Shown here: piece after piece, positions 1 to 64,000 of the stretch
Layout of the letters: every line of letters begins with the position of its first letter
Position numbering within the stretch: position 1 is the stretch's first letter
Source of the DNA: Bacillota bacterium
GTDB lineage: Bacteria; Bacillota; Clostridia; TANB77; CAG-508
Assembly: GCA_963929525.1 (NCBI GenBank)
Contig: CAWVJB010000020.1
Location: forward strand, 2,890 to 66,889
Length of the DNA: 64,000 nt
Reading direction: 5' to 3'
Translations under genes and position numbers: made by a program
Notes under the pieces: model-generated
Seen by the model: only the letters and a program-made list of their open reading frames with translations
The model's database searches: none
What the model was told of the DNA's origin: nothing

Positions 1-448
1 AGATTTTTAGAGAAAGATTTAGAGTCTAACTTGTTTGAACATATATCGGAATTTTTACTAGAATTAGGTAGGGGATTTTCTTTTGTTGCAAGACAAAAAA
101 AGGATTGATGTAGATGGCGACAATTTTTATATTGATTTAGTGTTTTATAATTATGTGCTAAAATGTTTCGTTTTAATTGATTTAAAATTGGACAAACTAA
201 GGCATCAAGATATTGGACAAATGGATTTTTATGTTAGATATTATGATAATGAAATAAAAGCAGAAGATGATAATCCAACAATAGGAATTATATTGTGTTC
301 AGATAAGAAAGATACAATAGTAAAATATTCTGTTCTTAATGATAATAAAAACTTATTTGCATCAAAATATCAATTATATTTACCAACTGAAGAAGAATTA
401 GTAAGAGAAATTGAAAAGCAAAAAGAAGAATTTGAAGATAAGAAATGA
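1..448 (+). pseudogene. YhcG/DUF1016-type PDDEXK nuclease, C-terminal part (5' end outside window), frameshifted
   Basis: Frame 1 reads RFLEKDLESNLFEHISEFLLELGRGFSFVARQKKD* and frame 2 continues RIDVDGDNFYIDLVFYNYVLKCFVLIDLK (DUF1016-like core). The frame switch falls in the A7 run at 95-101. Confidence 0.6.
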
Positions 449-782
449 AATATATATTATAACAGGAAGAAATAATGGAGAATATACAAACCCTAATGAA
501 TTAACAAAATGGTGGTTAAATAAATATGATATTGTCTATGATAAATTAATATTTACAGATGCCTATGACAAACATGCAAAAACAGTAGTATGTTTAGAAA
601 ATACTATTGATTTAATGATTGAAGATAGTACAAGAATAAGTTTAGATTTAATAAATAATGGTATTAAAGTTTATACAATGAATACAAGGTATAATCAAAA
701 AGAACAGAACTTAGACAGAGTTTCAAAGTGGAAAGAAATATATGAAAGAATATCAAAATTAAATAAAAAAGAAGATAATCAA
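411..782 (+). pseudogene. YqfW-like HAD-superfamily nucleotidase fragment lacking the N-terminal DxD motif
   Basis: IYIITGR...TKWWLNKYDIVYDKLIFTD..DKH....IEDS matches HAD motifs II-III only. No catalytic N-terminus. Fused in frame to the next fragment. Confidence 0.45.
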
Positions 783-1115
783 AAAGTAAATATTATTTTA
801 GATACAGATATTTACAATGAATGTGATGATCAATTTGCATTATCCTATTTATTAAAATCACGAGATAAATTCAATATTGAAGCAATTACAGTAGAACCAT
901 ATCATCATGATAATAATATATCAATAGAAGAAGGAACAGACAAAAGTTATGATGAAATTATTAAAATATGTAATTGGTTAAATTTTGATTGTACTAACAA
1001 AGTATTTAAAGGTTCAACTGATTATGTAGTAAATGACTATAATGAAAAAAATGATGCAGTAAATAAAATTATAGAGATAGCAAATAAAAATGATAAAACC
1101 TATATTTTAATGTAG
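783..1115 (+). pseudogene. Inosine-uridine-preferring nucleoside hydrolase, N-terminal fragment only
   Basis: KVNIILDTDIYNECDDQFALSYLL resembles the IUNH DxDxxxDD..AL signature. The ORF stops after about 110 aa, where the GPLTN region would follow. Confidence 0.45.
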
Positions 1116-1425
1116 ATATTGATAAAACAATAACACTAGGATATGTTCATGATATTGGAAAATACAACGGAGAATCCCATGGACATGAGATAAGAGGATA
1201 TAACTATTTAAAAGATAAAGGCTATGATGAAGAATATTGCAATATATGTATAACACATGCATATTTGAATAATGACATTATTTGCACGGCTGGAGGAGTT
1301 CCAAATCCACAAGATAAACCTTCTATAGCAGAGTTTGTAAAAACACATAAATACACAATAGAAGAAAGAATAATAAACCTATGTGATTTAATGTGTCCAC
1401 AAGGTGGAAAAGTATTTACAATTTA
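1097..1425 (+). pseudogene. HD-domain phosphohydrolase, C-terminal fragment without a start codon
   Basis: Open frame ...LGYVHDIGKYNGESHGHEIRGYNYLKDKGY... (HD motif) has no ATG/GTG/TTG with an RBS and starts right at the end of the previous fragment. Confidence 0.45.
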
Positions 1426-1604
1426 AATATATGAAAACAGGTGTGAATATCAATTCGAAAAATGAATATGATGCCATATTAATTTCTGAATTTGAAACCA
1501 TGGAAGATTTAGAAACATATAAAAATCATCCAGAACATATCAAAGTATCAAATTTGTGTAAATCAATAAGACTTGATAGACAAGCAATTGATTATGAAAT
1601 TTAG
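1404..1604 (+). pseudogene. Dabb (stress-responsive A/B barrel) protein, C-terminal half only
   Basis: GVNINSKNEYDAILISEFETMEDLETYKNHPEHIKV....DYE matches the second half of Dabb domains. The N-terminal ~45 aa are missing. Confidence 0.45.
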
Positions 1605-1675
1605 AATGTAGAATAAAAGTAAAAATTGCATATGATTGCATAATTATAGAAGAACAACACATGGGAGAGTAAAGT

Positions 1676-2248
1676 ATGAATTTAGAAAAAATAAAAAATG
1701 CAAATACAAAATATATAGGAAAAGAAATAGAATATTTTAAAGAAATTTCTTCTACACATACATATGCAAAAGAAATTGCCATGCAAGAAAAACAGAATGG
1801 GAAAATTATCATAGCAGAAACACAAACAAATGGGATTGGAACTAAAGGAAGAGCTTGGTATACAGGAGAAAGCAAAAACATAGCTTTGACCATTATATTA
1901 AAACCAGAATGTTCAATTAGTAGATTAGAAGGTTTAACTGTAAAGATTGCAAAATGTATGCAGAAAACAATACAAGCGTTATATGAGATTGATTTGGAAA
2001 TAAAAGAACCCAATGATTTAATGTTAAATGGGAAAAAAATTTGTGGAATTTTAACAGAAATCAATACCATAGCAGAAAAGATGAATTATCTATTAATCAG
2101 TTTTGGATTTAATGTTAATGAAGATCATTTTTCAAAGGAAACAGAAGATAGTGCAACATCTTTAAAAAAAGAGTTTGGAAAAGAATTTGTTAGGGAAGAT
2201 ATCATAAAAAAATTTATAGAGATTCTAGAAAAGGAAATAGAATTATAG
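1676..2248 (+). CDS. birA: Biotin--[acetyl-CoA-carboxylase] ligase, group I (no HTH)
   Basis: GIGTKGRAW fits the GRGRxGRxW-type biotin ligase motif. The protein is 190 aa with no N-terminal DNA-binding domain. Confidence 0.8.
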   Translation: MNLEKIKNANTKYIGKEIEYFKEISSTHTYAKEIAMQEKQNGKIIIAETQTNGIGTKGRAWYTGESKNIALTIILKPECSISRLEGLTVKIAKCMQKTIQALYEIDLEIKEPNDLMLNGKKICGILTEINTIAEKMNYLLISFGFNVNEDHFSKETEDSATSLKKEFGKEFVREDIIKKFIEILEKEIEL

Positions 2249-2264
2249 TTCTATTTTTTTTTTT
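2235..2264 (+). terminator. Intrinsic terminator of birA
   Basis: Stem aaatagaa/ttctattt with the TAG stop in the loop, followed by a T11 run. Confidence 0.7.
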
Positions 2265-2381
2265 CGTAAATATACATTAAAAGAAAAACGTATAGAAAGT
2301 ATTGAAAAAATAGAAAATATTAACCAATATTTTACATATTTAAAGGAAAGGAGATTATGATATTTATCATAAAAGAAAAGT

Positions 2382-2774
2382 ATGGAAAATTCAGAAAATG
2401 CAAACAATAAAAATTTTATCAATATATTAAAGGGTCTAGGAATTGCCTTTATTATCACCTTTATTTTTTTATTGATTTTATCAATTGTACTAACATATAC
2501 AAATGTTTCTGAAAATATAATTAATCCAACTATCATTATTATTACAGCAATTAGTATATTGATAGGAAGTAGTATTAGTAATATAAAAATAAAAAAGAAT
2601 GGATTAATAAATGGAGGCATTATAGGAGGAGTATATATTATATTACTATATTTGTTTTCAAGTATTTTCAGCATGCAATTTTCTTTAACCATGCAATCGG
2701 TTATTATGATCATTACAGGAATTGTTTTTGGAATTCTGGGAGGAATTATAGGTGTTAATATATCTTCTAAGTAA
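2382..2774 (+). CDS. TIGR04086-like small membrane protein
   Basis: 130 aa with 3-4 hydrophobic helices. The pattern ILKGLGIAFIITF...IGSSIS...NGLINGGIIG is typical of this family. Confidence 0.55.
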   Translation: MENSENANNKNFINILKGLGIAFIITFIFLLILSIVLTYTNVSENIINPTIIIITAISILIGSSISNIKIKKNGLINGGIIGGVYIILLYLFSSIFSMQFSLTMQSVIMIITGIVFGILGGIIGVNISSK

Positions 2775-2833
2775 AAGTGGTCGCAAAATTTGGATTACAT
2801 ATATGAACTTATGATGCACATGAAAAATGGATA

Positions 2834-2929
2834 CAAATTTTACTAACGTAAAATTTGGCGCTCGAACAATAACGCAGGCTTTAAAATGTTAAGAACAGAG
2901 AAAATATTAAAAAAGCCCGCTATTGTTCT
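2834..2929 (+). repeat. Family F element, copy 1 (TTTTACTAACGTAAAA mini-hairpin plus GAACAATA.CG.GGC/GCCCGCTATTGTTC hairpin)
   Basis: About 95 bp, alignable to 49309-49401 and 61323-61417. The 14-bp stem is followed by ttatttt. Confidence 0.8.
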
Positions 2930-3011
2930 TATTTTATATATTTTGTTATAGAACATTATTTTTTTTATCCAAGAATATAGATTACTCTAAGGATGGCATA
3001 TATATAAGAGT

Positions 3012-4361
3012 TTATCCAACATAATCTGTATAAATGACACGATTCCAGTAATTTAATAAATGCTGTTTTTCTGATTTAGGAACAATATTAATTCTAATAG
3101 CAGAAAAAGGCTTATCATGAGAATAAGTTGTTTCTTCACCATCAGAAGAGGCTCTTAACCAACCAACAGATGGAACATAAATTTGATAAACAATAGAATA
3201 TTCTTCACAATTCTTTAACTGAAAGGCAATTCCAGAAAGACCATATAAATTTTGTTTTGCAATTTCTTGAGGAATAGGATTGGTTTGGTTTAAGCAAGTA
3301 TTGCCAGCTGTATTATGTCCATAGCCACCTAACTGTAAAGTAAATTTACCCAGAAAATGTATAGCATTTTGACTAGAAATGTCAAACCAAGTAGTAGGAC
3401 TAGGTGAATATCCATAGGTATATTTAATTTCAGAAGATTTGCATATAGCACTTGTGTTTTCTCCCCAATAGGTATAATCAAAAACTCTCCCTTGCAATAT
3501 ATGATTATCAATGTCACCATCCAGATAAGTAATGATTCTTTCAGATTTTTTAGAAGAGGAGTCAATAATGGCTTGTTTTCCAGAAATTTCTCCACTATGA
3601 TTAAATTCATTAACAGGATAACCGCTATTATGAGTGGCATAATACAACATGATATTTTTAGCGTGTTGTATATTAACAAAAACTTCGGCTGTGTTTCCAG
3701 CATAATCTGTTATGGTGATAGGATAAGAAATAGGAGAAGAAAATACTTTAGACAAAGAAGAATTTGTATTATAGAAATCCCAACCATTTATAGGTCTTAA
3801 ATTTTCATTAGATTGAATGATATATTGTGATTTATTATTTTCAATAGATAATTCTTTACAAGTAGAAGTAGGAGAAATATTATCAATAGAAATTCCAGTA
3901 TCAAATTTTTGAACATCATTTTTTTGACCAAAAGAATCTTCGATGATGCCTTCTGGAAAAACAATACTTAGATTTCCATTTCCAGATAATTTAGAAAGCA
4001 TAACATCATAAATCAATTCACCAGAATCGTTAGAAAGTAAAAACATATGAATAGATGGATGAGTAAGCGTATCATTTATAAAAATTTGTATATGATCACG
4101 ATTAAATTGATTTATTGCAACATTTTTTTCTGTAATTTTTACTCTAAAAGAAACAACATGTGAAACATTGGCATATTTTTCATATCCTGTATTTGTATTG
4201 GAAATACCTAAAATTTCAATAGTTGGTTTTTTTTGGATTTGAATTTTAGTTGCAGTAAAAGAATCATTAAAGATATATTTTGAAAAACTTATTTGATTAT
4301 GAAATGGTATCCAAAAAAAGAAAATGCAAAATATAAGAATGATAAAAATTTTTTTGTTCAA
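3012..4361 (-). CDS. Membrane-anchored or secreted protein of unknown function with a possible C-terminal ChW-like repeat
   Basis: N-terminal hydrophobic segment followed by FSKY. YQIYVPSVGWLRASSDGEE...AIRINIV resembles a clostridial hydrophobic-W repeat. Confidence 0.5.
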   Translation of the reverse strand: MNKKIFIILIFCIFFFWIPFHNQISFSKYIFNDSFTATKIQIQKKPTIEILGISNTNTGYEKYANVSHVVSFRVKITEKNVAINQFNRDHIQIFINDTLTHPSIHMFLLSNDSGELIYDVMLSKLSGNGNLSIVFPEGIIEDSFGQKNDVQKFDTGISIDNISPTSTCKELSIENNKSQYIIQSNENLRPINGWDFYNTNSSLSKVFSSPISYPITITDYAGNTAEVFVNIQHAKNIMLYYATHNSGYPVNEFNHSGEISGKQAIIDSSSKKSERIITYLDGDIDNHILQGRVFDYTYWGENTSAICKSSEIKYTYGYSPSPTTWFDISSQNAIHFLGKFTLQLGGYGHNTAGNTCLNQTNPIPQEIAKQNLYGLSGIAFQLKNCEEYSIVYQIYVPSVGWLRASSDGEETTYSHDKPFSAIRINIVPKSEKQHLLNYWNRVIYTDYVG

Positions 4362-4707
4362 AAAATCCCTCCTTAAAATGCATATACAATATATACATAG
4401 TTTAAAATTTAATATTTGTTGGAATTTTATACGAAATAAAATATTTGAATATGAATATATTCATTATATAGTGGAAAAAAGAAAAAGTCAAGAAAAATAT
4501 TTAAAGATAATTGTAAGAAAAGTGTCGAATTTTGCGATGAAAAAAACAATAAATAAACATAAACAATTGACAATCATAAAATATGGAAATATAATGTAAT
4601 TATATTTTTTCTATAATTTTTATCATTCATTTTTATCATTAATTTTTAATTTCAAGATGATTTCTCAAATGAACAAAAAAATAAATAAGTAAAGGAGGTC
4701 TGCCTAT

Positions 4708-5292
4708 TTGAATAAAAAGAAAACATTTTTGCTAGTGATTTGTATCATATTAGCCATGACATTTGCTTTTTTGGGAGGAAATGTATTTTCTAAATACTTG
4801 TCAGAAATAACAGGAACAGGAACAGCTGAAATAGCCAATTGGGTTTTTAAAGTCAATGGAAAAGAAGATGCAGTGCAAAACATAAATTTATTATCTACAT
4901 ATCATAATGAAACATTAATTAATAATAAAATAGCACCAGGAACAAGTGGAAGTTTCAATATTGTAGTGGATGCAACAGGGTCTGAAGTAGGAGTAGAATA
5001 TGCTATACACTTTTTAAATGAAAGTGAAAAACCAGAAAATTTAATTTTTATCTATGATAATGAAGAATATTTTACAATACAAGATTTAGAAAAAGATTTA
5101 ACAGGAATAATAAATGCAAATGATGAAGAAAAAACAAGAACAATTACAATTTATTGGGAATGGCAATATGAAACTGGAAACAATGAAAATGAAATTAACC
5201 AAAATGACCAAATTGATACAAATAATGCAAAGCAATTAGAAAACTATACATTTGATATCAATGTCAAAGGTATACAAGTTATGCCACAATAA
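4708..5292 (+). CDS. Secreted protein, paralog A, with TasA/camelysin-like signal region (function unknown)
   Basis: TTG start 9 nt after AAAGGAGG. Signal helix is followed by GGNVFSKY (compare TasA GGGTWAAF). KIAPGTSGSFNIVV and IYWEWQYE are shared with 6099..6722. Confidence 0.6.
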   Translation: MNKKKTFLLVICIILAMTFAFLGGNVFSKYLSEITGTGTAEIANWVFKVNGKEDAVQNINLLSTYHNETLINNKIAPGTSGSFNIVVDATGSEVGVEYAIHFLNESEKPENLIFIYDNEEYFTIQDLEKDLTGIINANDEEKTRTITIYWEWQYETGNNENEINQNDQIDTNNAKQLENYTFDINVKGIQVMPQ

Positions 5293-5537
5293 TTAGGAAT
5301 TTACAAAAGAAATAAAATAGTATGAATATGATAACCCCTAAAAAATATATAAATTAAAATATGGAAATCAAAAATTAATATGGATATTTTTCCAATTAAA
5401 AATTATAGAGAAATATGTAAAACAAAAGCATATGATAAATTATAAAAATATTTAGCAAAACAAATAATCTTTTTTATTCATTAAGAGGACAAGTTCCTCT
5501 TAATGAATATAGTATACGAGAAAGGAGAAATTGAAAT

Positions 5538-6098
5538 TTGAATGTAAATTTTATAAAAAAAACAAAAGGGATGACATTAAAAAATTTAAAAAAAGAACAA
5601 AAGAAATATCATGATAAAAAAAAAGAAATGTTTATCATTTTTAGTGTTTTTATCATAGGAATAACATTTTTTTTGGGTGTCAGTATTGGAAAAGCAGTTC
5701 ATAATACTAATATAAAAAACACAACCCAAATTGCAAAACCAATTTTAGAAGTGGAAAAAGATTCAGAAATCATGATTACAGAAAATAATAAAAAAGGTGA
5801 ATATCATTTTATGGTAAAAAACTTTAATCATACAGATGAGATTTCACAAGTAGATTTAATCTATTACATAGAAATATTAGAAAACAATCTAGATGATTCT
5901 ATTCAATATGAACTATATAAAGATGACAAAAAATTAGAATTGAAAACAAACAAAACAGAACAAATGACATTTCATAAAAATGTAAAAGAAGAACAAAAAT
6001 ATATATTAAAAGTGACATATGATTCTAGTAAAAATAGCATGGAAGATATTATGCAAGAAATACAAATAAAAGTACATTCAGAACAATTAAAAATATAG
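5538..6098 (+). CDS. Membrane-anchored protein of unknown function (beta-rich ectodomain)
   Basis: TTG start after AAAGGAG. K-rich N-terminus, one TM helix, then alternating-polarity strands. Stop abuts the next gene. Confidence 0.55.
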   Translation: MNVNFIKKTKGMTLKNLKKEQKKYHDKKKEMFIIFSVFIIGITFFLGVSIGKAVHNTNIKNTTQIAKPILEVEKDSEIMITENNKKGEYHFMVKNFNHTDEISQVDLIYYIEILENNLDDSIQYELYKDDKKLELKTNKTEQMTFHKNVKEEQKYILKVTYDSSKNSMEDIMQEIQIKVHSEQLKI

Positions 6099-6722
6099 GT
6101 GAGAAAAATGAAAAAAAACAAAAAAATATATATGATGATCATCATCAGTTTGGTATGTATCATTTTGCTGACAATCTATTTTATACAATATGATTTTTTA
6201 CAAGAAGATTTACTATTTTTTCAATTATTCCATTTAAACACATATTCCAATGATAGCTCAGAAAACAATACTTCACAAATTCGTAATACGCAAAAAAATG
6301 CACATATGGAAACAATTTCTTTTTGTGTGCAAAATCAAAATAAAAAATTGAAAGCATTAAATTTAAATAATACTGTAAATAATCAAACTTTAGTAAATGA
6401 AAAAATAGCACCAGGAACAAGTGGTAGATTTGATATTGTATTAAAAAGCTATGAAACTTTAAATTATAAAATTGACTTTAAAAGCGAAAATAAAAAGCCA
6501 ACAAATTTACGTTTCTTTACATCTGAAAATAAAACGACATATAATACCTTAGAAGAATTAGGAAAAAGTTTAACAGGTATTATTTTTCATCATGAAGAAA
6601 AAACAATACCTATTTATTGGCAATGGGATTATGAAATTGATCATCAACAAAATGAACAAGATACCTTAGATGCCGAAGAAATTAAAGAATATCGATTTTT
6701 GATATATGTACAAGGATATTAA
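6099..6722 (+). CDS. Secreted or anchored protein, paralog B of 4708..5292
   Basis: EKIAPGTSGRFDIVL, SLTGII and IYWQWDYE align with paralog A. ATG at 6108 after AGGTGA is the more likely start. Confidence 0.6.
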   Translation: MRKMKKNKKIYMMIIISLVCIILLTIYFIQYDFLQEDLLFFQLFHLNTYSNDSSENNTSQIRNTQKNAHMETISFCVQNQNKKLKALNLNNTVNNQTLVNEKIAPGTSGRFDIVLKSYETLNYKIDFKSENKKPTNLRFFTSENKTTYNTLEELGKSLTGIIFHHEEKTIPIYWQWDYEIDHQQNEQDTLDAEEIKEYRFLIYVQGY

Positions 6723-6800
6723 GGTTACAGTTCAGACCTAATCATCTAAAAATATCATGTATCACACTTACCTTAAGATGATTAGGTCTGAACTGTAACC
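6723..6800. repeat. Family A palindrome, copy 1
   Basis: Perfect 25-bp arms ggttacagttcagacctaatcatct / agatgattaggtctgaactgtaacc with a 28-nt loop, flanked on both sides by TATTAA. Confidence 0.9.
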
Positions 6801-6879
6801 TATTAAGCAGAGAAAGGTTATAAAATCAATAAAAGTACTTGTAAAATGCGAAAAGACATTATATAATAAAAAAGTAGAT

Positions 6880-6954
6880 TGGGGTATCGCCAAGTGGTAA
6901 GGCATCGGACTCTGACTCCGACATTCCTGTGTTCGAATCACAGTACCCCAGCCA
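6880..6954 (+). tRNA. tRNA-Gln (CUG)
   Basis: 75-nt cloverleaf TGGGGTA...TACCCCAGCCA with a U1:A72 pair, anticodon loop CTCTGAC and TTCGAAT T-loop. Close to E. coli tRNA-Gln2. Confidence 0.9.
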
Positions 6955-7078
6955 AAACAAAACGGAACAGGATATAGTTATGCTAGAAATGAAATGTTTA
7001 TCATATCAGAAATTCTCATATAATCATAAATTTGGAACATACTAATATCAAATTTATACAAATATGGAGGATTTAAGA

Positions 7079-7666
7079 ATGACCAACAATATTTCTGGCA
7101 TTACTTTAATTAGTTTGGTGATGACAATTATTGTATTATTAATATTAGTATCTATTACGACATACACTGGAATAGATACAATTCATTCGGCTCAATTGAC
7201 AAAATTTACGATAGAATTAAAAATGATGCAACAAAAAGTGAATGAATTATATGATTGCTATATAAATGGGAGAGTTGTAACAATAAATGGAACAGATTAT
7301 GTGGGAAAAGGAGAATATGCCAACCAACATATAGAAAATGAGCAACAGCAAACAATTCAAATTAAACAAGGCGTTCAAGATATTGGAAAACATATAGAGG
7401 ATTATTTTACAACAAACGAGTTAGAAACAATTTTTTCAATAGAAAAATCAGGAGTAACAGACAAAGAAGGGTATAAATATTATGATGAAAAAACTTTACA
7501 AGAATTAGGATTTACAAATATGAAATATCGTTTTTTTGTAAATGTTGCTAATAGAAGTGTGATATGTACAGAAGGATTTCATGATGGAGAGAATATATAT
7601 TATACATTAAACCAAATTCCAGATGGTGTATATAATGTGCAATATAACAATATAGAAATCAACTAA
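7079..7666 (+). CDS. Type IV pilin-like protein lacking Glu5
   Basis: GGAGGA lies 7 nt upstream of ATG 7079. N-terminus is MTNNISG|ITLISLVMTIIVLLILVSI (prepilin-like leader and helix with Ser at +5). The ORF track start at 7064 is less likely. Confidence 0.55.
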   Translation: MTNNISGITLISLVMTIIVLLILVSITTYTGIDTIHSAQLTKFTIELKMMQQKVNELYDCYINGRVVTINGTDYVGKGEYANQHIENEQQQTIQIKQGVQDIGKHIEDYFTTNELETIFSIEKSGVTDKEGYKYYDEKTLQELGFTNMKYRFFVNVANRSVICTEGFHDGENIYYTLNQIPDGVYNVQYNNIEIN

Positions 7667-7728
7667 TTACCTTTACTTTTTGGTAAAATTAGGATATAAT
7701 GTAACAAGTTAACAAGAAAAAAGGAGAG

Positions 7729-9240
7729 ATGGATATGCAAGAAAATCATGTAAATGAAAATCAAGCAGAAGAATTAGATATCAATCATTTAATGCAAATC
7801 AGACGAGACAAATTAGAAGAATTAAAAGAACAAGGAAAAAATCCATATGAAATTACAAAATTTAATAGAACCAACACAGCAGGAAAAATCAAAGCAAATT
7901 ATGAAGCATTTGAGCAAAAAGATGTAACGATTGCAGGGAGAATGATTGCTAAAAGAATTATGGGAAAAGCATCATTTTGTACGATTCAAGATAGTGATGG
8001 AAAAATCCAAAGTTATGTCAGCATTAATGATTTAGGAGATGAAAGTTATAAAGCATTTAAAACATTTGATATAGGAGATATTATTGGAATTACAGGTTTT
8101 GTATTCAAAACCAGAACAGAAGAAATTTCTGTACATGCAAAAGAAGTGACATTACTTACAAAATCTTTAAGACCATTGCCAGAAAAATTCCATGGATTAA
8201 AAGATATGGACTTAAGATATCGTCAAAGATATGTTGATTTAATTATGAATCCAGAAGTAAAAGAAACATTCATTTTAAGAAGTAAAATTTTAAAAGAAAT
8301 CAGAAAATTTATGGATGAACAAGGATACATGGAAGTAGAAACACCAATGCTTACAACAGTAGCTACTGGTGATGCTGCAAGACCATTTATCACACATCAT
8401 AATACATTAGATTTACAAATGTATTTAAGAATTGCACCAGAACTAAATCTAAAAAGATTAATTGTAGGTGGATTTGATAAAGTATTTGAAATTGGTAAGA
8501 ATTTTAGAAATGAAGGAATGGATATTAAACATAACCCAGAATTTACCAATATGGAATTTTATTCAGCTTACGAAGATTATCATGATATGATGAATCTATC
8601 AGAACAGCTAATTTCAACTGTAGCAAAAAATACCTTAGGAACAACAAACATCACCTATCAAGGACAAGAAATTGATTTAGCTCCAGGTTGGAAGAAAATC
8701 ACCATGATAGATGCCATAAAAGAAGTAACAGGTGTTGATTTCAATACAATCAATACTGATGAAGAAGCACAAGCTTTAGCAAAAGAAAAAGGTGTAGAAT
8801 ATGAAGAAATCAAAAATACAAGAGGACATATTATCAATGAATTTTTCGAAACATTTGTAGAAGAAACCTTAATACAACCAACATTTATCATGGATTATCC
8901 AGTAGAAGTATCACCACTTACAAAAAGAAAGAAAGAAGACTCAAGATTAGTTGAAAGATTTGAATTGTTCATTGGAGGAAGAGAATATGGAAATGCTTAT
9001 TCAGAATTAAATGATCCAATTGATCAATATGAAAGATTTTTAAAACAAGTTGAAGCAAAAGAAAAAGGTGATGAAGAAGCAGGCGGAATGGACGAAGATT
9101 TCGTAAATGCACTAGAAATCGGATTACCACCAACAGGCGGAATGGGAATTGGATTAGATAGACTCATTATGCTATTAACAGATTCTGCTTCCATAAGAGA
9201 TGTATTGTTTTTCCCAACGATGAAACCTTTAAATACTTAG
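7729..9240 (+). CDS. lysS: Lysine--tRNA ligase, class II
   Basis: Full-length LysS-like sequence (OB anticodon domain, RPFITHHN, GGxDKVFEIGxNFRNEG, GLGIGLDRL). Alternative start ATG at 7735. Confidence 0.95.
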
Positions 9241-9312
9241 CAATTTGCAACTATCATGCAAGATAAAAAAAGTATACGAAGGAATTATAAAAAGGGGAAG
9301 ATAGGAGTAAAT

Positions 9313-10053
9313 ATGTTTAATTTTTCATTTGATAGAAGAATCATTTATATAATAATAGGAATTATGGTATTATCTATGGTGGTGCAATATTTAGCAAATC
9401 CAGGGATGTTATTTTCACTATTAATTAGTGTACCAGGTGTATTAATTGCCATCACATTCCATGAATTTGCACATGCATTTGTAGCAGATAAATTAGGAGA
9501 TGATACAGCAAGAAGAGAAGGAAGGCTTAGTTTAAATCCATTAGATCATTTAGACCCAATTGGAACCGTATTATTACTATTTGCGGGATTTGGTTGGGGA
9601 AAACCAGTTCATGTAAATCCAAGAAATTATACAAGAAAAATATCTATGGAAAAAGGAGAAGCACTTGTTTCTATAGCAGGACCTGTCATGAATTTATTAC
9701 TTGCTATCATTTTTGCAATTATATATTATGGCATATATAAATTGGCAGATTCTTCATTTTTGTTATCTACAATAGGTGGAATTTTGATGAAAATTATTGC
9801 TTCAACAGTATCTATTAATGTGGGATTAGGATTATTTAACTTAATTCCATTACCACCATTAGATGGATCAAAAGTCATCATGCCATTTTTACCCTTTAAT
9901 GCAAAACAATGGTTTATAAATAATGAACAAATCTTTTATATTGTATTTGTTGTATTATGGATAACAGGATTAACATCTTATATCATTTCTCCAGGAATTC
10001 AAGCAGTTACAGGTTGGGTATCTAATCTAGCAATGCTGATTTGGGGATTATAA
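9313..10053 (+). CDS. Site-2 protease (M50) family membrane metalloprotease
   Basis: HEFAHAFVADKLGD (HExxH), LNPLDHLDP and NLIPLPPLDG motifs. ATG 9313 follows AGGAG. Confidence 0.85.
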   Translation: MFNFSFDRRIIYIIIGIMVLSMVVQYLANPGMLFSLLISVPGVLIAITFHEFAHAFVADKLGDDTARREGRLSLNPLDHLDPIGTVLLLFAGFGWGKPVHVNPRNYTRKISMEKGEALVSIAGPVMNLLLAIIFAIIYYGIYKLADSSFLLSTIGGILMKIIASTVSINVGLGLFNLIPLPPLDGSKVIMPFLPFNAKQWFINNEQIFYIVFVVLWITGLTSYIISPGIQAVTGWVSNLAMLIWGL

Positions 10054-10068
10054 TATGTGGGAGGAAAC

Positions 10069-11067
10069 ATGAAAGCTATTTATACATTAGGAATTGAAAC
10101 AAGCTGTGATGAAACATCAGTAGCCATTGTGAAAAATGGTAGAGAAATCATATCAAATGTGATTGATACACAAATACCAATCCATGAAAAATATGGAGGC
10201 GTTGTGCCAGAAATTGCATCTAGAAATCATATTGAGGCTATCTCAAGAGTAACCAAAAAGGCTTTAGTAGAAGCAAACTTGACATTAGAGCAAATAGATG
10301 CAGTAACACCTACCTATGGTCCAGGGCTTGTTGGTTCTTTATTAGTGGGATTATCCTATGCAAAAGCATTAAGTTTTGCAATGAATAAACCGCTAGTTGG
10401 TGTAAATCATATCCAAGGACATATTGCAGCAAATTATATTACATATAAAGAACTAGAACCACCCTTTTTATGTGTGATGATGTCAGGAGGCAATACACAA
10501 ATCATACATGTAAAAGATTATACAGAATTTGAAGTTTTAGGAAAAACTAGAGATGATGCTATTGGAGAAGCATTTGATAAAGTAGCAAGAGTAATAGGGT
10601 TAAAATATCCAGGAGGACCTAAAGTAGATAAATTGGCACAAAAAGGAAAACCAACAATAGATTTACCCAAAATACATTTTGAAAATATGGATTTTAGTTT
10701 TAGTGGAATAAAAACAGCAGTAATTAATTTATATCATAAAAATCCAGAAATAAATAAAGCTGATTTATGTGCTAGTTTTGAAAAAACAATCATAGAAATA
10801 TTAATGGAAAATATAAATAAAGCAATAGAATTAACCAGAATTAAAACTGTTACATTAGCAGGAGGTGTATCAGCCAATTGTTATATCAGAAAAGCATTTA
10901 TGAACTTACAGCAAGAAGGATTGCAAATATATATGCCAGATTTAAAATTATGCACAGATAATGCAGCTATGATTGCATCAGCTGGATATTACAATTATAT
11001 AGAAGGAAAAAGAGATACATTAGCTTTAAATGCAATACCAAATTTAAAATTATCATCAGTTTTTTAA
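10069..11067 (+). CDS. tsaD: tRNA N6-adenosine threonylcarbamoyltransferase
   Basis: LGIETSCDETS...GVNHIQGHI...MSGGNTQ... is typical TsaD. ATG 10069 follows GGGAGG. Confidence 0.95.
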   Translation: MKAIYTLGIETSCDETSVAIVKNGREIISNVIDTQIPIHEKYGGVVPEIASRNHIEAISRVTKKALVEANLTLEQIDAVTPTYGPGLVGSLLVGLSYAKALSFAMNKPLVGVNHIQGHIAANYITYKELEPPFLCVMMSGGNTQIIHVKDYTEFEVLGKTRDDAIGEAFDKVARVIGLKYPGGPKVDKLAQKGKPTIDLPKIHFENMDFSFSGIKTAVINLYHKNPEINKADLCASFEKTIIEILMENINKAIELTRIKTVTLAGGVSANCYIRKAFMNLQQEGLQIYMPDLKLCTDNAAMIASAGYYNYIEGKRDTLALNAIPNLKLSSVF

Positions 11068-11151
11068 AAATAAAAAAATTAAAAAAGTATACTCTAAGAA
11101 AAATTTCTTGTATAATGCAATGCTAATTGATATATGAAATGGAGAAAATAA

Positions 11152-11859
11152 ATGGCAATATATACAATAGGAGATCTTCATTTATCCTTTAATGAAAATA
11201 AACCAATGAGTGTGTTTGGAGAAAATTGGGAAGGATATGAAGAAAAAATAAAAGAAGAATGGATAAATCTGGTAGAAGAACATGATTTAGTCATTATACC
11301 AGGAGATTTTTCATGGTCAATGTATTTAAAAGATACATACAAAGATTTTGAATATCTAAATTCTTTACCAGGTAAAAAACTATTATTAAAAGGAAATCAT
11401 GACTATTGGTGGTCTACCATAAAAAGCATGAGAAATTATATCAAAGAAAATCTTTTTCATAATATTGATTTTATTTATAATAATGCTTATGAATATGAAC
11501 AAAAAATCATTGTAGGAACAAGAGGATGGTCATTTGGTGAAGATGAAGAAAGCAAAAAAATGATAAAAAGAGAAGTAACAAGATTAGAATTATCCATAAA
11601 AAATGGACTTGAGACTTATGGAGAAAACAAAGAAATAGTTGCATTTTTACATTATCCGCCAATCATCAATCAACAAATACAAAATAACGAAATGAATGAA
11701 TTTATTAGAATCTTAAAAAAATATAATATAAAAAGATGTTATTATGGACATTTACATAGTATAGCAATAAAAGAAGCAGTAGAAGGGGAACATTTTGGAA
11801 TTTATTTCAAGTTAGTGAGTGCAGATGCACTTGATTTTAATTTAGTAAAAGTAGAATAA
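11152..11859 (+). CDS. Metallophosphoesterase family protein
   Basis: GDLHLS, GDFSW, GNHDYWW, LHYPP and YGHLH motifs. Confidence 0.8.
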   Translation: MAIYTIGDLHLSFNENKPMSVFGENWEGYEEKIKEEWINLVEEHDLVIIPGDFSWSMYLKDTYKDFEYLNSLPGKKLLLKGNHDYWWSTIKSMRNYIKENLFHNIDFIYNNAYEYEQKIIVGTRGWSFGEDEESKKMIKREVTRLELSIKNGLETYGENKEIVAFLHYPPIINQQIQNNEMNEFIRILKKYNIKRCYYGHLHSIAIKEAVEGEHFGIYFKLVSADALDFNLVKVE

Positions 11860-11865
11860 TGAATG

Positions 11866-11971
11866 GGTTGCCAAAGGGGACGGGTTAAATTGGCAACTTT
11901 TTAATTCAAAAAATTAATTATTTACGATAAATAACCAAAGTTGCCAATTTAACCCGTCCCCTTTGGCAACC
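11866..11971. repeat. Family B palindrome, copy 1
   Basis: Perfect 35-bp arms ggttgccaaaggggacgggttaaattggcaacttt with a 36-nt loop. Each arm is itself a hairpin (gttgccaa/ttggcaac) with GGGGACG in its loop. Confidence 0.9.
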
Positions 11972-12043
11972 GCAATTGAGACAAAAAGTCTATTGACAAA
12001 AAAATAGGGAATTGATAATATATACATATAATGGGGGAAAAGT

Positions 12044-12547
12044 ATGAATATATATCCAGATGCATATTTTGAAAAAGTGGAAGATATTAATATAGAATTT
12101 TTAAATAAAAATAAAATAAAGGCGCTATTATTGGATGTAGATAATACATTAGTAGACTATACTAAACAAATGACAGAAAGTGTTATAAAATGGATAAAAG
12201 AGTTAAAAGGTCAAGGAGTAAAACTATATATATTATCCAATACAAATGATAAACAAAAAATTGAAAATATTGTAAAAAAAATAGATATACCGTATCAGCA
12301 TTTTGCAATGAAACCATTAAAAAGAGGCTTTAAAAAAGCACAAAAGAAATTAGGAGAAAAAAGTGAAAATATAGCGATTGTAGGAGATCAAATATTTACA
12401 GATATTATCGGGGGAAAAAGATGCAATATGTATACGATATTGGTGGAGCCAATTAATAAAAAAGATTTTTGGTATACGGCATGGAAAAGACCAATAGAAA
12501 ATAACATAAAAAAGCAAATAAGACTAAAACAAACAATCATGAAATAA
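12044..12547 (+). CDS. yqeG: YqeG-family HAD phosphatase
   Basis: LLLDVDNTLV, LSNT and GDQIFTDIIGG motifs; 167 aa. Confidence 0.8.
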   Translation: MNIYPDAYFEKVEDINIEFLNKNKIKALLLDVDNTLVDYTKQMTESVIKWIKELKGQGVKLYILSNTNDKQKIENIVKKIDIPYQHFAMKPLKRGFKKAQKKLGEKSENIAIVGDQIFTDIIGGKRCNMYTILVEPINKKDFWYTAWKRPIENNIKKQIRLKQTIMK

Positions 12548-12629
12548 ACTTACAATACGATCAAAACAAAAGAAAAAAGATAAAATGACAATGTGAAACA
12601 TAAGGAAAAGGAATAAAAAGGAGATTAGA

Positions 12630-13379
12630 ATGTATTATAATGATGTACATATAGGTTATTATTTAGTAGTAGCCATACTAGGTTTATTGGTTGGACAATT
12701 GATGGATTGGGCAAATAAACGATTACCAGAATATAAGAAATTTTTATCATTAGATATATTTAAAGAATATAAAAGAAATTTTAAACCAAACTATGTATTG
12801 ATGTTATTAACTTCAGTAATTTATATAACATTGGTTTACACATTTGGCATAAAAGATACGTTTATTGCGAATTTAGATTTAATAAAATTCTTAATTTTGA
12901 CACCAATGTTGTTATCAGCATTTACTATAGATTACAAATTACAAATCATACCAAATCGATTAAATCTAACAATATTTGAATTTGGATTACTGTTTGCTTT
13001 CATATATGGATTATCAGATGTAGCAATTACTTTAAATATGTTATTAGGAATGCTAGCAGGTGCTGGAATTTTCTTATTAATCACATTAGTAGGTGGACTA
13101 TTTTATGGTAAAGAAGCCATGGGATTTGGTGATGTTAAATTAATGGGAGCATTAGGACTATTTTTTGGATTGTCCAATATTGTAGTTATTACATTAATAT
13201 CATTTTTAATAGGTGCAATTTTGAGTATTGGATTGTTAATTACAAAAGTAAAGAAAACAAATGAATATATACCATTTGGACCATTTATCGTAATTGCAAC
13301 ATTCATTAGCATGTATATACCATTTGAAACAATAAAATTTGTATTAATGAAAATATTTACATTAGGAATGTATAACTAA
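12630..13379 (+). CDS. Prepilin peptidase (A24 family)
   Basis: Polytopic membrane protein with GFGDVKLMGALGLFFG and IPFGPF motifs. No other type IV pilus or competence machinery genes in the window. Confidence 0.85.
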   Translation: MYYNDVHIGYYLVVAILGLLVGQLMDWANKRLPEYKKFLSLDIFKEYKRNFKPNYVLMLLTSVIYITLVYTFGIKDTFIANLDLIKFLILTPMLLSAFTIDYKLQIIPNRLNLTIFEFGLLFAFIYGLSDVAITLNMLLGMLAGAGIFLLITLVGGLFYGKEAMGFGDVKLMGALGLFFGLSNIVVITLISFLIGAILSIGLLITKVKKTNEYIPFGPFIVIATFISMYIPFETIKFVLMKIFTLGMYN

Positions 13380-13412
13380 AATTAAATATAAATAATAAGA
13401 GGGGATGATACA

Positions 13413-14471
13413 ATGAATCCTAAATTACAATGGTTAAGAAATAAGATGTCTAGTTTAGATTTACAAGGTTTAATTATTTCCAATCCAATAAATATCAAAT
13501 ATTTGACAAACATAAATGCAGAAGGAATATTATTATTAACTAGAAAAGAAAATATTTATATAACAGATGCAAGATATATAGAGCATGTTCATAGTATATT
13601 AACATTGTATGATGAAATTATCGTTTATGATATGAATGATGTATCAAAAGAAGACTATGAAAATTTCTTTATGTTTTGTGAAAATGTTGGATTTGAAGAA
13701 CATTATGTCACATATGCAGAATATAAAGAATATATGAGAAAATATAAAATTAATAGTTTGATAGAAACAGAATATATCATAGAAAAACAAAGAATGATAA
13801 AAGATGAAGAAGAAATCAGTAATATCAAAAAAGCATGTGAAATTACAGATAATTGCTTTTCATACATATTGGACTATATTAAACCAGGTATAACAGAAAA
13901 ACAAATTGCAAACGAAATTGAAGAATATTATAAACAAAGAACAGATGGCTTATCTTTTGATACAATTGTGGCATCAGGAGAAAATACTTCAAAACCACAT
14001 GCGATTCCAACAGATAGAAAAATACAGGATGTCGATATTATAACAATTGATATGGGATGTAAGGTAAATGGATATTGCTCAGATATGACAAGAACGTTTT
14101 TTGTTGGAGAAGTCCCAGAATATGTAAAACTAGTTTATGATTTGGTTTTAAAAAATCAGACACAAACAGCAAATGATTTTAAAGATGGGGTAAGTACAAG
14201 ATTGTTAACAAAAATGGTAGAAAATGATTTTAAATTAAATGGATATGATTTAATTCATAGTTTGGGTCACGGAGTAGGAATGGAAATACATGAAGCACCA
14301 TATATTAGTTATAAATCAGATATATTATTAAAAGAAAATATGGTTGTAACCAATGAACCAGGTATCTATATTCCAGGAAAATTTGGAGTAAGAATAGAAG
14401 ATACTGTACAAATTACAAAATTTGGTTGTATAAATTTAACCAATTCTGAGAAAAATTATATTGTAATATGA
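13413..14471 (+). CDS. M24-family Xaa-Pro aminopeptidase
   Basis: Creatinase-like N-terminal domain plus pita-bread domain (DMGC..NGYCSDMTRT, GHGVGMEIHE, NEPGIY, RIEDT). Confidence 0.85.
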   Translation: MNPKLQWLRNKMSSLDLQGLIISNPINIKYLTNINAEGILLLTRKENIYITDARYIEHVHSILTLYDEIIVYDMNDVSKEDYENFFMFCENVGFEEHYVTYAEYKEYMRKYKINSLIETEYIIEKQRMIKDEEEISNIKKACEITDNCFSYILDYIKPGITEKQIANEIEEYYKQRTDGLSFDTIVASGENTSKPHAIPTDRKIQDVDIITIDMGCKVNGYCSDMTRTFFVGEVPEYVKLVYDLVLKNQTQTANDFKDGVSTRLLTKMVENDFKLNGYDLIHSLGHGVGMEIHEAPYISYKSDILLKENMVVTNEPGIYIPGKFGVRIEDTVQITKFGCINLTNSEKNYIVI

Positions 14472-14474
14472 AAA

Positions 14475-14656
14475 TTTTACACTTCAGCCTAAGATATATA
14501 TTTATTATTTTTTACATCTCCTGTTCGTAATCACTTATGTTGAAAGATAAATCTTTCAACGAATGAAGATTGATCCAATTGCACGCACTATGTTCGTTTG
14601 GTCACTTACGCGATGTTGCAAAATAATAAATACATATCTTCGACTGGACTGTAACC
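14475..14656. repeat. Long degenerate palindrome with family A-like terminus (ggttacagtccagtcgaag)
   Basis: Arms ttacacttcagcctaagatatatatttattatttt / aaaataataaatacatatcttcgactggactgtaa. Central hairpin gttgaaag-ataaat-ctttcaac. Confidence 0.65.
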
Positions 14657-14768
14657 AAAAAGAGCAAAAATAGCTTAAAAACAGCAAAATGCTTGATTTT
14701 TATTGAAAAATGTAGTAAAATATATAAAGTTTTGTAATAGTAATTGAAAAATGAAAGGAGAAATGAAA

Positions 14769-15335
14769 ATGGCATCAGTATATTCAGCAGGAGATTTTAG
14801 AAATGGAACAACATTTGAAATGGAGGGAAATGTATATAGAATCGTAGAATTCCAACATGTTAAACCAGGAAAGGGATCTGCATTTGTAAGAACCAAATTA
14901 AAAAATGTTATCACAGGTGCAACATTAGAAAAAACATTTAACCCAGGAGATAAATTCCCAGCTGCACAAATAGAAAAGAAAAACATGCAATATTTATATA
15001 ATGATAGTGGTTTGTATTATTTTATGGATAATGAAACATATGACCAAATACCATTAAATGAAGACCAAATTGGTGATTGTTTAAAATACTTAAAAGAAAA
15101 TATGGAAGTAACAATACTTTCATACAAAGGAAATGTATTTGCAGTAGAACCACCTATATTTGTTGAACTACAAGTTACATATACTGAACCTGGATTTAGT
15201 GGAAATACAACAACAACATCAGGAAAACCAGCAAAATTAGAAACAGGTTTAGAAATTCAAGTACCATTATTCGTTGAAATTGGAGATATCTTAAGAATAG
15301 ATACTAGAACAGGCGAATATATGGAAAGAGTATAG
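14769..15335 (+). CDS. efp: Elongation factor P
   Basis: [17 protein letters not shown]...[20 protein letters not shown] 14769 lies 8 nt after AGGAG. Confidence 0.95.
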
Positions 15336-15349
15336 AAAGGTGAATCTTA

Positions 15350-15883
15350 ATGGCTAGACTAAGAGAAGAATATAAAAAATTTTTAGATGATATGGAAAAG
15401 AATTTAAAAAATAAAGAAGATTTAGAATATATAAAAGTTAGATTTTCAATGTTTGTTGATAAAGTAATTGATGAAATGGATATGCTTATAAATTATAAAA
15501 CGCAGAAAATGAACGAATTAGAGCAAAAACAAAAAGAAATTGATGATAAAATGAGTCAAATGCAACAAATTATTGATAATATTGAGAAAGATATATATTC
15601 TGATGAAGGTTTTGACTTTGAGATTATTTGTCCTTATTGTGATAATCAATTTGTGATAGATGTTGACGAAGATAAATCAGAAGTGGAATGTCCGGTTTGC
15701 AATAATATTATTGAATTAGATTGGACAGGAGATGTAGAGGAAGATTTAGATTGCAATGGAAGTTGCTCAACTTGTCATGAATGTGATGAAGAGCTAAATG
15801 AAGAACAACAAGGACAAAATAAATCAACTAAAAATAATATTGAAAATGATAATTCACAAGAAAATAATGATGATGATATGTAA
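15350..15883 (+). CDS. CD1247-N-terminal-domain-like protein with zinc ribbon and acidic tail
   Basis: Coiled-coil N-terminus, CPYC...CPVC ribbon and position directly after efp, as in many Clostridia. Confidence 0.5.
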   Translation: MARLREEYKKFLDDMEKNLKNKEDLEYIKVRFSMFVDKVIDEMDMLINYKTQKMNELEQKQKEIDDKMSQMQQIIDNIEKDIYSDEGFDFEIICPYCDNQFVIDVDEDKSEVECPVCNNIIELDWTGDVEEDLDCNGSCSTCHECDEELNEEQQGQNKSTKNNIENDNSQENNDDDM

Positions 15884-15896
15884 ACAAAAATAAAAA

Positions 15897-15932
15897 GTGT
15901 CATAAATAGTTCAGCTATTTGTGGCACTTTTT
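15897..15932 (+). terminator. Intrinsic terminator
   Basis: Stem gtgtcataaatag / ctatttgtggcac (two G.U pairs on the + strand) followed by ttttt. Confidence 0.7.
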
Positions 15933-15935
15933 GGT

Positions 15936-16070
15936 GAATAGGAAACAATATGCAACTTTAAGTTACTTAGGCTCAAAGTGAAAATAAATATTAAAATTTT
16001 ATTTTCAAAAGAAAAATAATTTTTTCGAAAACTTAAATATATATAGTTAAATTAGAAAAGTAAAGAAAGT
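15936..16070 (+). repeat. Family G module R4 (15936-16017) followed by a partial family H copy (16024-16070)
   Basis: gaataggaaacaatatgcaactttaagttacttaggctcaaagtgaaaataaatattaaaattttattttcaaaagaaaaat recurs at 19027, 50612 (-) and 61196. ttcgaaaacttaaatatatatagttaaattagaaaag matches H1/H2. Confidence 0.8.
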
Positions 16071-16087
16071 ACCAAACATATAAAAAA

Positions 16088-16708
16088 CTAGAAAAAATTT
16101 AAAGGATTTTGATATTTTCCATCTATTCGAATGCCTAAATGAAGATGAGTACCAGTTGTGGCACCATTTGTAGGTTTACCAGAAGAATCAGAATATTGAT
16201 TACCTTTTACACCATAAATATATTTAGGACCAACATATCCAATGACTTGTCCTTGTTTTACCATATCTCCCACTTTTACAATATAATTTGGAGAACAATG
16301 ACAATAGGTAACTTTGTAATTGCCAAAAGAAAGGGTAATGGTATATCCACCAGCACCTAAAAATTGTGTAAAAGTGATCTCTCCATCAGCCACAGCAATT
16401 AATTTTGTTCCCTCTGGTGCAGGAATATCAATACCAGAATGAGAGGAAGAAGCACCAGAAGTTGGAGAAACTCTTTTACCAAAATAGGAACTAATTCTAG
16501 TATAACCAGGAATTGGCCAAACAAAACCATCTGGATTCATGGAAATAATCTCAGAATCCAGATTATTTTCATAATAAGCACCGTTTGAACTTATCATAGG
16601 ACTAAAAAAGATAGTAATAAACAAAATCAAAAAAATAAGTATGAAAATAAAAGATTTAATATTTTGAAAAATAAAAATCACCTCATTTAAATAAAAAATA
16701 GAAACCAT
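16088..16708 (-). CDS. M23-family peptidoglycan endopeptidase (start uncertain)
   Basis: HSGIDIPAPEGTKLIAVADGEI...GTHLHLGIR is the M23 signature. The ORF-track N-terminus overlaps tRNA-Trp and its terminator, so the real start lies below 16700. Confidence 0.8.
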   Translation of the reverse strand: MVSIFYLNEVIFIFQNIKSFIFILIFLILFITIFFSPMISSNGAYYENNLDSEIISMNPDGFVWPIPGYTRISSYFGKRVSPTSGASSSHSGIDIPAPEGTKLIAVADGEITFTQFLGAGGYTITLSFGNYKVTYCHCSPNYIVKVGDMVKQGQVIGYVGPKYIYGVKGNQYSDSSGKPTNGATTGTHLHLGIRIDGKYQNPLNFF

Positions 16709-16732
16709 GTAACTGGTGCACAGTTTGGTTTC
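16689..16732 (-). terminator. Intrinsic terminator after tRNA-Trp
   Basis: Minus strand gaaacca-N18-tggtttc followed by tattttttattt. Confidence 0.6.
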
Positions 16733-16737
16733 CATTG

Positions 16738-16812
16738 TGGCAGGGGTAGTAGGATTCGAACCCACACAGGCGGTTTTGGAGACCGATGTGCTACCATTAA
16801 CACTATACCCCT
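16738..16812 (-). tRNA. tRNA-Trp (CCA)
   Basis: Reverse complement AGGGGTATAGTG...CTCCAAA...GGTTCGAATCC...CCCCTGCCA; 75 nt; close to B. subtilis tRNA-Trp. Confidence 0.9.
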
Positions 16813-16929
16813 ATCAATCATTTAATTACAACAATTAATATATTAGCATAAAAAAAAGATTTTATCAATATTTTTTTGAAAATTATTGACTTTTTTTAAT
16901 AAAGATAATAAAATATATAAAATTAAATA

Positions 16930-17152
16930 TCTACGGTGAAGAAGAAAAAATACTGTAATATTTATTTAAAGAGAGTTGGTGAAGGTGAGATACCAGCAAT
17001 AGATAAGTATGGGGAGCTTTGGAGTGGATTTAAAATGAAGGTGCTTAAAACTTCAGATAACTTTCATCTATGTTTTAAGAATTAGGGTGGAAACGCGGAA
17101 TATAACTTTCGTCCCTAGTATGTGATTATACTAGGTTGATGAAAGTTTTTTT
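16930..17152 (+). promoter_or_regulatory. T-box leader (riboswitch) for glyQS
   Basis: AGAGAG box and GGTGAAGGTGAGA distal motif, T-box sequence aattagggtggaaacgcgg, then terminator aactttcgtccctagtat...atactaggttgatgaaagttttttt. Confidence 0.85.
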
Positions 17153-17533
17153 GTTTTAAATTTAATGAAAAGCAGCAATCTGCACATTTTTATAGAAATA
17201 ACAACCCTCAACGTACAGAAGTACGCCCTCGGCTTGTTATTTCTATAAAAATGCACATCTTACTACTTTTGATTAAATTATGCGAATCAGATGAGAATTC
17301 AGCATCTAGCACATTTTCGTAATTTATTTCAAACCTCGATGTACAAATGTACACCTTCGGCTTGAAATAAATCACAAAAATGCACTATATAATAAATCTA
17401 ATCGATTTAGAAAGAATGCACATCTTACTACTTTTGATTAAATTATGTGATCAGATGAGAATTCAGCATCTTGCACATTTTTATTTTATTCATCAAACTT
17501 CGACGTATAGACATATTACAAAAAAACTTTCAT
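17139..17533. repeat. Family I repeat block between T-box terminator and glyQS
   Basis: Perfect 16-bp terminal inverted repeat atgaaagtttttttgt (17139-17154) / acaaaaaaactttcat (17518-17533). Internal ~95-bp direct repeat at 17251 and 17416, plus hairpins sharing cctcggcttg. Confidence 0.8.
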
Positions 17534-17567
17534 GGACTAGCAAATAAAATTAGAAGGAGGAATTGTT

Positions 17568-18950
17568 ATGTTAAAATCAATGGACACACTAGTTGCACTT
17601 TGCAAAAATAGGGGCTATATTTACCCAGGCTCAGAAATTTATGGAGGATTAGCAAACACTTGGGACTATGGACCTTTAGGGAACGAACTAAAAAACAATG
17701 TCAAAATGGCATGGAGAAAAAAATTTATACAAGAAAGCAAATATAATGTAGGATTAGATGCAGCAATTTTAATGAATCCTACAACATGGGTAGCTTCAGG
17801 ACATGTAGGCGGTTTCTCAGATCCATTAATCGATTGTAAAGAATGTAAAACAAGACATAGAGCAGATAAATTAATAGAAGAATGGGCACATGATAATGGA
17901 AAAGATATGATTGCAGATGGTATGTCTGATAAAGAATTAATAGATTTTATTAATGAAAATAAAATACCATGTCCAAATTGTGGAAAAACAAACTTTACAG
18001 ATATTAGAAAATTTAATTTAATGTTTAAAACTTTCCAAGGTGTAACAGAAGATAAAACGGCAGAAATCTATTTAAGACCAGAAACAGCACAAGGTATATT
18101 TGTAAATTTTAAAAATGTGATGAGAACAACAAGAAGAAAATTACCAATGGGAATTGCACAAATAGGAAAAGCTTTTAGAAATGAAATTACACCTGGAAAC
18201 TTCACATTTAGAACAAGAGAATTTGAACAAATGGAACTAGAATTCTTCTGTAAGCCAGGAACAGATTTAGAATGGCATGCATATTGGAAAGAATTCTGTA
18301 AAAATTGGTTATTAAATTTAGGAATCAAAGAAGAAAATATTAGATTAAGAGATCATTCAAAAGAAGAATTATCACACTATAGTAATGCAACAACAGATAT
18401 TGAATTTACTTTCCCATTTGGTTGGGGAGAATTATGGGGAATTGCAGATAGAACAGACTTTGACTTAAAGAGTCATATGAATGTTTCAAAAGAAGACTTC
18501 ACTTATACAGACCCAGAAACAAACGAAAAATATGTACCATATTGTATTGAACCATCATTAGGAGCAGATAGAGTTGCATTAGCATTTTTATGCAATGCCT
18601 ATGATGAAGAAGAAATTGGTGAAGGAGATACAAGAGTAGTATTACATTTACACCCAGTATTAGCACCATTCAAAATAGCCGTACTTCCATTATCTAAAAA
18701 ATTATCAGAAAAAGCACAAGAAGTACATGAGAAATTATCAAAGAAATTCATGTGTGATTATGATGAAACAGGAAGTATTGGAAAAAGATATAGAAGAGAA
18801 GATGAAATTGGTACACCATATTGTTTAACCGTAGACTTTGATACACTTGAAGATAATACAGTAACGATCAGAGATAGAGATACCATGGAACAAATTAGAA
18901 TTCCAATTGATGATGTAGAAAAATGGTTAGAAGAAAAATTAGAATTCTAA
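17568..18950 (+). CDS. glyQS: Glycine--tRNA ligase (homodimeric class II)
   Basis: Full-length GlyQS-like protein, 460 aa. GGAGG RBS and T-box upstream. Confidence 0.95.
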
Positions 18951-18986
18951 ATGTCCAATTGGGGACGTTTCTGTTTGGGACATTTT
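18951..18986 (+). repeat. Family C hairpin, copy 1 (terminator-like)
   Basis: atgtccaattggggacgtttctgtttgggacatttt lies immediately after the glyQS TAA. Confidence 0.85.
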
Positions 18987-19026
18987 ATGAACTTTAGGGA
19001 AATTCCTTAAAGTTCAATTTTTATTG

Positions 19027-19157
19027 TATAGGAAACAATACGAAACTTTAAGTTACTTAGGCTCAAAGTGAAAATAAATATTAAAATTTTATTTTTAAAA
19101 GAAAAATTGACGCTTATCTTGACTCTATATGGATTTTCCGTATCCAACAAGGTTAAG
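19027..19157. repeat. Family G composite (module R4 + inverted module R8)
   Basis: R4 as at 15936. R8 gaaaaattgacgcttatcttgactctatatggattttccgtatccaacaaggttaag is the reverse complement of 24136-24209 and 50544-50618. Confidence 0.8.
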
Positions 19158-19240
19158 TTTTTCTTATTGAATAGAAAAAATACTATGATTTCTCTATATT
19201 TTATGATATATTAGATATACTACATTATATGAGATTAAAT

Positions 19241-19511
19241 ATGAATAAAAAAATGTATATGTTTGAAGTAATCATCAAAAAAGTTCCAGATATAGATGGA
19301 GCATATATTGAATTTCCTTATGATGTAGAGAAAGAATTTAACAAAAAAAAGAGTAAAAGTGCATGCAACATTTGATGAGGAAGCATATGATGGAATTCTA
19401 GTTAGAATGGGAACACCTTGTCATATCATTGGAATTCGTAAGGAGATTCGAAAAAAGATAGGAAAACAACTAGGAGATAAAATAAAAGTAACAATTAAAG
19501 AAAGAGAATAA
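19241..19511 (+). pseudogene. DUF1905-domain protein, frameshifted in an A8 run
   Basis: MNKKMYMFEVIIKKVPDIDGAYIEFPYDVEKEFNKKK... stops at 19372. The next frame continues RVKVHATFDEEAYDGILVRMGTPCHIIGIRKEIRKKIGKQLGDKIKVTIKERE*. The switch is at A8, 19343-19350. Confidence 0.6.
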
Positions 19512-19532
19512 ATATATAAAGGAAGATAGAAA

Positions 19533-21446
19533 ATGAACTATAGAATTGTAAATGGATCTATTTCTTATGGAGCTGAAACGATATTAGAAGAAATAAATTT
19601 TGAAATAAAAGAAAAAGATAAGATAGCGATTATCGGAAGAAATGGAGCAGGAAAAACAACTTTTTTGAATGCTATAATTGATAATGAGATTTTAGAAGAA
19701 GGGATTGGAGAAGAAAAATTTCATGTGTATAAACAAGGAAATCCTGTTATTGGGTATTTAAAACAAATGAATTTTGAAAATTCTAACAAAACTATGTTAG
19801 AGGAAATATTAGAAGTTTATGTACCAATTTTAAATTTAGAAAACAGGATACAAGAAAAAGAAAAAGCCTTGCAAGAAAAGACAGATGAAAAATTGATAAA
19901 AGAATACACAAATGCCTTAGAACAATATGAAATACAAGGTGGATATGTATATAAAAAAGAATATGAAACAGCGATTAAAAAATTCGGATTCAGAGAAGAA
20001 GATAAAAACAAAAAAATAAATGAATTTTCTGGAGGTCAACGAACGAAGATTGCTTTCTTAAAATTATTATTAAGCAAGCCAGATATTTTATTATTAGATG
20101 AACCAACAAACCATTTAGATATTCCAGCAATTGAATGGTTGGAAAACTATTTAAAAAATTATCCAAAAGCAGTTGTGATTGTATCACATGATAGAATGTT
20201 TCTAGATAAGATTGTCAATAAAGTATATGAGATAGAATATGCAAGTATGGTAGAATATACAGGAAATTATACTGATTTTGAAAAACAAAAAAGAGAAAAT
20301 TATGAAAAACAATTGAAAGATTACGAATATCAACAAGCAGAAATCAAAAGATTGCAAGCTATTGCAGATAGGTTTCGATATAAACCAACCAAAGCAAAAA
20401 TGGCATTATCAAAATTAAAAAAGATTGAACAAATGACAATCATAGAAAAGCCAGAAGAATATGATTTAAAAACATTTTATGCTAACTTTGATGTAAAAGT
20501 ACAAAGTGGAAAAATAGTATTAAAAGTAAATAATCTAGAAATTGGATATGATAAACCAATTGCAGAAATATCTTTTGAATTATATAAAGGACAAAAACTA
20601 GCCATTATTGGAGAAAATGGAACGGGAAAATCAACACTTTTAAAAACATTAAATGGAAATATTCCTAAAATTAATGGAGAATTTGAATATGGATATCATG
20701 TGCAAAAAGGTTATTTTGATCAACAGATGGAATTTTCAAATCAAGAAAATACCATATTTGAAGAAATAGCTGAAACGTTTCTGGAATTAACAACGACACA
20801 AGTAAGGACATTGTTAGGAACATTTCTTTTTACAGGAGAAGATGTATTTAAGAAGATAAAAGTATTATCAGGAGGAGAAAGAGGAAGACTACAATTGTGT
20901 AAAATTTTAAAAAAGCAACCTAATGTCTTATTACTAGATGAGCCAACCAATCACATGGATATTGTGGGAAAAGAGAGTTTAGAAAACATACTAAAAGAAT
21001 ATACAGGAACTTTGATTTTTGTTTCTCATGATCGATATTTTGTCAATAAACTTGCAGATTGTATATTAGAATTTGATGATGGAAAAGTAACATTTTATAA
21101 AAAGAATTATCAAGAATTTTTAGAATATAAAGAAAATCAAAAAGATACCATTGATGAAACAAAAGAAGTAGGAGAAAACATAAAACAGGTAAAAGTTAAG
21201 AAAAAAGCAATCCATCCATATTTTATAGAAAAAGAGAGAAATCGAATACAAAATAAGATGAATAAAATTGAACAAGAGATTAATGATAAGGAAAAAAAAA
21301 TTCAAGACATTGAAAAAGAGATGACGAAAGAAGAAAATACTTCAGATTATATAAAACTAAACGAATTACAAGAAGAAATACAAAAAATTAATCAAGAAAT
21401 AGAAGAGAAAATGCAAGAATGGGAGAATTTGAGTGATCAACTTTAG
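19533..21446 (+). CDS. ABC-F family ATPase (two NBDs, no TMD, C-terminal coiled coil)
   Basis: Two Walker A motifs (GRNGAGKTT, GENGTGKST), two LSGG signatures, an inter-domain linker and a K/E-rich tail. Confidence 0.9.
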   Translation: MNYRIVNGSISYGAETILEEINFEIKEKDKIAIIGRNGAGKTTFLNAIIDNEILEEGIGEEKFHVYKQGNPVIGYLKQMNFENSNKTMLEEILEVYVPILNLENRIQEKEKALQEKTDEKLIKEYTNALEQYEIQGGYVYKKEYETAIKKFGFREEDKNKKINEFSGGQRTKIAFLKLLLSKPDILLLDEPTNHLDIPAIEWLENYLKNYPKAVVIVSHDRMFLDKIVNKVYEIEYASMVEYTGNYTDFEKQKRENYEKQLKDYEYQQAEIKRLQAIADRFRYKPTKAKMALSKLKKIEQMTIIEKPEEYDLKTFYANFDVKVQSGKIVLKVNNLEIGYDKPIAEISFELYKGQKLAIIGENGTGKSTLLKTLNGNIPKINGEFEYGYHVQKGYFDQQMEFSNQENTIFEEIAETFLELTTTQVRTLLGTFLFTGEDVFKKIKVLSGGERGRLQLCKILKKQPNVLLLDEPTNHMDIVGKESLENILKEYTGTLIFVSHDRYFVNKLADCILEFDDGKVTFYKKNYQEFLEYKENQKDTIDETKEVGENIKQVKVKKKAIHPYFIEKERNRIQNKMNKIEQEINDKEKKIQDIEKEMTKEENTSDYIKLNELQEEIQKINQEIEEKMQEWENLSDQL

Positions 21447-21526
21447 AGGAAACTTTAAATATTGAAATTTCCGTAAAAGGTTATATAATATTAGAGTTGA
21501 AATTTAGTGATTTGGGAGGATGTAAA

Positions 21527-21707
21527 ATGGTAAAAATAGCATTTTTTGATACAAAAAAATTTATCTATATTACTTTCTATGCCAAATGTATTTATTACTT
21601 CTCATCAAGCATTCTTTACTAAAGAAGCTTTAAATAAAATTGCCAGTGATACATTAGAAAATATAAAAAAAGAAATAGAAACAGGGACATGTGAAAATGA
21701 ACTTTAA
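21527..21707 (+). pseudogene. Remnant of D-2-hydroxyacid (D-lactate) dehydrogenase
   Basis: MVKIAFFDTKK (N-terminus) joins, out of frame, to PNVFITSHQAFFTKEALNKIASDTLENI (C-terminus). About 270 internal codons are missing. Confidence 0.5.
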
Positions 21708-21715
21708 AGGATAGA

Positions 21716-21910
21716 GATAATTTTGGGATGGACTCAATTTTCCATTTTTAAATTGAGAAATCTTAAAAATATAGAATATAAAGTCAATATACGATTTTGT
21801 ATAAGCTAAATTTGAATTTAAATACGCAAAATCGTTTTATTTTTATATTCTATATTTTTTATCTTAATGAAATTAGAAAAAAGGGAAAAATGAATTAGTT
21901 CAAAATTCTT
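21716..21910. repeat. Family E-related degenerate palindrome (mini version)
   Basis: Core cgattttgtataagctaaattt...aaatacgcaaaatcg is shared with 24690-24840 and 54400-54550. Nested arms aaaaatatagaatataaa / tttatattctatattttt. Confidence 0.65.
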
Positions 21911-21911
21911 C

Positions 21912-21947
21912 AAAATGTCCCAAACAGAAACGTCCCCAATAGGACAT
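21912..21947 (-). repeat. Family C hairpin, copy 2
   Basis: aaaatgtcccaaacagaaacgtccccaataggacat. On the minus strand it directly follows, and shares A residues with, the sspH TAA. Confidence 0.85.
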
Positions 21948-22129
21948 TAATTATATAAATTTCTTTCATATAAGTCTTGGATAAATACATCTTTTTCTTC
22001 AAAATTGTCAATAAAACCTACTTTTGCTATATTTTCATTGACTCCTTGAATCCATACAGGTCTATCGTCATAAAAAACATCACACTTTTCTTTATTTGCT
22101 AATATAGAATTAATTCTAGAAATATCCAT
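21947..22129 (-). CDS. sspH: H-type small acid-soluble spore protein
   Basis: 60 aa; MDISRINSILANKEKCDVFYDDRPVWIQGVNE fits the SASP-H pattern. GGGAGG RBS. Confidence 0.7.
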   Translation of the reverse strand: MDISRINSILANKEKCDVFYDDRPVWIQGVNENIAKVGFIDNFEEKDVFIQDLYERNLYN

Positions 22130-22349
22130 AAGAAATCCCTCCCATAAAATTATACTAATAAAAATATATCCAAAAAGATAATTTTATATTCATAAGAAAT
22201 ATGTTTTCAGAAAAGAAAAAAAGAAATAAGAATTTTTAATTCTAATTTTTAATGTATTTTTTGACATATTTTAACATCTTTTTACAATGCTTGACTTATA
22301 TACAGATTTCATATACAATGAATTAGGGAAGAACTAAAGGAGGAATTAT

Positions 22350-23990
22350 ATGAAAATACAATATAAAGATAAAGTAATGGAATTTGATCAACCAATGACA
22401 ATTAATGAATTATTAAAAGAAGAAATTGAAAATACTGAGTATACAGTGGTAGCTGCTGTTTTCAATAATGAATATAAAAACTTAGAATCTATAATTGAAG
22501 AAGATGGAAAAATAGAATTAATTGATATTTCTTCAAAAGAAGGAATGAAGGTATATAGAAGAACATTAGTATATATAGTAGGAAAAGCATTTGAGAACAT
22601 ATGTCCTAATAAGAAAATGGAAGTGAACTATCAATTATCAAATGCCATGTTTTGTGATTTAATAGATGAAGAAGTAACAGATGAATTTTTAGAAGAATTA
22701 GCACAAGAAGTGAGAAGAATTGTGAAAGAAGATTTGCCAATCAGACAAGTCATTATGAATCGAGAAGAAGCAACAAAATTTTTTAATGAAACCCAAAGCT
22801 CAAAAGGAAGATTGCAATTAGATTTAGAAGGCAATAATGAAATTTTTATGTATTATTGTGAAGACTACTATAACTATTGTTATGGAACATTGGCGAATCG
22901 AACAGGAGTTACGAAAATATTTGAGATAGTAAGATATAATGATGGATTTTTGGTTAGATATCCAAGTCAAAATGATCCAGAAAGAATGCCAAAGTTTGTA
23001 AAAAATAAAAAGTTAGCATGGGCAATGGAAGAATATGATGATATCAATAAAATTTTAAATATAGATAGAGTTTATCGAATCAACCAAGCAATAAAAAAAG
23101 GAACCATTAAAGATATTATTCTTTTAGCAGAAGCTTTGCATGAAAAGAAAATAGCAAAAATTGCAGATAATATAGCTAAAAACAAAAACATAAAAATGGT
23201 ATTGATTGCAGGTCCTTCATCATCAGGAAAAACAACTTTTGCACAAAGATTAGGCATTCAGTTAAAATTAAATAGAATAAAACCAGTAACCATTTCTGTA
23301 GACAATTATTTTGTAGAAAGAAAAGATACACCAAGAGACGAAAATGGAGATTATGATTTTGAATGTTTAGAAGCAATAGATTTAGAATTGTTTAATGATC
23401 ATTTAACAAGACTATTAAATGGTGAAGAAGTAGAAATACCACAATTTGACTTCCTTGTAGGAACCAAAAGATATAATGGTAAAAAATTAAAATTAGAAGA
23501 AGATGAAGTATTAGTTATAGAAGGAATCCACTGCTTAAATGATAAATTAACAAGTAAAATACCAGCAGAACAAAAATATAAAGTATATATTAGTGCACTA
23601 ACCGTATTGAATTTAGATAGGTTTAACAGAATATCTACAACAGACACAAGATTAATCAGAAGAATTGTAAGAGATTATCAATTTAGAGGATATTCAGCTA
23701 AAAACACAATTGCCACATGGAATAAAGTAAACGAAGGAGAAAAGAGAAATATATTCCCATTCCAAGAGGAAGCCAACTTTATATTTAATACATCATTGGT
23801 CTATGAAATTGGAGCTTTAAAGCCAATTATTATGCCATTATTGAAAGAAATTACCAAAGAAGACCCAGAATATGCAGAAGCTTTTAGATTAATGAATATG
23901 TTAAAATATTTTGAAGAAATACCTAAAGAATATGTACCAAATAACTCTCTATTAAAAGAGTTTTTAGGTGACGGAGATTTTAAATATTAG
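22350..23990 (+). CDS. Uridine-kinase-family nucleoside kinase with N-terminal TGS-like domain
   Basis: P-loop LIAGPSSSGKTTFAQRL and a PRK/uridine-kinase-like C-terminal half; 546 aa. Confidence 0.7.
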   Translation: MKIQYKDKVMEFDQPMTINELLKEEIENTEYTVVAAVFNNEYKNLESIIEEDGKIELIDISSKEGMKVYRRTLVYIVGKAFENICPNKKMEVNYQLSNAMFCDLIDEEVTDEFLEELAQEVRRIVKEDLPIRQVIMNREEATKFFNETQSSKGRLQLDLEGNNEIFMYYCEDYYNYCYGTLANRTGVTKIFEIVRYNDGFLVRYPSQNDPERMPKFVKNKKLAWAMEEYDDINKILNIDRVYRINQAIKKGTIKDIILLAEALHEKKIAKIADNIAKNKNIKMVLIAGPSSSGKTTFAQRLGIQLKLNRIKPVTISVDNYFVERKDTPRDENGDYDFECLEAIDLELFNDHLTRLLNGEEVEIPQFDFLVGTKRYNGKKLKLEEDEVLVIEGIHCLNDKLTSKIPAEQKYKVYISALTVLNLDRFNRISTTDTRLIRRIVRDYQFRGYSAKNTIATWNKVNEGEKRNIFPFQEEANFIFNTSLVYEIGALKPIIMPLLKEITKEDPEYAEAFRLMNMLKYFEEIPKEYVPNNSLLKEFLGDGDFKY

Positions 23991-24000
23991 AAAATGTTAA

Positions 24001-24257
24001 AGGTTGCCAAAGGGGACGGGTTAAAATGGCAACTTTTCAATTTTAAATTAAGAATGTTATTGATTAATAAGAAAGGCGTGCATTAACGAAATCAAAGATT
24101 TCGATGCACACATGTGAAGACTGCTTCGCAGTACTTCACGAATATAAGAAGCCTAACCTTGTTGTATACGGAAAAATCTACATAGGGTCAAGATAAAGGT
24201 CGATTTTTCCTATACAATAAAAAAGTTGCCATTTTAACCCGTCCCCTTTGGCAACCT
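24001..24257. repeat. Family B palindrome, copy 2 (arms enclosing other modules)
   Basis: Perfect 37-bp arms aggttgccaaaggggacgggttaaaatggcaactttt. Interior carries module R8 (24136-24209) and two GC-containing hairpins. TTAA on both flanks. Confidence 0.9.
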
Positions 24258-24278
24258 TTAATTGAAAAAGGAGAAAAC

Positions 24279-24593
24279 ATGGAAAATAGAAGATTTATAG
24301 AAATCGATGAAGAATTTATATGTGATAATTGCGGAAAAAAGGTTCCAAAACTAGGCTATTCTTGTAGAGACCATTGTCCATATTGTTTACATTCTAGACA
24401 TGTGGACAAAAATCCAGGAGATAGACAAGAAACTTGCCATGGGGATTTAGAGCCAGTTTCTTTAGAAATTGATGGAAAAAAAGGTTATGTGATTATTTAT
24501 AGATGTAAAACTTGTGGAGCAATTAGAAAAAATAAAGCAGCGAAAGATGATAACATGGATTTAATCATAGATTTAAGCAGTAAACAAATCTGA
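24279..24593 (+). CDS. RNHCP-domain protein
   Basis: CDNCG...RDHCPYCLHSRHVD...CKTCG cysteine pattern of the RNHCP family. Confidence 0.7.
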   Translation: MENRRFIEIDEEFICDNCGKKVPKLGYSCRDHCPYCLHSRHVDKNPGDRQETCHGDLEPVSLEIDGKKGYVIIYRCKTCGAIRKNKAAKDDNMDLIIDLSSKQI

Positions 24594-24939
24594 AACGTTG
24601 AGAACGTGCCAAATCGTTCCAAAATGTGCCAAAAGGGACAGACCTTAACCTATCCACCAAGGGGACTTGTGTTTATATAAAATCATTCACAATTTTGTAT
24701 AAGCTAAATTTTCATAGAATTCTAAAAGAAAAAGATGTATTCATGCACTCAGACCCTCTCGTAACGAGAGTACCGTGCAATTCGTACATCTTTTTCTTTA
24801 AGAATCTCTATATTCAAATTTAGATACGCAAAATCGATTCATTCTTTTATATAAACACAAGTCCCCTTGGTGGATAGGTTAAGGTCTGTCCCTTTTGGCA
24901 CATTTTGGAACGATTTGGCACGTCCCTAACGTTTCAGAT
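24588..24939. repeat. Family E palindrome, copy 1 (352 bp)
   Basis: Arms atctgaaacgtt.agggacgtgccaaatcgttccaaaatgtgccaaaagggacagaccttaacctatccaccaaggggacttgtgtttatataaaa and their complement. Centre ctctcg-taa-cgagag near 24763. Confidence 0.9.
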
Positions 24940-27405
24940 TTCTTTATTCAAATTTCCATTTGTATAATGGCTACCGTCAAACCTTTGATTATTAAGCACT
25001 CTGTGAATAATTTCATTGATTTCTTCAATGGTTTCATCCAAAACATCAATTCTTGCATAATCAACATTGAATTCTTTGGGATAAATAGAGGTGATCTTAC
25101 TATTAAAAATCGTTGTAACTGTTTGAATATTATCAGGTAAAATTCTAAAATTCATATGTAAACGGTCTTTTAATTCATAAATATTATTGGTAATACATCT
25201 TTGCTTACAAGTTGGATAACATTTATCGGTTTCACCTAAAAGACAATAATTCATATTTAATAATGGTGTTCTACCATAAACGATAATTTCATTTGGTAAT
25301 TCTGCACAATTACACAAATCATGAATCATTTTTCTATTTAATTCAGGAGATATGGTATATCGGCAAATTCCTAAATTTTTTAATTCATTGATTGTATGAG
25401 AGTTATATACATTAAAGGTGTAATTGGTAATTAATTCTAGGTTTGTATTAAGATTTGCAAAAAGTGTATGTAATAATTTTATATTACAAATATTTGAAAT
25501 GACAAATCCTTTAATATGATAATTACTTAAAGTGGTTTCTATATTACTAGATAATAGATTTTTATAATTTGATTTGATAATAGTTGGCATATAAATGTAT
25601 ATATTAAATTTATCATCCAGAATATGTAAAATTTCTTGATAATCTTTCATAGAAAAATATTTTAAAGGGATATATACATTTTCAATATCATGAAGTTGTG
25701 TATAATCAAAATCCTTATGCAAAATGTTTAATAATAAAGAAATTTTTGTCTTTTTGATAGAAGAAATAGGCTGTTCCAAATCTTCCTTTTTTACTAGCTT
25801 GTCGATTTCTTTAGTTTCTTTTTTACTTGCAAAGATATTTTTATTAATAATAGAAGAATTTCTTTTCATTGTTCTTATGGCATATAGTTCTACCATTTGT
25901 AAAATCGTTCTTCTTAAATCATTTAATGTACTTAACTTCGGAATAAATACATTATGATCTAATTCGATATCTAAAGTTTTAAAAGCATAAGGAGTAGAAC
26001 CAGTTTTTGAAAATTGTGATATCACTGTATTTTTATCTACTGGTCTGGTGATAGCTTTTAAAGGAAGAATATCACTAGTATATTGTATATTTAAATCTTT
26101 ATATAATTCCATATTACTAGCAGATGTTACTGTAATAGAAATCGGTTTATTTTCCTTAATCACAATATGGCAATTTAAAAGTACTTTTCGATTTTCCTTT
26201 GCACAACTATTTTGTGCCAAAAGATTTAATTTTTTAGAACTCATTTTGAAAATCTGATTTCCTAATTTGATATTTCCTTTCATCCTACCAATTACAACTG
26301 TTTGACCAATTTCTGTAAATTTAATATTTTTCATATTTGTATCCATTAATTCAGAAATGGTATAAGTTCCTTCTTCTTTTTCTAAAGAAATGGTATCACC
26401 AATACCGATAGGTTCATTTAATTTAACCGTAATATATCCTTTTTTGGCATTATATTTTTGAACTTTACCTAAGAATAATCCCATATTGTTTGGCTTTTCT
26501 TTAAAGACTAAATTTCGGTTAGCTTCATTGCTTAAGTGACCAGAAGAAGACATACCTCTATTAAACACTTGTAATAATTCTTTCTTATCATCTTCATCAA
26601 TGATATATTCATTATCAGACAAGGCTAAATCTATATATTTTCGATAAATTCTAGTAACCGTTGCTACATATTCAAGTGATTTCATACGTCCCTCTATTTT
26701 AAAAGACTTTACACCAGCTTGAATTAAATATGGAATAAATTCTAAACCGCATAAATCTCTTGTACTTAATAGATATCCTAAATTGATAGACTTTCCATTT
26801 TCTAATAATTCAAAAGGAAGTCTACAAGGACCTGCGCATTTTCCTCTATTTCCAGAACGTCCACCTAACATACTAGAAAATAGACATTGTCCAGAATAAG
26901 AAATACAAAGTGCTCCATGGATAAAGGTTTCTATTTCAATATTTGTATTTTTACAAATATAATCAATTTCATTAACAGAAAGTTCTCTTGCAAGAACAAC
27001 TCTTTTAAATCCTAGTTCTTGCAATTCTAAAGCTCCATTTAAATTATGGACAGTCATTTGTGTACTAGCATGAATTGGTAAATCAGGAAATGCTCTCATA
27101 AGAGCCATAGCCAATCCTAAATCTTGAACAATAATGGCATCAATTCCAAATTCATAAGCTTTTTTGGCTACATGCATAGCAGATTCAAATTCTGTATCTG
27201 TTACTAAAGTATTTAATGTTAAATGGGTTTTAACACCACGGAGTTTTGCATATTGAATGGCTTTTTCTAAATCTTCAAGAGAAAAATTGGTAGCAAAAGC
27301 TCGCGCACTAAACATATCGGCACCAAAATAAACACTGTTAGCACCATTTTGTACAGCAGCTTTTAAACATTCAAAATCACCAACAGGAGAAAGTAATTCT
27401 ACCAT
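24934..27405 (-). CDS. U32-family peptidase-like protein (long form with DUF3656-like C-terminal region)
   Basis: MVELLSPVGD...AVQNGANSVYFG...ARELS, a typical U32 N-terminal barrel; 823 aa. Confidence 0.85.
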   Translation of the reverse strand: MVELLSPVGDFECLKAAVQNGANSVYFGADMFSARAFATNFSLEDLEKAIQYAKLRGVKTHLTLNTLVTDTEFESAMHVAKKAYEFGIDAIIVQDLGLAMALMRAFPDLPIHASTQMTVHNLNGALELQELGFKRVVLARELSVNEIDYICKNTNIEIETFIHGALCISYSGQCLFSSMLGGRSGNRGKCAGPCRLPFELLENGKSINLGYLLSTRDLCGLEFIPYLIQAGVKSFKIEGRMKSLEYVATVTRIYRKYIDLALSDNEYIIDEDDKKELLQVFNRGMSSSGHLSNEANRNLVFKEKPNNMGLFLGKVQKYNAKKGYITVKLNEPIGIGDTISLEKEEGTYTISELMDTNMKNIKFTEIGQTVVIGRMKGNIKLGNQIFKMSSKKLNLLAQNSCAKENRKVLLNCHIVIKENKPISITVTSASNMELYKDLNIQYTSDILPLKAITRPVDKNTVISQFSKTGSTPYAFKTLDIELDHNVFIPKLSTLNDLRRTILQMVELYAIRTMKRNSSIINKNIFASKKETKEIDKLVKKEDLEQPISSIKKTKISLLLNILHKDFDYTQLHDIENVYIPLKYFSMKDYQEILHILDDKFNIYIYMPTIIKSNYKNLLSSNIETTLSNYHIKGFVISNICNIKLLHTLFANLNTNLELITNYTFNVYNSHTINELKNLGICRYTISPELNRKMIHDLCNCAELPNEIIVYGRTPLLNMNYCLLGETDKCYPTCKQRCITNNIYELKDRLHMNFRILPDNIQTVTTIFNSKITSIYPKEFNVDYARIDVLDETIEEINEIIHRVLNNQRFDGSHYTNGNLNKEI

Positions 27406-27623
27406 AATTTCACCACCTTTTTTGAGTTTGATACTATATATTATTTAAAAAAATCTTTTTTGAACCAATTTTACCTAATTATACCATAAAATACTTGGAA
27501 TTTCTAGGTTACATAAAGTTACAATAAAAAGTGGAAAATATTTTATTGCTTATGGTTAGATAAAATAGAATATTATTAGAACATTTAGGAATTTTTTAAT
27601 AGCATTATTTTACCTATAACAAA

Positions 27624-27711
27624 CAAAAATGTGATTTAAATAATAAAAATACTTGCAAAAATGTGATAAAAGCAATAAAAAACTTTGCAAAAATGTGATT
27701 ATATGGTATAA
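27624..27711 (+). promoter_or_regulatory. Three phased direct repeats ending in an extended -10 promoter
   Basis: caaaaatgtgat at 27624, 27656 and 27688 (exactly 32 bp apart). The last copy abuts tggtataat (27703-27711). Confidence 0.6.
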
Positions 27712-27755
27712 TGATAATAGATAATGTATATATTATAGATGGGAAGTGTTGCCAG

Positions 27756-29057
27756 ATGAAAAGATTTATAATGGAAAAATTAATAAAATGGAAAGATAGT
27801 AAATATAGAAAACCATTAATTTTAAAAGGTGCTAGACAAGTAGGAAAAACATATATTATAAAACAATTTGGAGAAGAAAATTATGAAGGCATTGCTTATT
27901 TCAACTTTGACCATGATGAAGATTTGCACAATTTGTTTGTCAATACAAAAGATCCCAAAAGAATACTAGAGCAATTAGCATTCATATATGGAAAAGCAAT
28001 ATTACCAGGAAAGACATTGATATTTTTTGATGAGATACAAGAATGTCCAGATGCTTTAAATAGTTTAAAATATTTTCAAGAAGAGGCAAATGAATATCAT
28101 ATTATTTGTGCAGGAAGTTTGTTGGGAATCAGATTATCACATACATCCTTTCCAGTTGGAAAAGTAGAATTTATGAATATGTATCCAATGTCTTTTAGTG
28201 AGTTTTTAATTGCTGATAATTGTGAAAACCTAGTTGACTACATGAAATCTATTACAAAAATTGAAAATATTCCAGAAATATTTTTTAATCAATTAGAGGA
28301 AAAATTAAAAGCATATTTTATTATTGGAGGAATGCCAGAAGCTGTGTATTCATGGGTAAATGAAAAAAATATGGAATTCGTAAATGCCATACAAGAAAAT
28401 ATATTAAAAGCCTATGAAAGTGATTTTTCAAAACATACGCAAAATCATGAAGCAAATAAGATTTCTTTAATATGGAATAGTATACCATCACAATTGGCAA
28501 AGGAAAACAAGAAGTTTTTATATCAAACCATAAAAGAGGGAGCACGTACAAGAGAATATGAAAGTGCTTTAAACTGGTTAAATGATGCGAATTTGATATA
28601 TAAAGTATATCATGTTAACAAGACAGATTTCCCATTAAAAGCATATCATGATTTAAGTTGTTTTAAAATCTATATGAATGATGTAGGATTACTTAGAAGA
28701 ATGGTGAATTTAGATAGTAGAATTGTGATAGAAGGAGATAAATTATTTGAAGAATTTAAAGGTGCTTTTACAGAAAATTATGTATTAAATATGCTAACAA
28801 TGCTTTACGAAGAAGTTCCAAATTATTTTACTTTTGATAGATATGAAATAGATTTTGTAATTCAAAATAGAAATAGAATAATACCAATAGAGGTAAAATC
28901 TAATAAGTTGACAAGTAATGCTAGTTTAACAAAATATAATGAAAAATTTAATAATAACATATCCATTAGACTATCAATGAATAATTTAAAAAAGGATGAT
29001 AAAATTTTAAATATACCATTATTTTTGATAGAATATATGGAGAATTTAATAGACTGA
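27756..29057 (+). CDS. AAA-family ATPase with DUF4143-like C-terminal domain
   Basis: Walker A GARQVGKT, FFDEIQ Walker B-like motif and a C-terminal restriction-endonuclease-like fold (EIDFVI...IPIEVKS). Confidence 0.8.
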   Translation: MKRFIMEKLIKWKDSKYRKPLILKGARQVGKTYIIKQFGEENYEGIAYFNFDHDEDLHNLFVNTKDPKRILEQLAFIYGKAILPGKTLIFFDEIQECPDALNSLKYFQEEANEYHIICAGSLLGIRLSHTSFPVGKVEFMNMYPMSFSEFLIADNCENLVDYMKSITKIENIPEIFFNQLEEKLKAYFIIGGMPEAVYSWVNEKNMEFVNAIQENILKAYESDFSKHTQNHEANKISLIWNSIPSQLAKENKKFLYQTIKEGARTREYESALNWLNDANLIYKVYHVNKTDFPLKAYHDLSCFKIYMNDVGLLRRMVNLDSRIVIEGDKLFEEFKGAFTENYVLNMLTMLYEEVPNYFTFDRYEIDFVIQNRNRIIPIEVKSNKLTSNASLTKYNEKFNNNISIRLSMNNLKKDDKILNIPLFLIEYMENLID

Positions 29058-29076
29058 ATATTATAAAAAAATAAGA

Positions 29077-29120
29077 AATAGAAAATCATGTTAGTCAATA
29101 TGTGATTTTCTATTTTTTTC
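29077..29120 (+). terminator. Intrinsic terminator
   Basis: Stem aaatagaaaatca / tgattttctattt followed by a T run. Confidence 0.7.
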
Positions 29121-29222
29121 ATTTTGTTCGCTTGAAATGTTAAAAAAATAGTATATAATAGAAACCATAGGAAAGAGAAAAACAGATGTGGTTTGCCTCC
29201 TACATAATAGGAGGTGATGCAT

Positions 29223-29345
29223 ATGATAGAAATAGAAACTTTATTATTGATTATAAAATTACTATTTGCTGGTCTAGTATCAATAACTATCATTACATTT
29301 ACCTTAATTCTAGCAATCGTTGTAATTATGAGTAAACATAAATAA
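29223..29345 (+). CDS. Candidate type I toxin, 40-aa hydrophobic peptide (holin-like toxin style); not in the ORF track
   Basis: MIEIETLLLIIKLLFAGLVSITIITFTLILAIVVIMSKHK. AGGAGG lies 8 nt upstream. Own promoter ttgaaa-N16-tataat (29132-29159). The SD is paired in a cctccta/taggagg hairpin (29196-29214). Confidence 0.5.
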   Translation: MIEIETLLLIIKLLFAGLVSITIITFTLILAIVVIMSKHK

Positions 29346-29351
29346 AATACA

Positions 29352-29438
29352 AAAAAACACACATCTGTATTTTGCCGAAAAAGATGTGTGTTTTTAACAC
29401 TTCACGAGGCAAACCACATAGTGGTTTCTCCTTCCTAT
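29352..29438 (-). ncRNA. Candidate antisense small RNA convergent with the toxin mRNA
   Basis: Minus-strand promoter ttgact-N16-tataat (29472-29445). The transcript would end at the shared terminator and overlap only the toxin 3' end. Confidence 0.3.
29353..29395. terminator. Bidirectional intrinsic terminator
   Basis: aaaaacacacatct-N15-agatgtgtgttttt with an A run on the left and a T run on the right. Confidence 0.75.
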
Positions 29439-29530
29439 ACAAATATTATATCATAAAAATAATAAAAGTCAATAAATTTAGATAATCCTGAAAAATGATA
29501 AAGAAGTTCAAAACAAAGGAGCAAAGATAC

Positions 29531-32500
29531 ATGCAAGAAACGGTAAAAACAAAAAAAGTAGGAGAAATATTTCGTGACTATCAAACCAAATCCAATATAC
29601 AATATGCCAATATCCAAGGACTAAATGTCATCAAAAAGACAAATACATTAGAAGTCATGTTATATTTTGATGAATATATAGAAATCAAAGAACTATGGAT
29701 GTTTGAAAAATTTTTAATTGATCGATTTCATTTTGAACACATTGATATGATTATCAAATACCATGAAGGTGTTGTACTAAAAGACATAAAAACAGAATGG
29801 AGAAATATTATTGCTTACATGTCACACAAATATCCATTGATGAAACCCATGCTTTTATTAAAAAGTGATGTAGAAGTAGATGGAAATGAAGTCAATATCA
29901 AAATGCATATTCGAGGAGCAGATTTTTTAAAGGCAAAAAAGACAGACAAAGAATTAGAAAAGGTTTTGAAAAATTTATTTGGAAAAGAATATAAAGTAAA
30001 TCTTACAGAACAATTATCCAAAGAAGAAATAGAAGAAATACGAGAAGAAATCAAACAAGTAGAAGAAAAAGCCATTGCCCATATTGAAGAATTAAATGCA
30101 GAAAAACAAAGAGAACATGCAAATAATGAAAATTATGATGAATATGGAAATGTACCAGAATACAATGATCCAGATTATATACCACCTATGGATATGGAAG
30201 GATATATTCCAGAAGAGGCGATGGATGGAATGCCTCCAATGGAAGATATGGTACCAATTCAAGAAGAACAAGAATATATTATGGGAAAACCATCAAAAGC
30301 TAAAGAAAATAAAATAGCGATAAAAGATATCACAGCAAGTAACTCTAGAATTACGATAGAGGGAAGAGTATTAACAAGTGAATGCCGTGAAACGAGAACT
30401 GGAAAAGGCATGCTAATCTTTGACATTTATGATGGAACAGGAACGATTACTTGTAAATCATTTGCAAAAGATGCAGATGAAGGAAAAGAAATGATTGACA
30501 AAATTCAAGATGCAAAAGTAATCAAAGCAGTTGGAAAAGCAGGATTAGATGCCTATGCTGGTGATGTAACGATTATGGTAAATACGATTATGGTAAGCCA
30601 TATGGAAGCTCCAGAATTACCAGAAGAAGATGAAAGTACACCACTTATTTTGGGAATGAATCCAAACATCACAGAACCATTAGTGAAAATTGCAGAGTTA
30701 AATGTAGATGATGGAAAAGTTTCTATTGAAGGTGAAGTCATCGATATGGAGGATAGAGAGCTAAAGTCTGGAAAAACCTTACTTAGTTTTGATATCTATG
30801 ATGGAACTAGCAGTATGACATGTAAAGCTTTTCTAAATAAAGACAATAGTAAACGTGTCATTAAAAGAATCAAAAATGCCAAAGGATTAAAAATAGAAGG
30901 AACCGCACAAATGGATTCCTTCTCAAATGAATTAACCATTATGGCAAATACAATTGTAGAAGGTGAAGGCATTAAAAAGAAAATCAGAGAAGACCATGCA
31001 GAAGTCAAAAGAGTAGAACTTCATATGCATACACAAATGAGTCAAATGGATGCCATGACCTCAGCAACAGATTTAATTAAAAGAGCGATAAAATGGGGAA
31101 TGAAATCAATTGCGATTACTGACCATGGTGTTGTGCAAGCATTTCCAGAAGCCCATAAGTTATTAGGATATGATAATCCTGATATGAAAATTATTTATGG
31201 AGTGGAAGCATATCTAGCGCCAGATAACACAAAAACCGTATATAATGGCAAGAAACAAAACATAGATACCACTTATTGTGTATTAGACTTGGAAACAACT
31301 GGATTTTCAGCAACTACTGAGAAAATTACAGAAATTGGTGTAATGAAGGTAAAAAATGGAGAAGTGATGGATGAGTTTAGCTGTTTTGTCAATCCTAAAA
31401 AACACATTCCAGAAAGGGTTACAGAAGTTACCAACATTACAGATGAGATGGTAAAAGATGCAGAGACCATTGATAAAGTATTTCCAAAACTATTAGCCTT
31501 TTTAGGAGATGACAAGGAAACAGTAATTGTAGCACATAATGCCAATTTTGATGTTGGATTTTTAAAGCAAAATGCCAAAGTATTAGGATATGATTTTAAT
31601 TATACGTATTTAGACACGTTAAGCTTGGCAAAAGATTTATTCCCAGATTACAAGAAATATAAATTAGGAAAAATTGCAGAAAACTTAGGAATTAAAGTAG
31701 AAGTCGCACACCGTGCTTTGGATGATGTAGATACCACTGTAAAAGTATTTAAAGTCATGGTAGATATGTTAAAGAAAAAGGGAGCAACCATTGTAGAAGA
31801 TATTGACAGAGTAGCAGCCAGTGAAGAAGCCAAAAAAGAAGAATATAAAAAGCTAAAAACCTATCATGCGATTATCTTAGCGAAAAATTATGTAGGATTA
31901 AAGAATCTATATAAGTTAGTGTCTTTATCACATTTACATTATTTTTATAGAAAACCACGTATCTTAAAAAGTTTGTTAAAGAAATATTCAGAAGGATTGA
32001 TATTGGGAAGTGCCTGTGAAGCAGGAGAACTATATCAAGCCATTGAGCTTGGAAAAACAAATGAAGAAATCGAAGCAATTGCCAATGACTATGACTATTT
32101 AGAAATTCAACCAACTGGAAACAATCAATTCTTAATTCGAAATGGAACCGTTGCTGATGAAGAAGCATTAAGAGATATCAATAGAAAAATTGTAGAATTG
32201 GGAGAAAAACTAAATAAACCAGTTGTTGCCACTTGTGATGTGCATTTTATGGATCCACAAGATGAAATTTATAGACGTATCTTAGAAGCAGGGCAAAAAT
32301 ATGATGATGCCGATAACCAAGCACCACTTTATTTAAGAACAACAGAAGAAATGCTAGAAGAATTTAGTTATTTAGGGAAAGAAAAAGCCTATGAAGTGGT
32401 TGTTACCAATACCAATAAAATATCAGATATGTGTGAGCAGATTAGTCCGATATCACCAGAAAAATGTCCACCACATATTCCGGGATGTGAACAAACCATA

Positions 32501-34354
32501 AAAGATATTGCATATAGCAAAGCACATGAATTATATGGAGATCCATTACCAGAAATTGTACAAACCAGATTAGATAAAGAATTAGATTCTATTATCAAAA
32601 ATGGATTTTCCGTTATGTATATCATTGCTCAAAAACTGGTATGGAAATCCAATGAAGATGGATATATCGTAGGTTCCAGAGGGTCTGTTGGTTCATCATT
32701 TGTGGCAAACATGACAGGAATTACAGAAGTAAATTCACTTCCAGCACATTACAGATGTCCAAATTGTAAATATTCAGATTTTACCGATTATGGCGTAAAA
32801 AATGGATTTGACTTACCAGATAAAGAATGCCCAAAATGTGGACACAAATTAGATAAAGACGGAATGGATATTCCATTTGAAACGTTCCTTGGATTTAATG
32901 GAGATAAAGAGCCAGATATTGACTTAAACTTCTCAGGAGAATATCAAGCAAAAGCACATAAATATACAGAAGTAATCTTTGGAAAAGGAACGACTTTTAA
33001 AGCTGGAACCATTGGTACAGTTGCTGATAAAACAGCGTATGGATATGTAAAAAATTATTATGAAGAAAGACATATTCCCATTAATCAAGCAGAGATTAAA
33101 AGAATATCCCATGGCTGTACGGGAATTAAAAGAACAACTGGACAACACCCAGGAGGAATTATTGTTGTACCAAAAGGAAGAGAAATCTATGAATTTTGTC
33201 CAGTACAACACCCAGCAGATGACCCAAACTCTGATATTATTACCACTCATTTTGATTATCACTCAATCGACCAAAACTTGTTAAAATTAGATATACTAGG
33301 ACACGACGATCCGACAGTCATTAGAATGTTGCAAGATATTACAGGAATAGACCCAACAAAGATACCATTAGATGATAAAGCAACCATGTCTATTTTTAGT
33401 TCAACAGATGCTTTAGGTGTTACACCAAAACAAATTGGCTCAGAAGTAGGAAGTTATGGAATACCAGAATTTGGAACAAAGTTTGTTAGAGGTATGTTGG
33501 TAGATACAAGACCAACCACATTTGATGAACTGATTCGTATATCAGGATTATCACATGGTACAGATGTATGGCTTGGAAATGCACAAACCTTAATCGAAAA
33601 TGGAACAGTAACCCTAACAGAAGCCATCTGTTGTCGTGACGACATTATGATATATTTAATCAAACAAGGATTACCACCAAACTCAGCATTTAAAATCATG
33701 GAAACCGTACGTAAAGGAAAAGCATTAAAAGACCCAGTAAAATGGAAAGAATATACAGACTTAATGAGAGAACATAATGTACCAGAATGGTATATCAAAT
33801 CTTGTGAAAAGATAAAATACATGTTCCCAAAAGCACATGCGGCAGCCTATGTAACAAATGCCTTTCGTATTGCATGGTTTAAAGTACATGAACCAAAAGC
33901 CTATTATGCAGCCTTTTTCTCAATCAGAGCAGCAGACGAATTTGACAGTGAAATCATGACATTTGGAGAAGAAAAAGTAAAAAATAAAATGAAAGAAATT
34001 GATTTACAAGGAAATAACGCAACACAAAAAGACAAAGCCATGTATCCTGTATTAGAACTTGTCTTAGAAATGTATGAAAGAGGAATCAAATTCTTACCAA
34101 TCGATTTATACAAATCAAGCGCTACAAAATTTATCGTAGAAGAAGATGGAATACGTCCACCATTAAACAGTATAGCAGGACTAGGAACAGTAGCAGCAGT
34201 AGGAATTGAAAATGCCAGAAAAGATGGAAAATTCATGTCAATCGATGATATGAAAATTAGATCTAAAGTAGGAGACTCCGTAGCAGAATTATTGAAAAAA
34301 TTTGGATGCTTAGACGGCATGAGCCAAAGTAATCAATTAAGTTTGTTTGGATAA
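29531..34354 (+). CDS. polC: DNA polymerase III PolC-type, with duplicated OB domain
   Basis: PHP (VELHMHTQMS), DEDD exonuclease (VLDLETTG), zinc-finger (CPNC...CPKC) and polymerase core motifs. ATG 29531 follows AAAGGAG. Confidence 0.95.
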   Translation: MQETVKTKKVGEIFRDYQTKSNIQYANIQGLNVIKKTNTLEVMLYFDEYIEIKELWMFEKFLIDRFHFEHIDMIIKYHEGVVLKDIKTEWRNIIAYMSHKYPLMKPMLLLKSDVEVDGNEVNIKMHIRGADFLKAKKTDKELEKVLKNLFGKEYKVNLTEQLSKEEIEEIREEIKQVEEKAIAHIEELNAEKQREHANNENYDEYGNVPEYNDPDYIPPMDMEGYIPEEAMDGMPPMEDMVPIQEEQEYIMGKPSKAKENKIAIKDITASNSRITIEGRVLTSECRETRTGKGMLIFDIYDGTGTITCKSFAKDADEGKEMIDKIQDAKVIKAVGKAGLDAYAGDVTIMVNTIMVSHMEAPELPEEDESTPLILGMNPNITEPLVKIAELNVDDGKVSIEGEVIDMEDRELKSGKTLLSFDIYDGTSSMTCKAFLNKDNSKRVIKRIKNAKGLKIEGTAQMDSFSNELTIMANTIVEGEGIKKKIREDHAEVKRVELHMHTQMSQMDAMTSATDLIKRAIKWGMKSIAITDHGVVQAFPEAHKLLGYDNPDMKIIYGVEAYLAPDNTKTVYNGKKQNIDTTYCVLDLETTGFSATTEKITEIGVMKVKNGEVMDEFSCFVNPKKHIPERVTEVTNITDEMVKDAETIDKVFPKLLAFLGDDKETVIVAHNANFDVGFLKQNAKVLGYDFNYTYLDTLSLAKDLFPDYKKYKLGKIAENLGIKVEVAHRALDDVDTTVKVFKVMVDMLKKKGATIVEDIDRVAASEEAKKEEYKKLKTYHAIILAKNYVGLKNLYKLVSLSHLHYFYRKPRILKSLLKKYSEGLILGSACEAGELYQAIELGKTNEEIEAIANDYDYLEIQPTGNNQFLIRNGTVADEEALRDINRKIVELGEKLNKPVVATCDVHFMDPQDEIYRRILEAGQKYDDADNQAPLYLRTTEEMLEEFSYLGKEKAYEVVVTNTNKISDMCEQISPISPEKCPPHIPGCEQTIKDIAYSKAHELYGDPLPEIVQTRLDKELDSIIKNGFSVMYIIAQKLVWKSNEDGYIVGSRGSVGSSFVANMTGITEVNSLPAHYRCPNCKYSDFTDYGVKNGFDLPDKECPKCGHKLDKDGMDIPFETFLGFNGDKEPDIDLNFSGEYQAKAHKYTEVIFGKGTTFKAGTIGTVADKTAYGYVKNYYEERHIPINQAEIKRISHGCTGIKRTTGQHPGGIIVVPKGREIYEFCPVQHPADDPNSDIITTHFDYHSIDQNLLKLDILGHDDPTVIRMLQDITGIDPTKIPLDDKATMSIFSSTDALGVTPKQIGSEVGSYGIPEFGTKFVRGMLVDTRPTTFDELIRISGLSHGTDVWLGNAQTLIENGTVTLTEAICCRDDIMIYLIKQGLPPNSAFKIMETVRKGKALKDPVKWKEYTDLMREHNVPEWYIKSCEKIKYMFPKAHAAAYVTNAFRIAWFKVHEPKAYYAAFFSIRAADEFDSEIMTFGEEKVKNKMKEIDLQGNNATQKDKAMYPVLELVLEMYERGIKFLPIDLYKSSATKFIVEEDGIRPPLNSIAGLGTVAAVGIENARKDGKFMSIDDMKIRSKVGDSVAELLKKFGCLDGMSQSNQLSLFG

Positions 34355-34390
34355 TGTCCTTTTGGGGACGTTTCTGTTTGGGACATTTTT
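34353..34390 (+). repeat. Family C hairpin, copy 3
   Basis: aatgtccttttggggacgtttctgtttgggacattttt. The first two A residues belong to the polC TAA. Confidence 0.85.
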
Positions 34391-34508
34391 ATGTAAAATT
34401 CTAAATTTGAACAATTTGTGCCGTCTCCAATGTTCATAAAAGGGACGTAAATTAGCCAGTAATCAATATACAAATTATTTCTAAAAGAAAAAATAAAAGG
34501 GGAAGAAA

Positions 34509-35570
34509 ATGATAAGTTATATAATGTTTGCAATGTTTATATATGGTTTTCTTGTTGTAATTGGTGTTATCATTACAATTGCAAAAAAAAGGAAAATAGA
34601 ACCACAAAAAATTTTTTTAGCAATAATTCCACTATATCTTATGTTTGCAATCATTCCATTTCTATTTGCTAATAGTTTATTTGGAAATGGATTTATACTG
34701 TTAACCTCTGTTACAATAATAGGATATCTTGTGATAAGAGTAGGAAATGCTATATATAATAAAATAAAGGTAAAATTATCAAAAGATGAAGGAATTTATA
34801 TTAGAGATATAGAGGTAGAATATAGTCCAGCAGTATTATCTTATTTGCAAAATCAAAAAATAGAAAAGAAGAAAGACTTAGTTTCATGTATATTAAATCT
34901 ATGTGCAAAGGGATTTCTAAAAATAGAAAAGAAAGAAGAAATTTATTATGAACTAGAGCCATTATCAAACCAAAATAGTGAAACATTAAAAAAAGATGAA
35001 AAATATTTATATGATAGAATTTGTAAAAAAGAAAAGATAAATACGAGTACATGGATAAGATATGTAAGAGAAGAATTTGAAAGTTATCATTTTACGAAAG
35101 AAAATAAAATACAATTGAGCAATGTATTTTTATTCTTATATATTGCAATCATGATAATTTTAGCTATATTTTCTGCAATAACTGGAAATAATCAACTTAG
35201 TAATGGGATGTTTAAAATGATATTTGTTCCATTCTTTGTAGCTTTTGAACTTGCTATATTAGAGCCTCTTATGAGAATAATCGTACGTTATCTAAGAAAA
35301 GGAGAATATCTAGATGGTACCTACACTATAAAAGGTGCCAAAGAAATGAAACGATGGGACAAATATAAAAAGTTTTTAGAAGATTATACTTTATTAGAAG
35401 ATAAACCGTTAGAAAGTGTCATTGTGTTAGAAAAACATCTTGCTTATGCAACTGTTTTAGATGTAAATACAAGTTATACCAAAAGTTTTATAGAACAATT
35501 AGAAGTGACACATAAAATGAATTTAGATGATATAAATAACATGTTAGTAGAAATGAATAAAGAAGCTTAG
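34509..35570 (+). CDS. DUF2207-like membrane protein
   Basis: N-terminal TM helices, YSPAVLSYLQNQKIEKKKDLVSCILNLCAKGFLKIE (DUF2207-like motif) and further TM helices. Confidence 0.5.
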   Translation: MISYIMFAMFIYGFLVVIGVIITIAKKRKIEPQKIFLAIIPLYLMFAIIPFLFANSLFGNGFILLTSVTIIGYLVIRVGNAIYNKIKVKLSKDEGIYIRDIEVEYSPAVLSYLQNQKIEKKKDLVSCILNLCAKGFLKIEKKEEIYYELEPLSNQNSETLKKDEKYLYDRICKKEKINTSTWIRYVREEFESYHFTKENKIQLSNVFLFLYIAIMIILAIFSAITGNNQLSNGMFKMIFVPFFVAFELAILEPLMRIIVRYLRKGEYLDGTYTIKGAKEMKRWDKYKKFLEDYTLLEDKPLESVIVLEKHLAYATVLDVNTSYTKSFIEQLEVTHKMNLDDINNMLVEMNKEA

Positions 35571-35585
35571 GGATAAGCTTTTTTT
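35563..35585 (+). terminator. Intrinsic terminator overlapping the stop codon
   Basis: aagctta-ggga-taagctt followed by ttttt. The stem includes the TAG stop. Confidence 0.65.
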
Positions 35586-35618
35586 GTGTTATAGGAAAAA
35601 TCGTTTTTCCTATAACAC
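35586..35618. repeat. Family G minimal palindrome
   Basis: gtgttataggaaaaa-tcg-tttttcctataacac (15-bp perfect arms). A related copy lies at 60021-60054. Confidence 0.8.
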
Positions 35619-35627
35619 AAAAAAATA

Positions 35628-35750
35628 ACGTTGCACAGAAAAATTGCTACGCAATTTTTCGCGTCGACAAATATTTATGCTTCTTCGAGAACTTAAATAT
35701 ATAGTTAAGTTAGAAAAGTAGAGAAAAGTTCTCGCGAAGCGAGATTTGTC
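35628..35750 (+). repeat. Family H element, copy 1 (candidate structured RNA)
   Basis: About 123 bp, nearly identical to 60062-60187. Hairpins gaaaaattgc-tac-gcaatttttc, cttcgagaactt...aagttctcgcgaag and ctcgc-gaa-gcgag. Confidence 0.85.
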
Positions 35751-36029
35751 CTTAAATTAAATGAAAATAAAATATTCTTAGAGTATTGAAATTCAAGTTT
35801 AAAACAAGAAATAAAATACGATAATATATTGACTAAATTCAACACAAATTGAATTAAATAAAAACATAAAGAAAAAATTTTTTTGTAAATAGGTAGTAAG
35901 AGCATTAAAAAATAGAAAGAATGATTGAATAAAGAGAAAAAGAATGCAAATACTATTAAAAAATAAAACATGTTTACTAATGAAAAATTGTATAAACATA
36001 GTAAAGAAGAAAGAAAAGGGGAATTTACA

Positions 36030-37448
36030 ATGAAAGAACAAAAGAGCAAAAAGAATAATGGTATTACTATAATTGCATTAGTCATTACAATTATAGTCTT
36101 GTTAATATTAGCAGGTGTAACGATTGCAACATTAACAGGAGAAAACGGAATTTTGACAAAAGCAAGTGAAGCAAGTGAACAAACTAAAATATCAGAAGAA
36201 AAAGAGGCAATAGGAATTGCATATAGTGGAGTAATGGCATATAATTCAAGAAATGAAGTAAGTGACATAGATTTAGAAAATGAATTAAAGAATAATGGAT
36301 ATAATACGACAGTGACAGATAATGGAGATGGCACATTAAAAGTATTTTTTAAAGATTCACAAAATACTTATAAAGTAGAAAATGGTAGTGTTTCTGAATA
36401 TATAGTAACTGAACAAAAAATGAATTTAGAAACAGGAACAATCCAGACAATCAATTCTGAAACAAAGGAAATCATAAGTGAAGAAAAAGTGGCTATATTA
36501 AAAACAATGAAGTTTTCAACTTCTGCAACAGAAATCTATTTTGTGGATTCAAGAGAACAATCTGATCCAAAACAATATTTAATAGACACATATGGTATTG
36601 ATGAAGCAAATATTGAAAATATAGCTTATAATGATAATTGCTTACCAGTTTATATGGGAAATAATGGAACAATATATTATGTAGCAAGCCAAGGGAATAC
36701 TTACTTGAATAGTGAAGAAGAAGGTGGAGGGTATTGCTTATTTGGAAGAACTGGAGCACCAGCGATTCCAGCACTTCAATCACTGATAAAATTGGATCTT
36801 ACGAATTTAAATACAACATATGCTACAAATATGGCATATATGTTTGCTAAAGCAGGGCATAAAGCATACACTACAGGAGAATACTTGGAAATTATATATG
36901 GTTCGAATTTTGATACTTCTAATGTAGTAACAATGGAATCTATGTATGCTTATGTAGGAATCAAAAATATTATATTACCAGAGTCTTTTAATACAATAAA
37001 AGTGACAAATATGTCATATATGTTTCGTGGTTATTCATCACGATCAATGGTAGAAACAATAGATGTGGGAGAAAATTTTGATACCTCTAATGTAACAAAT
37101 ATGTCACATATGTTTTTGTATTGTGGACTGGACACACTAATATCAATTGATTTAGGAAAAAAATTTGATACTTCACAGGTAACGAATATGGATTCAATGT
37201 TTTTTGCATGTAGTTATGTGTTACCATCTTTAAATTTAGGTAAAAAATTCAATACGACAAATGTAACAGAATATACAAATATGATGATGGGTTGTGGAAA
37301 AGATAATCTAACTGAAATAATCTATGAAGATACGATAGCAAATTTTGAAACAAATTGTGAAATTTTGATCAGTGCACTTGGAAAATCTCCATTTTCTAGT
37401 TGGGATTATCAAGTAACATGTACAGATGGTGAATATAGTGTTAAATAA
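36030..37448 (+). CDS. BspA-type leucine-rich-repeat surface protein with pilin-like N-terminus
   Basis: MKEQKSKKNNG|ITIIALVITIIVLLILAGVTIA leader, followed by repeated FDTSNVTNMSxMF units (DUF285/BspA LRR). Confidence 0.75.
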   Translation: MKEQKSKKNNGITIIALVITIIVLLILAGVTIATLTGENGILTKASEASEQTKISEEKEAIGIAYSGVMAYNSRNEVSDIDLENELKNNGYNTTVTDNGDGTLKVFFKDSQNTYKVENGSVSEYIVTEQKMNLETGTIQTINSETKEIISEEKVAILKTMKFSTSATEIYFVDSREQSDPKQYLIDTYGIDEANIENIAYNDNCLPVYMGNNGTIYYVASQGNTYLNSEEEGGGYCLFGRTGAPAIPALQSLIKLDLTNLNTTYATNMAYMFAKAGHKAYTTGEYLEIIYGSNFDTSNVVTMESMYAYVGIKNIILPESFNTIKVTNMSYMFRGYSSRSMVETIDVGENFDTSNVTNMSHMFLYCGLDTLISIDLGKKFDTSQVTNMDSMFFACSYVLPSLNLGKKFNTTNVTEYTNMMMGCGKDNLTEIIYEDTIANFETNCEILISALGKSPFSSWDYQVTCTDGEYSVK

Positions 37449-37452
37449 CAAC

Positions 37453-37484
37453 AAAGAAGCTTAGACTTTTTCCTAAGCTTCTTT
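37453..37484. terminator. Bidirectional terminator shared by convergent genes
   Basis: aaagaagcttag-N8-ctaagcttcttt. The right arm encodes the last codons (KEA*) of the thioesterase. Confidence 0.7.
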
Positions 37485-37889
37485 TAATGCCTCAAACTTA
37501 TTACTAAAATCAGGACAATGTTTCTTCAAATTAACTGGTCTTAAATTTTTATCAGTAAAACAATGTTTCGTTTCAGCAAAAATAACATCTTTTCCCATTT
37601 TTTTATCTTTTACTTCATAACCAATGGTTAAACGCACACCATTAAAATCTTTTACAGACACTTTAATAGAAATTGTATCAGCAAAAGTCACATGTTGTTT
37701 ATATTTACATTTGACTTCTAAAACAGGAATGGTGATGCCTTGTTCTTCAAATTTTTCAAAAGGCATACCAACTTCTTTTAGCCATGCACATCTAGCTTCT
37801 TCTAAAAATCGAATATAATTAGAGTGATGAACAACACCCATTCTATCTGTTTCATAATAATTTATTGTTCTTTCATATGTAAAACTCAT
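37473..37889 (-). CDS. Acyl-CoA thioesterase (YbgC/4HBT family)
   Basis: YYETDRMGVVHHSNYIRFLEEAR hotdog-fold signature; 138 aa. Confidence 0.8.
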   Translation of the reverse strand: MSFTYERTINYYETDRMGVVHHSNYIRFLEEARCAWLKEVGMPFEKFEEQGITIPVLEVKCKYKQHVTFADTISIKVSVKDFNGVRLTIGYEVKDKKMGKDVIFAETKHCFTDKNLRPVNLKKHCPDFSNKFEALKEA

Positions 37890-37960
37890 TTAAAATCGCA
37901 TCCTTTCGAAAAGGTATTATATAAAATAAAAAAGTATCTGTCAAATAGTATTTAGATACA

Positions 37961-38008
37961 TGTTACAGTTCACACCTACCTTAAGATGATTAGGTCTGAA
38001 TTGTAACC
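37961..38008. repeat. Family A, copy 2 (left arm internally deleted)
   Basis: tgttacagttcacacctaccttaagatgattaggtctgaattgtaacc aligns to 6723-6800 minus about 28 bp. Confidence 0.75.
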
Positions 38009-38095
38009 GTAAAAGCAGAATATTTCAATATTTTTTTCAATTTGACCTAGAAATTATTCATTACAAATGATATAATGCAAACAGAAAAAACAATA

Positions 38096-38131
38096 AAAAA
38101 TGTCCCAAACAGAAACGTCCCCAAAAGGACA
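38096..38131 (-). repeat. Family C hairpin, copy 4 (inverted, in the amylase 5' leader)
   Basis: aaaaaatgtcccaaacagaaacgtccccaaaaggaca, ending 8 nt before the amylase RBS. Confidence 0.85.
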
Positions 38132-38148
38132 AAAGGAGAAAGCAGAAA

Positions 38149-39588
38149 ATGAAAAAATTAAATGGAGTAATATTACAAGCATTTGAATGGTATTTGGAAA
38201 CGAATCAAAATTGGTGGAATACATTAGCAAATGAAGCAGAAAAGTTAGCAGATATAGGAATAACAGCTGTATGGCTTCCGCCGGCATATAAAGGTATTAA
38301 CGGAAAAGATGAAGTAGGATATGGTGTATATGACTTATATGATTTAGGAGAATTTGACCAAAAGGGAACTGTGAAAACGAAATATGGTTCTAAAGATGAA
38401 TATTTAAATTGTATTATGACTTTAAAACAAGCAGGTATTGAAACATACGCAGATATTGTGTTAAATCACAAAATGGGAGCAGATTTGTTGCAAACTATTC
38501 CAGCAGAACAAGTTGATTGGGGAAACCACAATCATTTTGTAGAAAATCAAGTGGTAAGAGTAGCAACAAAATTCACTTTTCCAGGAAGAAAACATAAATA
38601 TTCAGATTTTGAATGGAATTGGACACATTTTGATGGAATTGACTATGATGATAAAACTAAAGAACATGCTATCTTTCGTTTTAAAGATAAAAGTTGGAGT
38701 GGGGCAGTTGATGAAGAATTTGGAAATTATGATTATTTAATGGGAGCAGATTTGGATTTTAAAAATCCAGAAGTGGTTCAAGAATGCTTAGATTGGGGAA
38801 AATGGTATTTAGAATTAACAAAGGTAGATGGTTTTCGTTTAGATGCTGTCAAACATATTGATGCCAATTTTTATAAAGATTGGATTAAAACACTAAGAAA
38901 ACAAACAGAAGATGAATTATTTGCAGTAGGAGAATATTGGAGTGGAGATATTTCAAAATTACATAGATATATTACAGAAACAGAAGGACAAATTTCTTTA
39001 TTTGATGTACCTTTGCATTATAATTTATATAATGCTTCAAAAGATGGAAATTATGACTTAACGAAAATCCTAAATAGCACATTAGTAAAAGAAAATCCAA
39101 GCAAAGCAGTAACATTTGTAGATAATCATGATACACAACCAGGACAAAGTTTAACAAGCTTTGTAGAAAGATGGTTTAAATTACCAGCATATGCAATTAT
39201 TTTATTAAGAGATGAAGGATATCCATGTGTATTTTGGGGAGATTTATATGGTATCAAACATGACAATATCGTACAAATTGAAGGTTTGTCAACATTGATT
39301 GATTTAAGAAAAGAAAAAGCATATGGAAAACAAAATGATTATTTTGATCATCCAAACTGTATCGGCTGGACGAGAGAAGGGGATAGAGAACATATAAAAT
39401 CTGGATTAGCCGTATTAATTGCGAATAAATTTGATGCAGAAAAACGAATGTATATAGGTACGCAATTTGCAGGAGAAAAATTTATAGATGCTATTGGTAG
39501 TTGTCAAGAAGAAGTTATCATTGATAATGAGGGATTTGGTATTTTTAAAGTAAAAGCAAAAACAGCTTCTGTTTGGATAAATGCATAG
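38149..39588 (+). CDS. GH13 alpha-amylase, no signal peptide
   Basis: DIVLNH, GFRLDAVKHI, EYW and FVDNHD conserved regions I-IV. Confidence 0.9.
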   Translation: MKKLNGVILQAFEWYLETNQNWWNTLANEAEKLADIGITAVWLPPAYKGINGKDEVGYGVYDLYDLGEFDQKGTVKTKYGSKDEYLNCIMTLKQAGIETYADIVLNHKMGADLLQTIPAEQVDWGNHNHFVENQVVRVATKFTFPGRKHKYSDFEWNWTHFDGIDYDDKTKEHAIFRFKDKSWSGAVDEEFGNYDYLMGADLDFKNPEVVQECLDWGKWYLELTKVDGFRLDAVKHIDANFYKDWIKTLRKQTEDELFAVGEYWSGDISKLHRYITETEGQISLFDVPLHYNLYNASKDGNYDLTKILNSTLVKENPSKAVTFVDNHDTQPGQSLTSFVERWFKLPAYAIILLRDEGYPCVFWGDLYGIKHDNIVQIEGLSTLIDLRKEKAYGKQNDYFDHPNCIGWTREGDREHIKSGLAVLIANKFDAEKRMYIGTQFAGEKFIDAIGSCQEEVIIDNEGFGIFKVKAKTASVWINA

Positions 39589-39590
39589 TT

Positions 39591-39814
39591 TTTTAAGTTT
39601 CGACATTTTTGCAGGTGAGGTGCGTTATTTTTTGAATAATTTCCTCGGCTTGCTACATAGATGATAACTTCTAAGTTTTTAATAAGCGAGCCTCTCGCTG
39701 TTCACGCTTCATCACTTATTAAAAACTAAGAATTTATACATTTATTCCACGGCACATTCGTCAATTTATTCAAAAAATAACGCACCTCACCTGCAAAAAT
39801 GTCGAAACTTAAAA
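39591..39814. repeat. 224-bp palindrome with 49-bp perfect arms
   Basis: ttttaagtttcgacatttttgcaggtgaggtgcgttattttttgaataa (39591-39639) and its exact complement (39766-39814). The interior is imperfectly palindromic and shares cctcggcttg with family I. Confidence 0.9.
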
Positions 39815-39893
39815 TGTGGTTTGGGTAGAAAAATCATCCGTTATGTGATATAATGTAGCAAATTGTATAGAAGAAATAAAAAGGAGAATGTAG

Positions 39894-40646
39894 ATGCCTA
39901 AATTTTTTGTGACAACCAATCAAATAGAAGGAAAGAAAATCTCAATACAAAATGAAGATGTCAATCACATAAAAAATGTTCTAAGAGCAAAAATAGACGA
40001 TACAATAGAAATATGTGATAGTATAACTTCTAAAAACTATATCTGCAAGATAGAGCAGATAGAAGAAAAAAATATATGTTGTCATATTGTTGAAGAAATT
40101 GAGTCTAACGTAGAACCACATATACAAGTAAGTATTTTTCAAGGATTACCAAAAGCAGATAAGATGGAATGGGTTATCCAAAAATCAGTAGAGTTAGGCG
40201 TATATGATATTACACCAGTAGAAATGAAAAGATGTGTGGTAAATTTAAAGGACAAAGATAAAGTAAAGAAAATACAAAGATGGCAAAAAATATCTGAAGG
40301 CGCTGCAAAACAGTCTGGAAGAGATAGAATTCCAACAATCCATCCAGTAATCAATGTTCATACATTATGTGAAAACATAAAAGAATATGATTTAGTATTG
40401 GTAGCTTATGAAAATGAGAAAGTAAATACATTAAAACAAGAATTAAAAAAAGTAAAACATGATTCAAATAAAGAAATGAAAATTGCTATTGTCATAGGTC
40501 CAGAAGGTGGAATCGATAAAGAAGAAATTATGAAATTGGAAGAACATCAAGCCAAAATCATCACATTAGGAAATAGGATATTACGAACTGAAACAGTTGC
40601 TTTAAATATATTGAGTATAATTATGTATGAATTAGAAATGAATTAA
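39894..40646 (+). CDS. rsmE: 16S rRNA (uracil1498-N3)-methyltransferase
   Basis: PUA-like N-terminus and SPOUT C-terminus (IVIGPEGG...LGNRILRTETVAL). Confidence 0.85.
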   Translation: MPKFFVTTNQIEGKKISIQNEDVNHIKNVLRAKIDDTIEICDSITSKNYICKIEQIEEKNICCHIVEEIESNVEPHIQVSIFQGLPKADKMEWVIQKSVELGVYDITPVEMKRCVVNLKDKDKVKKIQRWQKISEGAAKQSGRDRIPTIHPVINVHTLCENIKEYDLVLVAYENEKVNTLKQELKKVKHDSNKEMKIAIVIGPEGGIDKEEIMKLEEHQAKIITLGNRILRTETVALNILSIIMYELEMN

Positions 40647-40733
40647 AAAATAATTGCAATTTGGTCGTTTCTAAATTATATTTAAAACTTGAATTTTTTT
40701 AATCAAATATTGTAAATAGAAAGAGAGAAAAGG

Positions 40734-41504
40734 ATGAAAAAAGAAAAGACAAAAGTGAAAAATAGGAATGAGATTGAAACAGAGAAAGATAATAAAGAAA
40801 AAAAAATAATATACAAAGAAGATGAAGAAAAAATACAAGTAATTGTCGAAAAAGAAATAGCAAAGAAAAAAGTTCCTAAACAAATATCACAAGCAATATT
40901 AAAAAAGATATGCAAAAATTTAATATTAGCAATTGTGATTATGATATATTTTATTTCTTGTAATATCGTATATACACAAGTAGAGTGGAAGCAAATGGAA
41001 ACAATAACAAAAACAATTTCTGGTATCTTTTTATTAGTAAGTATTATTCTTTTTGAATTTGCATATAAAAGAGATAGTGAGACATTAACTATGACAGCAA
41101 TAGAATTGTTAGTATTAGCTATCCATGCATTATTTATCGATCATGTTGTTACAATCTATCAGATTGATTTTAGAAATTATTTAATAACGTCATCATGTAT
41201 ATTTGTGATATATTATGCATTAAAATCAACTGTTATTTATACAAGAGCTAGAATAAAATACTTGAAAAGTCTTAGTGATATATCAGAAATAGTAAAAGAT
41301 GAACCAGTTATAAAAGAAGCAAAAAAAAGAAACAAAGAACCAATTGTAGAAATAAAAGAACCAAAAATGGTAGAAAAAGAAGAGAAAAAGCAAAAGAACA
41401 AAAGTAGAGATAAGAATGCAAAAAAAGAAAATCAAGAAGAAATCCAAGACGAAAAAAAAAGAAGAGCTAAAGGTAAAAAAATAACAACAATTCAGAAAAC
41501 ATAA
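40734..41504 (+). CDS. Membrane protein with K/E-rich termini, function unknown
   Basis: Four predicted TM helices between lysine-rich low-complexity tails. GGA-rich RBS. Confidence 0.5.
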   Translation: MKKEKTKVKNRNEIETEKDNKEKKIIYKEDEEKIQVIVEKEIAKKKVPKQISQAILKKICKNLILAIVIMIYFISCNIVYTQVEWKQMETITKTISGIFLLVSIILFEFAYKRDSETLTMTAIELLVLAIHALFIDHVVTIYQIDFRNYLITSSCIFVIYYALKSTVIYTRARIKYLKSLSDISEIVKDEPVIKEAKKRNKEPIVEIKEPKMVEKEEKKQKNKSRDKNAKKENQEEIQDEKKRRAKGKKITTIQKT

Positions 41505-41529
41505 TTTGAGAAAGGAAATGTAGTAAAAG

Positions 41530-42405
41530 ATGATTAAAAGTATGACTGGTTATGGAAAATCCAATATGTCAAAAAATTCAAGAGAATATCAAGTAGAAAT
41601 AAAAAGTGTGAATCATAGATATTTAGATGTTTCCGTAAAAATGCCTAGGAGTTTAAGTTATCTAGAAGAAGAAATCAAAAAGGCTGTTTCAGCAAAGTTA
41701 ACCAGAGGAAAGGTAGATGTATTTATTACATTTAATAATAATTCTTTAGAAGGTAGAGATATTAAAATTAATACAGAAATTGCCAGAATGTATATAAAAG
41801 AATTAAGAGATTTGGCAGAATCAGAAGGGATTGTAGCAGATATTCCTGTAACAGAAATTTCTAAATTACCAGATGTATTAACCATTCAAAACAATCAAGA
41901 TGATGAAACAATAAAAAATGAATTGCTTGAAGTAAGTAGCAAAGCAATTGATAATCTAGTCGATATGAGAAAAGTGGAAGGAGAAAAAATTGCACAGGAT
42001 TTATTGGTAAGAATACAGGATATAGAAGAGAAAGTAAAAAAAATATCTTCACTTTCCACTGGACTTATTGACGAATATGTAGTAAAATTAAGTACGAGGA
42101 TAAAAGATTTGTTACAAGACCAAGAAATAGATGAAGCAAGATTAGCGCAAGAAGTCGTTATCTATGCAGACAAATGCTCTATAGAAGAAGAAGTAACAAG
42201 ATTACATAGCCATATTTATCAATTTAGAGAATTATCAAATAGTAATGAGGCTATAGGTAAAAAATTAGATTTCATGATTCAAGAAATGAATCGAGAAACC
42301 AATACCATTGGTTCAAAAGCAAATAATTTAGAAATTACAAATGAAGTCATTAACATGAAAACACAATTAGAAAACATAAGAGAGCAAGTACAAAATATAG
42401 AATAA
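41530..42405 (+). CDS. yicC: YicC/YloC family protein
   Basis: MIKSMTGYG...EIKSVNHRYLD...DFMIQEMNRETNTIGSKA. Confidence 0.85.
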   Translation: MIKSMTGYGKSNMSKNSREYQVEIKSVNHRYLDVSVKMPRSLSYLEEEIKKAVSAKLTRGKVDVFITFNNNSLEGRDIKINTEIARMYIKELRDLAESEGIVADIPVTEISKLPDVLTIQNNQDDETIKNELLEVSSKAIDNLVDMRKVEGEKIAQDLLVRIQDIEEKVKKISSLSTGLIDEYVVKLSTRIKDLLQDQEIDEARLAQEVVIYADKCSIEEEVTRLHSHIYQFRELSNSNEAIGKKLDFMIQEMNRETNTIGSKANNLEITNEVINMKTQLENIREQVQNIE

Positions 42406-42420
42406 GAAGGGAATGATTTT

Positions 42421-42675
42421 ATGCAATTAGTAAATATTGGATTTGGAAATATTGTATCAGCAGAGAGAATTGTAGCAATTGTTAGTCCAGAATCAGCACC
42501 AATTAAAAGATTAATACAAGAAGCAAAAGATAATAAAACAGCAGTAGATGCAACATATGGAAGAAGAACAAGAGCTGTATTAATTATGGACTCAGGACAT
42601 GTTATTTTATCAGCTGTACAACCAGAGACAGTTGGAGGAAGAATTGATAAAGACATTTCACAAGAAGAAAACTAA
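42421..42675 (+). CDS. remA: RemA (DUF370) family regulator
   Basis: [32 protein letters not shown]...[10 protein letters not shown]. Confidence 0.9.
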
Positions 42676-42676
42676 G

Positions 42677-42805
42677 TGATGATTTTGGGTGATTTTGGGT
42701 GATTTTGGGGACGGAGCAAAAAATCATCATCTGAATGTTAATGATAAAATTAAAATAATCAAGATTTAAAAATGATGATTTTTTTCTCCGTCCCCAAAAT
42801 CATCA
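42677..42805. repeat. Family D palindrome, copy 1
   Basis: Arms tgattttggggacggagcaaaaaatcatca / tgatgatttttttctccgtccccaaaatcatca. The left edge carries gattttgggt x3 (42681-42710). Confidence 0.9.
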
Positions 42806-42828
42806 GAAAAGAAAGGAAATGATAAACA

Positions 42829-43020
42829 ATGATCGTAAAACCTAGTGTTTCAGAATTACTTACAAAAGCAAATAATCGATATGAATTAGTAATTGCAACA
42901 GCTAGAAGAGCAAGACAAATTGCTTCTGGTGCAACACCATTAGTAGAAACAAAAGAAGAATCACCAGTAACCATAGCTGCTATTGAAATTGCAGAAGGGA
43001 AGGTTGCCATAGAATGTTAG
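42829..43020 (+). CDS. rpoZ: DNA-directed RNA polymerase subunit omega
   Basis: PSVSELLTKANNRYELVIATARRARQI. Confidence 0.85.
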   Translation: MIVKPSVSELLTKANNRYELVIATARRARQIASGATPLVETKEESPVTIAAIEIAEGKVAIEC

Positions 43021-43589
43021 TCATATTATCCGGAGTAGCAGGCGCAGGAAAAGATACGATAAAAAAAGAACTAATTAAACGAATGGAAAATGTAGAATCA
43101 CTACCTTCTTATACATCAAGAGCTATTCGTGGAGGAGATGTAGAAGGAGAAACTTACCATTTTGTTTCTAGAGAAGAATTTGAAACAATGATAGAAAATG
43201 AAGAGTTTTATGAATATGATATTCATCATAATCAATATTATGGAACGTCTAGAAAATTATTGAATGATAAAATAAAAAGTGGAAAAATTATTGTTAAAGA
43301 TATTGATGTAAATGGTACAGAACACTTAAAAGATTTATTAGGAAATGACACAAAAGTGGTTACTATATTTTTACGTGTTCCCAAAGAGGAGTTAAAACAT
43401 CGTTTGGAAAATAGAATAGACAAGCCAAGTCCGCAAGAAATTATATTACGTTTAAATCGTTTTGATTATGAAGAATCTAGAATTCATTTATATGATTATG
43501 TATTAAAAAATAATGATTTAGAAAAAACGGTACAAATTATTATGACCATTATAGAAAATGAAGTAAGATTGGAAAAAGAACAAAATTAA
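43014..43589 (+). CDS. gmk: Guanylate-kinase-like protein (divergent)
   Basis: SGVAGAGKDT P-loop and SYTSRAIRGGDVEGETYHFVSREEFE resemble GMP kinase. Start overlaps the rpoZ stop (ATGTTAG). Confidence 0.6.
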   Translation: MLVILSGVAGAGKDTIKKELIKRMENVESLPSYTSRAIRGGDVEGETYHFVSREEFETMIENEEFYEYDIHHNQYYGTSRKLLNDKIKSGKIIVKDIDVNGTEHLKDLLGNDTKVVTIFLRVPKEELKHRLENRIDKPSPQEIILRLNRFDYEESRIHLYDYVLKNNDLEKTVQIIMTIIENEVRLEKEQN

Positions 43590-43658
43590 TATTTGACAAT
43601 CCTATTTTATAAATATACAAAAATAAGCATGAATAGAAATATTTGTGTTTATTTTTTT

Positions 43659-43777
43659 GATGATGATTTTGGGGACGGAGCAAAAAATCATCACTTGTGA
43701 TTAATAATAAAAAAAATTTAATAGATAAATGTAAATTTAAAAGTGATGATTTTTTGCTCCGTCCCCAAAATCATCAC
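43659..43777. repeat. Family D palindrome, copy 2
   Basis: 35-bp perfect arms tgatgattttggggacggagcaaaaaatcatcactt with a 44-nt AT-rich loop. Confidence 0.9.
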
Positions 43778-43872
43778 CAAACTCTTGTTTTTACAAAAAA
43801 AGTATAGTATAATGTGACTGAAAATATAAACATTAGAAATAAATATAAATATCAGATTATGGAGGAATTTTC

Positions 43873-46702
43873 ATGAATGACAAAATTATCATAAAGGGTG
43901 CAAAAGAACATAATTTAAAAAATATAAATTTAGAAATACCAAGAGATAAATTGGTAGTTATTACAGGGCTATCTGGTTCTGGAAAATCTAGTTTAGCATT
44001 TGATACCTTATATGCAGAAGGTCAAAGAAGATATGTAGAAAGTTTGTCATCTTATGCTAGACAATTCTTAGGATTAATGGAAAAACCAGATGTAGAAAGT
44101 ATAGAAGGATTATCACCAGCGATTTCCATCGATCAAAAAACAACTTCAAAAAATCCTCGTTCCACAGTAGGAACTGTTACAGAAATCTATGACTATATCC
44201 GTTTGTTATATGCCAGAATTGGTGTACCATATTGTCCAAATTGTGGAAAGAAAATAGAAAAACAAACCATTGATCAAATTGTAGATAATATCATGGCGTT
44301 AGAAGAGGGGACTAGAATTCAAGTATTGGCACCAGTGGTTAGAGGAAGAAAAGGTGAATATACAAAACAATTAGAGGAATTCCAAAAAGAAGGATTTGTC
44401 AGAGTTCGAATTGATGGAGAGATGTATGAGCTTTCTGATGACATTACATTAGATAGAAAGAAAAAACACAATATTGAATTAGTAGTAGATAGATTGGTGA
44501 TTAAACCAGAAATCTTAAGTAGATTAACAGAATCAGTAGAAATTGCTTTAAAACATGCAAATCACTTGGTGTTAATTGATGCAGTTGGAAAAGGAGAAAA
44601 ATTATACAGTTGTAATTATGCATGTCCTGATTGTGGTTTTAGTTTTCCAGAATTAACACCTAGAATGTTTTCATTTAATAATCCAATGGGAGCTTGTCCA
44701 ACTTGTACAGGTATTGGATATCTAATGAAAATGGATGAAGACTTAATTATTCCAGATAAGAACAAAACTTTATATGATGGTGTAAAAGCTTTTGGATCAA
44801 GTACCATGAAAAAAGGAGACACCATGGCAAAAATGTATTTTGAAAGTATCGGAAAACATTATGGAATTGATATCAGAGGAAAGAAAATCAAAGAATTGCC
44901 TAGAAGTTTTATGGAAAAAATCTTGTATGGTACAGGTGATGAAGAAATTGATTTTGAATATGCTTCACCAGCAGGAGTAAGAAGATTTACAGCACCATTT
45001 GAAGGGGTACTTCCAACATTAGATAGACGTCATAATGAAACAAAATCACAAGGAATGCGTGATTTTTATGAAATGTATATGACAAATTCTCCATGTTATG
45101 CATGTCATGGAGCCAGATTAAGACCTGAAATTTTGTCTATCAAAGTGGGGGATAAAAATATCAATGAATTAACTGCTATGTCCATTAACCAAATCAAAGA
45201 CTATTTAGATAATTTACAATTAAATAAAACAGAAGCCATGATTTCAGATTTAATTTTAAAAGAAATCCATCAAAGATTACAATTTTTAATGGATGTGGGA
45301 CTAGAATATTTAACACTATCTAGAAGTGCAGGAACTTTGTCAGGAGGAGAAGCACAAAGAATTCGTTTGGCAACACAAATTGGATCTGGTCTAACAGGTG
45401 TATTATATATCTTAGATGAACCAAGTATCGGATTACATCAAAGAGATAATGATCGATTATTAGCAACATTAAAAAAATTAAGAGATTTGGGAAATACTCT
45501 ATTGGTTGTAGAACATGATGAAGATACCATGTATGCAGCAGATCAAGTCATTGACATAGGACCAGGAGCAGGAACACATGGTGGACAAGTGATGGCTCAG
45601 CGGAACGGCTGAAGAAATTAAGCAAGTAGAAAATTCGATTACAGGAAAATATTTAAGTGGAAGATTAAAAATTCCATTACCACAAAAAAGAAGAAAACAT
45701 ACAAAATCAAAAGTCATTGAAGTACAAGGTGCCACAGAAAATAACCTAAAAAATATTAGTGTGAAATTCCCATTAGGCGTATTTACTTGTGTGACAGGAG
45801 TATCTGGTTCAGGAAAGTCTACATTAGTAAATGAAGTGTTATATAAAACCATTGCTAAAGAATTAAATGGTTCTAATGAAAAACCAGGAAAATGTAAGGG
45901 AATCAAAGGTATTAATCAAATTGACAAAATTATTAATATAGATCAATCACCAATTGGAAGAACGCCTCGTTCAAATCCAGCAACATATACAGGTGTATTT
46001 GATTTTATTAGAGATATTTTTGCTGAAACAGAAGAAGCAAAATTAAGAGGATATCAAAAGGGAAGATTTAGCTTTAATGTTGAAGGAGGAAGATGTGAAA
46101 GTTGTCATGGTGATGGTGTGCATAAAATTGAAATGCATTTCTTGCCAGATATCTATGTACCTTGTGAAGTGTGTAAAGGAAAAAGATACAACAGAGAAAC
46201 CTTAGAGGTAAAATATAAAGGAAAAACCATTGCAGATGTGCTAGACATGACAGTTGAAGAGGCTTTACAATTTTTTGATAAAATACCAAGAATTAAACAA
46301 AAAATTCAAACATTATATGATGTAGGATTAAGTTATATCAAATTAGGACAGCCATCAACAACCTTATCAGGAGGAGAAGCACAAAGAGTAAAATTAGCAA
46401 CAGAATTATCAAAAAAAGCAACAGGAAAAACATTATATATTTTAGACGAACCAACCACAGGACTTCATATTGCAGATGTTCATAAATTGGTAGATATCTT
46501 ACAAAGATTAGTCGATACAGGAAATACGATTATTGTTATCGAGCATAATCTAGATTTAATCAAAACTTGTGATCATATTATTGACTTAGGTCCAGAAGGT
46601 GGAGACAATGGAGGAGAAGTCGTTGCTGTTGGAACACCTGAGCAGGTTTGTTTAAATGAGAAAAGCTATACAGGTAAATTTTTGAAGAAATATTTAGAAT
46701 AA
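43873..46702 (+). pseudogene. uvrA: Excinuclease ABC subunit A with a +1 frameshift near 45601
   Basis: Frame 1 ends [10 protein letters not shown]. The next frame continues [20 protein letters not shown]... through the second ABC module to 46702. An extra C appears in gctcagCggaacg. Confidence 0.85.
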
Positions 46703-47151
46703 AACCAGAGGGAAAAAAGTGTGCATTTACAATGCCATCCAGCAGAAGAGGATGAGTCAGTGTAAAAAAGAATATTGTAAGAGTTCTGAGAACTTGGCTT
46801 ATAAAAGTCAGATTCTACTGCATGTAATCCAAGGAGAGTACAGTCCCGTTTCACACATTGAACTATACTGTTAATTTGAAACGGAGTGAAAATATACTTT
46901 TCTCCAGTTCTCCAGTGTTTTTTTAAAGTGTTTAAGGTATCTTCAATTTCACCTTCATCAAAGATATCACTTTCATTAAAAAGAGCAGATAAAATCCCAG
47001 GACAATAATATTTCTGATTTTCATCTTTATAATGAAGACCTAAGGCATGTGCATAGCAATTAATTCCTTCCTAATTCCGGTATTCGGGAAAAAAAGGTGG
47101 GAAGTTTCCCATAGATTTTTTAATTTCTTCAAAAATTTTTTTTGATTCCAT
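46666..47151 (-). pseudogene. Hypothetical protein interrupted by an in-frame TAG (possible Cys/His hydrolase fold)
   Basis: MESKKIFEEIKKSMGNFPPFFPEYRN-TAG-EGINCYAHALGLHYKDENQKYYCPGIL...SSAGWH lies in a single frame. The 3' end overlaps uvrA by about 37 nt. Confidence 0.4.
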
Positions 47152-47371
47152 ATAAAATTTCCTTTCTTTGATAGCTATCTGAACAATATGATAGCTGAAT
47201 GTATGGTTCATTGTTACAAACATAAAATAAAGAAAATGCAAATTTGTATAAATTATGTTTTTTTGCAAATACTAAAAATATCCATTCAAGAAATGTACAG
47301 GCAAAAGCAGGCTTTTTTAGGTATTCTTTTTATAACTTTTTAAAAGCCATGTCATAAGAAAGGAGAAATGT

Positions 47372-48307
47372 ATGTTGAATTTTAGAACAGATTTGGCAGC
47401 AGAGAGAAGGGAAATCTATAGAACAGCGAATAAATTAGAAAATGAGATTAATGGTATAGAAAGTGAAGAACAACAAATTAATGAAAATATAAAAGTGGAT
47501 AGAGTAAAAATAACGAATGAAGAAGGGGAAAAAGCAATCGGAAAACCAAAAGGTGTCTATGTAACCATTGATATTAAAAATTTAAAAATTGCAGGAGAAG
47601 AAGAAATTCAAAAATCAGCAGATACCGTAGCTGAGGAATTAAGAAAAATTGTAGATAGTCATGTTGACAAAAATGGAGAAATATTAGTAGTGGGACTTGG
47701 AAATATTTATGTAACACCAGATGCATTAGGTCCAAAAGTCATTAATGATATAGAGGTAACAAGACATATGATTAAATATTTGCCACAATATGTAAAAGAA
47801 GGTGCTAGAAATGTGAGTGCTATATCTCCAGGAGTGCTAGGAACAACAGGTATAGAAACAGTGGAAATTTTAAAGGGAATTGTAGAGAATACACATCCTA
47901 AATTATTGATTGTGATTGATGCTTTAGCATCTAGAAGTATAGAAAGAATTAGTAGTACTGTACAAATATCAGATACAGGTATTGTACCAGGTGCAGGGGT
48001 TGGAAATACCAGAAAAGAAATTAGTCAAAATACATTAGGAATTCCAGTCGTGGCAATAGGAATTCCAACAGTTGTGGAAACAGCAGTTTTGGTCAATGAT
48101 TCATTAGATTTATTTATTACGAAGTTACAGGATGAAGCAAAATCAAATGATTATTTAAATCAATTAAAGGAAGAAGATAATTATGAAGAAATTAAAGAAG
48201 CATTGGTTCCACAAGATTATAATCTCATTGTGACTCCAAAAGAAATTGATGGATTGATTGATAATATGAGTAAAATTGTAGCAACAGGAATTAATCAAGC
48301 AATATAG
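47372..48307 (+). CDS. gpr: Germination protease (GPR endopeptidase)
   Basis: MLNFRTDLAAERREIY...VVGLGN..VTPDALGP...VIDALA is typical of the A25 spore protease. Confidence 0.85.
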   Translation: MLNFRTDLAAERREIYRTANKLENEINGIESEEQQINENIKVDRVKITNEEGEKAIGKPKGVYVTIDIKNLKIAGEEEIQKSADTVAEELRKIVDSHVDKNGEILVVGLGNIYVTPDALGPKVINDIEVTRHMIKYLPQYVKEGARNVSAISPGVLGTTGIETVEILKGIVENTHPKLLIVIDALASRSIERISSTVQISDTGIVPGAGVGNTRKEISQNTLGIPVVAIGIPTVVETAVLVNDSLDLFITKLQDEAKSNDYLNQLKEEDNYEEIKEALVPQDYNLIVTPKEIDGLIDNMSKIVATGINQAI

Positions 48308-48453
48308 AATACCATAACTTTTCCCTGTCCTTTAGTGGGTTGTGAATTGCAACGAACTGTAACACAATTTGTAGAAATTATAGAAAAATGGTTGAAAAAA
48401 ACTCTTTCTTAAGATATAATCTTTATAAATAGGAAAAGAAAAGAGGGATTTCT

Positions 48454-49245
48454 ATGGGTAATGAAGAAAAAATGGATAATACAAAAAAGGTAGAAGAAGT
48501 AAAAGAATCAAAAACAGAAAAAGTTGAAGAACCAAAATTCAATAAAGTAGAATCAAAAGATTTAAAAAAAGAAAAAGGAATGAATCATATAGATAATAAA
48601 AAAGAAAAAAAAGAGAAGAAGCAGAAAAATAAAATAAAAAAAGAAGGTACAGAAAAGGGAAATAAAAAAGTTGGCTATTGGGTTGGTGGAGTTGTGTTAT
48701 TATTAGTTGTACTAGCCATAGTAACAGCTTTACTATTATTACCAGCAACACCAGAAAAAAGTGTAGAAGGAATGTTAAATAGTTTAAAAAATGCTGATTT
48801 TGAAAGTGTTAACAAATATGTTAATTATGAAGAAATTGTGAATGAATCAGAGACATTACAAAATTCAGAAATGGATGCAGAAACACAAAGCTTACTTTTT
48901 GATAAATTGTCATGGAAAATTTTAAATATTTCAAAAGAAGAAAATACAGCAAATGTTGAAGTAGAAATTACCAATAAAGATTTTAACCAAATCATCACAA
49001 ATTATAAACAAGAAGCATTAAAAATTGCATTTAGTGGAGAATCTTTTACTCAAGAGGAACAAAATAATAAACTAAAAGAGCAATTAAAAAATGAAGAAAT
49101 TGGAACCAAAACAGTTACGACAACCATACAATTGGTTAAACAAGATAAAGAATGGAAAGTACAAGCAGATGAAAGTTTAGTAAATGCTTTATTACCAGGT
49201 TTACAAGAAGCTATTAACTCTTTAAATAAAATTATTAATGGATAG
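48454..49245 (+). CDS. Membrane-anchored protein, function unknown
   Basis: K/E-rich N-terminus, one TM helix, and a ~160-aa ectodomain. Confidence 0.5.
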   Translation: MGNEEKMDNTKKVEEVKESKTEKVEEPKFNKVESKDLKKEKGMNHIDNKKEKKEKKQKNKIKKEGTEKGNKKVGYWVGGVVLLLVVLAIVTALLLLPATPEKSVEGMLNSLKNADFESVNKYVNYEEIVNESETLQNSEMDAETQSLLFDKLSWKILNISKEENTANVEVEITNKDFNQIITNYKQEALKIAFSGESFTQEEQNNKLKEQLKNEEIGTKTVTTTIQLVKQDKEWKVQADESLVNALLPGLQEAINSLNKIING

Positions 49246-49308
49246 TATCTAAAATACTATAGAGGAGATGCACCTATAAATATGAAATTGATGTTTTATA
49301 TTTTAGGT

Positions 49309-49401
49309 GCATTTTACTAACGTAAAATTTGGAGCCAAATAATAAAACGGGATTTGAAATGTTATAAACAGAAAAATATTAAAAAAACCCGCTATTGTTC
49401 T
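49309..49401 (+). repeat. Family F element, copy 2
   Basis: gcattttactaacgtaaaatttggagccaaataataaaacggg...aaacccgctattgttct. Confidence 0.8.
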
Positions 49402-49480
49402 TTGTTTATATTATCACGTTACATGATGATTGTAAAAAAATAGGAGCTTATATAAAATTTATGTCAAAATTATCATTTTT

Positions 49481-49551
49481 GTTCAGACCATTTTATCTAA
49501 AAAATATAAGGTATTCTGTCTTCTTTAAGATGTTAAAGTTTGAACCGTAAC
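49481..49551. repeat. Family A, copy 3 (degenerate)
   Basis: gttcagaccattttatctaaaaaatat...ctttaagatgttaaagtttgaaccgtaac aligns to 6730-6799. It ends 1 nt from the ytxC-like stop. Confidence 0.65.
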
Positions 49552-50421
49552 TTATTTTTTAGTAAATGTTGTTTTATGATATCGATACAAATTACAAATT
49601 TCACAATTCAAACAGATAGATATACGATTTTCAAAAATTAATTGTAAGGTATTAATAAATTGATCAATTTGATTATCAATTAAATGTATATAAATTTTTT
49701 TTGGTAGTAAATTTAAAAGTGAATTTAAAGTATAATCATTAGAAGAAAAGGATATATCACTTAAATATTTTGCGTTAAAAATTTCTTCTGAATTCATAAT
49801 AATATTTTTATTTTCATCTAGTAAAATAGATTCAGAAGTATTATAAATTAAATGTACAATATTAGAATTATTTTTTTGAGAATTGATATATAATTTCAAT
49901 AAGGAAATAAATTCCATATATTCTTTTTCAATGATATAATTATTGACACCTTCTGATACAATCTCATCTAATATAGAAGTATATAATTGTAATCTAAAGT
50001 TGATAAAACCATCTAATACTAAAACTTTATTAGTAGAAATAAACGAATATAAAGAATTGTAAAGGGCATCAAACTTTTTATCAAACCATGTATAATATTC
50101 ATCAGACAAAATTGTATAGCAATTTCTTAATATTTTATCCCTTTCTAGTGCATCAAAATAAAAATAATTTTTATCAATAATTCTCTTAGTAAGTAGATCT
50201 TCAAACTCATCAATAATCATAAAAGCTAAAAGATTACTGATTTTAGAAAAAAAGTAAGGGTAATCATTATTAGAAAGATAATGTATGATAATATTTTTGT
50301 AATTTTTAAACTGATTTTTAGAAAAACATATATGTTTTATTTCTGAATATTTTAATTCATTTAGTAGATAATCTAGTATTTCGGAATTATTTGTTTTTAT
50401 ACATAAAGATCTCATATACAA
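49552..50421 (-). CDS. ytxC: YtxC-like sporulation protein
   Basis: 289 aa; LDGFINFRLQLY...IIEKEYMEFISLLKLYINSQ resembles the YtxC family. Confidence 0.55.
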   Translation of the reverse strand: MYMRSLCIKTNNSEILDYLLNELKYSEIKHICFSKNQFKNYKNIIIHYLSNNDYPYFFSKISNLLAFMIIDEFEDLLTKRIIDKNYFYFDALERDKILRNCYTILSDEYYTWFDKKFDALYNSLYSFISTNKVLVLDGFINFRLQLYTSILDEIVSEGVNNYIIEKEYMEFISLLKLYINSQKNNSNIVHLIYNTSESILLDENKNIIMNSEEIFNAKYLSDISFSSNDYTLNSLLNLLPKKIYIHLIDNQIDQFINTLQLIFENRISICLNCEICNLYRYHKTTFTKK

Positions 50422-50494
50422 AAATACCCCTTTCTTATAAGACTAGTATCTACCAAACTAAAAAAACTTATACATTATTATATGATAAGAAAAG

Positions 50495-50740
50495 AAAAGT
50501 TGCCAAAGGGGACGTGTCATTTTGGCAACTTTTATAAAATAGATTCACGAATGTAAGAGGCGTAACCTTGTTGTATATGGAAAAATCCACATAGGGTTAA
50601 AATAAAAGTCGATTTTTCTTTTGAAAATAAAATATAAGAAATTTATTTTCACTTTGAGCCTAAGTAACTTAAAGTTTCATATTGTTTCCTATTCAATGAA
50701 AAAGAAAGTTGCCAAAATGGCACGTCCCCTTTGGCAACTT
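50495..50740. repeat. Family B palindrome, copy 3 (arms enclose G modules R8 + inverted R4)
   Basis: Arms aagttgccaaaggggacgtgtcattttggcaactt / aagttgccaaaatggcacgtcccctttggcaactt (one T.G mismatch). Interior 50544-50695 matches R8 and R4. Confidence 0.9.
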
Positions 50741-50743
50741 CTC

Positions 50744-52330
50744 TTAATAATAAATCATATAATCAATATCTGGAAAGACACAATCCTTTTTAGAAATGTC
50801 TTTTAAGAAATCTTCATCAATATGATTTTCTTTTATTTGATAATATAATTTTGTAAATCTACCAATGTGGTCTTTAATTCTTTTTTTAGCATAATCTACC
50901 ATGGTACCATTTGTGATGATAAATAGCCAATCACTACTTTGTGCTAATAATAATTCTCTAGCACATTGATTTAATGCTTTTTTCTTCAAGCCTTTTGCAT
51001 TTGGATATAAATGAGCAAGTTCACACATTCTATCACCTGCAACATGAAGATGTCTATGTACATAATCATTTGTTTGATTTAACCAAACTTCACTATATCC
51101 ATTAGCTCCCCAACTAGAACGACAAGGAGAAGCAACTTGCATGTTTGGATATTTATCAATATATTCAGATGGTGTAATTAATTCAAAATTACAATCATCA
51201 TAGTAGATTTTTTTAAATAATACATATAACCAATATGGTCCTTCATACCACCAATGACCATATAATTCAGCATCATAAGGGCACAATATAATTGGTGGAT
51301 TTTCTGTATATTGAGCAAGATTTCCAATTTGCGCATTTCGACAGTCAAAGAAGTGAGCAGCTTGTCTTTCTGCGGAATCTTTTGCCCATTGAAGATTGTA
51401 ATAATCTTTAAATTCTGTTTTTCCCGTAATTCTATAATATTTAATACCTGTATGAACTCTAACACCATTATGAGCGATATATGGTTTGATATAGTCATAA
51501 TCAGCATCATAACCAATATCACGGTAAAATTCTCTGTAATTAAAATCACCTGGGTAACCATTAATAGAACTCCATACTTGTCTTGAAGATTCTATGTCTC
51601 TACCAAAAGCAATCACACCTTCTGGGGAAACAATAGGAGCAAAGGTACCATATAATGGAGTAGGGTCTGCATATAGAATTCCGTGTGTTTCTGTAATAAT
51701 ATAATCAATGCCAAATTCTTTTAAGTATTTATCAGCTTCTGGAACATAACCGCATTCAGGTAGCCAAATACCACGAGGTTTTCTTCCGAAATATCTTTCA
51801 TATGTTTGTACACCAACAGCGATTTGTGCTTTTACGGTTTTTTCATTAACATATAGTATTGGGAAATATCCATGTGTTGCTCCACAAGTGATAATTTCTA
51901 ATACGCCAATATCTTGAAAATGTTTAAAACCTTGAATCAGATTACATTTATAAACATCTTTAAATAAATGTAAATCATTTGAATATCTATCATAATAGTA
52001 ATGTGCTAATTGATTTAAACGCTCATTACCAGCAGTTCTTTTGATTTCTTTTCCAGATAATTCAATCATTTGTTTTAAATAGCGAATATATTTCTTTTGT
52101 AATAATTTGTTATCCAACATAGAAAGTAGAGGAGGGGTCATAGACATAGTAATTCTAAAATGAACGCCTTCATCTACTAATTTTTGAAAATTTGTTAATA
52201 ATGGTATATAAGTTTCAGATATTGCTTCATATAGCCAAGATTCCTCTAGATAATCATCACTTTCTGGATGATGAATAAATGGAAGATGTGCATGAAGAAC
52301 GAAACTAACATAACCTTTTTTTTCTTGCAT
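50744..52330 (-). CDS. GH57-family 1,4-alpha-glucan branching enzyme-like protein
   Basis: MQEKKGYVSFVLHAHLPFIHHPE... is a GH57/DUF1957 pattern. ATG 52330 follows AAAGGAG. Confidence 0.85.
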   Translation of the reverse strand: MQEKKGYVSFVLHAHLPFIHHPESDDYLEESWLYEAISETYIPLLTNFQKLVDEGVHFRITMSMTPPLLSMLDNKLLQKKYIRYLKQMIELSGKEIKRTAGNERLNQLAHYYYDRYSNDLHLFKDVYKCNLIQGFKHFQDIGVLEIITCGATHGYFPILYVNEKTVKAQIAVGVQTYERYFGRKPRGIWLPECGYVPEADKYLKEFGIDYIITETHGILYADPTPLYGTFAPIVSPEGVIAFGRDIESSRQVWSSINGYPGDFNYREFYRDIGYDADYDYIKPYIAHNGVRVHTGIKYYRITGKTEFKDYYNLQWAKDSAERQAAHFFDCRNAQIGNLAQYTENPPIILCPYDAELYGHWWYEGPYWLYVLFKKIYYDDCNFELITPSEYIDKYPNMQVASPCRSSWGANGYSEVWLNQTNDYVHRHLHVAGDRMCELAHLYPNAKGLKKKALNQCARELLLAQSSDWLFIITNGTMVDYAKKRIKDHIGRFTKLYYQIKENHIDEDFLKDISKKDCVFPDIDYMIYY

Positions 52331-52377
52331 TTGAATTCTCCTTTTACTGTTACTAAATTTATTCCCTAAAAATGAAT

Positions 52378-52409
52378 GAGGCACTTTTGAATTGAGCCTC
52401 AAGTGCCTC
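52378..52409 (-). promoter_or_regulatory. Intercistronic hairpin between the DUF4912 and GH57 genes
   Basis: gaggcactt-N14-aagtgcctc (9-bp GC-containing stem). Confidence 0.5.
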
Positions 52410-52413
52410 AAAA

Positions 52414-53376
52414 TTATTTAAACCTTGAAGAAAGACTTTTTGATGATGGATTACCAGAAGAAGGATTAGATAAATCATAAATTTCTTCAATATTTTCATT
52501 TTGATAAATTACTTTATAAATATCATATATATTATATATTTTGCCCATATTTCTAATAAAGGAAATATTTGCTGAAATTGGTTTTTTAGTTTGAACACCA
52601 GTTTTAACATTTCTAAAATATACCATTTTTTGTTCTTTATTAAATAAAATATGGTCATTTGGTGATTCAATATGATTAGAGCTAGAGATATAAATATAAT
52701 CGGTATTAATTTTTGAATTTTCTTTAATAGGACGTCTACCTAATTCTATTCTATAATTACATTTTGCATCATTTACATGAAGATACCAACTATTTGCAAA
52801 ATCATTAATATCAATTTCAAAACTGTAATTCATCGTTGTATTGTGAACAATTAAAACTGGTTTGGTTGTTTCGAAAAAGTCTTCACCATATTGTGCTTTA
52901 TAATTTTCTCTATCTTCGTCAGAGATATCCCAATAAATAAATAAATTGGTAGGAGTTTGCGCCAATAATTTTACAACAGTTTGATTATATCGATATGGTA
53001 AATCATAATATTCTACAATATCTACTTTTTGCTTTTTAGTTGTTGTAGTTTTTCCTTTGGTTGCAGAGGATTTTTTTGTTGTCGCTTTTTTAGATATTGT
53101 TTTTTTAGTTGGTGATTTTGTAGATGCTTTCTTTTTGATAGTTGTTGATTTCTTGGTTGAAGATGTTTTTTTAGAAGCAATACTTTTAGTGGTAGCAGAA
53201 GTATTTTTTGCTACACTTTTTGTAGTAGAAGATTTTTTTGTATCTGTTTTTGTAGCCACATCTTTTTTAACTGATGTTTTTTTTGCAACAGATTTTCCTT
53301 CTATTTTAGCTGGTTTCCTTTTTGTTGTTATAACTTCATTTGTTTTCTCATTTGTTTCTTGTTTTTTCCTTGGCAT
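52414..53376 (-). CDS. DUF4912-domain protein with K/T/S-rich N-terminus
   Basis: YDLPYRYNQTVVKLLAQTPTNLFIYWDISDEDRE, and position upstream of GH57 as is usual for DUF4912. Confidence 0.7.
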   Translation of the reverse strand: MPRKKQETNEKTNEVITTKRKPAKIEGKSVAKKTSVKKDVATKTDTKKSSTTKSVAKNTSATTKSIASKKTSSTKKSTTIKKKASTKSPTKKTISKKATTKKSSATKGKTTTTKKQKVDIVEYYDLPYRYNQTVVKLLAQTPTNLFIYWDISDEDRENYKAQYGEDFFETTKPVLIVHNTTMNYSFEIDINDFANSWYLHVNDAKCNYRIELGRRPIKENSKINTDYIYISSSNHIESPNDHILFNKEQKMVYFRNVKTGVQTKKPISANISFIRNMGKIYNIYDIYKVIYQNENIEEIYDLSNPSSGNPSSKSLSSRFK

Positions 53377-53479
53377 TCTATATCCTCCTATGTAAATCTC
53401 TTTTATTACTTTTATATATTATACTAAATGAAAAATAAATGCAAGGGAATAAGATAATTTTTTAAATTTATTTTAAAAT

Positions 53480-53720
53480 AGTTTCTGTTCAGACTAGTAT
53501 ATAAGGGGGAAGTATTTATAAAGTATTTATTACTCGGTTCAATACAAATATTAAAAAATTCTAAAATCATTTTATGGTGACTTTTCACTTACTTCTCACT
53601 ACGTTCGACGTGAACATTTTCCAAAAAAAGATTTAAGAATTTCTAAATATTTTCCAATCACATTCATAATGAAATAATTTATAAATACTTCTCCCTTATA
53701 TACTAGTTTGAATAGAAACT
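53480..53720. repeat. 241-bp long palindrome (K)
   Basis: agtttctgttcagactagtatataagggggaagtatttataaa pairs with tttataaatacttctcccttatatactagtttgaatagaaact. The three mismatches are all G.T on the + strand. Confidence 0.85.
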
Positions 53721-53858
53721 TAAAATAAGTTTTTAGTGAGTTGAAAAAATCATATAGATAAAAATAAAATGGGAATTAGAGGCAGAGAAAATCTGATATT
53801 TGAAAAAATGAAATACATTTTGTATAATATCAGTATATTATATAGGAGGGTTTTTTAT

Positions 53859-54305
53859 ATGGTAGAAAAAAATAATAAATTAACAATAAGAGTGGCAGGC
53901 ATTGTACCCGTGGATAATGGATTTATATTTATGCATAGAAAAAAAGTAAAAAGGAATAAGGATTATGAGGAATACTATACTTTCCCAGGAGGACATTTAG
54001 AAAATGGCGAAACATTAGAAGAAGGAGTTATCAGAGAAATTAAAGAAGAATTCGGTATAAAGGTAAAAGTAATAAAGAAATTATATGAATTAGAAAATAA
54101 TAAATTGAATATGAAAGAATATTTCTTTTTATGTGAATATATAGAAGGAAAATTTGGAACAGGAGATGGAGAAGAATTTTTCAATAATCCAGAATATAAA
54201 GATTCTGGTGAATATATTCCAGAAATTATGAAAAAAGAAGACATATCAAAAATTGTGTTATTACCACCAGAAATAAAAGAAAAGTTTTTAAAAGATTTCT
54301 GTTAG
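53859..54305 (+). CDS. NUDIX hydrolase
   Basis: GGHLENGETLEEGVIREIKEEFG Nudix box. ATG 53859 follows GGAGGG. Confidence 0.8.
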   Translation: MVEKNNKLTIRVAGIVPVDNGFIFMHRKKVKRNKDYEEYYTFPGGHLENGETLEEGVIREIKEEFGIKVKVIKKLYELENNKLNMKEYFFLCEYIEGKFGTGDGEEFFNNPEYKDSGEYIPEIMKKEDISKIVLLPPEIKEKFLKDFC

Positions 54306-54637
54306 GGACGTGCCAAATCGTTTCAAAATGAGCCCAAAAGGGACAGACCTTAACCTTTTCGTTCCAAAGGAACCTGTAGTTATATAAAGTCACTCACGAT
54401 TTTGTATAAGCTAAATTTTCATAGAATTCTAAAATAAAAAAAATGTATTCATGCACTCAGACCCTCTCATAACGAGAGTACCGTGCAATTCATACATTTT
54501 TTTATTTAAGAATTTCTACATTCAAATTTAGATACGCAAAATCGATTCGTTTTTTATATAACTACAGATCCCTTTGGAACGAAAAGGTTAAGGTCTGTCT
54601 CTTTTGGGCTCATTTTGAAATGATTTGACACGTCCTC
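54302..54637. repeat. Family E palindrome, copy 2 (336 bp)
   Basis: ttagggacgtgccaaatcgtttcaaaatgagcccaaaagggacagaccttaacc... and its complement. The central ~150 bp is nearly identical to copy 1. Confidence 0.9.
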
Positions 54638-54716
54638 AAAAAACAAAAAAAAAATCAAAAATTTGTTTGACATTTTTTTGTTTGTATGATATGATGAGAC
54701 AAAATAGGAGAATGGA

Positions 54717-55376
54717 GTGAAGAAAATGCCAAAAAAGAAACCAGAATTAAATAGAAGAGAAAAATCAATTTTACATTTTATTGAAAAAAATATTATGACA
54801 CAAGGATATCCACCATCAGTAAGAGAAATCGGAAAAGCGGTTGGACTAAATTCTACAGCAACTGTACATGGCTATTTAGCAAAACTAGAAGAAAAAGGAT
54901 ATATTAAGAAAAAAGACAAAAAAGGAAGAACTTTACGATTATTAAAAGGTGCTTCTGGTGAATCTAAAGTAACATCAAGTAAAGATTTCTATACACAAAA
55001 AGAATTGGTTGAAGTTCCTATTATCGGAAAAATAACAGCAGGTGAACCAATATTAGCTGTAGAAAATATTACAGATACATTCCCAATTCCAATTGACTTT
55101 GTTGGAAATTCAGAAAGTTTTATGTTAATTGTTAGAGGAGAAAGTATGATTGAAGCAGGAATATTAGATGGAGACTATATTCTTGTAAAAAGACAAAATA
55201 CAGCTAATAATGGAGAAATTGTTGTTGCTTTAATTGGAGATGAAGCAACAGTTAAAACATTTTATAAAGAAGCAGACCATATCAGATTACAACCAGAAAA
55301 TTCCACAATGGATCCTATTATCGTACCAGATTGTGAGATATTGGGAAAAGTTGCAGGCGTATTTAGAAAAATGTAA
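54717..55376 (+). CDS. lexA: LexA repressor
   Basis: Winged HTH ([25 protein letters not shown]), an A-G cleavage-site region and S24 peptidase motifs (GESM...VKR). Alternative start ATG at 54726. Confidence 0.9.
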
Positions 55377-55443
55377 GAGAAAAGGGGTATTGGACTTAAA
55401 TAAAAGCCAATGTTCTTTTTTAAAAAGACTATTTTCACCATAG

Positions 55444-55690
55444 TTAGTAAGTTATAGTTCGGACCTAAGTAGTCTTCCAGGGGGGATAGGTTATATTTTC
55501 AAGCGTTCGAATGCGACCAGAATAGTTTTACAAATTCTTAGGATAAAAGCACAAAGGATCCTGTTTCCAGGGATTGTTGTGTTTTTATTCTTAGAATTTG
55601 TTAAACGGGAATTGGCGGGTAGTCGAGAACCTTAAAAATATAACCTATCCCCCTTGGAAGATTACTTAGGTCTGAGCAGTAACTTAGTAA
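55444..55690. repeat. 247-bp long palindrome (L) with family A-like termini
   Basis: ttagtaagttatagttcggacctaagtagtcttccaggggggataggttatatttt pairs with aaaatataacctatcccccttggaagattacttaggtctgagcagtaacttagtaa. Confidence 0.85.
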
Positions 55691-55722
55691 TGATAATTCA
55701 CAAAAAATTCACAATATAAATA

Positions 55723-55769
55723 TTGACTAATGACATTGTGTCACATATAATAAATAATACAATGTCATT
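55723..55769 (+). promoter_or_regulatory. Sigma-A-type promoter with an operator-like inverted repeat
   Basis: ttgact-N17-tataat (55723-55751). Perfect 11-bp arms aatgacattgt (55729-39) / acaatgtcatt (55759-69) bracket the -10 box. Confidence 0.55.
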
Positions 55770-55873
55770 TTTTTTGTTAAATAAGAAAGCAATGTTACGC
55801 AGAAAAATTGTTTTCTTTTGAAAATAAGATATACCATTCAAAAAAATTTAAATAAGAAAGAGGGAGGAAAAAT

Positions 55874-58159
55874 ATGCTAAAAGTATTAAAAAACTTAAAA
55901 AAGTCACTAGGAGCAGTTATTGTAATTGTTATCTTACTTTGTATACAAGCAGCAACAGATTTGGCATTACCAGATTATACTTCAAAAATTGTAAATGAAG
56001 GTATACAATCTGGGGGAATTACTAGTCCTATACCAGAGATTATTTCTAAAGAAGATATGGACAATATGTTAATCTTTACAGATAAAGATGATGAAATATT
56101 AGAAAATTATACAATGGTTTCAACAACAAACAATACATATGAAACACAGGAAAAACATGAAGAGCAAGTTATAAAAGAATATTTTGGAAAAGATTATGAA
56201 ACCAAACAGGATACCATTTATGTATTAAAAGATTTAAGTGAAGAGCAAGAAGAAAGTTTATCAGGAATCATGATAAATCCATTAATGGAATTAACAACTG
56301 TTACAAATGAAGAAACAGCCAATCAAATAAAAGAACAATTATTACAACAAGTTCCAGAAGCACAAAGAGAATATATTCAAAATATGTCTCTAATGGAAAT
56401 GATCGAGCAAATGCCAGAAGAGCAAAGGAATCAAGCTTTACAAGAATTCACAAAGCAAATTACGGAAATGAGTGATTCTATCAAAGAACAAGCAGCAGTT
56501 TCATCTGTAAAACAAATTTATATCAATGCAGGAATTAACACAGATGACATTCAAAATAACTATATTTTGAAAACTGGTTTACAAATGTTAGGAATTGCAT
56601 TAATTACAATGGTATGCGCAGTAACGATTATGTTGTTATCATCAAGAGTGGCAGCTAAATTAGGAAAAACATTAAGAGAAAAAGTATTTAAAAAAGTCAT
56701 GACATTTTCCAATGCAGAATTAAATCAATTTTCAACAGCATCCCTAATTACACGTAGTACCAATGATGTGCAACAAATACAAATGTTAATTACCATATTG
56801 TTTAGGGTAGTTGTATATGCACCAATTATTGGTATAGGAGGATTCCTTAGAGTATTAACAACAACAGATAATTCGATGGCATGGATTATTGGAATAGCAA
56901 TATTAGCAATTTTATTGATTGTAGGAACTTTATTTGCCATTGCAATGCCTAAATTTAAAAAATTACAAGATTTAATAGACAAATTAAATGAAGTTTCAAG
57001 AGAAATCCTTACAGGATTACCAGTTATTAGAGCATTTAACAAAGAGAAAAAAGAAGAAGCCAGATTTGATGTAGCCAATAAAGATTTAATGAAAACCAAC
57101 TTATTTGTAAATAAAGCCATGTCTATGATGATGCCTTTATTAATGTTCATTATGAACTCAATCATGATATTGATTGTTTGGGTAGGTGGTCACAATGTAG
57201 ACCAAGGTGTTATGCAAGTGGGAGACATGATGGCATTTATTCAATATACAATGCAAATCGTTATGGCATTCTTAATGATATCTATGATTTCTATCATGCT
57301 TCCTAGAGCAGCGGTTTCTGCAAGAAGAATTAATGAAGTGATAGAGGCTAAGCCAAGTATTACAGATAAAAAAGAAACAAAGAAATTTAATCCAGATAAA
57401 AAGGGATTAGTAGAATTTAAAAATGTTTCTTTTAGATATCCAGATGCAGATACAGAAATCTTAGAGGATATTAATTTTACAGCAGAACCGGGAAAAACAA
57501 CAGCGATTATTGGTAGCACAGGAAGTGGTAAATCAACCGTTGTCAACTTGATACCAAGATTTTATGATGTCACAGGGGGAGAATTATATATTGACGGTGT
57601 GAATGTAAAAGATGTATCACAAAAAGATTTGAGAGATATTATTGGATTTGTACCACAAAAAGGAGTGTTGTTCTCAGGAACTATCGAATCTAATATTAAA
57701 TACGCAGATGAAACCATGTCAGATGAAAGAATGGTGGAAGCAGCAGAGATTGCACAAGCAACAGAATTTATTGAAGGAAAAGAAAACAAATATCAAGACC
57801 CAATCGCACAAGGCGGAGGAAATGTATCTGGTGGTCAAAAACAAAGATTATCTATCGCAAGAGCGATTGCAAAAGATCCAGAAATTTTTGTATTTGATGA
57901 TAGTTTTTCAGCCTTAGACTTTAAGACAGATAGCGCTTTAAGAGAAGCACTAGCTACCAGAACAAAAAATAAAACAGTGATCATTGTTGCCCAAAGAATT
58001 AGTACCATTTTGAATGCAGACAAAATTATCGTTTTAGAAGAAGGAAAAATGGTAGGAATGGGTACACATGAAGAATTAATGAAACATAATGAAACATATA
58101 GGCAAATTGCCTTATCACAATTGTCTGAAGAAGAATTAGGCGAGAAAGGAGGTAAGTAA
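55874..58159 (+). CDS. ABC exporter permease/ATPase subunit (type IV fold) with a large TM1-TM2 insertion
   Basis: Six TM helices and an NBD (GSTGSGKST, VSGGQKQRLSIARA, FVFDD). About 175 extra residues lie between TM1 and TM2. Confidence 0.9.
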   Translation: MLKVLKNLKKSLGAVIVIVILLCIQAATDLALPDYTSKIVNEGIQSGGITSPIPEIISKEDMDNMLIFTDKDDEILENYTMVSTTNNTYETQEKHEEQVIKEYFGKDYETKQDTIYVLKDLSEEQEESLSGIMINPLMELTTVTNEETANQIKEQLLQQVPEAQREYIQNMSLMEMIEQMPEEQRNQALQEFTKQITEMSDSIKEQAAVSSVKQIYINAGINTDDIQNNYILKTGLQMLGIALITMVCAVTIMLLSSRVAAKLGKTLREKVFKKVMTFSNAELNQFSTASLITRSTNDVQQIQMLITILFRVVVYAPIIGIGGFLRVLTTTDNSMAWIIGIAILAILLIVGTLFAIAMPKFKKLQDLIDKLNEVSREILTGLPVIRAFNKEKKEEARFDVANKDLMKTNLFVNKAMSMMMPLLMFIMNSIMILIVWVGGHNVDQGVMQVGDMMAFIQYTMQIVMAFLMISMISIMLPRAAVSARRINEVIEAKPSITDKKETKKFNPDKKGLVEFKNVSFRYPDADTEILEDINFTAEPGKTTAIIGSTGSGKSTVVNLIPRFYDVTGGELYIDGVNVKDVSQKDLRDIIGFVPQKGVLFSGTIESNIKYADETMSDERMVEAAEIAQATEFIEGKENKYQDPIAQGGGNVSGGQKQRLSIARAIAKDPEIFVFDDSFSALDFKTDSALREALATRTKNKTVIIVAQRISTILNADKIIVLEEGKMVGMGTHEELMKHNETYRQIALSQLSEEELGEKGGK

Positions 58160-58160
58160 T

Positions 58161-59984
58161 ATGCCGGGACCAATGAGAGGACCTAGAGGAGGTCAAACAA
58201 CAGAAAGAGCAAAAGATTTTAAGAAAACAACAAAAAAATTAATAAAATCCTATTTAGCAAAATACAAAATTCCTATTATCATTGTTATGATATTTGCCAT
58301 TGGTAGTACGATATTTACCATTGTAGGACCAAAAATATTAGGAAATGCAACCACAGAAATCTTTAATGGATTGGTTAGTAAATTAAGTGGTGGAACAGGT
58401 ATTGATTTTGGAAAAGTTGGTCAAATTGCTTTAACATTATTAGGATTATATGTTATCAGTGCATTGTTTTCTTTTGTACAAAGATTTTTAATGACAAATG
58501 TAGCACAAAAAATCACTTATAAAATTAGAAATGATATAGCCATCAAAATTAATAAATTGCCAATGAAATATTTTGATAAAAAGACACATGGAGAAGTGTT
58601 ATCTATTATCACAAATGATATTGATACATTGGGAATGAACCTAAATCAAAGCATTACAGAAATTATTACATCTATATGTACCATTATTGGTATATTGATT
58701 ATGATGTTTTCTATCAGCTGGCAAATGACATTAATTTCATTAGTTATCTTGCCAATAGCAGGAATATTAGTAACCTTTATTGTCAAAAAATCACAAAAAT
58801 ATTTTACAAGACAACAAGACTACTTAGGACATGTCAATGGTCAAGTAGAAGAAATCTATGGTGGATTAAATATTGTAAAAGTATTTAATGCAGAAGAAAA
58901 AGTCACAAAAGATTTTGAAAAAGCGAATGAAGAATTATATCATTCTGGTTGGAAATCACAATTCTTATCAGGTTTAATGCATCCAGTTATGAACTTTATA
59001 TCAAATGTAGGATATGTGGCAGTAGCTGTAGCTGGTGGATATCTAGCAATTAATGGAACGATTACCGTTGGTAATATTCAAAGTTTTATACAATATAATA
59101 GACAATTTACTCAGCCAATCAATCAATTGGCACAAATTTCTAACATGTTACAAGCCATGATGGCAGCAGCAGAAAGAATTTTTGAATTCTTAGAAGAACC
59201 AGAAGAAGTTGTAACAGCAAAAGGAAATATAGATACTTCTAAATTAAAAGGAAATGTAGAATTTAAACATGTTAAATTTGGATATGCCCCAGAAAGAACC
59301 ATTATCAATGATTTTAATGCAAGTGTCCATGAAGGACAAAAAATAGCCATTGTTGGACCAACAGGAGCTGGAAAAACCACCATGGTAAAACTATTAATGA
59401 GATTTTATGATGTCACAGATGGAGAAATTGATGTGGACGGTCATAATGTAAAAGACTTTGATAGAGGCGAACTTCGTAAAATGTTTGGTATGGTATTGCA
59501 AGATACATGGTTATTTGGTGGAACAGTAGAAGAAAATATCAAATATAGTAAAGAAGACGCCACAGATACAGAAGTGGTAGAAGCAGCAAAAGCAGCACAT
59601 GTACATCATTTTATCAAAACATTACCAAATGGATATCATTCATTAATCAATGAAGAATCAACCAATATATCAGCAGGTCAAAAGCAATTACTTACCATTG
59701 CCAGAGTCATATTAGCAGACCCTAAAATCTTAATATTAGATGAAGCAACAAGTTCAATTGACACAAGAACAGAAATACAAATACAGGCAGCTATGGATAA
59801 TCTAATGAAGGGAAGAACAAGCTTTATCATTGCTCATAGATTATCAACCATAAAAAATGCAGATTTAATATTAGTTATGAATCATGGAGACATTGTAGAA
59901 CAAGGTACTCATGAAGAGCTACTTGCAAAAAATGGATTTTATGCTGATTTATATAATTCTCAATTTGAAGAAGTGGAAGAATAA
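58161..59984 (+). CDS. ABC exporter permease/ATPase subunit (heterodimer partner)
   Basis: Six TM helices and an NBD (GPTGAGKTT, ISAGQKQLLTIAR, LILDEATS). Start is 1 nt after the upstream stop. Confidence 0.9.
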   Translation: MPGPMRGPRGGQTTERAKDFKKTTKKLIKSYLAKYKIPIIIVMIFAIGSTIFTIVGPKILGNATTEIFNGLVSKLSGGTGIDFGKVGQIALTLLGLYVISALFSFVQRFLMTNVAQKITYKIRNDIAIKINKLPMKYFDKKTHGEVLSIITNDIDTLGMNLNQSITEIITSICTIIGILIMMFSISWQMTLISLVILPIAGILVTFIVKKSQKYFTRQQDYLGHVNGQVEEIYGGLNIVKVFNAEEKVTKDFEKANEELYHSGWKSQFLSGLMHPVMNFISNVGYVAVAVAGGYLAINGTITVGNIQSFIQYNRQFTQPINQLAQISNMLQAMMAAAERIFEFLEEPEEVVTAKGNIDTSKLKGNVEFKHVKFGYAPERTIINDFNASVHEGQKIAIVGPTGAGKTTMVKLLMRFYDVTDGEIDVDGHNVKDFDRGELRKMFGMVLQDTWLFGGTVEENIKYSKEDATDTEVVEAAKAAHVHHFIKTLPNGYHSLINEESTNISAGQKQLLTIARVILADPKILILDEATSSIDTRTEIQIQAAMDNLMKGRTSFIIAHRLSTIKNADLILVMNHGDIVEQGTHEELLAKNGFYADLYNSQFEEVEE

Positions 59985-60021
59985 TGTCCTTTTGGGGACG
60001 TTTTTGTTTGGGACATTTTTT
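59983..60021 (+). repeat. Family C hairpin, copy 5
   Basis: aatgtccttttggggacgtttttgtttgggacatttttt, sharing AA with the TAA stop. Confidence 0.85.
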
Positions 60022-60054
60022 ATGGTATAGAAAAAGCACTTTTCCTATACCATA
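60021..60054. repeat. Family G minimal palindrome, second copy
   Basis: tatggtatagaaaaagcacttttcctataccata. Confidence 0.75.
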
Positions 60055-60061
60055 AAAAAAC

Positions 60062-60187
60062 AACGTTGCACAGAAAAATTGCTATGCAATTTTTCGCGTC
60101 GACAAATCTTTATGCTTCTTCGAGAACTTAAATATATATAGTTAAGTTAGAAAAGTAGAGAAAAGTTCTCGCGAAGCGAGATTTGTC
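60062..60187 (+). repeat. Family H element, copy 2
   Basis: Differs from 35628-35750 at only three positions (tac/tat, atattt/atcttt, a TA indel). Confidence 0.85.
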
Positions 60188-60399
60188 TGGTATTGCATTT
60201 AGAAATGTTTTCTTTTGAAAATTTTGAAGATGAATAAAAGATAACAAAAATATTAAGATAATATAAAAAATAAATGAATAAAAGGCATCGTTTTGAACTA
60301 TACCCCAAAAAGTAGAGTTCAAAACGATGCCTTTTAAAAGTGTGACAAGTATGTCGTTTAGCTAATTTAAATATGTCATATTCGCCATATTTAGAAAAG

Positions 60400-61077
60400 C
60401 TAATCTCTTCTCTTTCCAAAAATAGAAAGAATCCTTAAGAAAATGTTGATAAAATCAAGATATAATTGCATAGCACAATAAATATATATTTTTTCTTGGT
60501 CAATATTAGGTTCTAATTGTAAAGCTTTTATTTTATTAATATCATAAACAGTAACTCCAAAGAATACTGATAAAATTACCCAATCTAGTATTAAGTCAAA
60601 CATAGAACTTTTAAAAATAAATAAGTTTACTAAGCTCAGAATTAAACCAATAATCAAAAATACATTTAGATAAGTTCCCCAACTGCTTAAGTCTTTATTT
60701 GTTTTATATCCGATCAAACTTAAAATACCAAAAATCAAAGCAGAAGCAATAAATAAAGTAATGATTGAGTTTAATTCAAAAACAGCAAAAATAACAGACA
60801 GTGTGACTCCATTTAGTGCAGCATATACAAAATACAGAATGCCAACAATAACTGGTGGTAATTTTCTAAATAGAAGGCTAAATAGCAAAACAGCAATAAC
60901 TTCTATAATAAGTAATCCTGTAAAAGAACCTTCTAATGCGATTGTATAAAATAATCCAGAAGAATAGGTATACCAAGCGATAAATGCTGAACCCAATAGA
61001 CCTAAGAACATCCAGAAAAATGTTTTTCCAAAAAGTTTATTCTCAGTAGACATATTTTGTACTTCGTTTTCTTCCAT
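60400..61077 (-). CDS. Bax inhibitor-1/YccA family membrane protein
   Basis: Seven TM helices, FFWMFLGLL..., typical BI-1 length. ATG 61077 follows AAAGGGG. Confidence 0.8.
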   Translation of the reverse strand: MEENEVQNMSTENKLFGKTFFWMFLGLLGSAFIAWYTYSSGLFYTIALEGSFTGLLIIEVIAVLLFSLLFRKLPPVIVGILYFVYAALNGVTLSVIFAVFELNSIITLFIASALIFGILSLIGYKTNKDLSSWGTYLNVFLIIGLILSLVNLFIFKSSMFDLILDWVILSVFFGVTVYDINKIKALQLEPNIDQEKIYIYCAMQLYLDFINIFLRILSIFGKRRD

Positions 61078-61188
61078 ATCAAAACCCCTTTCCATATTAT
61101 ATAAATTTAGTATACAAATAAAATAGAAAATATGCAATATATAAAAGTAAATTGTTAAAATATGACTAAATTTATTGTTAACCGTATT

Positions 61189-61297
61189 GTTCTTGTATAG
61201 GAAACAATATGAAACTTTAAGTTACGCAACTCAAAGTGAAAATAAATTTCTCACATTTTATTTTCAAAAGAAAAATCGAGTTTCCCTATACAAGAAC
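61189..61297. repeat. Family G element (R4 core flanked by gttcttgtatagg / cctatacaagaac)
   Basis: 13-bp terminal inverted repeat encloses an R4 copy (61196-61276). Confidence 0.8.
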
Positions 61298-61322
61298 GTC
61301 GCTTTGCTCTAACCATTTCACA

Positions 61323-61417
61323 CAAATTTTACTAACATAAAATTTGACGCCGAACAATAATGCGCGCTTTAAAATCTTAGGAATAGAGAAAATATAAAAA
61401 AAGCCTGCTATTGTTCT
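61323..61417 (+). repeat. Family F element, copy 3
   Basis: caaattttactaacataaaatttgacgccgaacaataatgcgcgc...aaagcctgctattgttct. Confidence 0.8.
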
Positions 61418-61481
61418 AAATATATTTATGAAAACGGTTATACATTTATTGAAATTTTATTTAACATATGGCATAATAAAA

Positions 61482-61551
61482 ATGTCCCACAGAGAAACGA
61501 ATGCAATGGGACATAAAAAATGTCGCACAAACAAACGAACCCAATGCGACA
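61482..61551 (-). repeat. Two tandem degenerate family C hairpins
   Basis: atgtccca-N17-tgggacat and tgtcgca-N17-tgcgaca. Both loops keep (a)aacga. Confidence 0.7.
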
Positions 61552-61566
61552 AAAAAGGAGTTAGGG

Positions 61567-62262
61567 ATGAAACAAAAAATAAAGCAAGAACTAAAACAAT
61601 TAGCAGATGAAAAATATAGAAAATTCCATACAGGTTTATGCCCTGGTACAGAAAACATACTAGGAATAAGAGTGCCAGTTCTTAGAGATTATGCTAAAAA
61701 GTTATCCAAAGAATATGAAATTCGAGACTTATTAAACGATATAGATAACGAGTATTATGAAGAAATTATGTTACAAGGTATGCTAATAGGGTTAGAAAAA
61801 CAAACAGATGAAGAGATACAAAATATATTACAAGATATAGAGAGATTTGTACCTAAAATTGATAACTGGGCAGTTTGTGATGTGTTTTGTGCAGGACTAA
61901 AAATAACAAAAAAACATGTAAAAGAAATGTGGAAGTTTTTACAAAAATATGTAAGATCAGATAAAGAATTTGAAATTCGATTTGGTGTGGTGATGATACT
62001 AGATTATTATATTACAGAAGAATATGTAGAGAAAAATTTTGCCATATTTGATTATATACAAAGTGATAAATATTATGTACAGATGGCAGTAGCATGGGCA
62101 ATTTCTATTTGCTTGATTAAATTTTATGATAAAACAATAGATTATCTAAAACAAGCTAACATAGATAAATTTACATATAATAAAGCATTGCAAAAAGCAA
62201 TAGAATCTTATCGAATATCAAATGAACAAAAAGCAGAATTAAGAAAAATGAAAAAAATGTAA
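61567..62262 (+). CDS. DNA alkylation repair protein (AlkD-like HEAT repeats)
   Basis: LADEKYRKFHTGLCPGTENILGIRVPVLRDYAKKL...WAVCDVFC...; ATG 61567 follows AGGAG. Confidence 0.8.
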   Translation: MKQKIKQELKQLADEKYRKFHTGLCPGTENILGIRVPVLRDYAKKLSKEYEIRDLLNDIDNEYYEEIMLQGMLIGLEKQTDEEIQNILQDIERFVPKIDNWAVCDVFCAGLKITKKHVKEMWKFLQKYVRSDKEFEIRFGVVMILDYYITEEYVEKNFAIFDYIQSDKYYVQMAVAWAISICLIKFYDKTIDYLKQANIDKFTYNKALQKAIESYRISNEQKAELRKMKKM

Positions 62263-62384
62263 AATTATATTTGCTTAAAAGTATTTTTATGTTATAGTAA
62301 TAAGGAAAGTTGCATAACCAAATGAAAAAATTCTATGCACAGAGATATAAAAGAAATATAAAAAGAAGTACAAAGGAGAGAAGA

Positions 62385-64000
62385 ATGGGAAGAGGAAAAA
62401 GAGAATTAGGAAAAGAACCAAAAAGAATGTCATATGGAGAGGTAGATAAAAAGAAAAAAATCATTATTAGAACAGGAATTATTATAGTAGCTATTATTGT
62501 ATTATTTATAATTGCCATGATAGCGAATAACTATATCATTTTAGACAATAATACAACAATCAATTTAATTATTAACAATAGAAATGTAACATCCGATTTA
62601 CGAAATGATATCATACAAGAAGATGGTGTTATTTATTTATCAGAAGATGATATTGCCAATTTTTTTGATAAACATATTTATTTGGAAGAAGAAAATCATA
62701 GAATAATTACAACATATCATACAAAAATAGCAGAAGTTAGTTTAGACGAAAATGTGATAAATGTAAATGGTGAAGACAAAAGAACATATGCACATGCAAT
62801 GGAGCGAGATGGTGTGATTTATATACCAATTTCAGAAATGACAGAAGTATATGATATAGAGATTGGAAATATAGAAGAGACCAAAGTGCTTACAATAGAC
62901 TCATTAGACAGAGAGCAAAAGAAAGCAACCATTACATCTAGTGTAGCAGTAAAATCTTCAAAGAATTTTATAGCAAAAACAGTAGATAGAATAGCAAAGG
63001 GAGATTCTGTTATTGTGATATCTTCTGATGGAGGTTATTCTAGAATTAGAACAAAAAATGGAAAACTTGGTTATGTAAAAACCAATAAACTAGAAAATGA
63101 ATCTGTTGTTAGAGAAGCGATTCCAGAAGAAAAGCAAATTGAAGGAAAAATCAATATGACATGGGATTACTATTCAGAAGTTGCCAGTGCACCTAATAGA
63201 ACAGTAACAACCATAGAAGGTGTCAATGTGGTATCGCCATCCTTTTTCTATATAGATGAAAATGGGGATTTTAAAGAAAATATAGGAGAAAGTGGAGAAA
63301 CATATGTAGATTGGGCACATGGTAATGGCTATAAAGTATGGCCAATGGTATCTAATGCACCAGCAGCTCATGAAAGTTTAGAAATCACATCAGAAATTAT
63401 GAATAGCTATAAAAATAGAAAAATATTAATAGAAGAAATTGTTGATGCATGTGTTAAATACGATTTAGACGGTATTAATATAGATTTTGAAAATATGAAA
63501 CAAGAAGATATTGATTTATATTCAAGATTTATTATAGAATTAACACCAAGATTAAATGATTTGAAAAAAGTAGTATCTGTTGATGTAACTGCACCAGATG
63601 GTGGTGAAACATGGTCAATGTGTTTTGATAGAAATGTCATTGGAGATGTAGCAGACTATATCGTATTTATGGCATATGATCAAAATGGTGTTTCTAGTAC
63701 AACTGCTGGAACAAATGCAGGATATAATTGGATAAAATTAAACTTAGTAAAATTCTTGCAAACAGAAGAAATCGATTCAGATAAATTAATATTGGGAATT
63801 CCATTCTATACAAGAATTTGGACAGAAGATGCCAGTGGGGAAGTTGTAAGAAGTTCGACAGTGAATATGGAAGATATTGAAGATGTTTTACCAGATGATG
63901 TTCAGAAAACTTGGGATGACGATTTAAAGCAATATTATGTAGAATATCAAGATGGGGAATACACAAGAAAAATGTGGATAGAAGATGTAGAATCATTAAA
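62385..64000 (+). CDS. GH18 glycoside hydrolase (YaaH/YdhD-like spore peptidoglycan hydrolase), 3' end outside window; not in the ORF track
   Basis: ATG 62385 follows AAGGAG. TM anchor, SH3b-like segment (GDSVIVISSDGGYSRIRTKNGKLGYV) and GH18 catalytic motif LDGINIDFENM. The frame is open to the window end. Confidence 0.75.
   Translation, partial: MGRGKRELGKEPKRMSYGEVDKKKKIIIRTGIIIVAIIVLFIIAMIANNYIILDNNTTINLIINNRNVTSDLRNDIIQEDGVIYLSEDDIANFFDKHIYLEEENHRIITTYHTKIAEVSLDENVINVNGEDKRTYAHAMERDGVIYIPISEMTEVYDIEIGNIEETKVLTIDSLDREQKKATITSSVAVKSSKNFIAKTVDRIAKGDSVIVISSDGGYSRIRTKNGKLGYVKTNKLENESVVREAIPEEKQIEGKINMTWDYYSEVASAPNRTVTTIEGVNVVSPSFFYIDENGDFKENIGESGETYVDWAHGNGYKVWPMVSNAPAAHESLEITSEIMNSYKNRKILIEEIVDACVKYDLDGINIDFENMKQEDIDLYSRFIIELTPRLNDLKKVVSVDVTAPDGGETWSMCFDRNVIGDVADYIVFMAYDQNGVSSTTAGTNAGYNWIKLNLVKFLQTEEIDSDKLILGIPFYTRIWTEDASGEVVRSSTVNMEDIEDVLPDDVQKTWDDDLKQYYVEYQDGEYTRKMWIEDVESL

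Follow-up and report, generated by a model that had tools for sequence, protein, structure and literature searches.

A mobile REP/MITE-like palindrome in terminator position between convergent RNHCP and U32 genes of gut Clostridia, with arms that evolve in step

Background

The Correia elements of Neisseria, ERIC and the RPE of Rickettsia are grouped with the bacterial MITEs that overlap the 3′ ends of genes. Bidirectional intrinsic terminators place a hairpin in the very short spacer of a convergent gene pair, with complementary A/T tracts that run over the gene ends. Repeat-containing terminators have also been described (PMC1852404). In Coxiella, every functional gene affected by QMITE1 or QMITE2 is struck at its 3′ end, with an overlap of 1–50 bp, and the C-terminal residues and stop codons come from the element (PMC5896051).

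The REP, BIME and REPIN sequences of Proteobacteria, including the "CGTC-tagged" REP superfamily, form another group for comparison (PMC3733652, PMC3116915). REPs are located mostly between convergent or tandem genes, often within bidirectional terminators (bioRxiv 10.64898/2026.03.23.713779), and CGTC/GTAG REPs have not been reported in Firmicutes (PMC3733652). Homogenisation of the arms of inverted repeats is known from experiments on short repeats in E. coli and from phylogenetics in yeast, and template switching with this effect is documented in coding DNA (PMC7202029, PMC8604942).

The palindrome described here, E1, is a mobile REP/MITE-like repeat in terminator position whose arms evolve in step. 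The class of phenomenon is already known; the repeat family seems undescribed in this group of gut Clostridia.

Genomic context and sampled loci

The window, that is, the whole stretch of 64,000 nt that was analysed (contig CAWVJB010000020.1), comes from an uncultured gut Clostridium and is AT-rich, with a G+C content of 28%. E1 is located between two converging genes. The first is an RNHCP-domain gene of 104 aa on the plus strand (24279..24593), identified as an ORF with PF12647 homologues; the second is a peptidase U32/DUF3656 gene of 823 aa on the minus strand (24934..27405), identified as an ORF and by the Pfam domains of its orthologues.

The scan of species-representative genomes with the RNHCP profile revealed 80 loci, all of them in MAGs of uncultured gut Clostridia (hosts: chicken, human, mouse, rabbit and others), with RNHCP identities of 79–97%. 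Further RNHCP/U32 loci were drawn from metagenome contigs, and the comparison of C-termini comprised about 90 rows. The order PRK, RNHCP and convergent U32 is kept throughout the loci compared, and the flanking genes present about 88–92% nucleotide identity within the window's clade. Seven loci (L022, L023, L052, L056, L080, L081 and L083) present an RNHCP–U32 spacer of 0.9–1.5 kb, apparently with an extra gene, and the convergent RNHCP–U32 arrangement has been broken more than once.

Long perfect palindromes cause assembly chimeras in MAGs. Protein P0089, encoded on a metagenome contig of 663 nt, joins the N-terminal part of RNHCP in frame to the C-terminal tail of U32; the parent genes are convergent, and the palindrome has probably led to a chimeric assembly here.

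Two observations concern other parts of the window. The uvrA gene (43873-46702) is split into ORFs 43873-45612 and 45761-46702 by a +1 frameshift at gctcagcggaacggctgaa (45590-45620), which represents a pseudogene or an assembly or sequencing error. Between positions 411 and 7663, six consecutive ORFs (411-1112, 3015-4361, 4708-5289, 5538-6095, 6099-6719 and 7064-7663) gave no Pfam match at 1e-5.

Structure of the palindrome E1

The repeat search and the fold delimit E1 to 24581..24946, a hairpin-forming sequence of 366 bases that comprises the dispersed repeat and a locus-specific outer extension into both genes. In the repeat search, its arms (24581-24682 and 24845-24946) are 102 nt long, 96% complementary and 162 nt apart, and they are perfect over 79 nt. 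Folded as RNA, the 366 nt form one long hairpin with a stem of about 150 pairs (−216.6 kcal/mol, z = −29.6). One 41-mer of the arm occurs exactly twice in the window, once per strand, against 0 occurrences expected in shuffles. The only internal coding sequence is a spurious ORF of 65 aa. An assembly artefact was considered and rejected, since the same element occupies the same site in the independent assemblies L001, L012 and L017.

The original prediction held that a palindrome overlaps the last codon and the stop codon of both genes, and the repeat search, the ORFs and the fold confirmed it; the interval given, 24588-24939, spans exactly from Ile codon to Ile codon. The RNHCP gene ends AGT AAA CAA ATC TGA and the U32 gene ends AAT AAA GAA ATC TGA, and the mirror symmetry spans three codons and the stop of each gene, i.e. 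AAA CAA ATC TGA at 24582-24593 (plus strand) inside the left arm and AAA GAA ATC TGA at 24934-24945 (minus strand) inside the right arm. The 14 nt shared by both ends had been taken for the outermost arms. The perfect 14-mer AAATCTGAAACGTT is indeed common to both arms (24586..24599 on the left; its mirror AACGTTTCAGATTT, found by sequence comparison, at 24928..24941 on the right), but complementarity reaches 5 nt further out, with one C/G mismatch that corresponds to Gln versus Glu.

This outer 14-mer co-varies between the arms across species and is not present in E2, the second copy in the window. The alignment of E1 and E2 showed no counterpart in E2 for the outer 12 nt of E1, AAATCTGAAACG, and the two copies align only inward from TT(A/G)(A/G)G(A/G)ACG. 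Judged from this alignment, AAATCTGAAACG is not clearly part of the dispersed repeat.

At the centre of E1, the repeat search and the fold located a hairpin at 24719..24805, with arms 24719-24739 and 24785-24805 that are 95% complementary, flanked by A5/T5 runs. Its position and these A/T runs make it a candidate bidirectional terminator. The promoter and terminator consensus scans gave matches no commoner than in shuffles, and no terminator site was called at E1. The search against Rfam 15 revealed only two tRNAs in the window; E1 reached no family's gathering threshold, and at a relaxed threshold its only matches were to generic models of long-hairpin miRNA precursors, with scores well under their thresholds.

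Modular organization, dispersal and turnover

The repeat E is modular and nested: arms A (TT(A/G)GGGACGTGCCAAATCG...) and B (AAAAGGGACAGACC...) surround a core C of about 180 nt, and both the outer and the inner arms are of the GGGGACG type. In E1, sequence comparison placed module A (TTGAGAACGTGCCAAATCGTTCCAAAATGTGC) at 24598..24629, with its mirror at 24898-24929, and module B (CAAAAGGGACAGACC...) at 24630..24674, with its mirror at 24853-24897. Core C (24675..24852, plus strand) is an imperfect palindrome with a conserved asymmetry, and copies of it occur within other arms.

At the RNHCP/U32 site, module A alone forms a short palindrome in L010, L019 and L024, where the spacers have 57–59 nt; A+B is present in L126, and A+B+C in the window, L001/L012 and L017. 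Module A alone is also found at other loci (L073 and L173), and in L126 and L177 A+B palindromes enclose little or no further sequence. The interior also turns over between fixed arms at the NUDIX site occupied by E2, where the A+B arms hold core C in the window, a different palindromic interior of 200 nt in L174 and almost nothing in L177.

The metagenome scan with 18-mers returned 84 loci, of which 15 are real relatives and the rest chance AT-rich matches. Core C is present in at least 10 metagenome contigs, where the palindromes that enclose it are of at least four unrelated kinds and have it precisely at their centre. A truncated copy of core C, with its centre deleted, is located at 21776-21848 of the window. 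E2 presents 92.6% identity to the copy at the RNHCP/U32 site of L017 and 85.7% to E1, which suggests that copies move or convert between sites.

No target-site duplication was found at E2, at E1 or at the PRK–RNHCP unit, and the flanks of E1 are inverted, not direct, repeats. A TA duplication was considered for the terminus of arm A and for core C, and was dropped because the junctions were inconsistent. A Pfam scan of about 40 further proteins of the window revealed no transposase, and neither the window nor the listed neighbour genes included a RAYT gene. The searches revealed no plasmid relatives; in viral contigs an 18-mer gave no match and a 15-mer gave 19 chance matches, in unrelated GC-richer contigs.

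The GGGGACG motif and the neighbouring palindromes

The window contains 15 copies of GGGGACG, against less than 1 predicted from base composition by our own calculation; sites include 11877, 18962, 24013, 34365, 42708, 50509 and 59995. The motif, which is half of the palindrome GGGGACGTCCCC, is always directed at the centre of its palindrome and is found in several otherwise different families of hairpin units. Inverted doublets of such units in the window are I4 and I9–I12.

The spacer upstream of RNHCP contains one more palindrome (23997..24261, 265 nt by repeat search), formed by two inverted GTTGCCAAAGGGGACGGGTTAAAATGGCAAC hairpin units. The PRK–RNHCP spacer (23991-24278 in the window) is hypervariable: its length in sister species (L010-L024) lies between 8 nt, as in L015, and 288 nt, and its units differ, with one in L011/L016, two as a doublet in the window, and quite different ones of the GGGGACG type in other sisters. 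These comparisons show that the neighbourhood is a hotspot for palindromic repeats.

In this compact genome many such palindromes abut stop codons. For the TGTCC..TTGGGGACG units, the stop of a long ORF lies 0–4 nt upstream in 12 of the 23 distinct copies, with exact abutment in 7. The abutment may reflect targeting of sequence near stop codons, the second option of the original prediction, but tiny spacers combined with purifying selection would also produce this frequency. The centre-deleted core C belongs to another palindromic element (21700-21950), whose right arm abuts the TAA of SspH (TAA directly followed by TGTCC). The SspH protein ends ...RNLYN unchanged whatever abuts it, its stop being TAA before TGTCC in the window and TAG before AGACG in L073. 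Just upstream, at about 21528-21706, a short ORF fragment looks like the remnant of a dehydrogenase gene.

C-termini of RNHCP and U32 across relatives

The original prediction also proposed that the element had replaced the native 3′ ends of the two genes. For RNHCP and U32 this is not so at the protein level, because SKQI-stop and N[KR]EI-stop are found across the clade whatever the spacer. Most of the best 120 RNHCP homologues end ...LSSKQI, and RNHCP ends SKQI-stop or SRQI-stop in about 55 of 90 rows; U32 ends N(K/R)EI-stop in most of about 90 rows. These ends are kept where the spacer is a plain hairpin with a 19-bp stem (L006-L009), another repeat (L002-L004) or an AT-rich hairpin (L032, L041). 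Since the same ends are found where the spacer is an unrelated hairpin, Ile-stop is ancestral in both genes.

The codons tell a different part of the history. Where the spacer is unrelated, Ile and the stop are encoded by other synonymous triplets (ATT TAA, ATA TAA). The idea that the repeat encodes Ile-stop therefore fails for the residues, which are ancestral, but it is valid for the nucleotides of the last codon and stop, which behave as part of the palindrome. Likewise, orthologues have identical C-terminal residues but not identical 3′ flanks, which is one half of the pattern named beforehand as the sign that the arms merely evolved from pre-existing sequence. A distant clade whose elements are unrelated also commonly has ATT TGA at the end of RNHCP.

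In nearly all species the RNHCP–U32 spacer is a palindrome that begins 0–6 nt from both stops, and where this spacer has 30–60 nt, the hairpin of each gene takes its T-tract from the A-rich last codons of the other gene. In another convergent pair of the window, 35970-37448 (plus) and 37473-37889 (minus), the spacer has only 24 nt (37449-37472) and forms a non-repeat hairpin, whose right arm consists of the last three codons and the stop of the minus-strand thioesterase gene. This pair and the short palindromic spacers indicate that the overlap of hairpins with gene ends is a general habit of this compact genome.

Arms that change together

In any one genome, the two arms agree in the last codon, the stop and the bases that directly follow it. 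In the window's clade, genomes whose A-type arms are both intact share one hexamer between the two genes: ATC TGA in the window and in L001, L012, L017, L010, L011, L014 and L018, ATT TAA in L019 and ATT TGA in L024. The bases from the stop to TTGGGG vary by species (AACG, ACG, ACCA, ACAA) and are mirrored within each genome. In L013, L015, L016 and L020 the left arm has been replaced by another hairpin, and in L126 the right arm carries an insertion. The stop differs between the two genes in all five of these arm-broken lineages, and the Ile codon in four of the five (L013, L015, L016 and L126), L020 having retained ATT in both genes. Where the left arm is replaced, RNHCP ends AT(T/A) TAA instead of ATC TGA.

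Among the 42 loci where both genes end in Ile, the Ile+stop hexamer matches between the genes in 18, against 7.1 expected by permutation with phylogeny ignored; the seven loci with ATCTGA in both genes may represent one single event. RNAalifold, in counts likewise uncorrected for phylogeny, showed double-sided changes in 29 of 151 pairs for four long copies and in 8 of 40 pairs for three short palindromes; in the latter, the third base of one Ile codon pairs with that of the other, and this pair is among the changed ones. Such double changes are equally expected from selection for an RNA or a DNA stem. Two amino acid changes in U32 made the palindrome more perfect: the near clade has K in place of R, and L021, which ends NKQI, has Q in place of E.

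Orthologous arms differ by about 19% between species, though the arms are perfect over 79 nt within the window. In addition, L011, L014 and L018 present asymmetric 34-nt spacers, which are deletion derivatives across TTGG microhomology, as unstable palindromes would give.

The copy E2 and the NUDIX gene

E2 (54303..54637, plus strand) contains modules A+B+C. Its arms (54306-54388 and 54553-54635) are 83 nt long and 94% complementary, and its identity to E1 is about 86–87%. The left terminus TTAGGGACG holds the TAG stop of a NUDIX gene (54303-54305), exactly as had been read from the sequence at first. This gene (53859..54305, plus strand) encodes 148 aa from the conserved start and ends DFC-stop, a C-terminus that is shortened and rewritten in comparison with element-free orthologues, which are four residues longer (...DLxxGxL-stop).

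The NUDIX proteins exist in two forms. The long form, mostly of 152 aa and ending ...EIKEKFVQDLQEGKL, is the majority and includes the most divergent sequences, and the short form has 141–148 aa and ends ...EIKEKFLKDFC. At the empty sites L180-182 and L185, the protein has 152 aa (146 aa in L185) and ends DLxxGxL-stop or DLRNRKI-stop. The element-bearing genes (window, L174 and L177) and the gene of L183, which keeps a 21-nt arm remnant, have the short form and end DFC-stop or EFC-stop, with the TAG in the arm terminus, within T TAG GGACG. All the long-form loci examined are empty, and all the short-form loci carry the element or an arm remnant. At this gene, then, replacement of the native 3′ end did take place: about 27 nt of native sequence present in empty sites, comprising the final 6 codons, the stop and a few further nucleotides, are gone from filled ones, without duplication. 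The neighbour-joining tree splits the proteins with the short C-terminus in two, and three long-form proteins are interspersed with them, a pattern that either one insertion or two may have produced.

At its right end, E2 is followed directly by the conserved promoter region of lexA (TTGACA...TATGATATGAT; window 54638-54716). Empty and filled sites alike keep this region unchanged, which places E2 between the stop codon of NUDIX and the promoter of lexA.

Origin of the mirrored gene ends

We propose, with moderate confidence, that E1 is a dispersed modular repeat in a terminator slot, that the gene ends are ancestral, and that the arms are homogenised within the genome. E1 is one copy of a non-coding REP/BIME- or MITE-like repeat, with modules A+B enclosing core C, in the RNHCP/U32 spacer, flanked by two housekeeping genes, where related species appear to carry a short bidirectional terminator hairpin. 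With A-rich Lys-(Gln/Glu)-Ile-stop as the ancestral terminus of both genes, the two ends were already nearly reverse-complementary. What keeps the arms alike would most likely be the copying of one arm onto the other at the level of DNA, with quasipalindrome template switching and intramolecular conversion as candidate mechanisms and selection on pairing as the alternative. Homogenisation would spread outward until purifying selection on the proteins halts it. A limit of this kind would account both for the Ile codon, stop and first spacer bases being identical in the two arms and for the only outer mismatch being C/G (Gln versus Glu). When an arm instead comes down in a dispensable C-terminal tail, as happened to NUDIX with E2, the stop triplet of the arm terminus (TTAG) serves as the new stop.

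A related but somewhat doubtful possibility is that the palindromes are self-extending, growing by arm copying or fold-back and gaining modules at their centres by enzyme-driven insertion. Outward growth would then rewrite synonymous codons, stop choice and occasional residues (U32 R to K; E to Q in L021). Central modules would be inserted precisely by an enzyme that recognises GGGGACG(TCCCC), giving nested palindromes that turn over fast between species of one genus.

The reading from which the study started, in which a mobile element bears the last codon and stop at both termini and overwrote the 3′ ends of RNHCP and U32, is unlikely. The element demonstrably replaced the native tail of NUDIX and supplies its TAG. 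The SspH gene of L073 has its TAG within TTAGAGACG, where most relatives use TAA, and most gene ends that touch an A-type arm have TGA. The use of AT(T/A) TAA by RNHCP where the left arm is replaced points the same way. TGAAC.. or AACGTT recurs beside TT(A/G)GGGACG at three unrelated loci. The AACGTT that adjoins TTAGGGACG recurs at the unrelated L073 locus, and TGAACCATT recurs at the NUDIX-site element of L174/L177, at whose right end AATGGTTCA may be either element or native flank, and in both arms of L024. From these recurrences, a longer version of the mobile unit could account for some of the outer arm, perhaps with the TGA. If many copies carried (ATC)TGAAACGTT at their ends, the mobile unit would include the stop, and if independent copies elsewhere ended in ATCTGAAACGTT, then outer arm, codon and stop would all be the mobile unit. 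On the other hand, the KQI and KEI/REI residues are ancestral; E2, L173 and the right end of L073 are without the outer sequence; and ATT TGA at RNHCP accompanies unrelated elements in the distant clade. Moreover, the bases between the stop and TTGGGG differ by species yet match across the arms, which resembles co-evolution in place rather than a fixed terminus.

We also consider it improbable that selection acted at the RNA level only, with E1 as a bidirectional terminator or 3′-UTR stabiliser and the paired changes as compensatory ones, codons and stops included. The position between convergent genes is that of a terminator, the short forms resemble classical terminators with A/U tracts, double changes are abundant, and the REPs of E. 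coli between convergent genes act as bidirectional terminators or decay blocks (bioRxiv 10.64898/2026.03.23.713779). However, a stem of about 150 pairs (−217 kcal/mol) gains nothing from a few terminal pairs, and the terminator scan gave no canonical site. The stop and the next 12 nt or so lie inside the terminating ribosome, and terminators whose hairpin begins within a few nt of a stop are covered by it and repressed (PMC4824070). Arms that are perfect over 79 nt, when orthologous arms diverge by about 19%, point to recent copying and not to stepwise compensation. For these reasons, namely the redundancy of the outermost pairs, their place under the ribosome and the perfection of the arms, we prefer a DNA-level cause for the outermost pairs. 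The documented cases in which template switching homogenised inverted-repeat arms in coding DNA (PMC8604942, PMC7202029) speak for it as well.

Coincidence, with both proteins happening to end in Lys-Gln/Glu-Ile and the codons not linked to the palindrome, is very improbable: the near-identity of the two C-termini is indeed ancestral and older than the element, and an AT-rich genome narrows codon choice, but matched Ile+stop hexamers are about 2.5 times commoner than expected (phylogeny ignored) and the 4–6 non-coding bases past the stop are also mirrored and change in step between species.

Comparison with known systems

The E1 locus offers a well-documented natural series of about 80 species on how palindromic repeats meet gene ends in a compact genome. 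E1 overlaps two genes and neither protein is altered, and its arms evolve in step even within codons; E2 shortened and rewrote one C-terminus and gave it its stop. Gene callers and pangenome tools will meet variable 3′ ends and stops at such palindrome sites.

As in bidirectional terminators, E1 is a hairpin between convergent genes with A/T tracts that overlap the gene ends. Unlike a terminator hairpin, it is ten times longer and is a dispersed repeat, and its role in termination is suggested by its position. E1 resembles the cases of quasipalindrome template switching in that both arms changed at once and an imperfect palindrome was perfected, also in coding sequence; here the process would be read solely from comparison between species, unlike in those cases.

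The comparison with REPs is close in several respects. Both consist of short hairpin units that share a brief conserved motif, in this case GGGGACG (CGTCCCC when read on the opposite strand). The units are mostly inverted doublets that fold into larger hairpins, as in REPINs, with singlets as well, and they combine as mosaics outside genes, chiefly in 3′ flanks or in the spacers of convergent pairs. Close relatives differ in their content, and they have been proposed to act as terminators or in the 3′ UTR. On the other hand, the host is a low-GC uncultured Clostridium, the motif lies in loops or arm interiors and does not look like an unpaired tag such as the GTAG or CGTC at one end of the 20–40-nt REP units, and the elements reach 330 nt with a conserved core of 180 nt. 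The stems and loops also do not fit the architecture of 8–9 bp and 4–5 nt of the CGTC REPs (PMC3733652).

With MITEs, E shares terminal inverted repeats without coding capacity, strong folding and many copies dispersed at unrelated loci. It differs in that neither a direct target-site duplication nor a cognate IS was found among the window proteins and the compared sites, and in its nested modular structure, where the core is always central in another palindrome. The NUDIX gene with E2 represents the situation described for Coxiella; at E1, unlike in the Coxiella MITEs, the overlap leaves both proteins unchanged.

Follow-up and report, generated by a model that had tools for sequence, protein, structure and literature searches.

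A type I toxin–antitoxin-like module with conserved regulatory anatomy upstream of polC in an uncultured gut Clostridia genome

We found that the 475-bp gap between an ATPase gene and polC, in the 64-kb stretch of Clostridia DNA that was analysed here (the window), is the site of one compact unit that looks, from its sequence, like a previously undescribed type I toxin–antitoxin-like family. The unit brings together a gene for a 40-residue hydrophobic peptide and a convergent gene for a predicted antisense RNA, and both genes are absent from the genome annotations of these organisms, as the initial annotation, a reading of the bare letters, had supposed when it called the module unannotated. 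Type I systems in Clostridia are known essentially from C. difficile, plus a few Fst/TxpA-like matches (PMC6563280). Among uncultured gut Clostridia with small genomes, in humans and animals alike, the module described here is widespread. Its peptides make up a family of 54 clusters at 50% identity that has gone unannotated, is without a Pfam or NCBIfam model and arrives with a complete, strongly conserved regulatory anatomy. The window copy is ~340 bp long, the length across copies being ~305–340 nt, and a nucleotide profile of the whole unit finds one copy in the 64-kb window. Every element that the initial annotation had listed was found at the position it gave or within 1–2 nt of it. The coordinates are collected in Table 1.

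Table 1. Features of the module and its neighbours, in positions of the 64-kb window
Feature	Position	Strand	Description
AAA_14/DUF4143 ATPase gene	27711-29057		5' neighbour of the module
Terminator hairpin belonging to the ATPase gene	arms 29066-29088 / 29103-29125		
Peptide-mRNA promoter	29132..29159	+	TTGAAA-16-TATAAT; 11/12 matches; predicted start near 29167
Peptide-mRNA 5' leader	29167..29199	+	left arm of the 33-nt inverted repeat; covaries with the antisense leader
33-nt inverted repeat	29167-29199 / 29406-29438		82%; contains the 14-nt repeat as its core
Direct repeat	29188-29200 / 29421-29431		GTGGTTT-GC-CTCC / GTGGTTT-CTCC (GTGGTTTCTCC); second copy in the right inverted-repeat arm
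Anti-SD/SD hairpin	29195..29215	+	gCCTCCTA-cataa-TAGGAGGt; sequesters AGGAGG 29209-29214
40-codon ORF	29223 (ATG) to 29345 (TAA)	+	single-pass hydrophobic peptide
Predicted antisense small RNA	29348..29438	-	~90 nt; leader, 5' hairpin, terminator
Bidirectional intrinsic terminator	29353..29395	both	arms 29353-29366 / 29382-29395
Antisense 5' hairpin	29411..29427	-	AAACCAC-UAU-GUGGUUU, read on the minus strand
Antisense-RNA promoter	29445..29472	-	TTGACT-16-TATAAT, TG-extended; 11/12 matches; predicted start near 29438
polC	ATG at 29532		3' neighbour of the module

The whole-unit profile recovered at least 161 full-length copies, at least 128 of them distinct, and the 128 distinct copies compared below were drawn from 40 species-representative MAGs and ~120 metagenome contigs among the matches listed. 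When one genome per GTDB species was scanned, 44 loci turned up in 40 assemblies, each of these an uncultured Clostridia MAG (Clostridium sp. CAG:354 is one example), and a DNA-pattern scan of metagenomes found at least 120 loci, whose sources, judged by contig names, include the human gut and the Alpine shrew. At the protein level, the search brought up eight clusters of close relatives, every one of them from gut metagenomes of animals or humans; on their contigs the whole unit lies beside polC in the nearest relatives and in other contexts in the more distant ones. A position upstream of polC is confined to the window's clade, and for this reason we rejected a leader or uORF specific to polC. 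In nine species or loci the module comes immediately after tRNA-Gly(gcc)-tRNA-Cys(gca), and it has other neighbours elsewhere. Tandem arrays of two to three diverged copies, ~500–560 bp apart, were also found, and the paralog arrays include divergent or flipped terminator loops. Furthermore, orphan antisense genes occur elsewhere that retain promoter, leader, hairpin and terminator without the peptide gene, one of them an almost exact match to its counterpart within a complete module that lies at a distance of 2.5 kb. BLASTN of the module against plasmids and phages found no carrier and hence no addiction context; the one hit, 39 nt of AT-rich sequence shared with two Methylophilales phages, was judged spurious. 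On this distribution the unit would appear to be a self-contained, horizontally scattered module.

The initial annotation had given the peptide ORF a −35/−10 pair of its own and had placed a convergent promoter, ttgact-N16-tataat, on the minus strand, and both are present. The antisense promoter is near-consensus throughout, scoring 11–12 of 12 in 127/127 copies, and the mRNA promoter is variable and weaker, with a mean of 9.5 of 12 across the 127 copies. Type I systems typically pair a strong antitoxin promoter with a weak toxin promoter, and the predicted promoter strengths of the module show this classic asymmetry. Promoter-like hexamers alone occur at chance level in AT-rich DNA (16 found versus 13.4 expected), so the significance of the module rests on its being conserved, as a whole, across 128 distinct copies.

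The SD of the peptide gene, AGGAGG, lies 8 nt upstream of the ATG, and the distance from GGAGG to ATG is 8 nt (7 in one copy) among the first 55 distinct copies. It had been proposed that this SD is locked in a 7-bp cctccta/taggagg hairpin. RNAfold reproduces the hairpin, pairing the anti-SD at 29196–29202 with taggagg at 29208–29214, and adds a closing G-U pair (29195/29215). In the leader MFE all five GGAGG bases are paired in 127/127 copies having an SD. The anti-SD itself comes in three solutions, GCCUCC(UA), CAUCUCUU and CCACCU, the last of which works across a 55-nt insertion. Comparison of the copies thus shows that SD sequestration is conserved, via compensatory changes in the anti-SD. 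Further upstream, the mRNA leader is purine-rich from ~29167, and the 5' 18 nt of the mRNA are unpaired in the terminated RNA, becoming paired only when the mRNA reads through the terminator. The conserved upstream ATGTGGTTTGCCTCC (MWFAS) shifts its frame relative to the peptide between copies, which argues that the leader is conserved as RNA and not as protein. An overlapping 49-codon ORF (29186-29335, MWFAS...) was rejected as coding, as only some copies have its ATG in frame with the peptide.

The 40-codon ORF with its hydrophobic product is confirmed. The peptide, MIEIETLLLIIKLLFAGLVSITIITFTLILAIVVIMSKHK, has an acidic N-terminus, K12, an uncharged 24-residue stretch from L13 to M36, and a basic four-residue end. 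This end is not the K-rich tail that had been described but a short basic one, SKHK in the window copy and SKQK in most relatives, and its length is 3–4 residues across the peptide family. A reading frame that is not conserved in related genomes would, according to the initial annotation, speak against the module; the ORF is intact, at 36–43 codons, in 126/128 distinct copies listed, and of the two exceptions one is frameshifted and one is without an SD. The median pairwise dN/dS of the ORF is 0.40. Column entropy, summed by codon position, comes to 22.2 (position 1), 8.4 (position 2, the most constrained) and 22.3 (position 3), and this is the pattern of a predicted hydrophobic helix that swaps I, V, L, A and T. 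In a protein alignment of 55 distinct copies the indels are all whole-codon. The peptide motifs VTII and LLF.GLV are near-invariant. These measures indicate that the peptide ORF is a real gene under purifying selection. The 54 clusters were obtained by a profile search of 1.84 billion representatives, and all of them have a 36–43-residue core in common, the longer matches being mis-called starts that translate the anti-SD/SD leader. The consensus core is without proline, which is present in 1/39 diverse members, and the PXXXG motif is absent.

The bidirectional terminator proposed at 29353–29395 is likewise borne out. Its stem is 14 bp and 100% complementary, its loop is 15 nt, and an A-run upstream and a T-run downstream provide U-tracts both ways; a simple terminator scan missed it because the loop exceeds the scan's 8-nt limit. 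The stem covaries, with both sides changed in 7/11 pairs. The A-run (the U-tract of the antisense RNA) has at least 6 A in 9 in 117/117 distinct sequences, and in 22/117 the T-run (the U-tract of the mRNA) has no more than 4 T in 9, which counts as weak. The terminator loop is the most variable part of the module and differs between paralogs of one array, and only the cognate RNA pair is fully complementary there. The 128 distinct copies offer a comparative resource of unusual richness for studying how the specificity of cognate RNA pairs is kept. The antisense RNA that would end at this common terminator, put at ~87 nt by the initial annotation, has a predicted length close to that figure (Table 1) and a predicted fold of dG −25.8 (z = −3.3). 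Its 5' hairpin has 95.4% of cells paired and no double changes among 117 distinct sequences. A 5-codon ORF in the window antisense RNA was rejected as coding, the ATG being missing from most copies. In an Rfam scan of 27000–31000 at E≤10, neither RNA matches a curated family, and the best match, to Thr_leader, is sub-threshold (E = 2.5, 19.5 bits against a gathering score of 55).

The reading that we favour, and hold to be probable though by no means secure, is that the module is of the type I toxin–antitoxin kind, with the peptide as the putative toxin. The weak promoter would yield an ~230-nt mRNA encoding the 40-residue single-pass membrane peptide, and the upstream anti-SD would hold the SD in a local hairpin, so that the primary transcript would be poorly translated. 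The near-consensus convergent promoter would yield an ~90-nt RNA that stops at the common bidirectional terminator, and the two RNAs would be perfectly complementary over ~53 nt of their 3' ends. Pairing would probably begin at the terminator loops and from there extend, zipper-like, over a long duplex. If TxpA/RatA and BsrG/SR4 are a guide, RNase III would then cut this duplex, and decay would follow once the mRNA is stripped of the 3' hairpin that protects it. The peptide would thereby be held under two layers of repression, the SD-sequestering hairpin in cis and an abundant cis-antisense RNA.

When the terminated mRNA and the antisense RNA are folded together in RNAcofold, their 3' ends are predicted to form an intermolecular duplex of 53 bp (ddG −50 kcal/mol), which in this model is the thermodynamically dominant contact. 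The predicted heterodimer leaves both 5' hairpins intact, the SD lock included. Type I systems have a small (<60 aa) hydrophobic membrane peptide, as the 40-aa peptide is, and an antisense RNA gene, which is present here as a sequence-level prediction (127/127 promoters and the predicted 53-bp duplex). Several points weigh against the type I reading. The peptide is without detectable similarity to known type I toxins, and it has no long charged tail such as most of these carry. The plasmid and phage searches, which found no carrier, give the module no addiction context. The overlap is the terminator only, ~50 nt, and the overlaps of TxpA/RatA and BsrG/SR4 are longer than that. Finally, pairing through the direct repeat (see below), if it is used, would open the ribosome site and not close it.

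The initial annotation had assigned the locus to the Fst/TxpA/BsrG type. That assignment holds for the architecture, which is conserved as one unit, but for the peptide no kinship with these families was found. The HMM search that it had suggested, against the holin-like toxin, Fst and TxpA families, gave no match: Pfam and NCBIfam scans of 39 diverse members returned zero Fst, Ldr, TxpA, holin-like or other toxin matches at E≤10. Profile searches of PHROG, PADLOC and PDB with the window peptide and diverse members returned nothing meaningful, and a literature search on peptide substrings found no papers. We therefore compared the module with known systems feature by feature. The par/Fst system has convergent promoters, a bidirectional terminator, an SD-sequestering 5' stem-loop and repeat-based 5' complementarity (PMC7472228). 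Like par (Fst / RNA I–RNA II of Enterococcus faecalis pAD1), the module has convergent promoters, a common bidirectional terminator with loops able to start pairing, an mRNA 5' stem-loop over the SD (127/127 copies here), a candidate repeat-based 5' complementarity and a small single-pass hydrophobic peptide. Unlike par, its peptide shows no Fst/Ldr similarity and no PXXXG(C), and its tail is 3–4 residues, whereas that of Fst is long and charged. The direct repeat of the module lies on the anti-SD arm, whereas that of par covers the SD and the start codon. The leaders of its two RNAs are also alike (the inverted repeat), and its extreme mRNA 5' end is unpaired in the terminated form, so that no local 5'-UH is predicted for that form.

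The antitoxin of txpA/RatA, a locus in the skin element of Bacillus subtilis, is thought to act mainly through a duplex cut by RNase III (PMC6563280). Like TxpA/RatA and BsrG/SR4, the module consists of convergent genes that overlap at their 3' ends; unlike them, it overlaps over the ~50-nt terminator only, and neither homology nor a prophage link was found. BsrG/SR4 of Bacillus subtilis lies in a prophage-like element, and BsrG, in which an acidic N-terminus is followed by a single TM helix and then by a short basic C-terminus, has a layout that looks similar to that of the peptide here. The type I toxins of C. difficile (CD2517.1-RCd8, CD2907.1-RCd9, CD0956.2-RCd10 and prophage relatives) are 50–53 aa long with a lysine-rich C-terminal region, and their modules adjoin CRISPR arrays or lie in prophages (PMC6563280). 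The present module resembles these in its occurrence in Clostridia, its convergent overlapping genes, its previously unannotated state and its lack of homology to other toxin families. Its peptide, however, is 36–43 aa with a 3–4-residue tail, is absent from phage records and has no PHROG match. With hok/sok of plasmid R1 the module may have in common a long-range pairing of the mRNA 5' and 3' ends and a translationally inert primary transcript, but the 3' partner here lies beyond the intrinsic terminator, inside the antisense gene, and a mok-like reading frame is absent. Hok/sok is moreover a family of Gram-negative bacteria, and its antisense RNA overlaps the 5' end and not the 3' end. We file the module as one of the type I toxin–antitoxin kind outside every named family, with toxicity as a prediction.

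The same anatomy could also serve an ordinary small membrane protein that is no toxin, such as a membrane-complex modulator or a stress-response peptide, whose synthesis would be tuned by the cis-antisense RNA and the SD-sequestering hairpin. We consider this unlikely, although not negligibly so. The high conservation of the peptide (VTII, LLF.GLV; dN/dS 0.4) is explained by a specific interaction no less readily than by generic membrane damage, and the short tail and the plasmid and phage searches, which found no mobile-element link, are in keeping with such a role. However, the module is multicopy, forms tandem arrays, sits in scattered unrelated contexts and has orphan antisense genes, and its strong antisense promoter opposes a weak, locked mRNA. 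Such signatures are those of type I toxin–antitoxin loci, and housekeeping small proteins usually keep a fixed operon context.

A second alternative to the type I reading arises from the repeats of the locus. The 14-bp inverted repeat that had been reported around the unit is exact, at 29186 and 29406 (two window matches versus 0.25 expected), but its full extent is 33 nt at 82%. The 33-nt repeat starts exactly at both predicted transcription starts, so the convergent RNAs begin with nearly identical 33 nt. The initial annotation had concluded that the two RNAs would only share sequence in this region. The leaders are indeed alike and co-evolving, but an overlooked direct repeat adds complementarity. 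Since the antisense leader is itself a hairpin, the locus also holds this direct repeat, which the repeat finder missed owing to a 2-nt indel and which was read from the sequence. It gives the antisense 5' arm, GGAGAAACCAC, complementarity to the mRNA's anti-SD arm; this complementarity covers that arm and neither the SD nor the start codon, and it is unused in the predicted mRNA–antisense heterodimer. Pairing had been expected to be limited to the terminator or to a fold-back, which is right insofar as the predicted 53-bp 3' duplex dominates, but the direct repeat is complementary too. Trans pairing between the two leaders was not favoured as the main interaction, since the −23.9 kcal/mol of the unconstrained duplex falls short of the −28.6 kcal/mol that both intramolecular folds give together.

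The first ~14 nt of both RNAs stay alike family-wide, with several independent co-changes. Two readings of this likeness remain, gene conversion between the inverted arms, or a functional fold-back in which the antisense RNA is a leader mimic. In the latter, the mRNA would partly read through the terminator and its 3' extension, the complement of the antisense gene, would fold back onto its own 5' leader, much as in the fbi/tac fold-back of hok, and the small RNA, which has the same leader and matches the extension with perfect complementarity, would compete for it and so switch mRNA stability or SD exposure. We know of no type I control by sequence identity between toxin mRNA and antitoxin, beyond complementarity. 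The exact start of the 33-nt repeat at both predicted starts fits this reading. In the fold-back helix both sides changed in 11/12 pairs, with 88.6% of cells paired, and the paired share of the full structure under test drops from 91.6% to 55% or less once the partners are offset by 1–3 columns. An identical covariation signal, however, also results from gene conversion between the two inverted arms, which are separated by 200 bp. Duplexes of a leader with its cognate 3' end are stronger (−14.3 kcal/mol) than those with a non-cognate one (−12.3 kcal/mol, p = 4e-10), and the predicted folds of the read-through RNA are very stable in the three divergent copies examined (z = −7.5, −7.9 and −5.6). 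In the read-through MFE of the window copy, GCCUC is drawn from the SD lock into the fold-back and GAGG of the SD is left unpaired, but this SD effect varies from copy to copy among the three copies folded. The plus-direction U-tract is weak or absent in 22/117 copies, which fits this reading, but the plus-direction terminator is reasonable in most copies, and the 3' end of the extension is not defined by any conserved second terminator. Fold-back strength has no significant relation to a weak plus-direction U-tract (p = 0.17). Because of this and of the copy-specific SD effect, we regard a functional fold-back as improbable. The same set of 128 distinct copies can be used to test whether the co-evolving identical leaders reflect fold-back or mimicry.

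A selfish MITE-like repeat, or a chance ORF with hairpins in AT-rich intergenic DNA, could account for the flanking inverted repeat, the multiple copies, their variable location and the promoter-like hexamers that are common in the AT-rich DNA of the window, but we hold either to be very improbable and rejected the MITE, as target-site duplications and transposase are absent, conservation runs ~35–40 bp past the inverted repeat on both sides as −10/−35 boxes with variable spacers, the ORF is under selection, being intact in 126/128 with codon-position periodicity, and compensatory changes keep the SD sequestered.

Module copies vary in the loop of the common bidirectional terminator. In L048, which carries a three-copy array, reverse-complementing the loop of one copy, AACTCGCCAAAGTT, gives exactly the loop found in the next paralog, AACTTTGGCGAGTT, and the stems of the two are identical. 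Judged from these sequences, the terminator loop of one paralog is inverted relative to the next, and such a flip would exchange the set of RNAs that are able to kiss. Across the aligned module copies, the 5' side of the loop carries YUUG/UUGR in nearly all cases and the loop is elsewhere hypervariable. In par RNA I, the toxin mRNA of the par/Fst system of Enterococcus faecalis plasmid pAD1, kissing begins at a YUNR U-turn (PMC7472228). The YUUG/UUGR motif is compatible with such a U-turn, a resemblance that we treat only as a lead because the motif has low information content.

The antisense RNA gene also occurs by itself. Two orphan copies, in L092 and L070, were read in sequence and contain the promoter, leader, hairpin and terminator and no peptide ORF, and a third candidate in L076 is a partial profile match only. 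The L092 orphan differs very little from the antisense gene belonging to a complete module on the same contig. On the peptide side, the −35 box of the promoter is overlapped by a short motif, GTTCGCTTG, that is kept in many, though not all, module copies across differing contexts; this putative element may serve as an UP-like element or as a site for a regulator.

Coordinates of the module-associated features
Feature	Locus	Position	Strand	Remark
Paralog terminator loops, reverse complements of each other	L048	4586-4599 and 5149-5162		three-copy array
Terminator loop	window	29367-29381		aligned columns in other copies
Orphan antisense-RNA gene	L092	3659-3768		sequence read
Complete module	L092	6214-6512		
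Orphan antisense-RNA gene	L070	1685-1783		sequence read
Orphan antisense-RNA gene, candidate	L076	5779-5873		partial profile match only
GTTCGCTTG at peptide promoter	window	29132-29140		aligned columns in other loci
Spacer regions with tRNA-like piece	L048	4745-4790 and 5320-5400		
Spacer region with tRNA-like piece	L002	555-660		
Spacer region with tRNA-like piece	L001	1340-1440		
AAA_14/DUF4143 ATPase gene	window	27711-29057	+	PADLOC match to PDC-S01
Module copy beside ThiF/TcdA-like gene fragment	L005	1-627		contig of 627 bp

Arrays located 3' of tRNA-Gly/tRNA-Cys carry, in most inter-module spacers (L048, L002 and L001 were read), a ~45-nt piece similar to the 3' end of a tRNA (...GACTATGCCTTCA or ...CTCCA), which is followed by a strong hairpin terminator, AATCTTGTAA...TTACAAGATT. 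ARAGORN and Rfam made no tRNA call on this piece, which could be a vestige left by recurrent insertion at the end of a tRNA.

In the window, the AAA_14/DUF4143 ATPase gene upstream of the module matches PDC-S01, a PADLOC candidate anti-phage defence family (E = 2e-176), and it is found together with the module in the closest relatives (L011-L016 and L018). The ~200 nt 5' of the module are different in L006 and L008 and contain a single called gene, of 30 aa; as far as these two short contigs extend, the module seems not to adjoin the ATPase gene. The site 5' of polC may be a hotspot for accessory genes. Separately, in L005 an AT-rich module copy lies immediately 5' of a GC-rich ThiF/TcdA-like gene fragment, a juxtaposition due either to the module's transfer to a genome of a very different kind or to chimeric assembly of the contig.

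Follow-up and report, generated by a model that had tools for sequence, protein, structure and literature searches.

REPINs are hairpin-forming doublets of REP sequences that are mobilised by RAYT transposases, and their hairpins often carry compensatory changes (Bertels & Rainey 2011, PMC3116915). In inverted repeats more generally, the two arms are known to evolve in concert through template switching and recombination (PMC5941160, PMC8794818, PMC5453318). Lavi et al. argue that the arms of bacterial inverted repeats evolve in concert by template switching (PMC5941160). Template switching can make and mend stems in one event, and loop inversion is, according to Mönttinen and Löytynoja, the strongest signature of switching between strands (PMC8794818).

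Family E, reported here, is a 330–340 base palindromic repeat situated directly after stop codons in an uncultured spore-forming lineage of Clostridia. Two copies, E1 and E2, are found in the window, i.e. the whole 64,000 nucleotide stretch of DNA that was analysed, which has a G+C content of 28%. A 16-mer common to E1 and E2, GGGACAGACCTTAACC, occurs four times (once with 1 mismatch) versus 0 expected. The two copies and their parts, together with a degenerate copy of a related family, F, are located as follows.

24594–24933, no strand assigned: E1 whole element (AACGTT...AACGTT), supported by its fold and by orthologous copies in L013 and L019
24594–24682, plus strand: E1 left arm, with the REP-like outer unit, a conserved GGGACAGACC segment, the variable block at 24651–24682 and TTATATAAAA
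24683–24844, plus strand: E1 core (type 1), an asymmetric imperfect palindrome (GATTTTGTATAAGCTAAATTT / AAATTTAGATACGCAAAATCG)
24845–24933, minus strand: E1 right arm, which mirrors the left arm; variable block at 24845–24876, 32/32 complementary
54301–54635, no strand assigned: E2 whole element, whose left terminus GTTAGGGACG provides the TAG stop of the NUDIX gene (54303–54305)
54306–54388, plus strand: E2 left arm, variable block at 54356–54388
54389–54552, plus strand: E2 core (type 2), which differs from the L013 and L016 cores at 3 positions of 163 and from the E1 core at 13
54553–54635, minus strand: E2 right arm, variable block at 54553–54585, 2 mismatches to the left arm
21715–21895, no strand assigned: degenerate copy of family F, with the inner module of E (CGATTTTGTATAAGCTAAATTT...AAATACGCAAAATCG) in different outer shells, −52 kcal/mol

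Two convergent genes, RNHCP (TGA at 24591–24593) and peptidase U32 (stop at 24934–24936, minus strand), flank E1, which fills everything between their stop codons. Its inverted repeat extends over 102 nt with 96% complementarity and 162 nt between the arms (24581–24682 and 24845–24946). The inverted repeat of E2 extends over 83 nt with 94% complementarity and a 164 nt spacer (54306–54388 and 54553–54635). Both copies fold as one almost unbroken hairpin, with −219 kcal/mol (z = −31) for E1 and −176 kcal/mol (z = −21) for E2. The palindromy of the outer flanks of E1 (AAACAAATCTGA / TCAGATTTCTTT) was at first taken as flanking DNA copied into the palindrome. This reading was rejected, since the two segments are the native ends of the genes, which close with KQI and KEI before the stop; these gene ends are kept in many homologues, also in L020, which is without E. 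The symmetry of the arms is not an artefact of the assembler, and De Bruijn collapse is excluded, because the long-read assemblies (contig_5816 of ERZ21549408 and tig00055708 of ERZ21563600) match the short-read assemblies in sequence.

Several other identities for E were rejected. A small coding open reading frame has its frame broken by arm indels. A role as LexA box or lexA promoter does not fit, as the promoter at 54667–54695 falls outside E2, and neither partner genes nor motifs were found for a retron, a CRISPR or a plasmid single-strand origin.

The consensus terminus of family E is approximately TGRAACGTTAGGGACG. The outermost part is a REP-like unit, AACG-TTAGGGACGTG(T/C)CAAAT-CGTT, which is present in inverted orientation at both ends. 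Inward of this unit is a conserved stretch closing with AAAAGGGACAG(AC/GT)C, followed by a variable block of approximately 28 nt, then TTATATAAA and then the 162 nt core; about 60 nt of arm lie between the REP-like unit of each end and the core. The two halves of the core differ at many fixed positions (CGATTTTG-TATAAGC-TAAATTT opposite AAATTTA-GATACGC-AAAATCG). This left/right asymmetry is identical in 7/7 copies and is never homogenised. The centre of the E1 core displays an A-tract, a GC-rich stem-loop and a T-tract, ringed by GATTTTGTATAAGCTAAATTT and AAATTTAGATACGCAAAATCG. By eye, the core consists of AAAAGAAAAAGATGTA...TACATCTTTTTCTTT around GC-rich stems, i.e. A-tract, stem-loops and T-tract on both strands, and the different core of L019 has the same A-tract, hairpin and T-tract layout. 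Judged by its letters, the core would thus resemble a bidirectional terminator. A simple consensus scan called no canonical terminator in E.

Family F carries the inner module of E without the central insert. This holds for the degenerate copy in the window and for a well-preserved relative at L014:7050-7262, which has a fold of −91 kcal/mol. The presence of the E inner module within the shells of family F means that modules are common to both families. The heptamer GGGGACG is found 15 times in the 64 kb window versus 0.30 expected, nearly always in the loops or arms of intergenic hairpins and in several cases as inverted doublets. These hairpins are a REP/REPIN-like landscape. The GGGACGTGTCA loop of E is common to REP-like units at 50492–50745, and the end units of E belong to the GGGGACG hairpin superfamily of this genome.

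The copies compared here are seven family E elements, spread over five sites and five genomes. When species-representative genomes were scanned with a core 22-mer, four further copies appeared in three MAGs annotated as 'uncultured Eubacteriales' (L013–L016). A fifth match, inside an Oceanobacillus ATPase gene, was dismissed as chance. The scan of metagenome contigs gave a single chance match in a tandem repeat. In the viral scans, the arm 16-mer gave 2 chance matches only and the partner 21-mer gave no matches; the 51 matches of the inner-module 20-mer were rejected, as all fall in the same conserved coding region of phages, where there is no hairpin. Plasmid and phage records show no similarity to E. 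The copy number of family E is 1–2 per genome.

Orthologous sites were retrieved via the neighbouring proteins. At the E1 site, the element is present in L013, where synteny with the window is found around E1, and a variant form is present in L019, whose RNHCP is 97% identical. E is absent at this site in L020 and L028. L020–L023 show just a 58 nt hairpin, AAAAGGACAGATTTATATAAAC...GTTATATAATCTGTCC, and of the E sequence L020 keeps only GGACAGA and TTATATAAA. More distant species carry unrelated hairpins of 60 to ~230 nt. At the E2 site, between NUDIX and lexA, there is no E2 in L039 and L040. The NUDIX proteins of these two genomes have the C-termini KDLRERIF and LDLEKGNL; that of the window ends in KDFC, with the TAG stop within the E2 terminus GTTAGGGACG. 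In the filled site about 34 nt of empty-site sequence are replaced, and a comparison of filled and empty E2 sites gave no direct repeat indicative of a target-site duplication. All five E sites adjoin or overlap a stop codon, and the orientation of E relative to the upstream gene varies between sites. E is thus present or absent between sister species and lands at or on stop codons.

E1 is invariant in 8 strain-level contigs, and E2 has a single nucleotide polymorphism, 54608 G>A, which is found in 2 of 10 contigs and is not mirrored in the other arm. An IS3-family element is inserted in the left arm of E2 in three contigs; an IS3-family end in L007 has termini unrelated to E. No transposase was found among the 10 window open reading frames scanned, no RAYT among these 10 or the genes called in the compared loci, and no parent IS with E ends in the window.

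Rates of change in the neighbouring genes provide a reference for the arms. At four-fold degenerate sites of U32 the window differs from L013 by 21% and from L019 by 18%, and at those of lexA it differs from L039 and L040 by 21–25%. The arms of E1 differ from those of the positional orthologue in L013 by 16–19%. Comparison of this arm divergence with the four-fold value of 21% indicates that the E arms drift approximately neutrally, yet they stay 94–96% paired.

The cores diverge far more slowly than neutral sites and fall into two haplotypes. Type 1 is found in E1, L014 and L015 and type 2 in E2, L013 and L016. The two types differ at 12–14 of 162 sites. Within one type there are 0–3 differences, even across loci and species, and the three type 1 cores differ by only 0–1 in 162 nt. 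The constancy of the core may reflect very strong constraint, or a recent spread of an element with fast-changing arms. When core type is combined with a mirrored GACC/GGTC marker in the arms, all four combinations occur, and at one chromosomal site the core is of type 1 in the window but of type 2 in L013. Thus the copies recombine with or overwrite each other, and are mosaics. This weakens any view that E1 and the L013 copy diverged strictly in situ. The two may not be strict orthologues, and some of the apparent in situ co-evolution may represent overwriting by a paralogue. The sequence-only reading, made on this stretch prior to the analysis, missed both the asymmetric, very conserved 162 nt spacer and the mosaic, recombining nature of the copies.

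That reading had drawn attention to the variable blocks. The four strings it quoted are found at 24651, 24845, 54356 and 54553, and, as it described, the E1 block is exactly complementary (32/32) and 2 of the 33 positions of the E2 block are mismatched. Its figure of about half of the block positions differing between copies is too high, as E1 and E2 differ in ~38% of columns (of 34 columns, 10 carry substitutions and 3 are gaps). Its term block substitution also overstates the difference in this pair, where the blocks are homologous and differ by point changes and a mirrored 2 nt indel, but it does describe L019. There, at the orthologous E1 site, a non-homologous 17 nt block, TGCAAGAAGTACCACTA, replaces a 28 nt block. 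The new block is mirrored 17/17 as TAGTGGTACTTCTTGCA, its boundaries are mirrored too, and the arms of L019 are perfect over 79 nt. The central module of L019 also differs from that of E1. No source or other copy of the 17 nt block was found among the sequences compared.

The central claim, that copies diverge yet keep their arm-to-arm complementarity, is borne out by an alignment of six copies, in which 97.3% of cells pair. Twenty-six of the 144 stem pairs are changed on both sides, versus 12.5 ± 2.3 in shuffles, and 44 cells are changed on both sides versus 15.4 ± 3.0; neither value is reached in any of 500 shuffles. When the partner is slid by 1–3 columns, at most 6 both-side pairs remain. 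The left and right arms of the same copy differ at 3, 8, 5, 3, 3 and 8 positions per ~85 nt (mean 5.0) and arms of different copies at 8–22 per ~85 (means 14–15). Arm mismatches have therefore not accumulated at the rate at which copies diverge, and the sequence-only reading passes the refuting check that it had set itself.

Mirrored changes (41 cells) exceed changes confined to one arm (28 cells). Transversions, e.g. U-A to A-U or G-C, account for approximately 7 of the 21 mirrored substitutions, and mirrored changes of two adjacent positions are seen as well (AC to GT). There are two mirrored indels, one of 1 nt (ATGT-GCC / ATGATACC / ATGAGCCC) and one of 2 nt (GTT / AAC). Transitions make up 17 of 19 single-arm differences. 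On the plus strand, the single-arm mismatches are G.T in 11 cases and A.C in 9, with no strand bias. The mirrored changes gather in a small number of hypervariable blocks, next to which the sequence is invariant; the same pattern would be expected of a structured RNA under selection or of a hairpin bound by protein.

Two other, sister hairpins at the orthologous E1 site show exact inversions of the centre between contigs of one species. The centres of the L032 and L033 hairpins are 126/127 identical when one is inverted versus 37/127 in direct orientation, and those of L025 and L026 are 25/25 identical when inverted. The arms beside these inversions are 37–48 nt in length. Both inversions are probably real and not produced by assembly, as the flanking arms are shorter than the largest k-mer that SPAdes-type assemblies are assumed to use. 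In E itself there is no centre inversion across 3 species and 18 strain-level contigs.

The preferred explanation, held with moderate confidence, is that E is a non-autonomous low-copy palindrome of the REPIN/MITE type, in which the arms are homogenised at the DNA level and selection preserves both duplex and core. A change in one arm would be copied into the other arm at the DNA level, probably either when replication switches template within the quasi-palindrome or when the two inverted arms of one element undergo gene conversion. Copies that lose pairing would then be purged by selection for a long duplex, and copies would swap segments with each other to give mosaics. Purifying selection would hold the core constant, probably as the functional part, and the role of the core may be that of a bidirectional terminator or 3′-end hairpin, or of a recognition site for the mobiliser of the element. 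The many left/right mismatches in the core may block arm-to-arm copying there; the core asymmetry, which is never homogenised, shows that the templating is not indiscriminate.

DNA-level copying is favoured by the mirrored transversions and indels, the L019 block, the 11:9 split of G.T and A.C and the centre inversions in the sister hairpins. The transversions count for templating, since no passage via a G.U intermediate is possible, and the 11:9 split means that no single RNA strand is favoured. The covariation in E is thus probably made by arm copying at the DNA level and not by RNA selection. The sequence-only reading had offered regeneration of one arm from the other, intra-element conversion, and selection for a long duplex as explanations. 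The evidence leans to the two DNA-templated options, and selection alone as the cause of the mirrored arms is disfavoured. On the most economical view, templated events give rise to the mirrored variants and repair the arms, and selection maintains both duplex and core.

When long stems show compensatory changes, selection for RNA structure is usually considered proven. A structured RNA or RNA 3′-end hairpin, the arms of which would change by two-step compensatory substitutions under pairing selection with no arm-to-arm copying, is a real but unlikely possibility for E. It would account for the strong covariation of the arms, for a conserved asymmetric core with internal loops that is common to two families, and for the grouping of variable positions in blocks between invariant stretches. 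The position of E, always in a 3′ UTR, and the predominance of transitions, i.e. wobble-type mismatches, among single-arm differences also agree with an RNA. However, mirrored transversions, indels and a non-homologous block are impossible via wobble intermediates, and an RNA read from one strand does not fit the equal frequency of plus-strand G.T and A.C mismatches. E1 is read from both sides, and the orientation of E to the upstream gene is inconstant. In a helix of ~140 bp, a single pair is presumably under negligible or at most very weak selection. E has no Rfam match at the gathering score, only sub-threshold plant miRNA precursor hairpins. Symmetry might instead be acquired at birth, with the second arm made by fold-back copying during transposition, the arms then decaying independently and fresh copies overwriting old ones. 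The perfect 79 nt arms of L019, which include the novel block, are what such an origin would give, and a site where orthologues carry cores of different types points to overwriting. That copies do decay is indicated by the degenerate F copy (−52 kcal/mol) beside the well-preserved L014:7050-7262 (−91), and the asymmetric single-stranded intermediate of a REPIN must regain symmetry (PMC3116915). Nevertheless this origin is unlikely. E1 occupies its site in three species and ranks with the most symmetric copies (3/83), arm asymmetry does not follow apparent age, no transposase or intermediate was seen, and with 1–2 copies per genome the turnover would need to be site-directed.

A stack of independent small palindromes, each nested in the hairpin loop of the one before it and reshuffled by recombination between paralogues, would explain why the inner module is present in two families, with and without the central insert, and why the central modules of E1 and L019 differ while both have an A-tract, hairpin and T-tract. 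The remnant of GGACAGA and TTATATAAA in L020 is in line with such nesting, and the IS3-family insertion in the E2 arm in some strains shows that hairpins are insertion targets. In each arm, however, the variable block is enclosed by two conserved shells, an arrangement that one insertion cannot make; mirrored point changes and indels inside a shell are left unexplained, and the L019 17 nt block has no other copy among the sequences compared. Nested insertion is an improbable source of the mirrored arms. An inverton, with E flipped by a site-specific recombinase and the arms serving as recombination sites, would agree with the centre inversions at sister hairpins. It is extremely improbable, given a single orientation of E in 3 species and 18 strain contigs, arms of 83–102 nt that far exceed invertase sites, no promoter-like site found in the core and no recombinase gene found nearby. 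A further and quite unlikely reading is a REPIN-like system of an undescribed kind in which the heritable unit would be one arm plus the asymmetric core, with the core as the site of an enzyme acting on single-stranded DNA and the second arm regenerated from the first. With heredity of this kind whole blocks could be swapped and would be mirrored at once. If true, it would explain why identical cores are found across species that are 20% apart at neutral sites, and also why the arms differ by 10–15%.

Long-hairpin MITEs (ERIC, Correia, RUP, Nezha; PMC3184786) share with E the non-autonomous intergenic nature, the terminal inverted repeats, the presence/absence polymorphism and the insertion at or into gene ends, and they can supply stop codons. 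For E, neither a target-site duplication nor a parent IS sharing its ends was found, and the inverted repeats of E are far longer than those of MITEs and vary instead of being conserved. Large palindromes, such as the chloroplast inverted repeat and those of the Y chromosome (also cited in PMC5941160), likewise have concerted arms, with flip-flop of the spacer as a by-product, but their arms are kilobases in length and depend on homologous recombination. With 37–100 nt, arms fall close to or short of the length that RecA-type recombination usually needs to be efficient.

Quasi-palindrome correction (Ripley 1982; Lovett; PMC5941160, PMC8794818, PMC5453318) resembles the changes in E in that multi-base or indel differences are copied from arm to arm in one step, arms are perfected and evolve in concert at orthologous loci, and inversions of the loop or centre appear. 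The footprints of template switching are found here as mirrored double changes, indels and the 17 nt block in E, and as centre inversions in the sister hairpins. The described cases are mostly 5–30 nt arms in E. coli, rRNA stems and human polymorphisms, whereas E has arms of 80–100 nt in a dispersed repeat, with drift at a neutral rate and replacement of whole blocks. E is a natural, orthology-anchored case of probable DNA-level arm copying, and it warns that covariation in palindromic repeats need not mean a functional RNA. With ~340 nt, 1–2 copies and empty sites, it is also a tractable Firmicutes system for the study of template switching or arm conversion.

REPINs (PMC3116915) are like E in that two inverted REP-like units bound one long hairpin, which is extragenic, lies beside gene ends and carries compensatory changes on both sides. 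A candidate REP signature, GGGGACG, is strongly over-represented in the 64 kb window (15 versus 0.3 expected). REPINs measure ~70–110 nt and occur in tens to hundreds of copies, versus 330–340 nt and 1–2 copies for E. E differs further in its 162 nt conserved asymmetric core and in its host, a Clostridia lineage; it draws attention to a GGGGACG REP-like superfamily and a very conserved 162 nt core in uncultured Clostridia. Family E is a new family, which stands apart from the palindromic repeats already known by its unusual length and modular build but is of their kind, and its mirrored evolution is an instance of a documented process.

The 162-nt core of the palindromic repeat family E is found as only two haplotypes, both in the window (positions 24683–24844 in copy E1 and 54389–54552 in copy E2) and in further copies from related MAGs (L013–L016). 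Cores of the same haplotype show 0–3 differences across species that are ~20% apart at four-fold sites, and the arms flanking the core in those copies differ by 10–15%.

The E1 site lies between the convergent RNHCP and peptidase U32 genes, each of which terminates in K-(Q/E)-I-stop (window positions 24582–24593 and 24934–24945; positions 2238–2249 and 2308–2319 of L020, the same site in a species without E). Thus, even where E is absent, the two 3′ ends are inverted repeats of each other. The synonymous Ile codon co-varies at these ends: the window, L013 and L019 carry ATC/ATC, and L020 carries ATT/ATT. A 58-nt hairpin occupies the site in L020 (positions 2250–2307) and consists of AAAAGGACAGA joined to TTTATATAAAC on one side and GTTATATAA joined to TCTGTCC on the other. 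It unites two motifs that are separated by the variable block in E, and is therefore either an E remnant or an E precursor.

Two unrelated hairpins at the RNHCP/U32 site show inverted centres when contigs of the same species are compared, with the following identities after reverse-complementing.

L032:1932–2058 and L033:1932–2058, hairpin centre, 126/127 identical
L025:2875–2899 and L026:1082–1106, hairpin centre, 25/25 identical

These candidate inversions may represent flip-flop isomers or template-switch loop inversions.

At the E2 site, three metagenome contigs have the end of an IS3-family element in place of the NUDIX gene and the left 31 nt of E2 (junction at window position ~54337), and the C-terminus of its transposase reads ...NNKRIKSKLKGMSPVQYRVHSKVA*. 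Some strains carry an IS insertion within the E2 hairpin arm.

L007:1–350, IS3-family end
L009:1–75, IS3-family end
L010:1–75, IS3-family end

A 265-nt element at window positions 23997–24261 is bounded by inverted GGTTGCCAAAGGGGACGGGTTAAAATGGCAAC units. The sister genome displays one REP-like hairpin instead (L013:1750–1806), which shows that a second hairpin family is polymorphic for presence/absence. This element and the REP-bounded element at 50492–50745 have in common an internal segment of ~80 nt (window ~24155–24235 and ~50545–50625), TTCACGAATrTAAGArGCsTAACCTTGTTGTATAyGGAAAAATCyACATAGGGTyAArATAAArGTCGATTTTTC. The syntenic region of L013 lacks a segment of ~2 kb (window 27547–29510), which carries the following gene.

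Window 27711–29057, AAA_14/DUF4143 ATPase gene

GGGGACG is present 15 times in the window versus 0.30 expected.

GGGGACG sites (window positions)
11876–11961
18961
21931
24012/24240
34364
38116
42707/42789
43671/43760
50508/50723
59994

Nearly all copies are situated in the loops or arms of intergenic hairpins, and several sites are directly 3′ of stop codons (glyQS, polC and an ABC transporter). Several occurrences display an inverted-doublet, REPIN-like arrangement. The GGGGACG repeats look like a previously undescribed REP-like superfamily of this Clostridia lineage.
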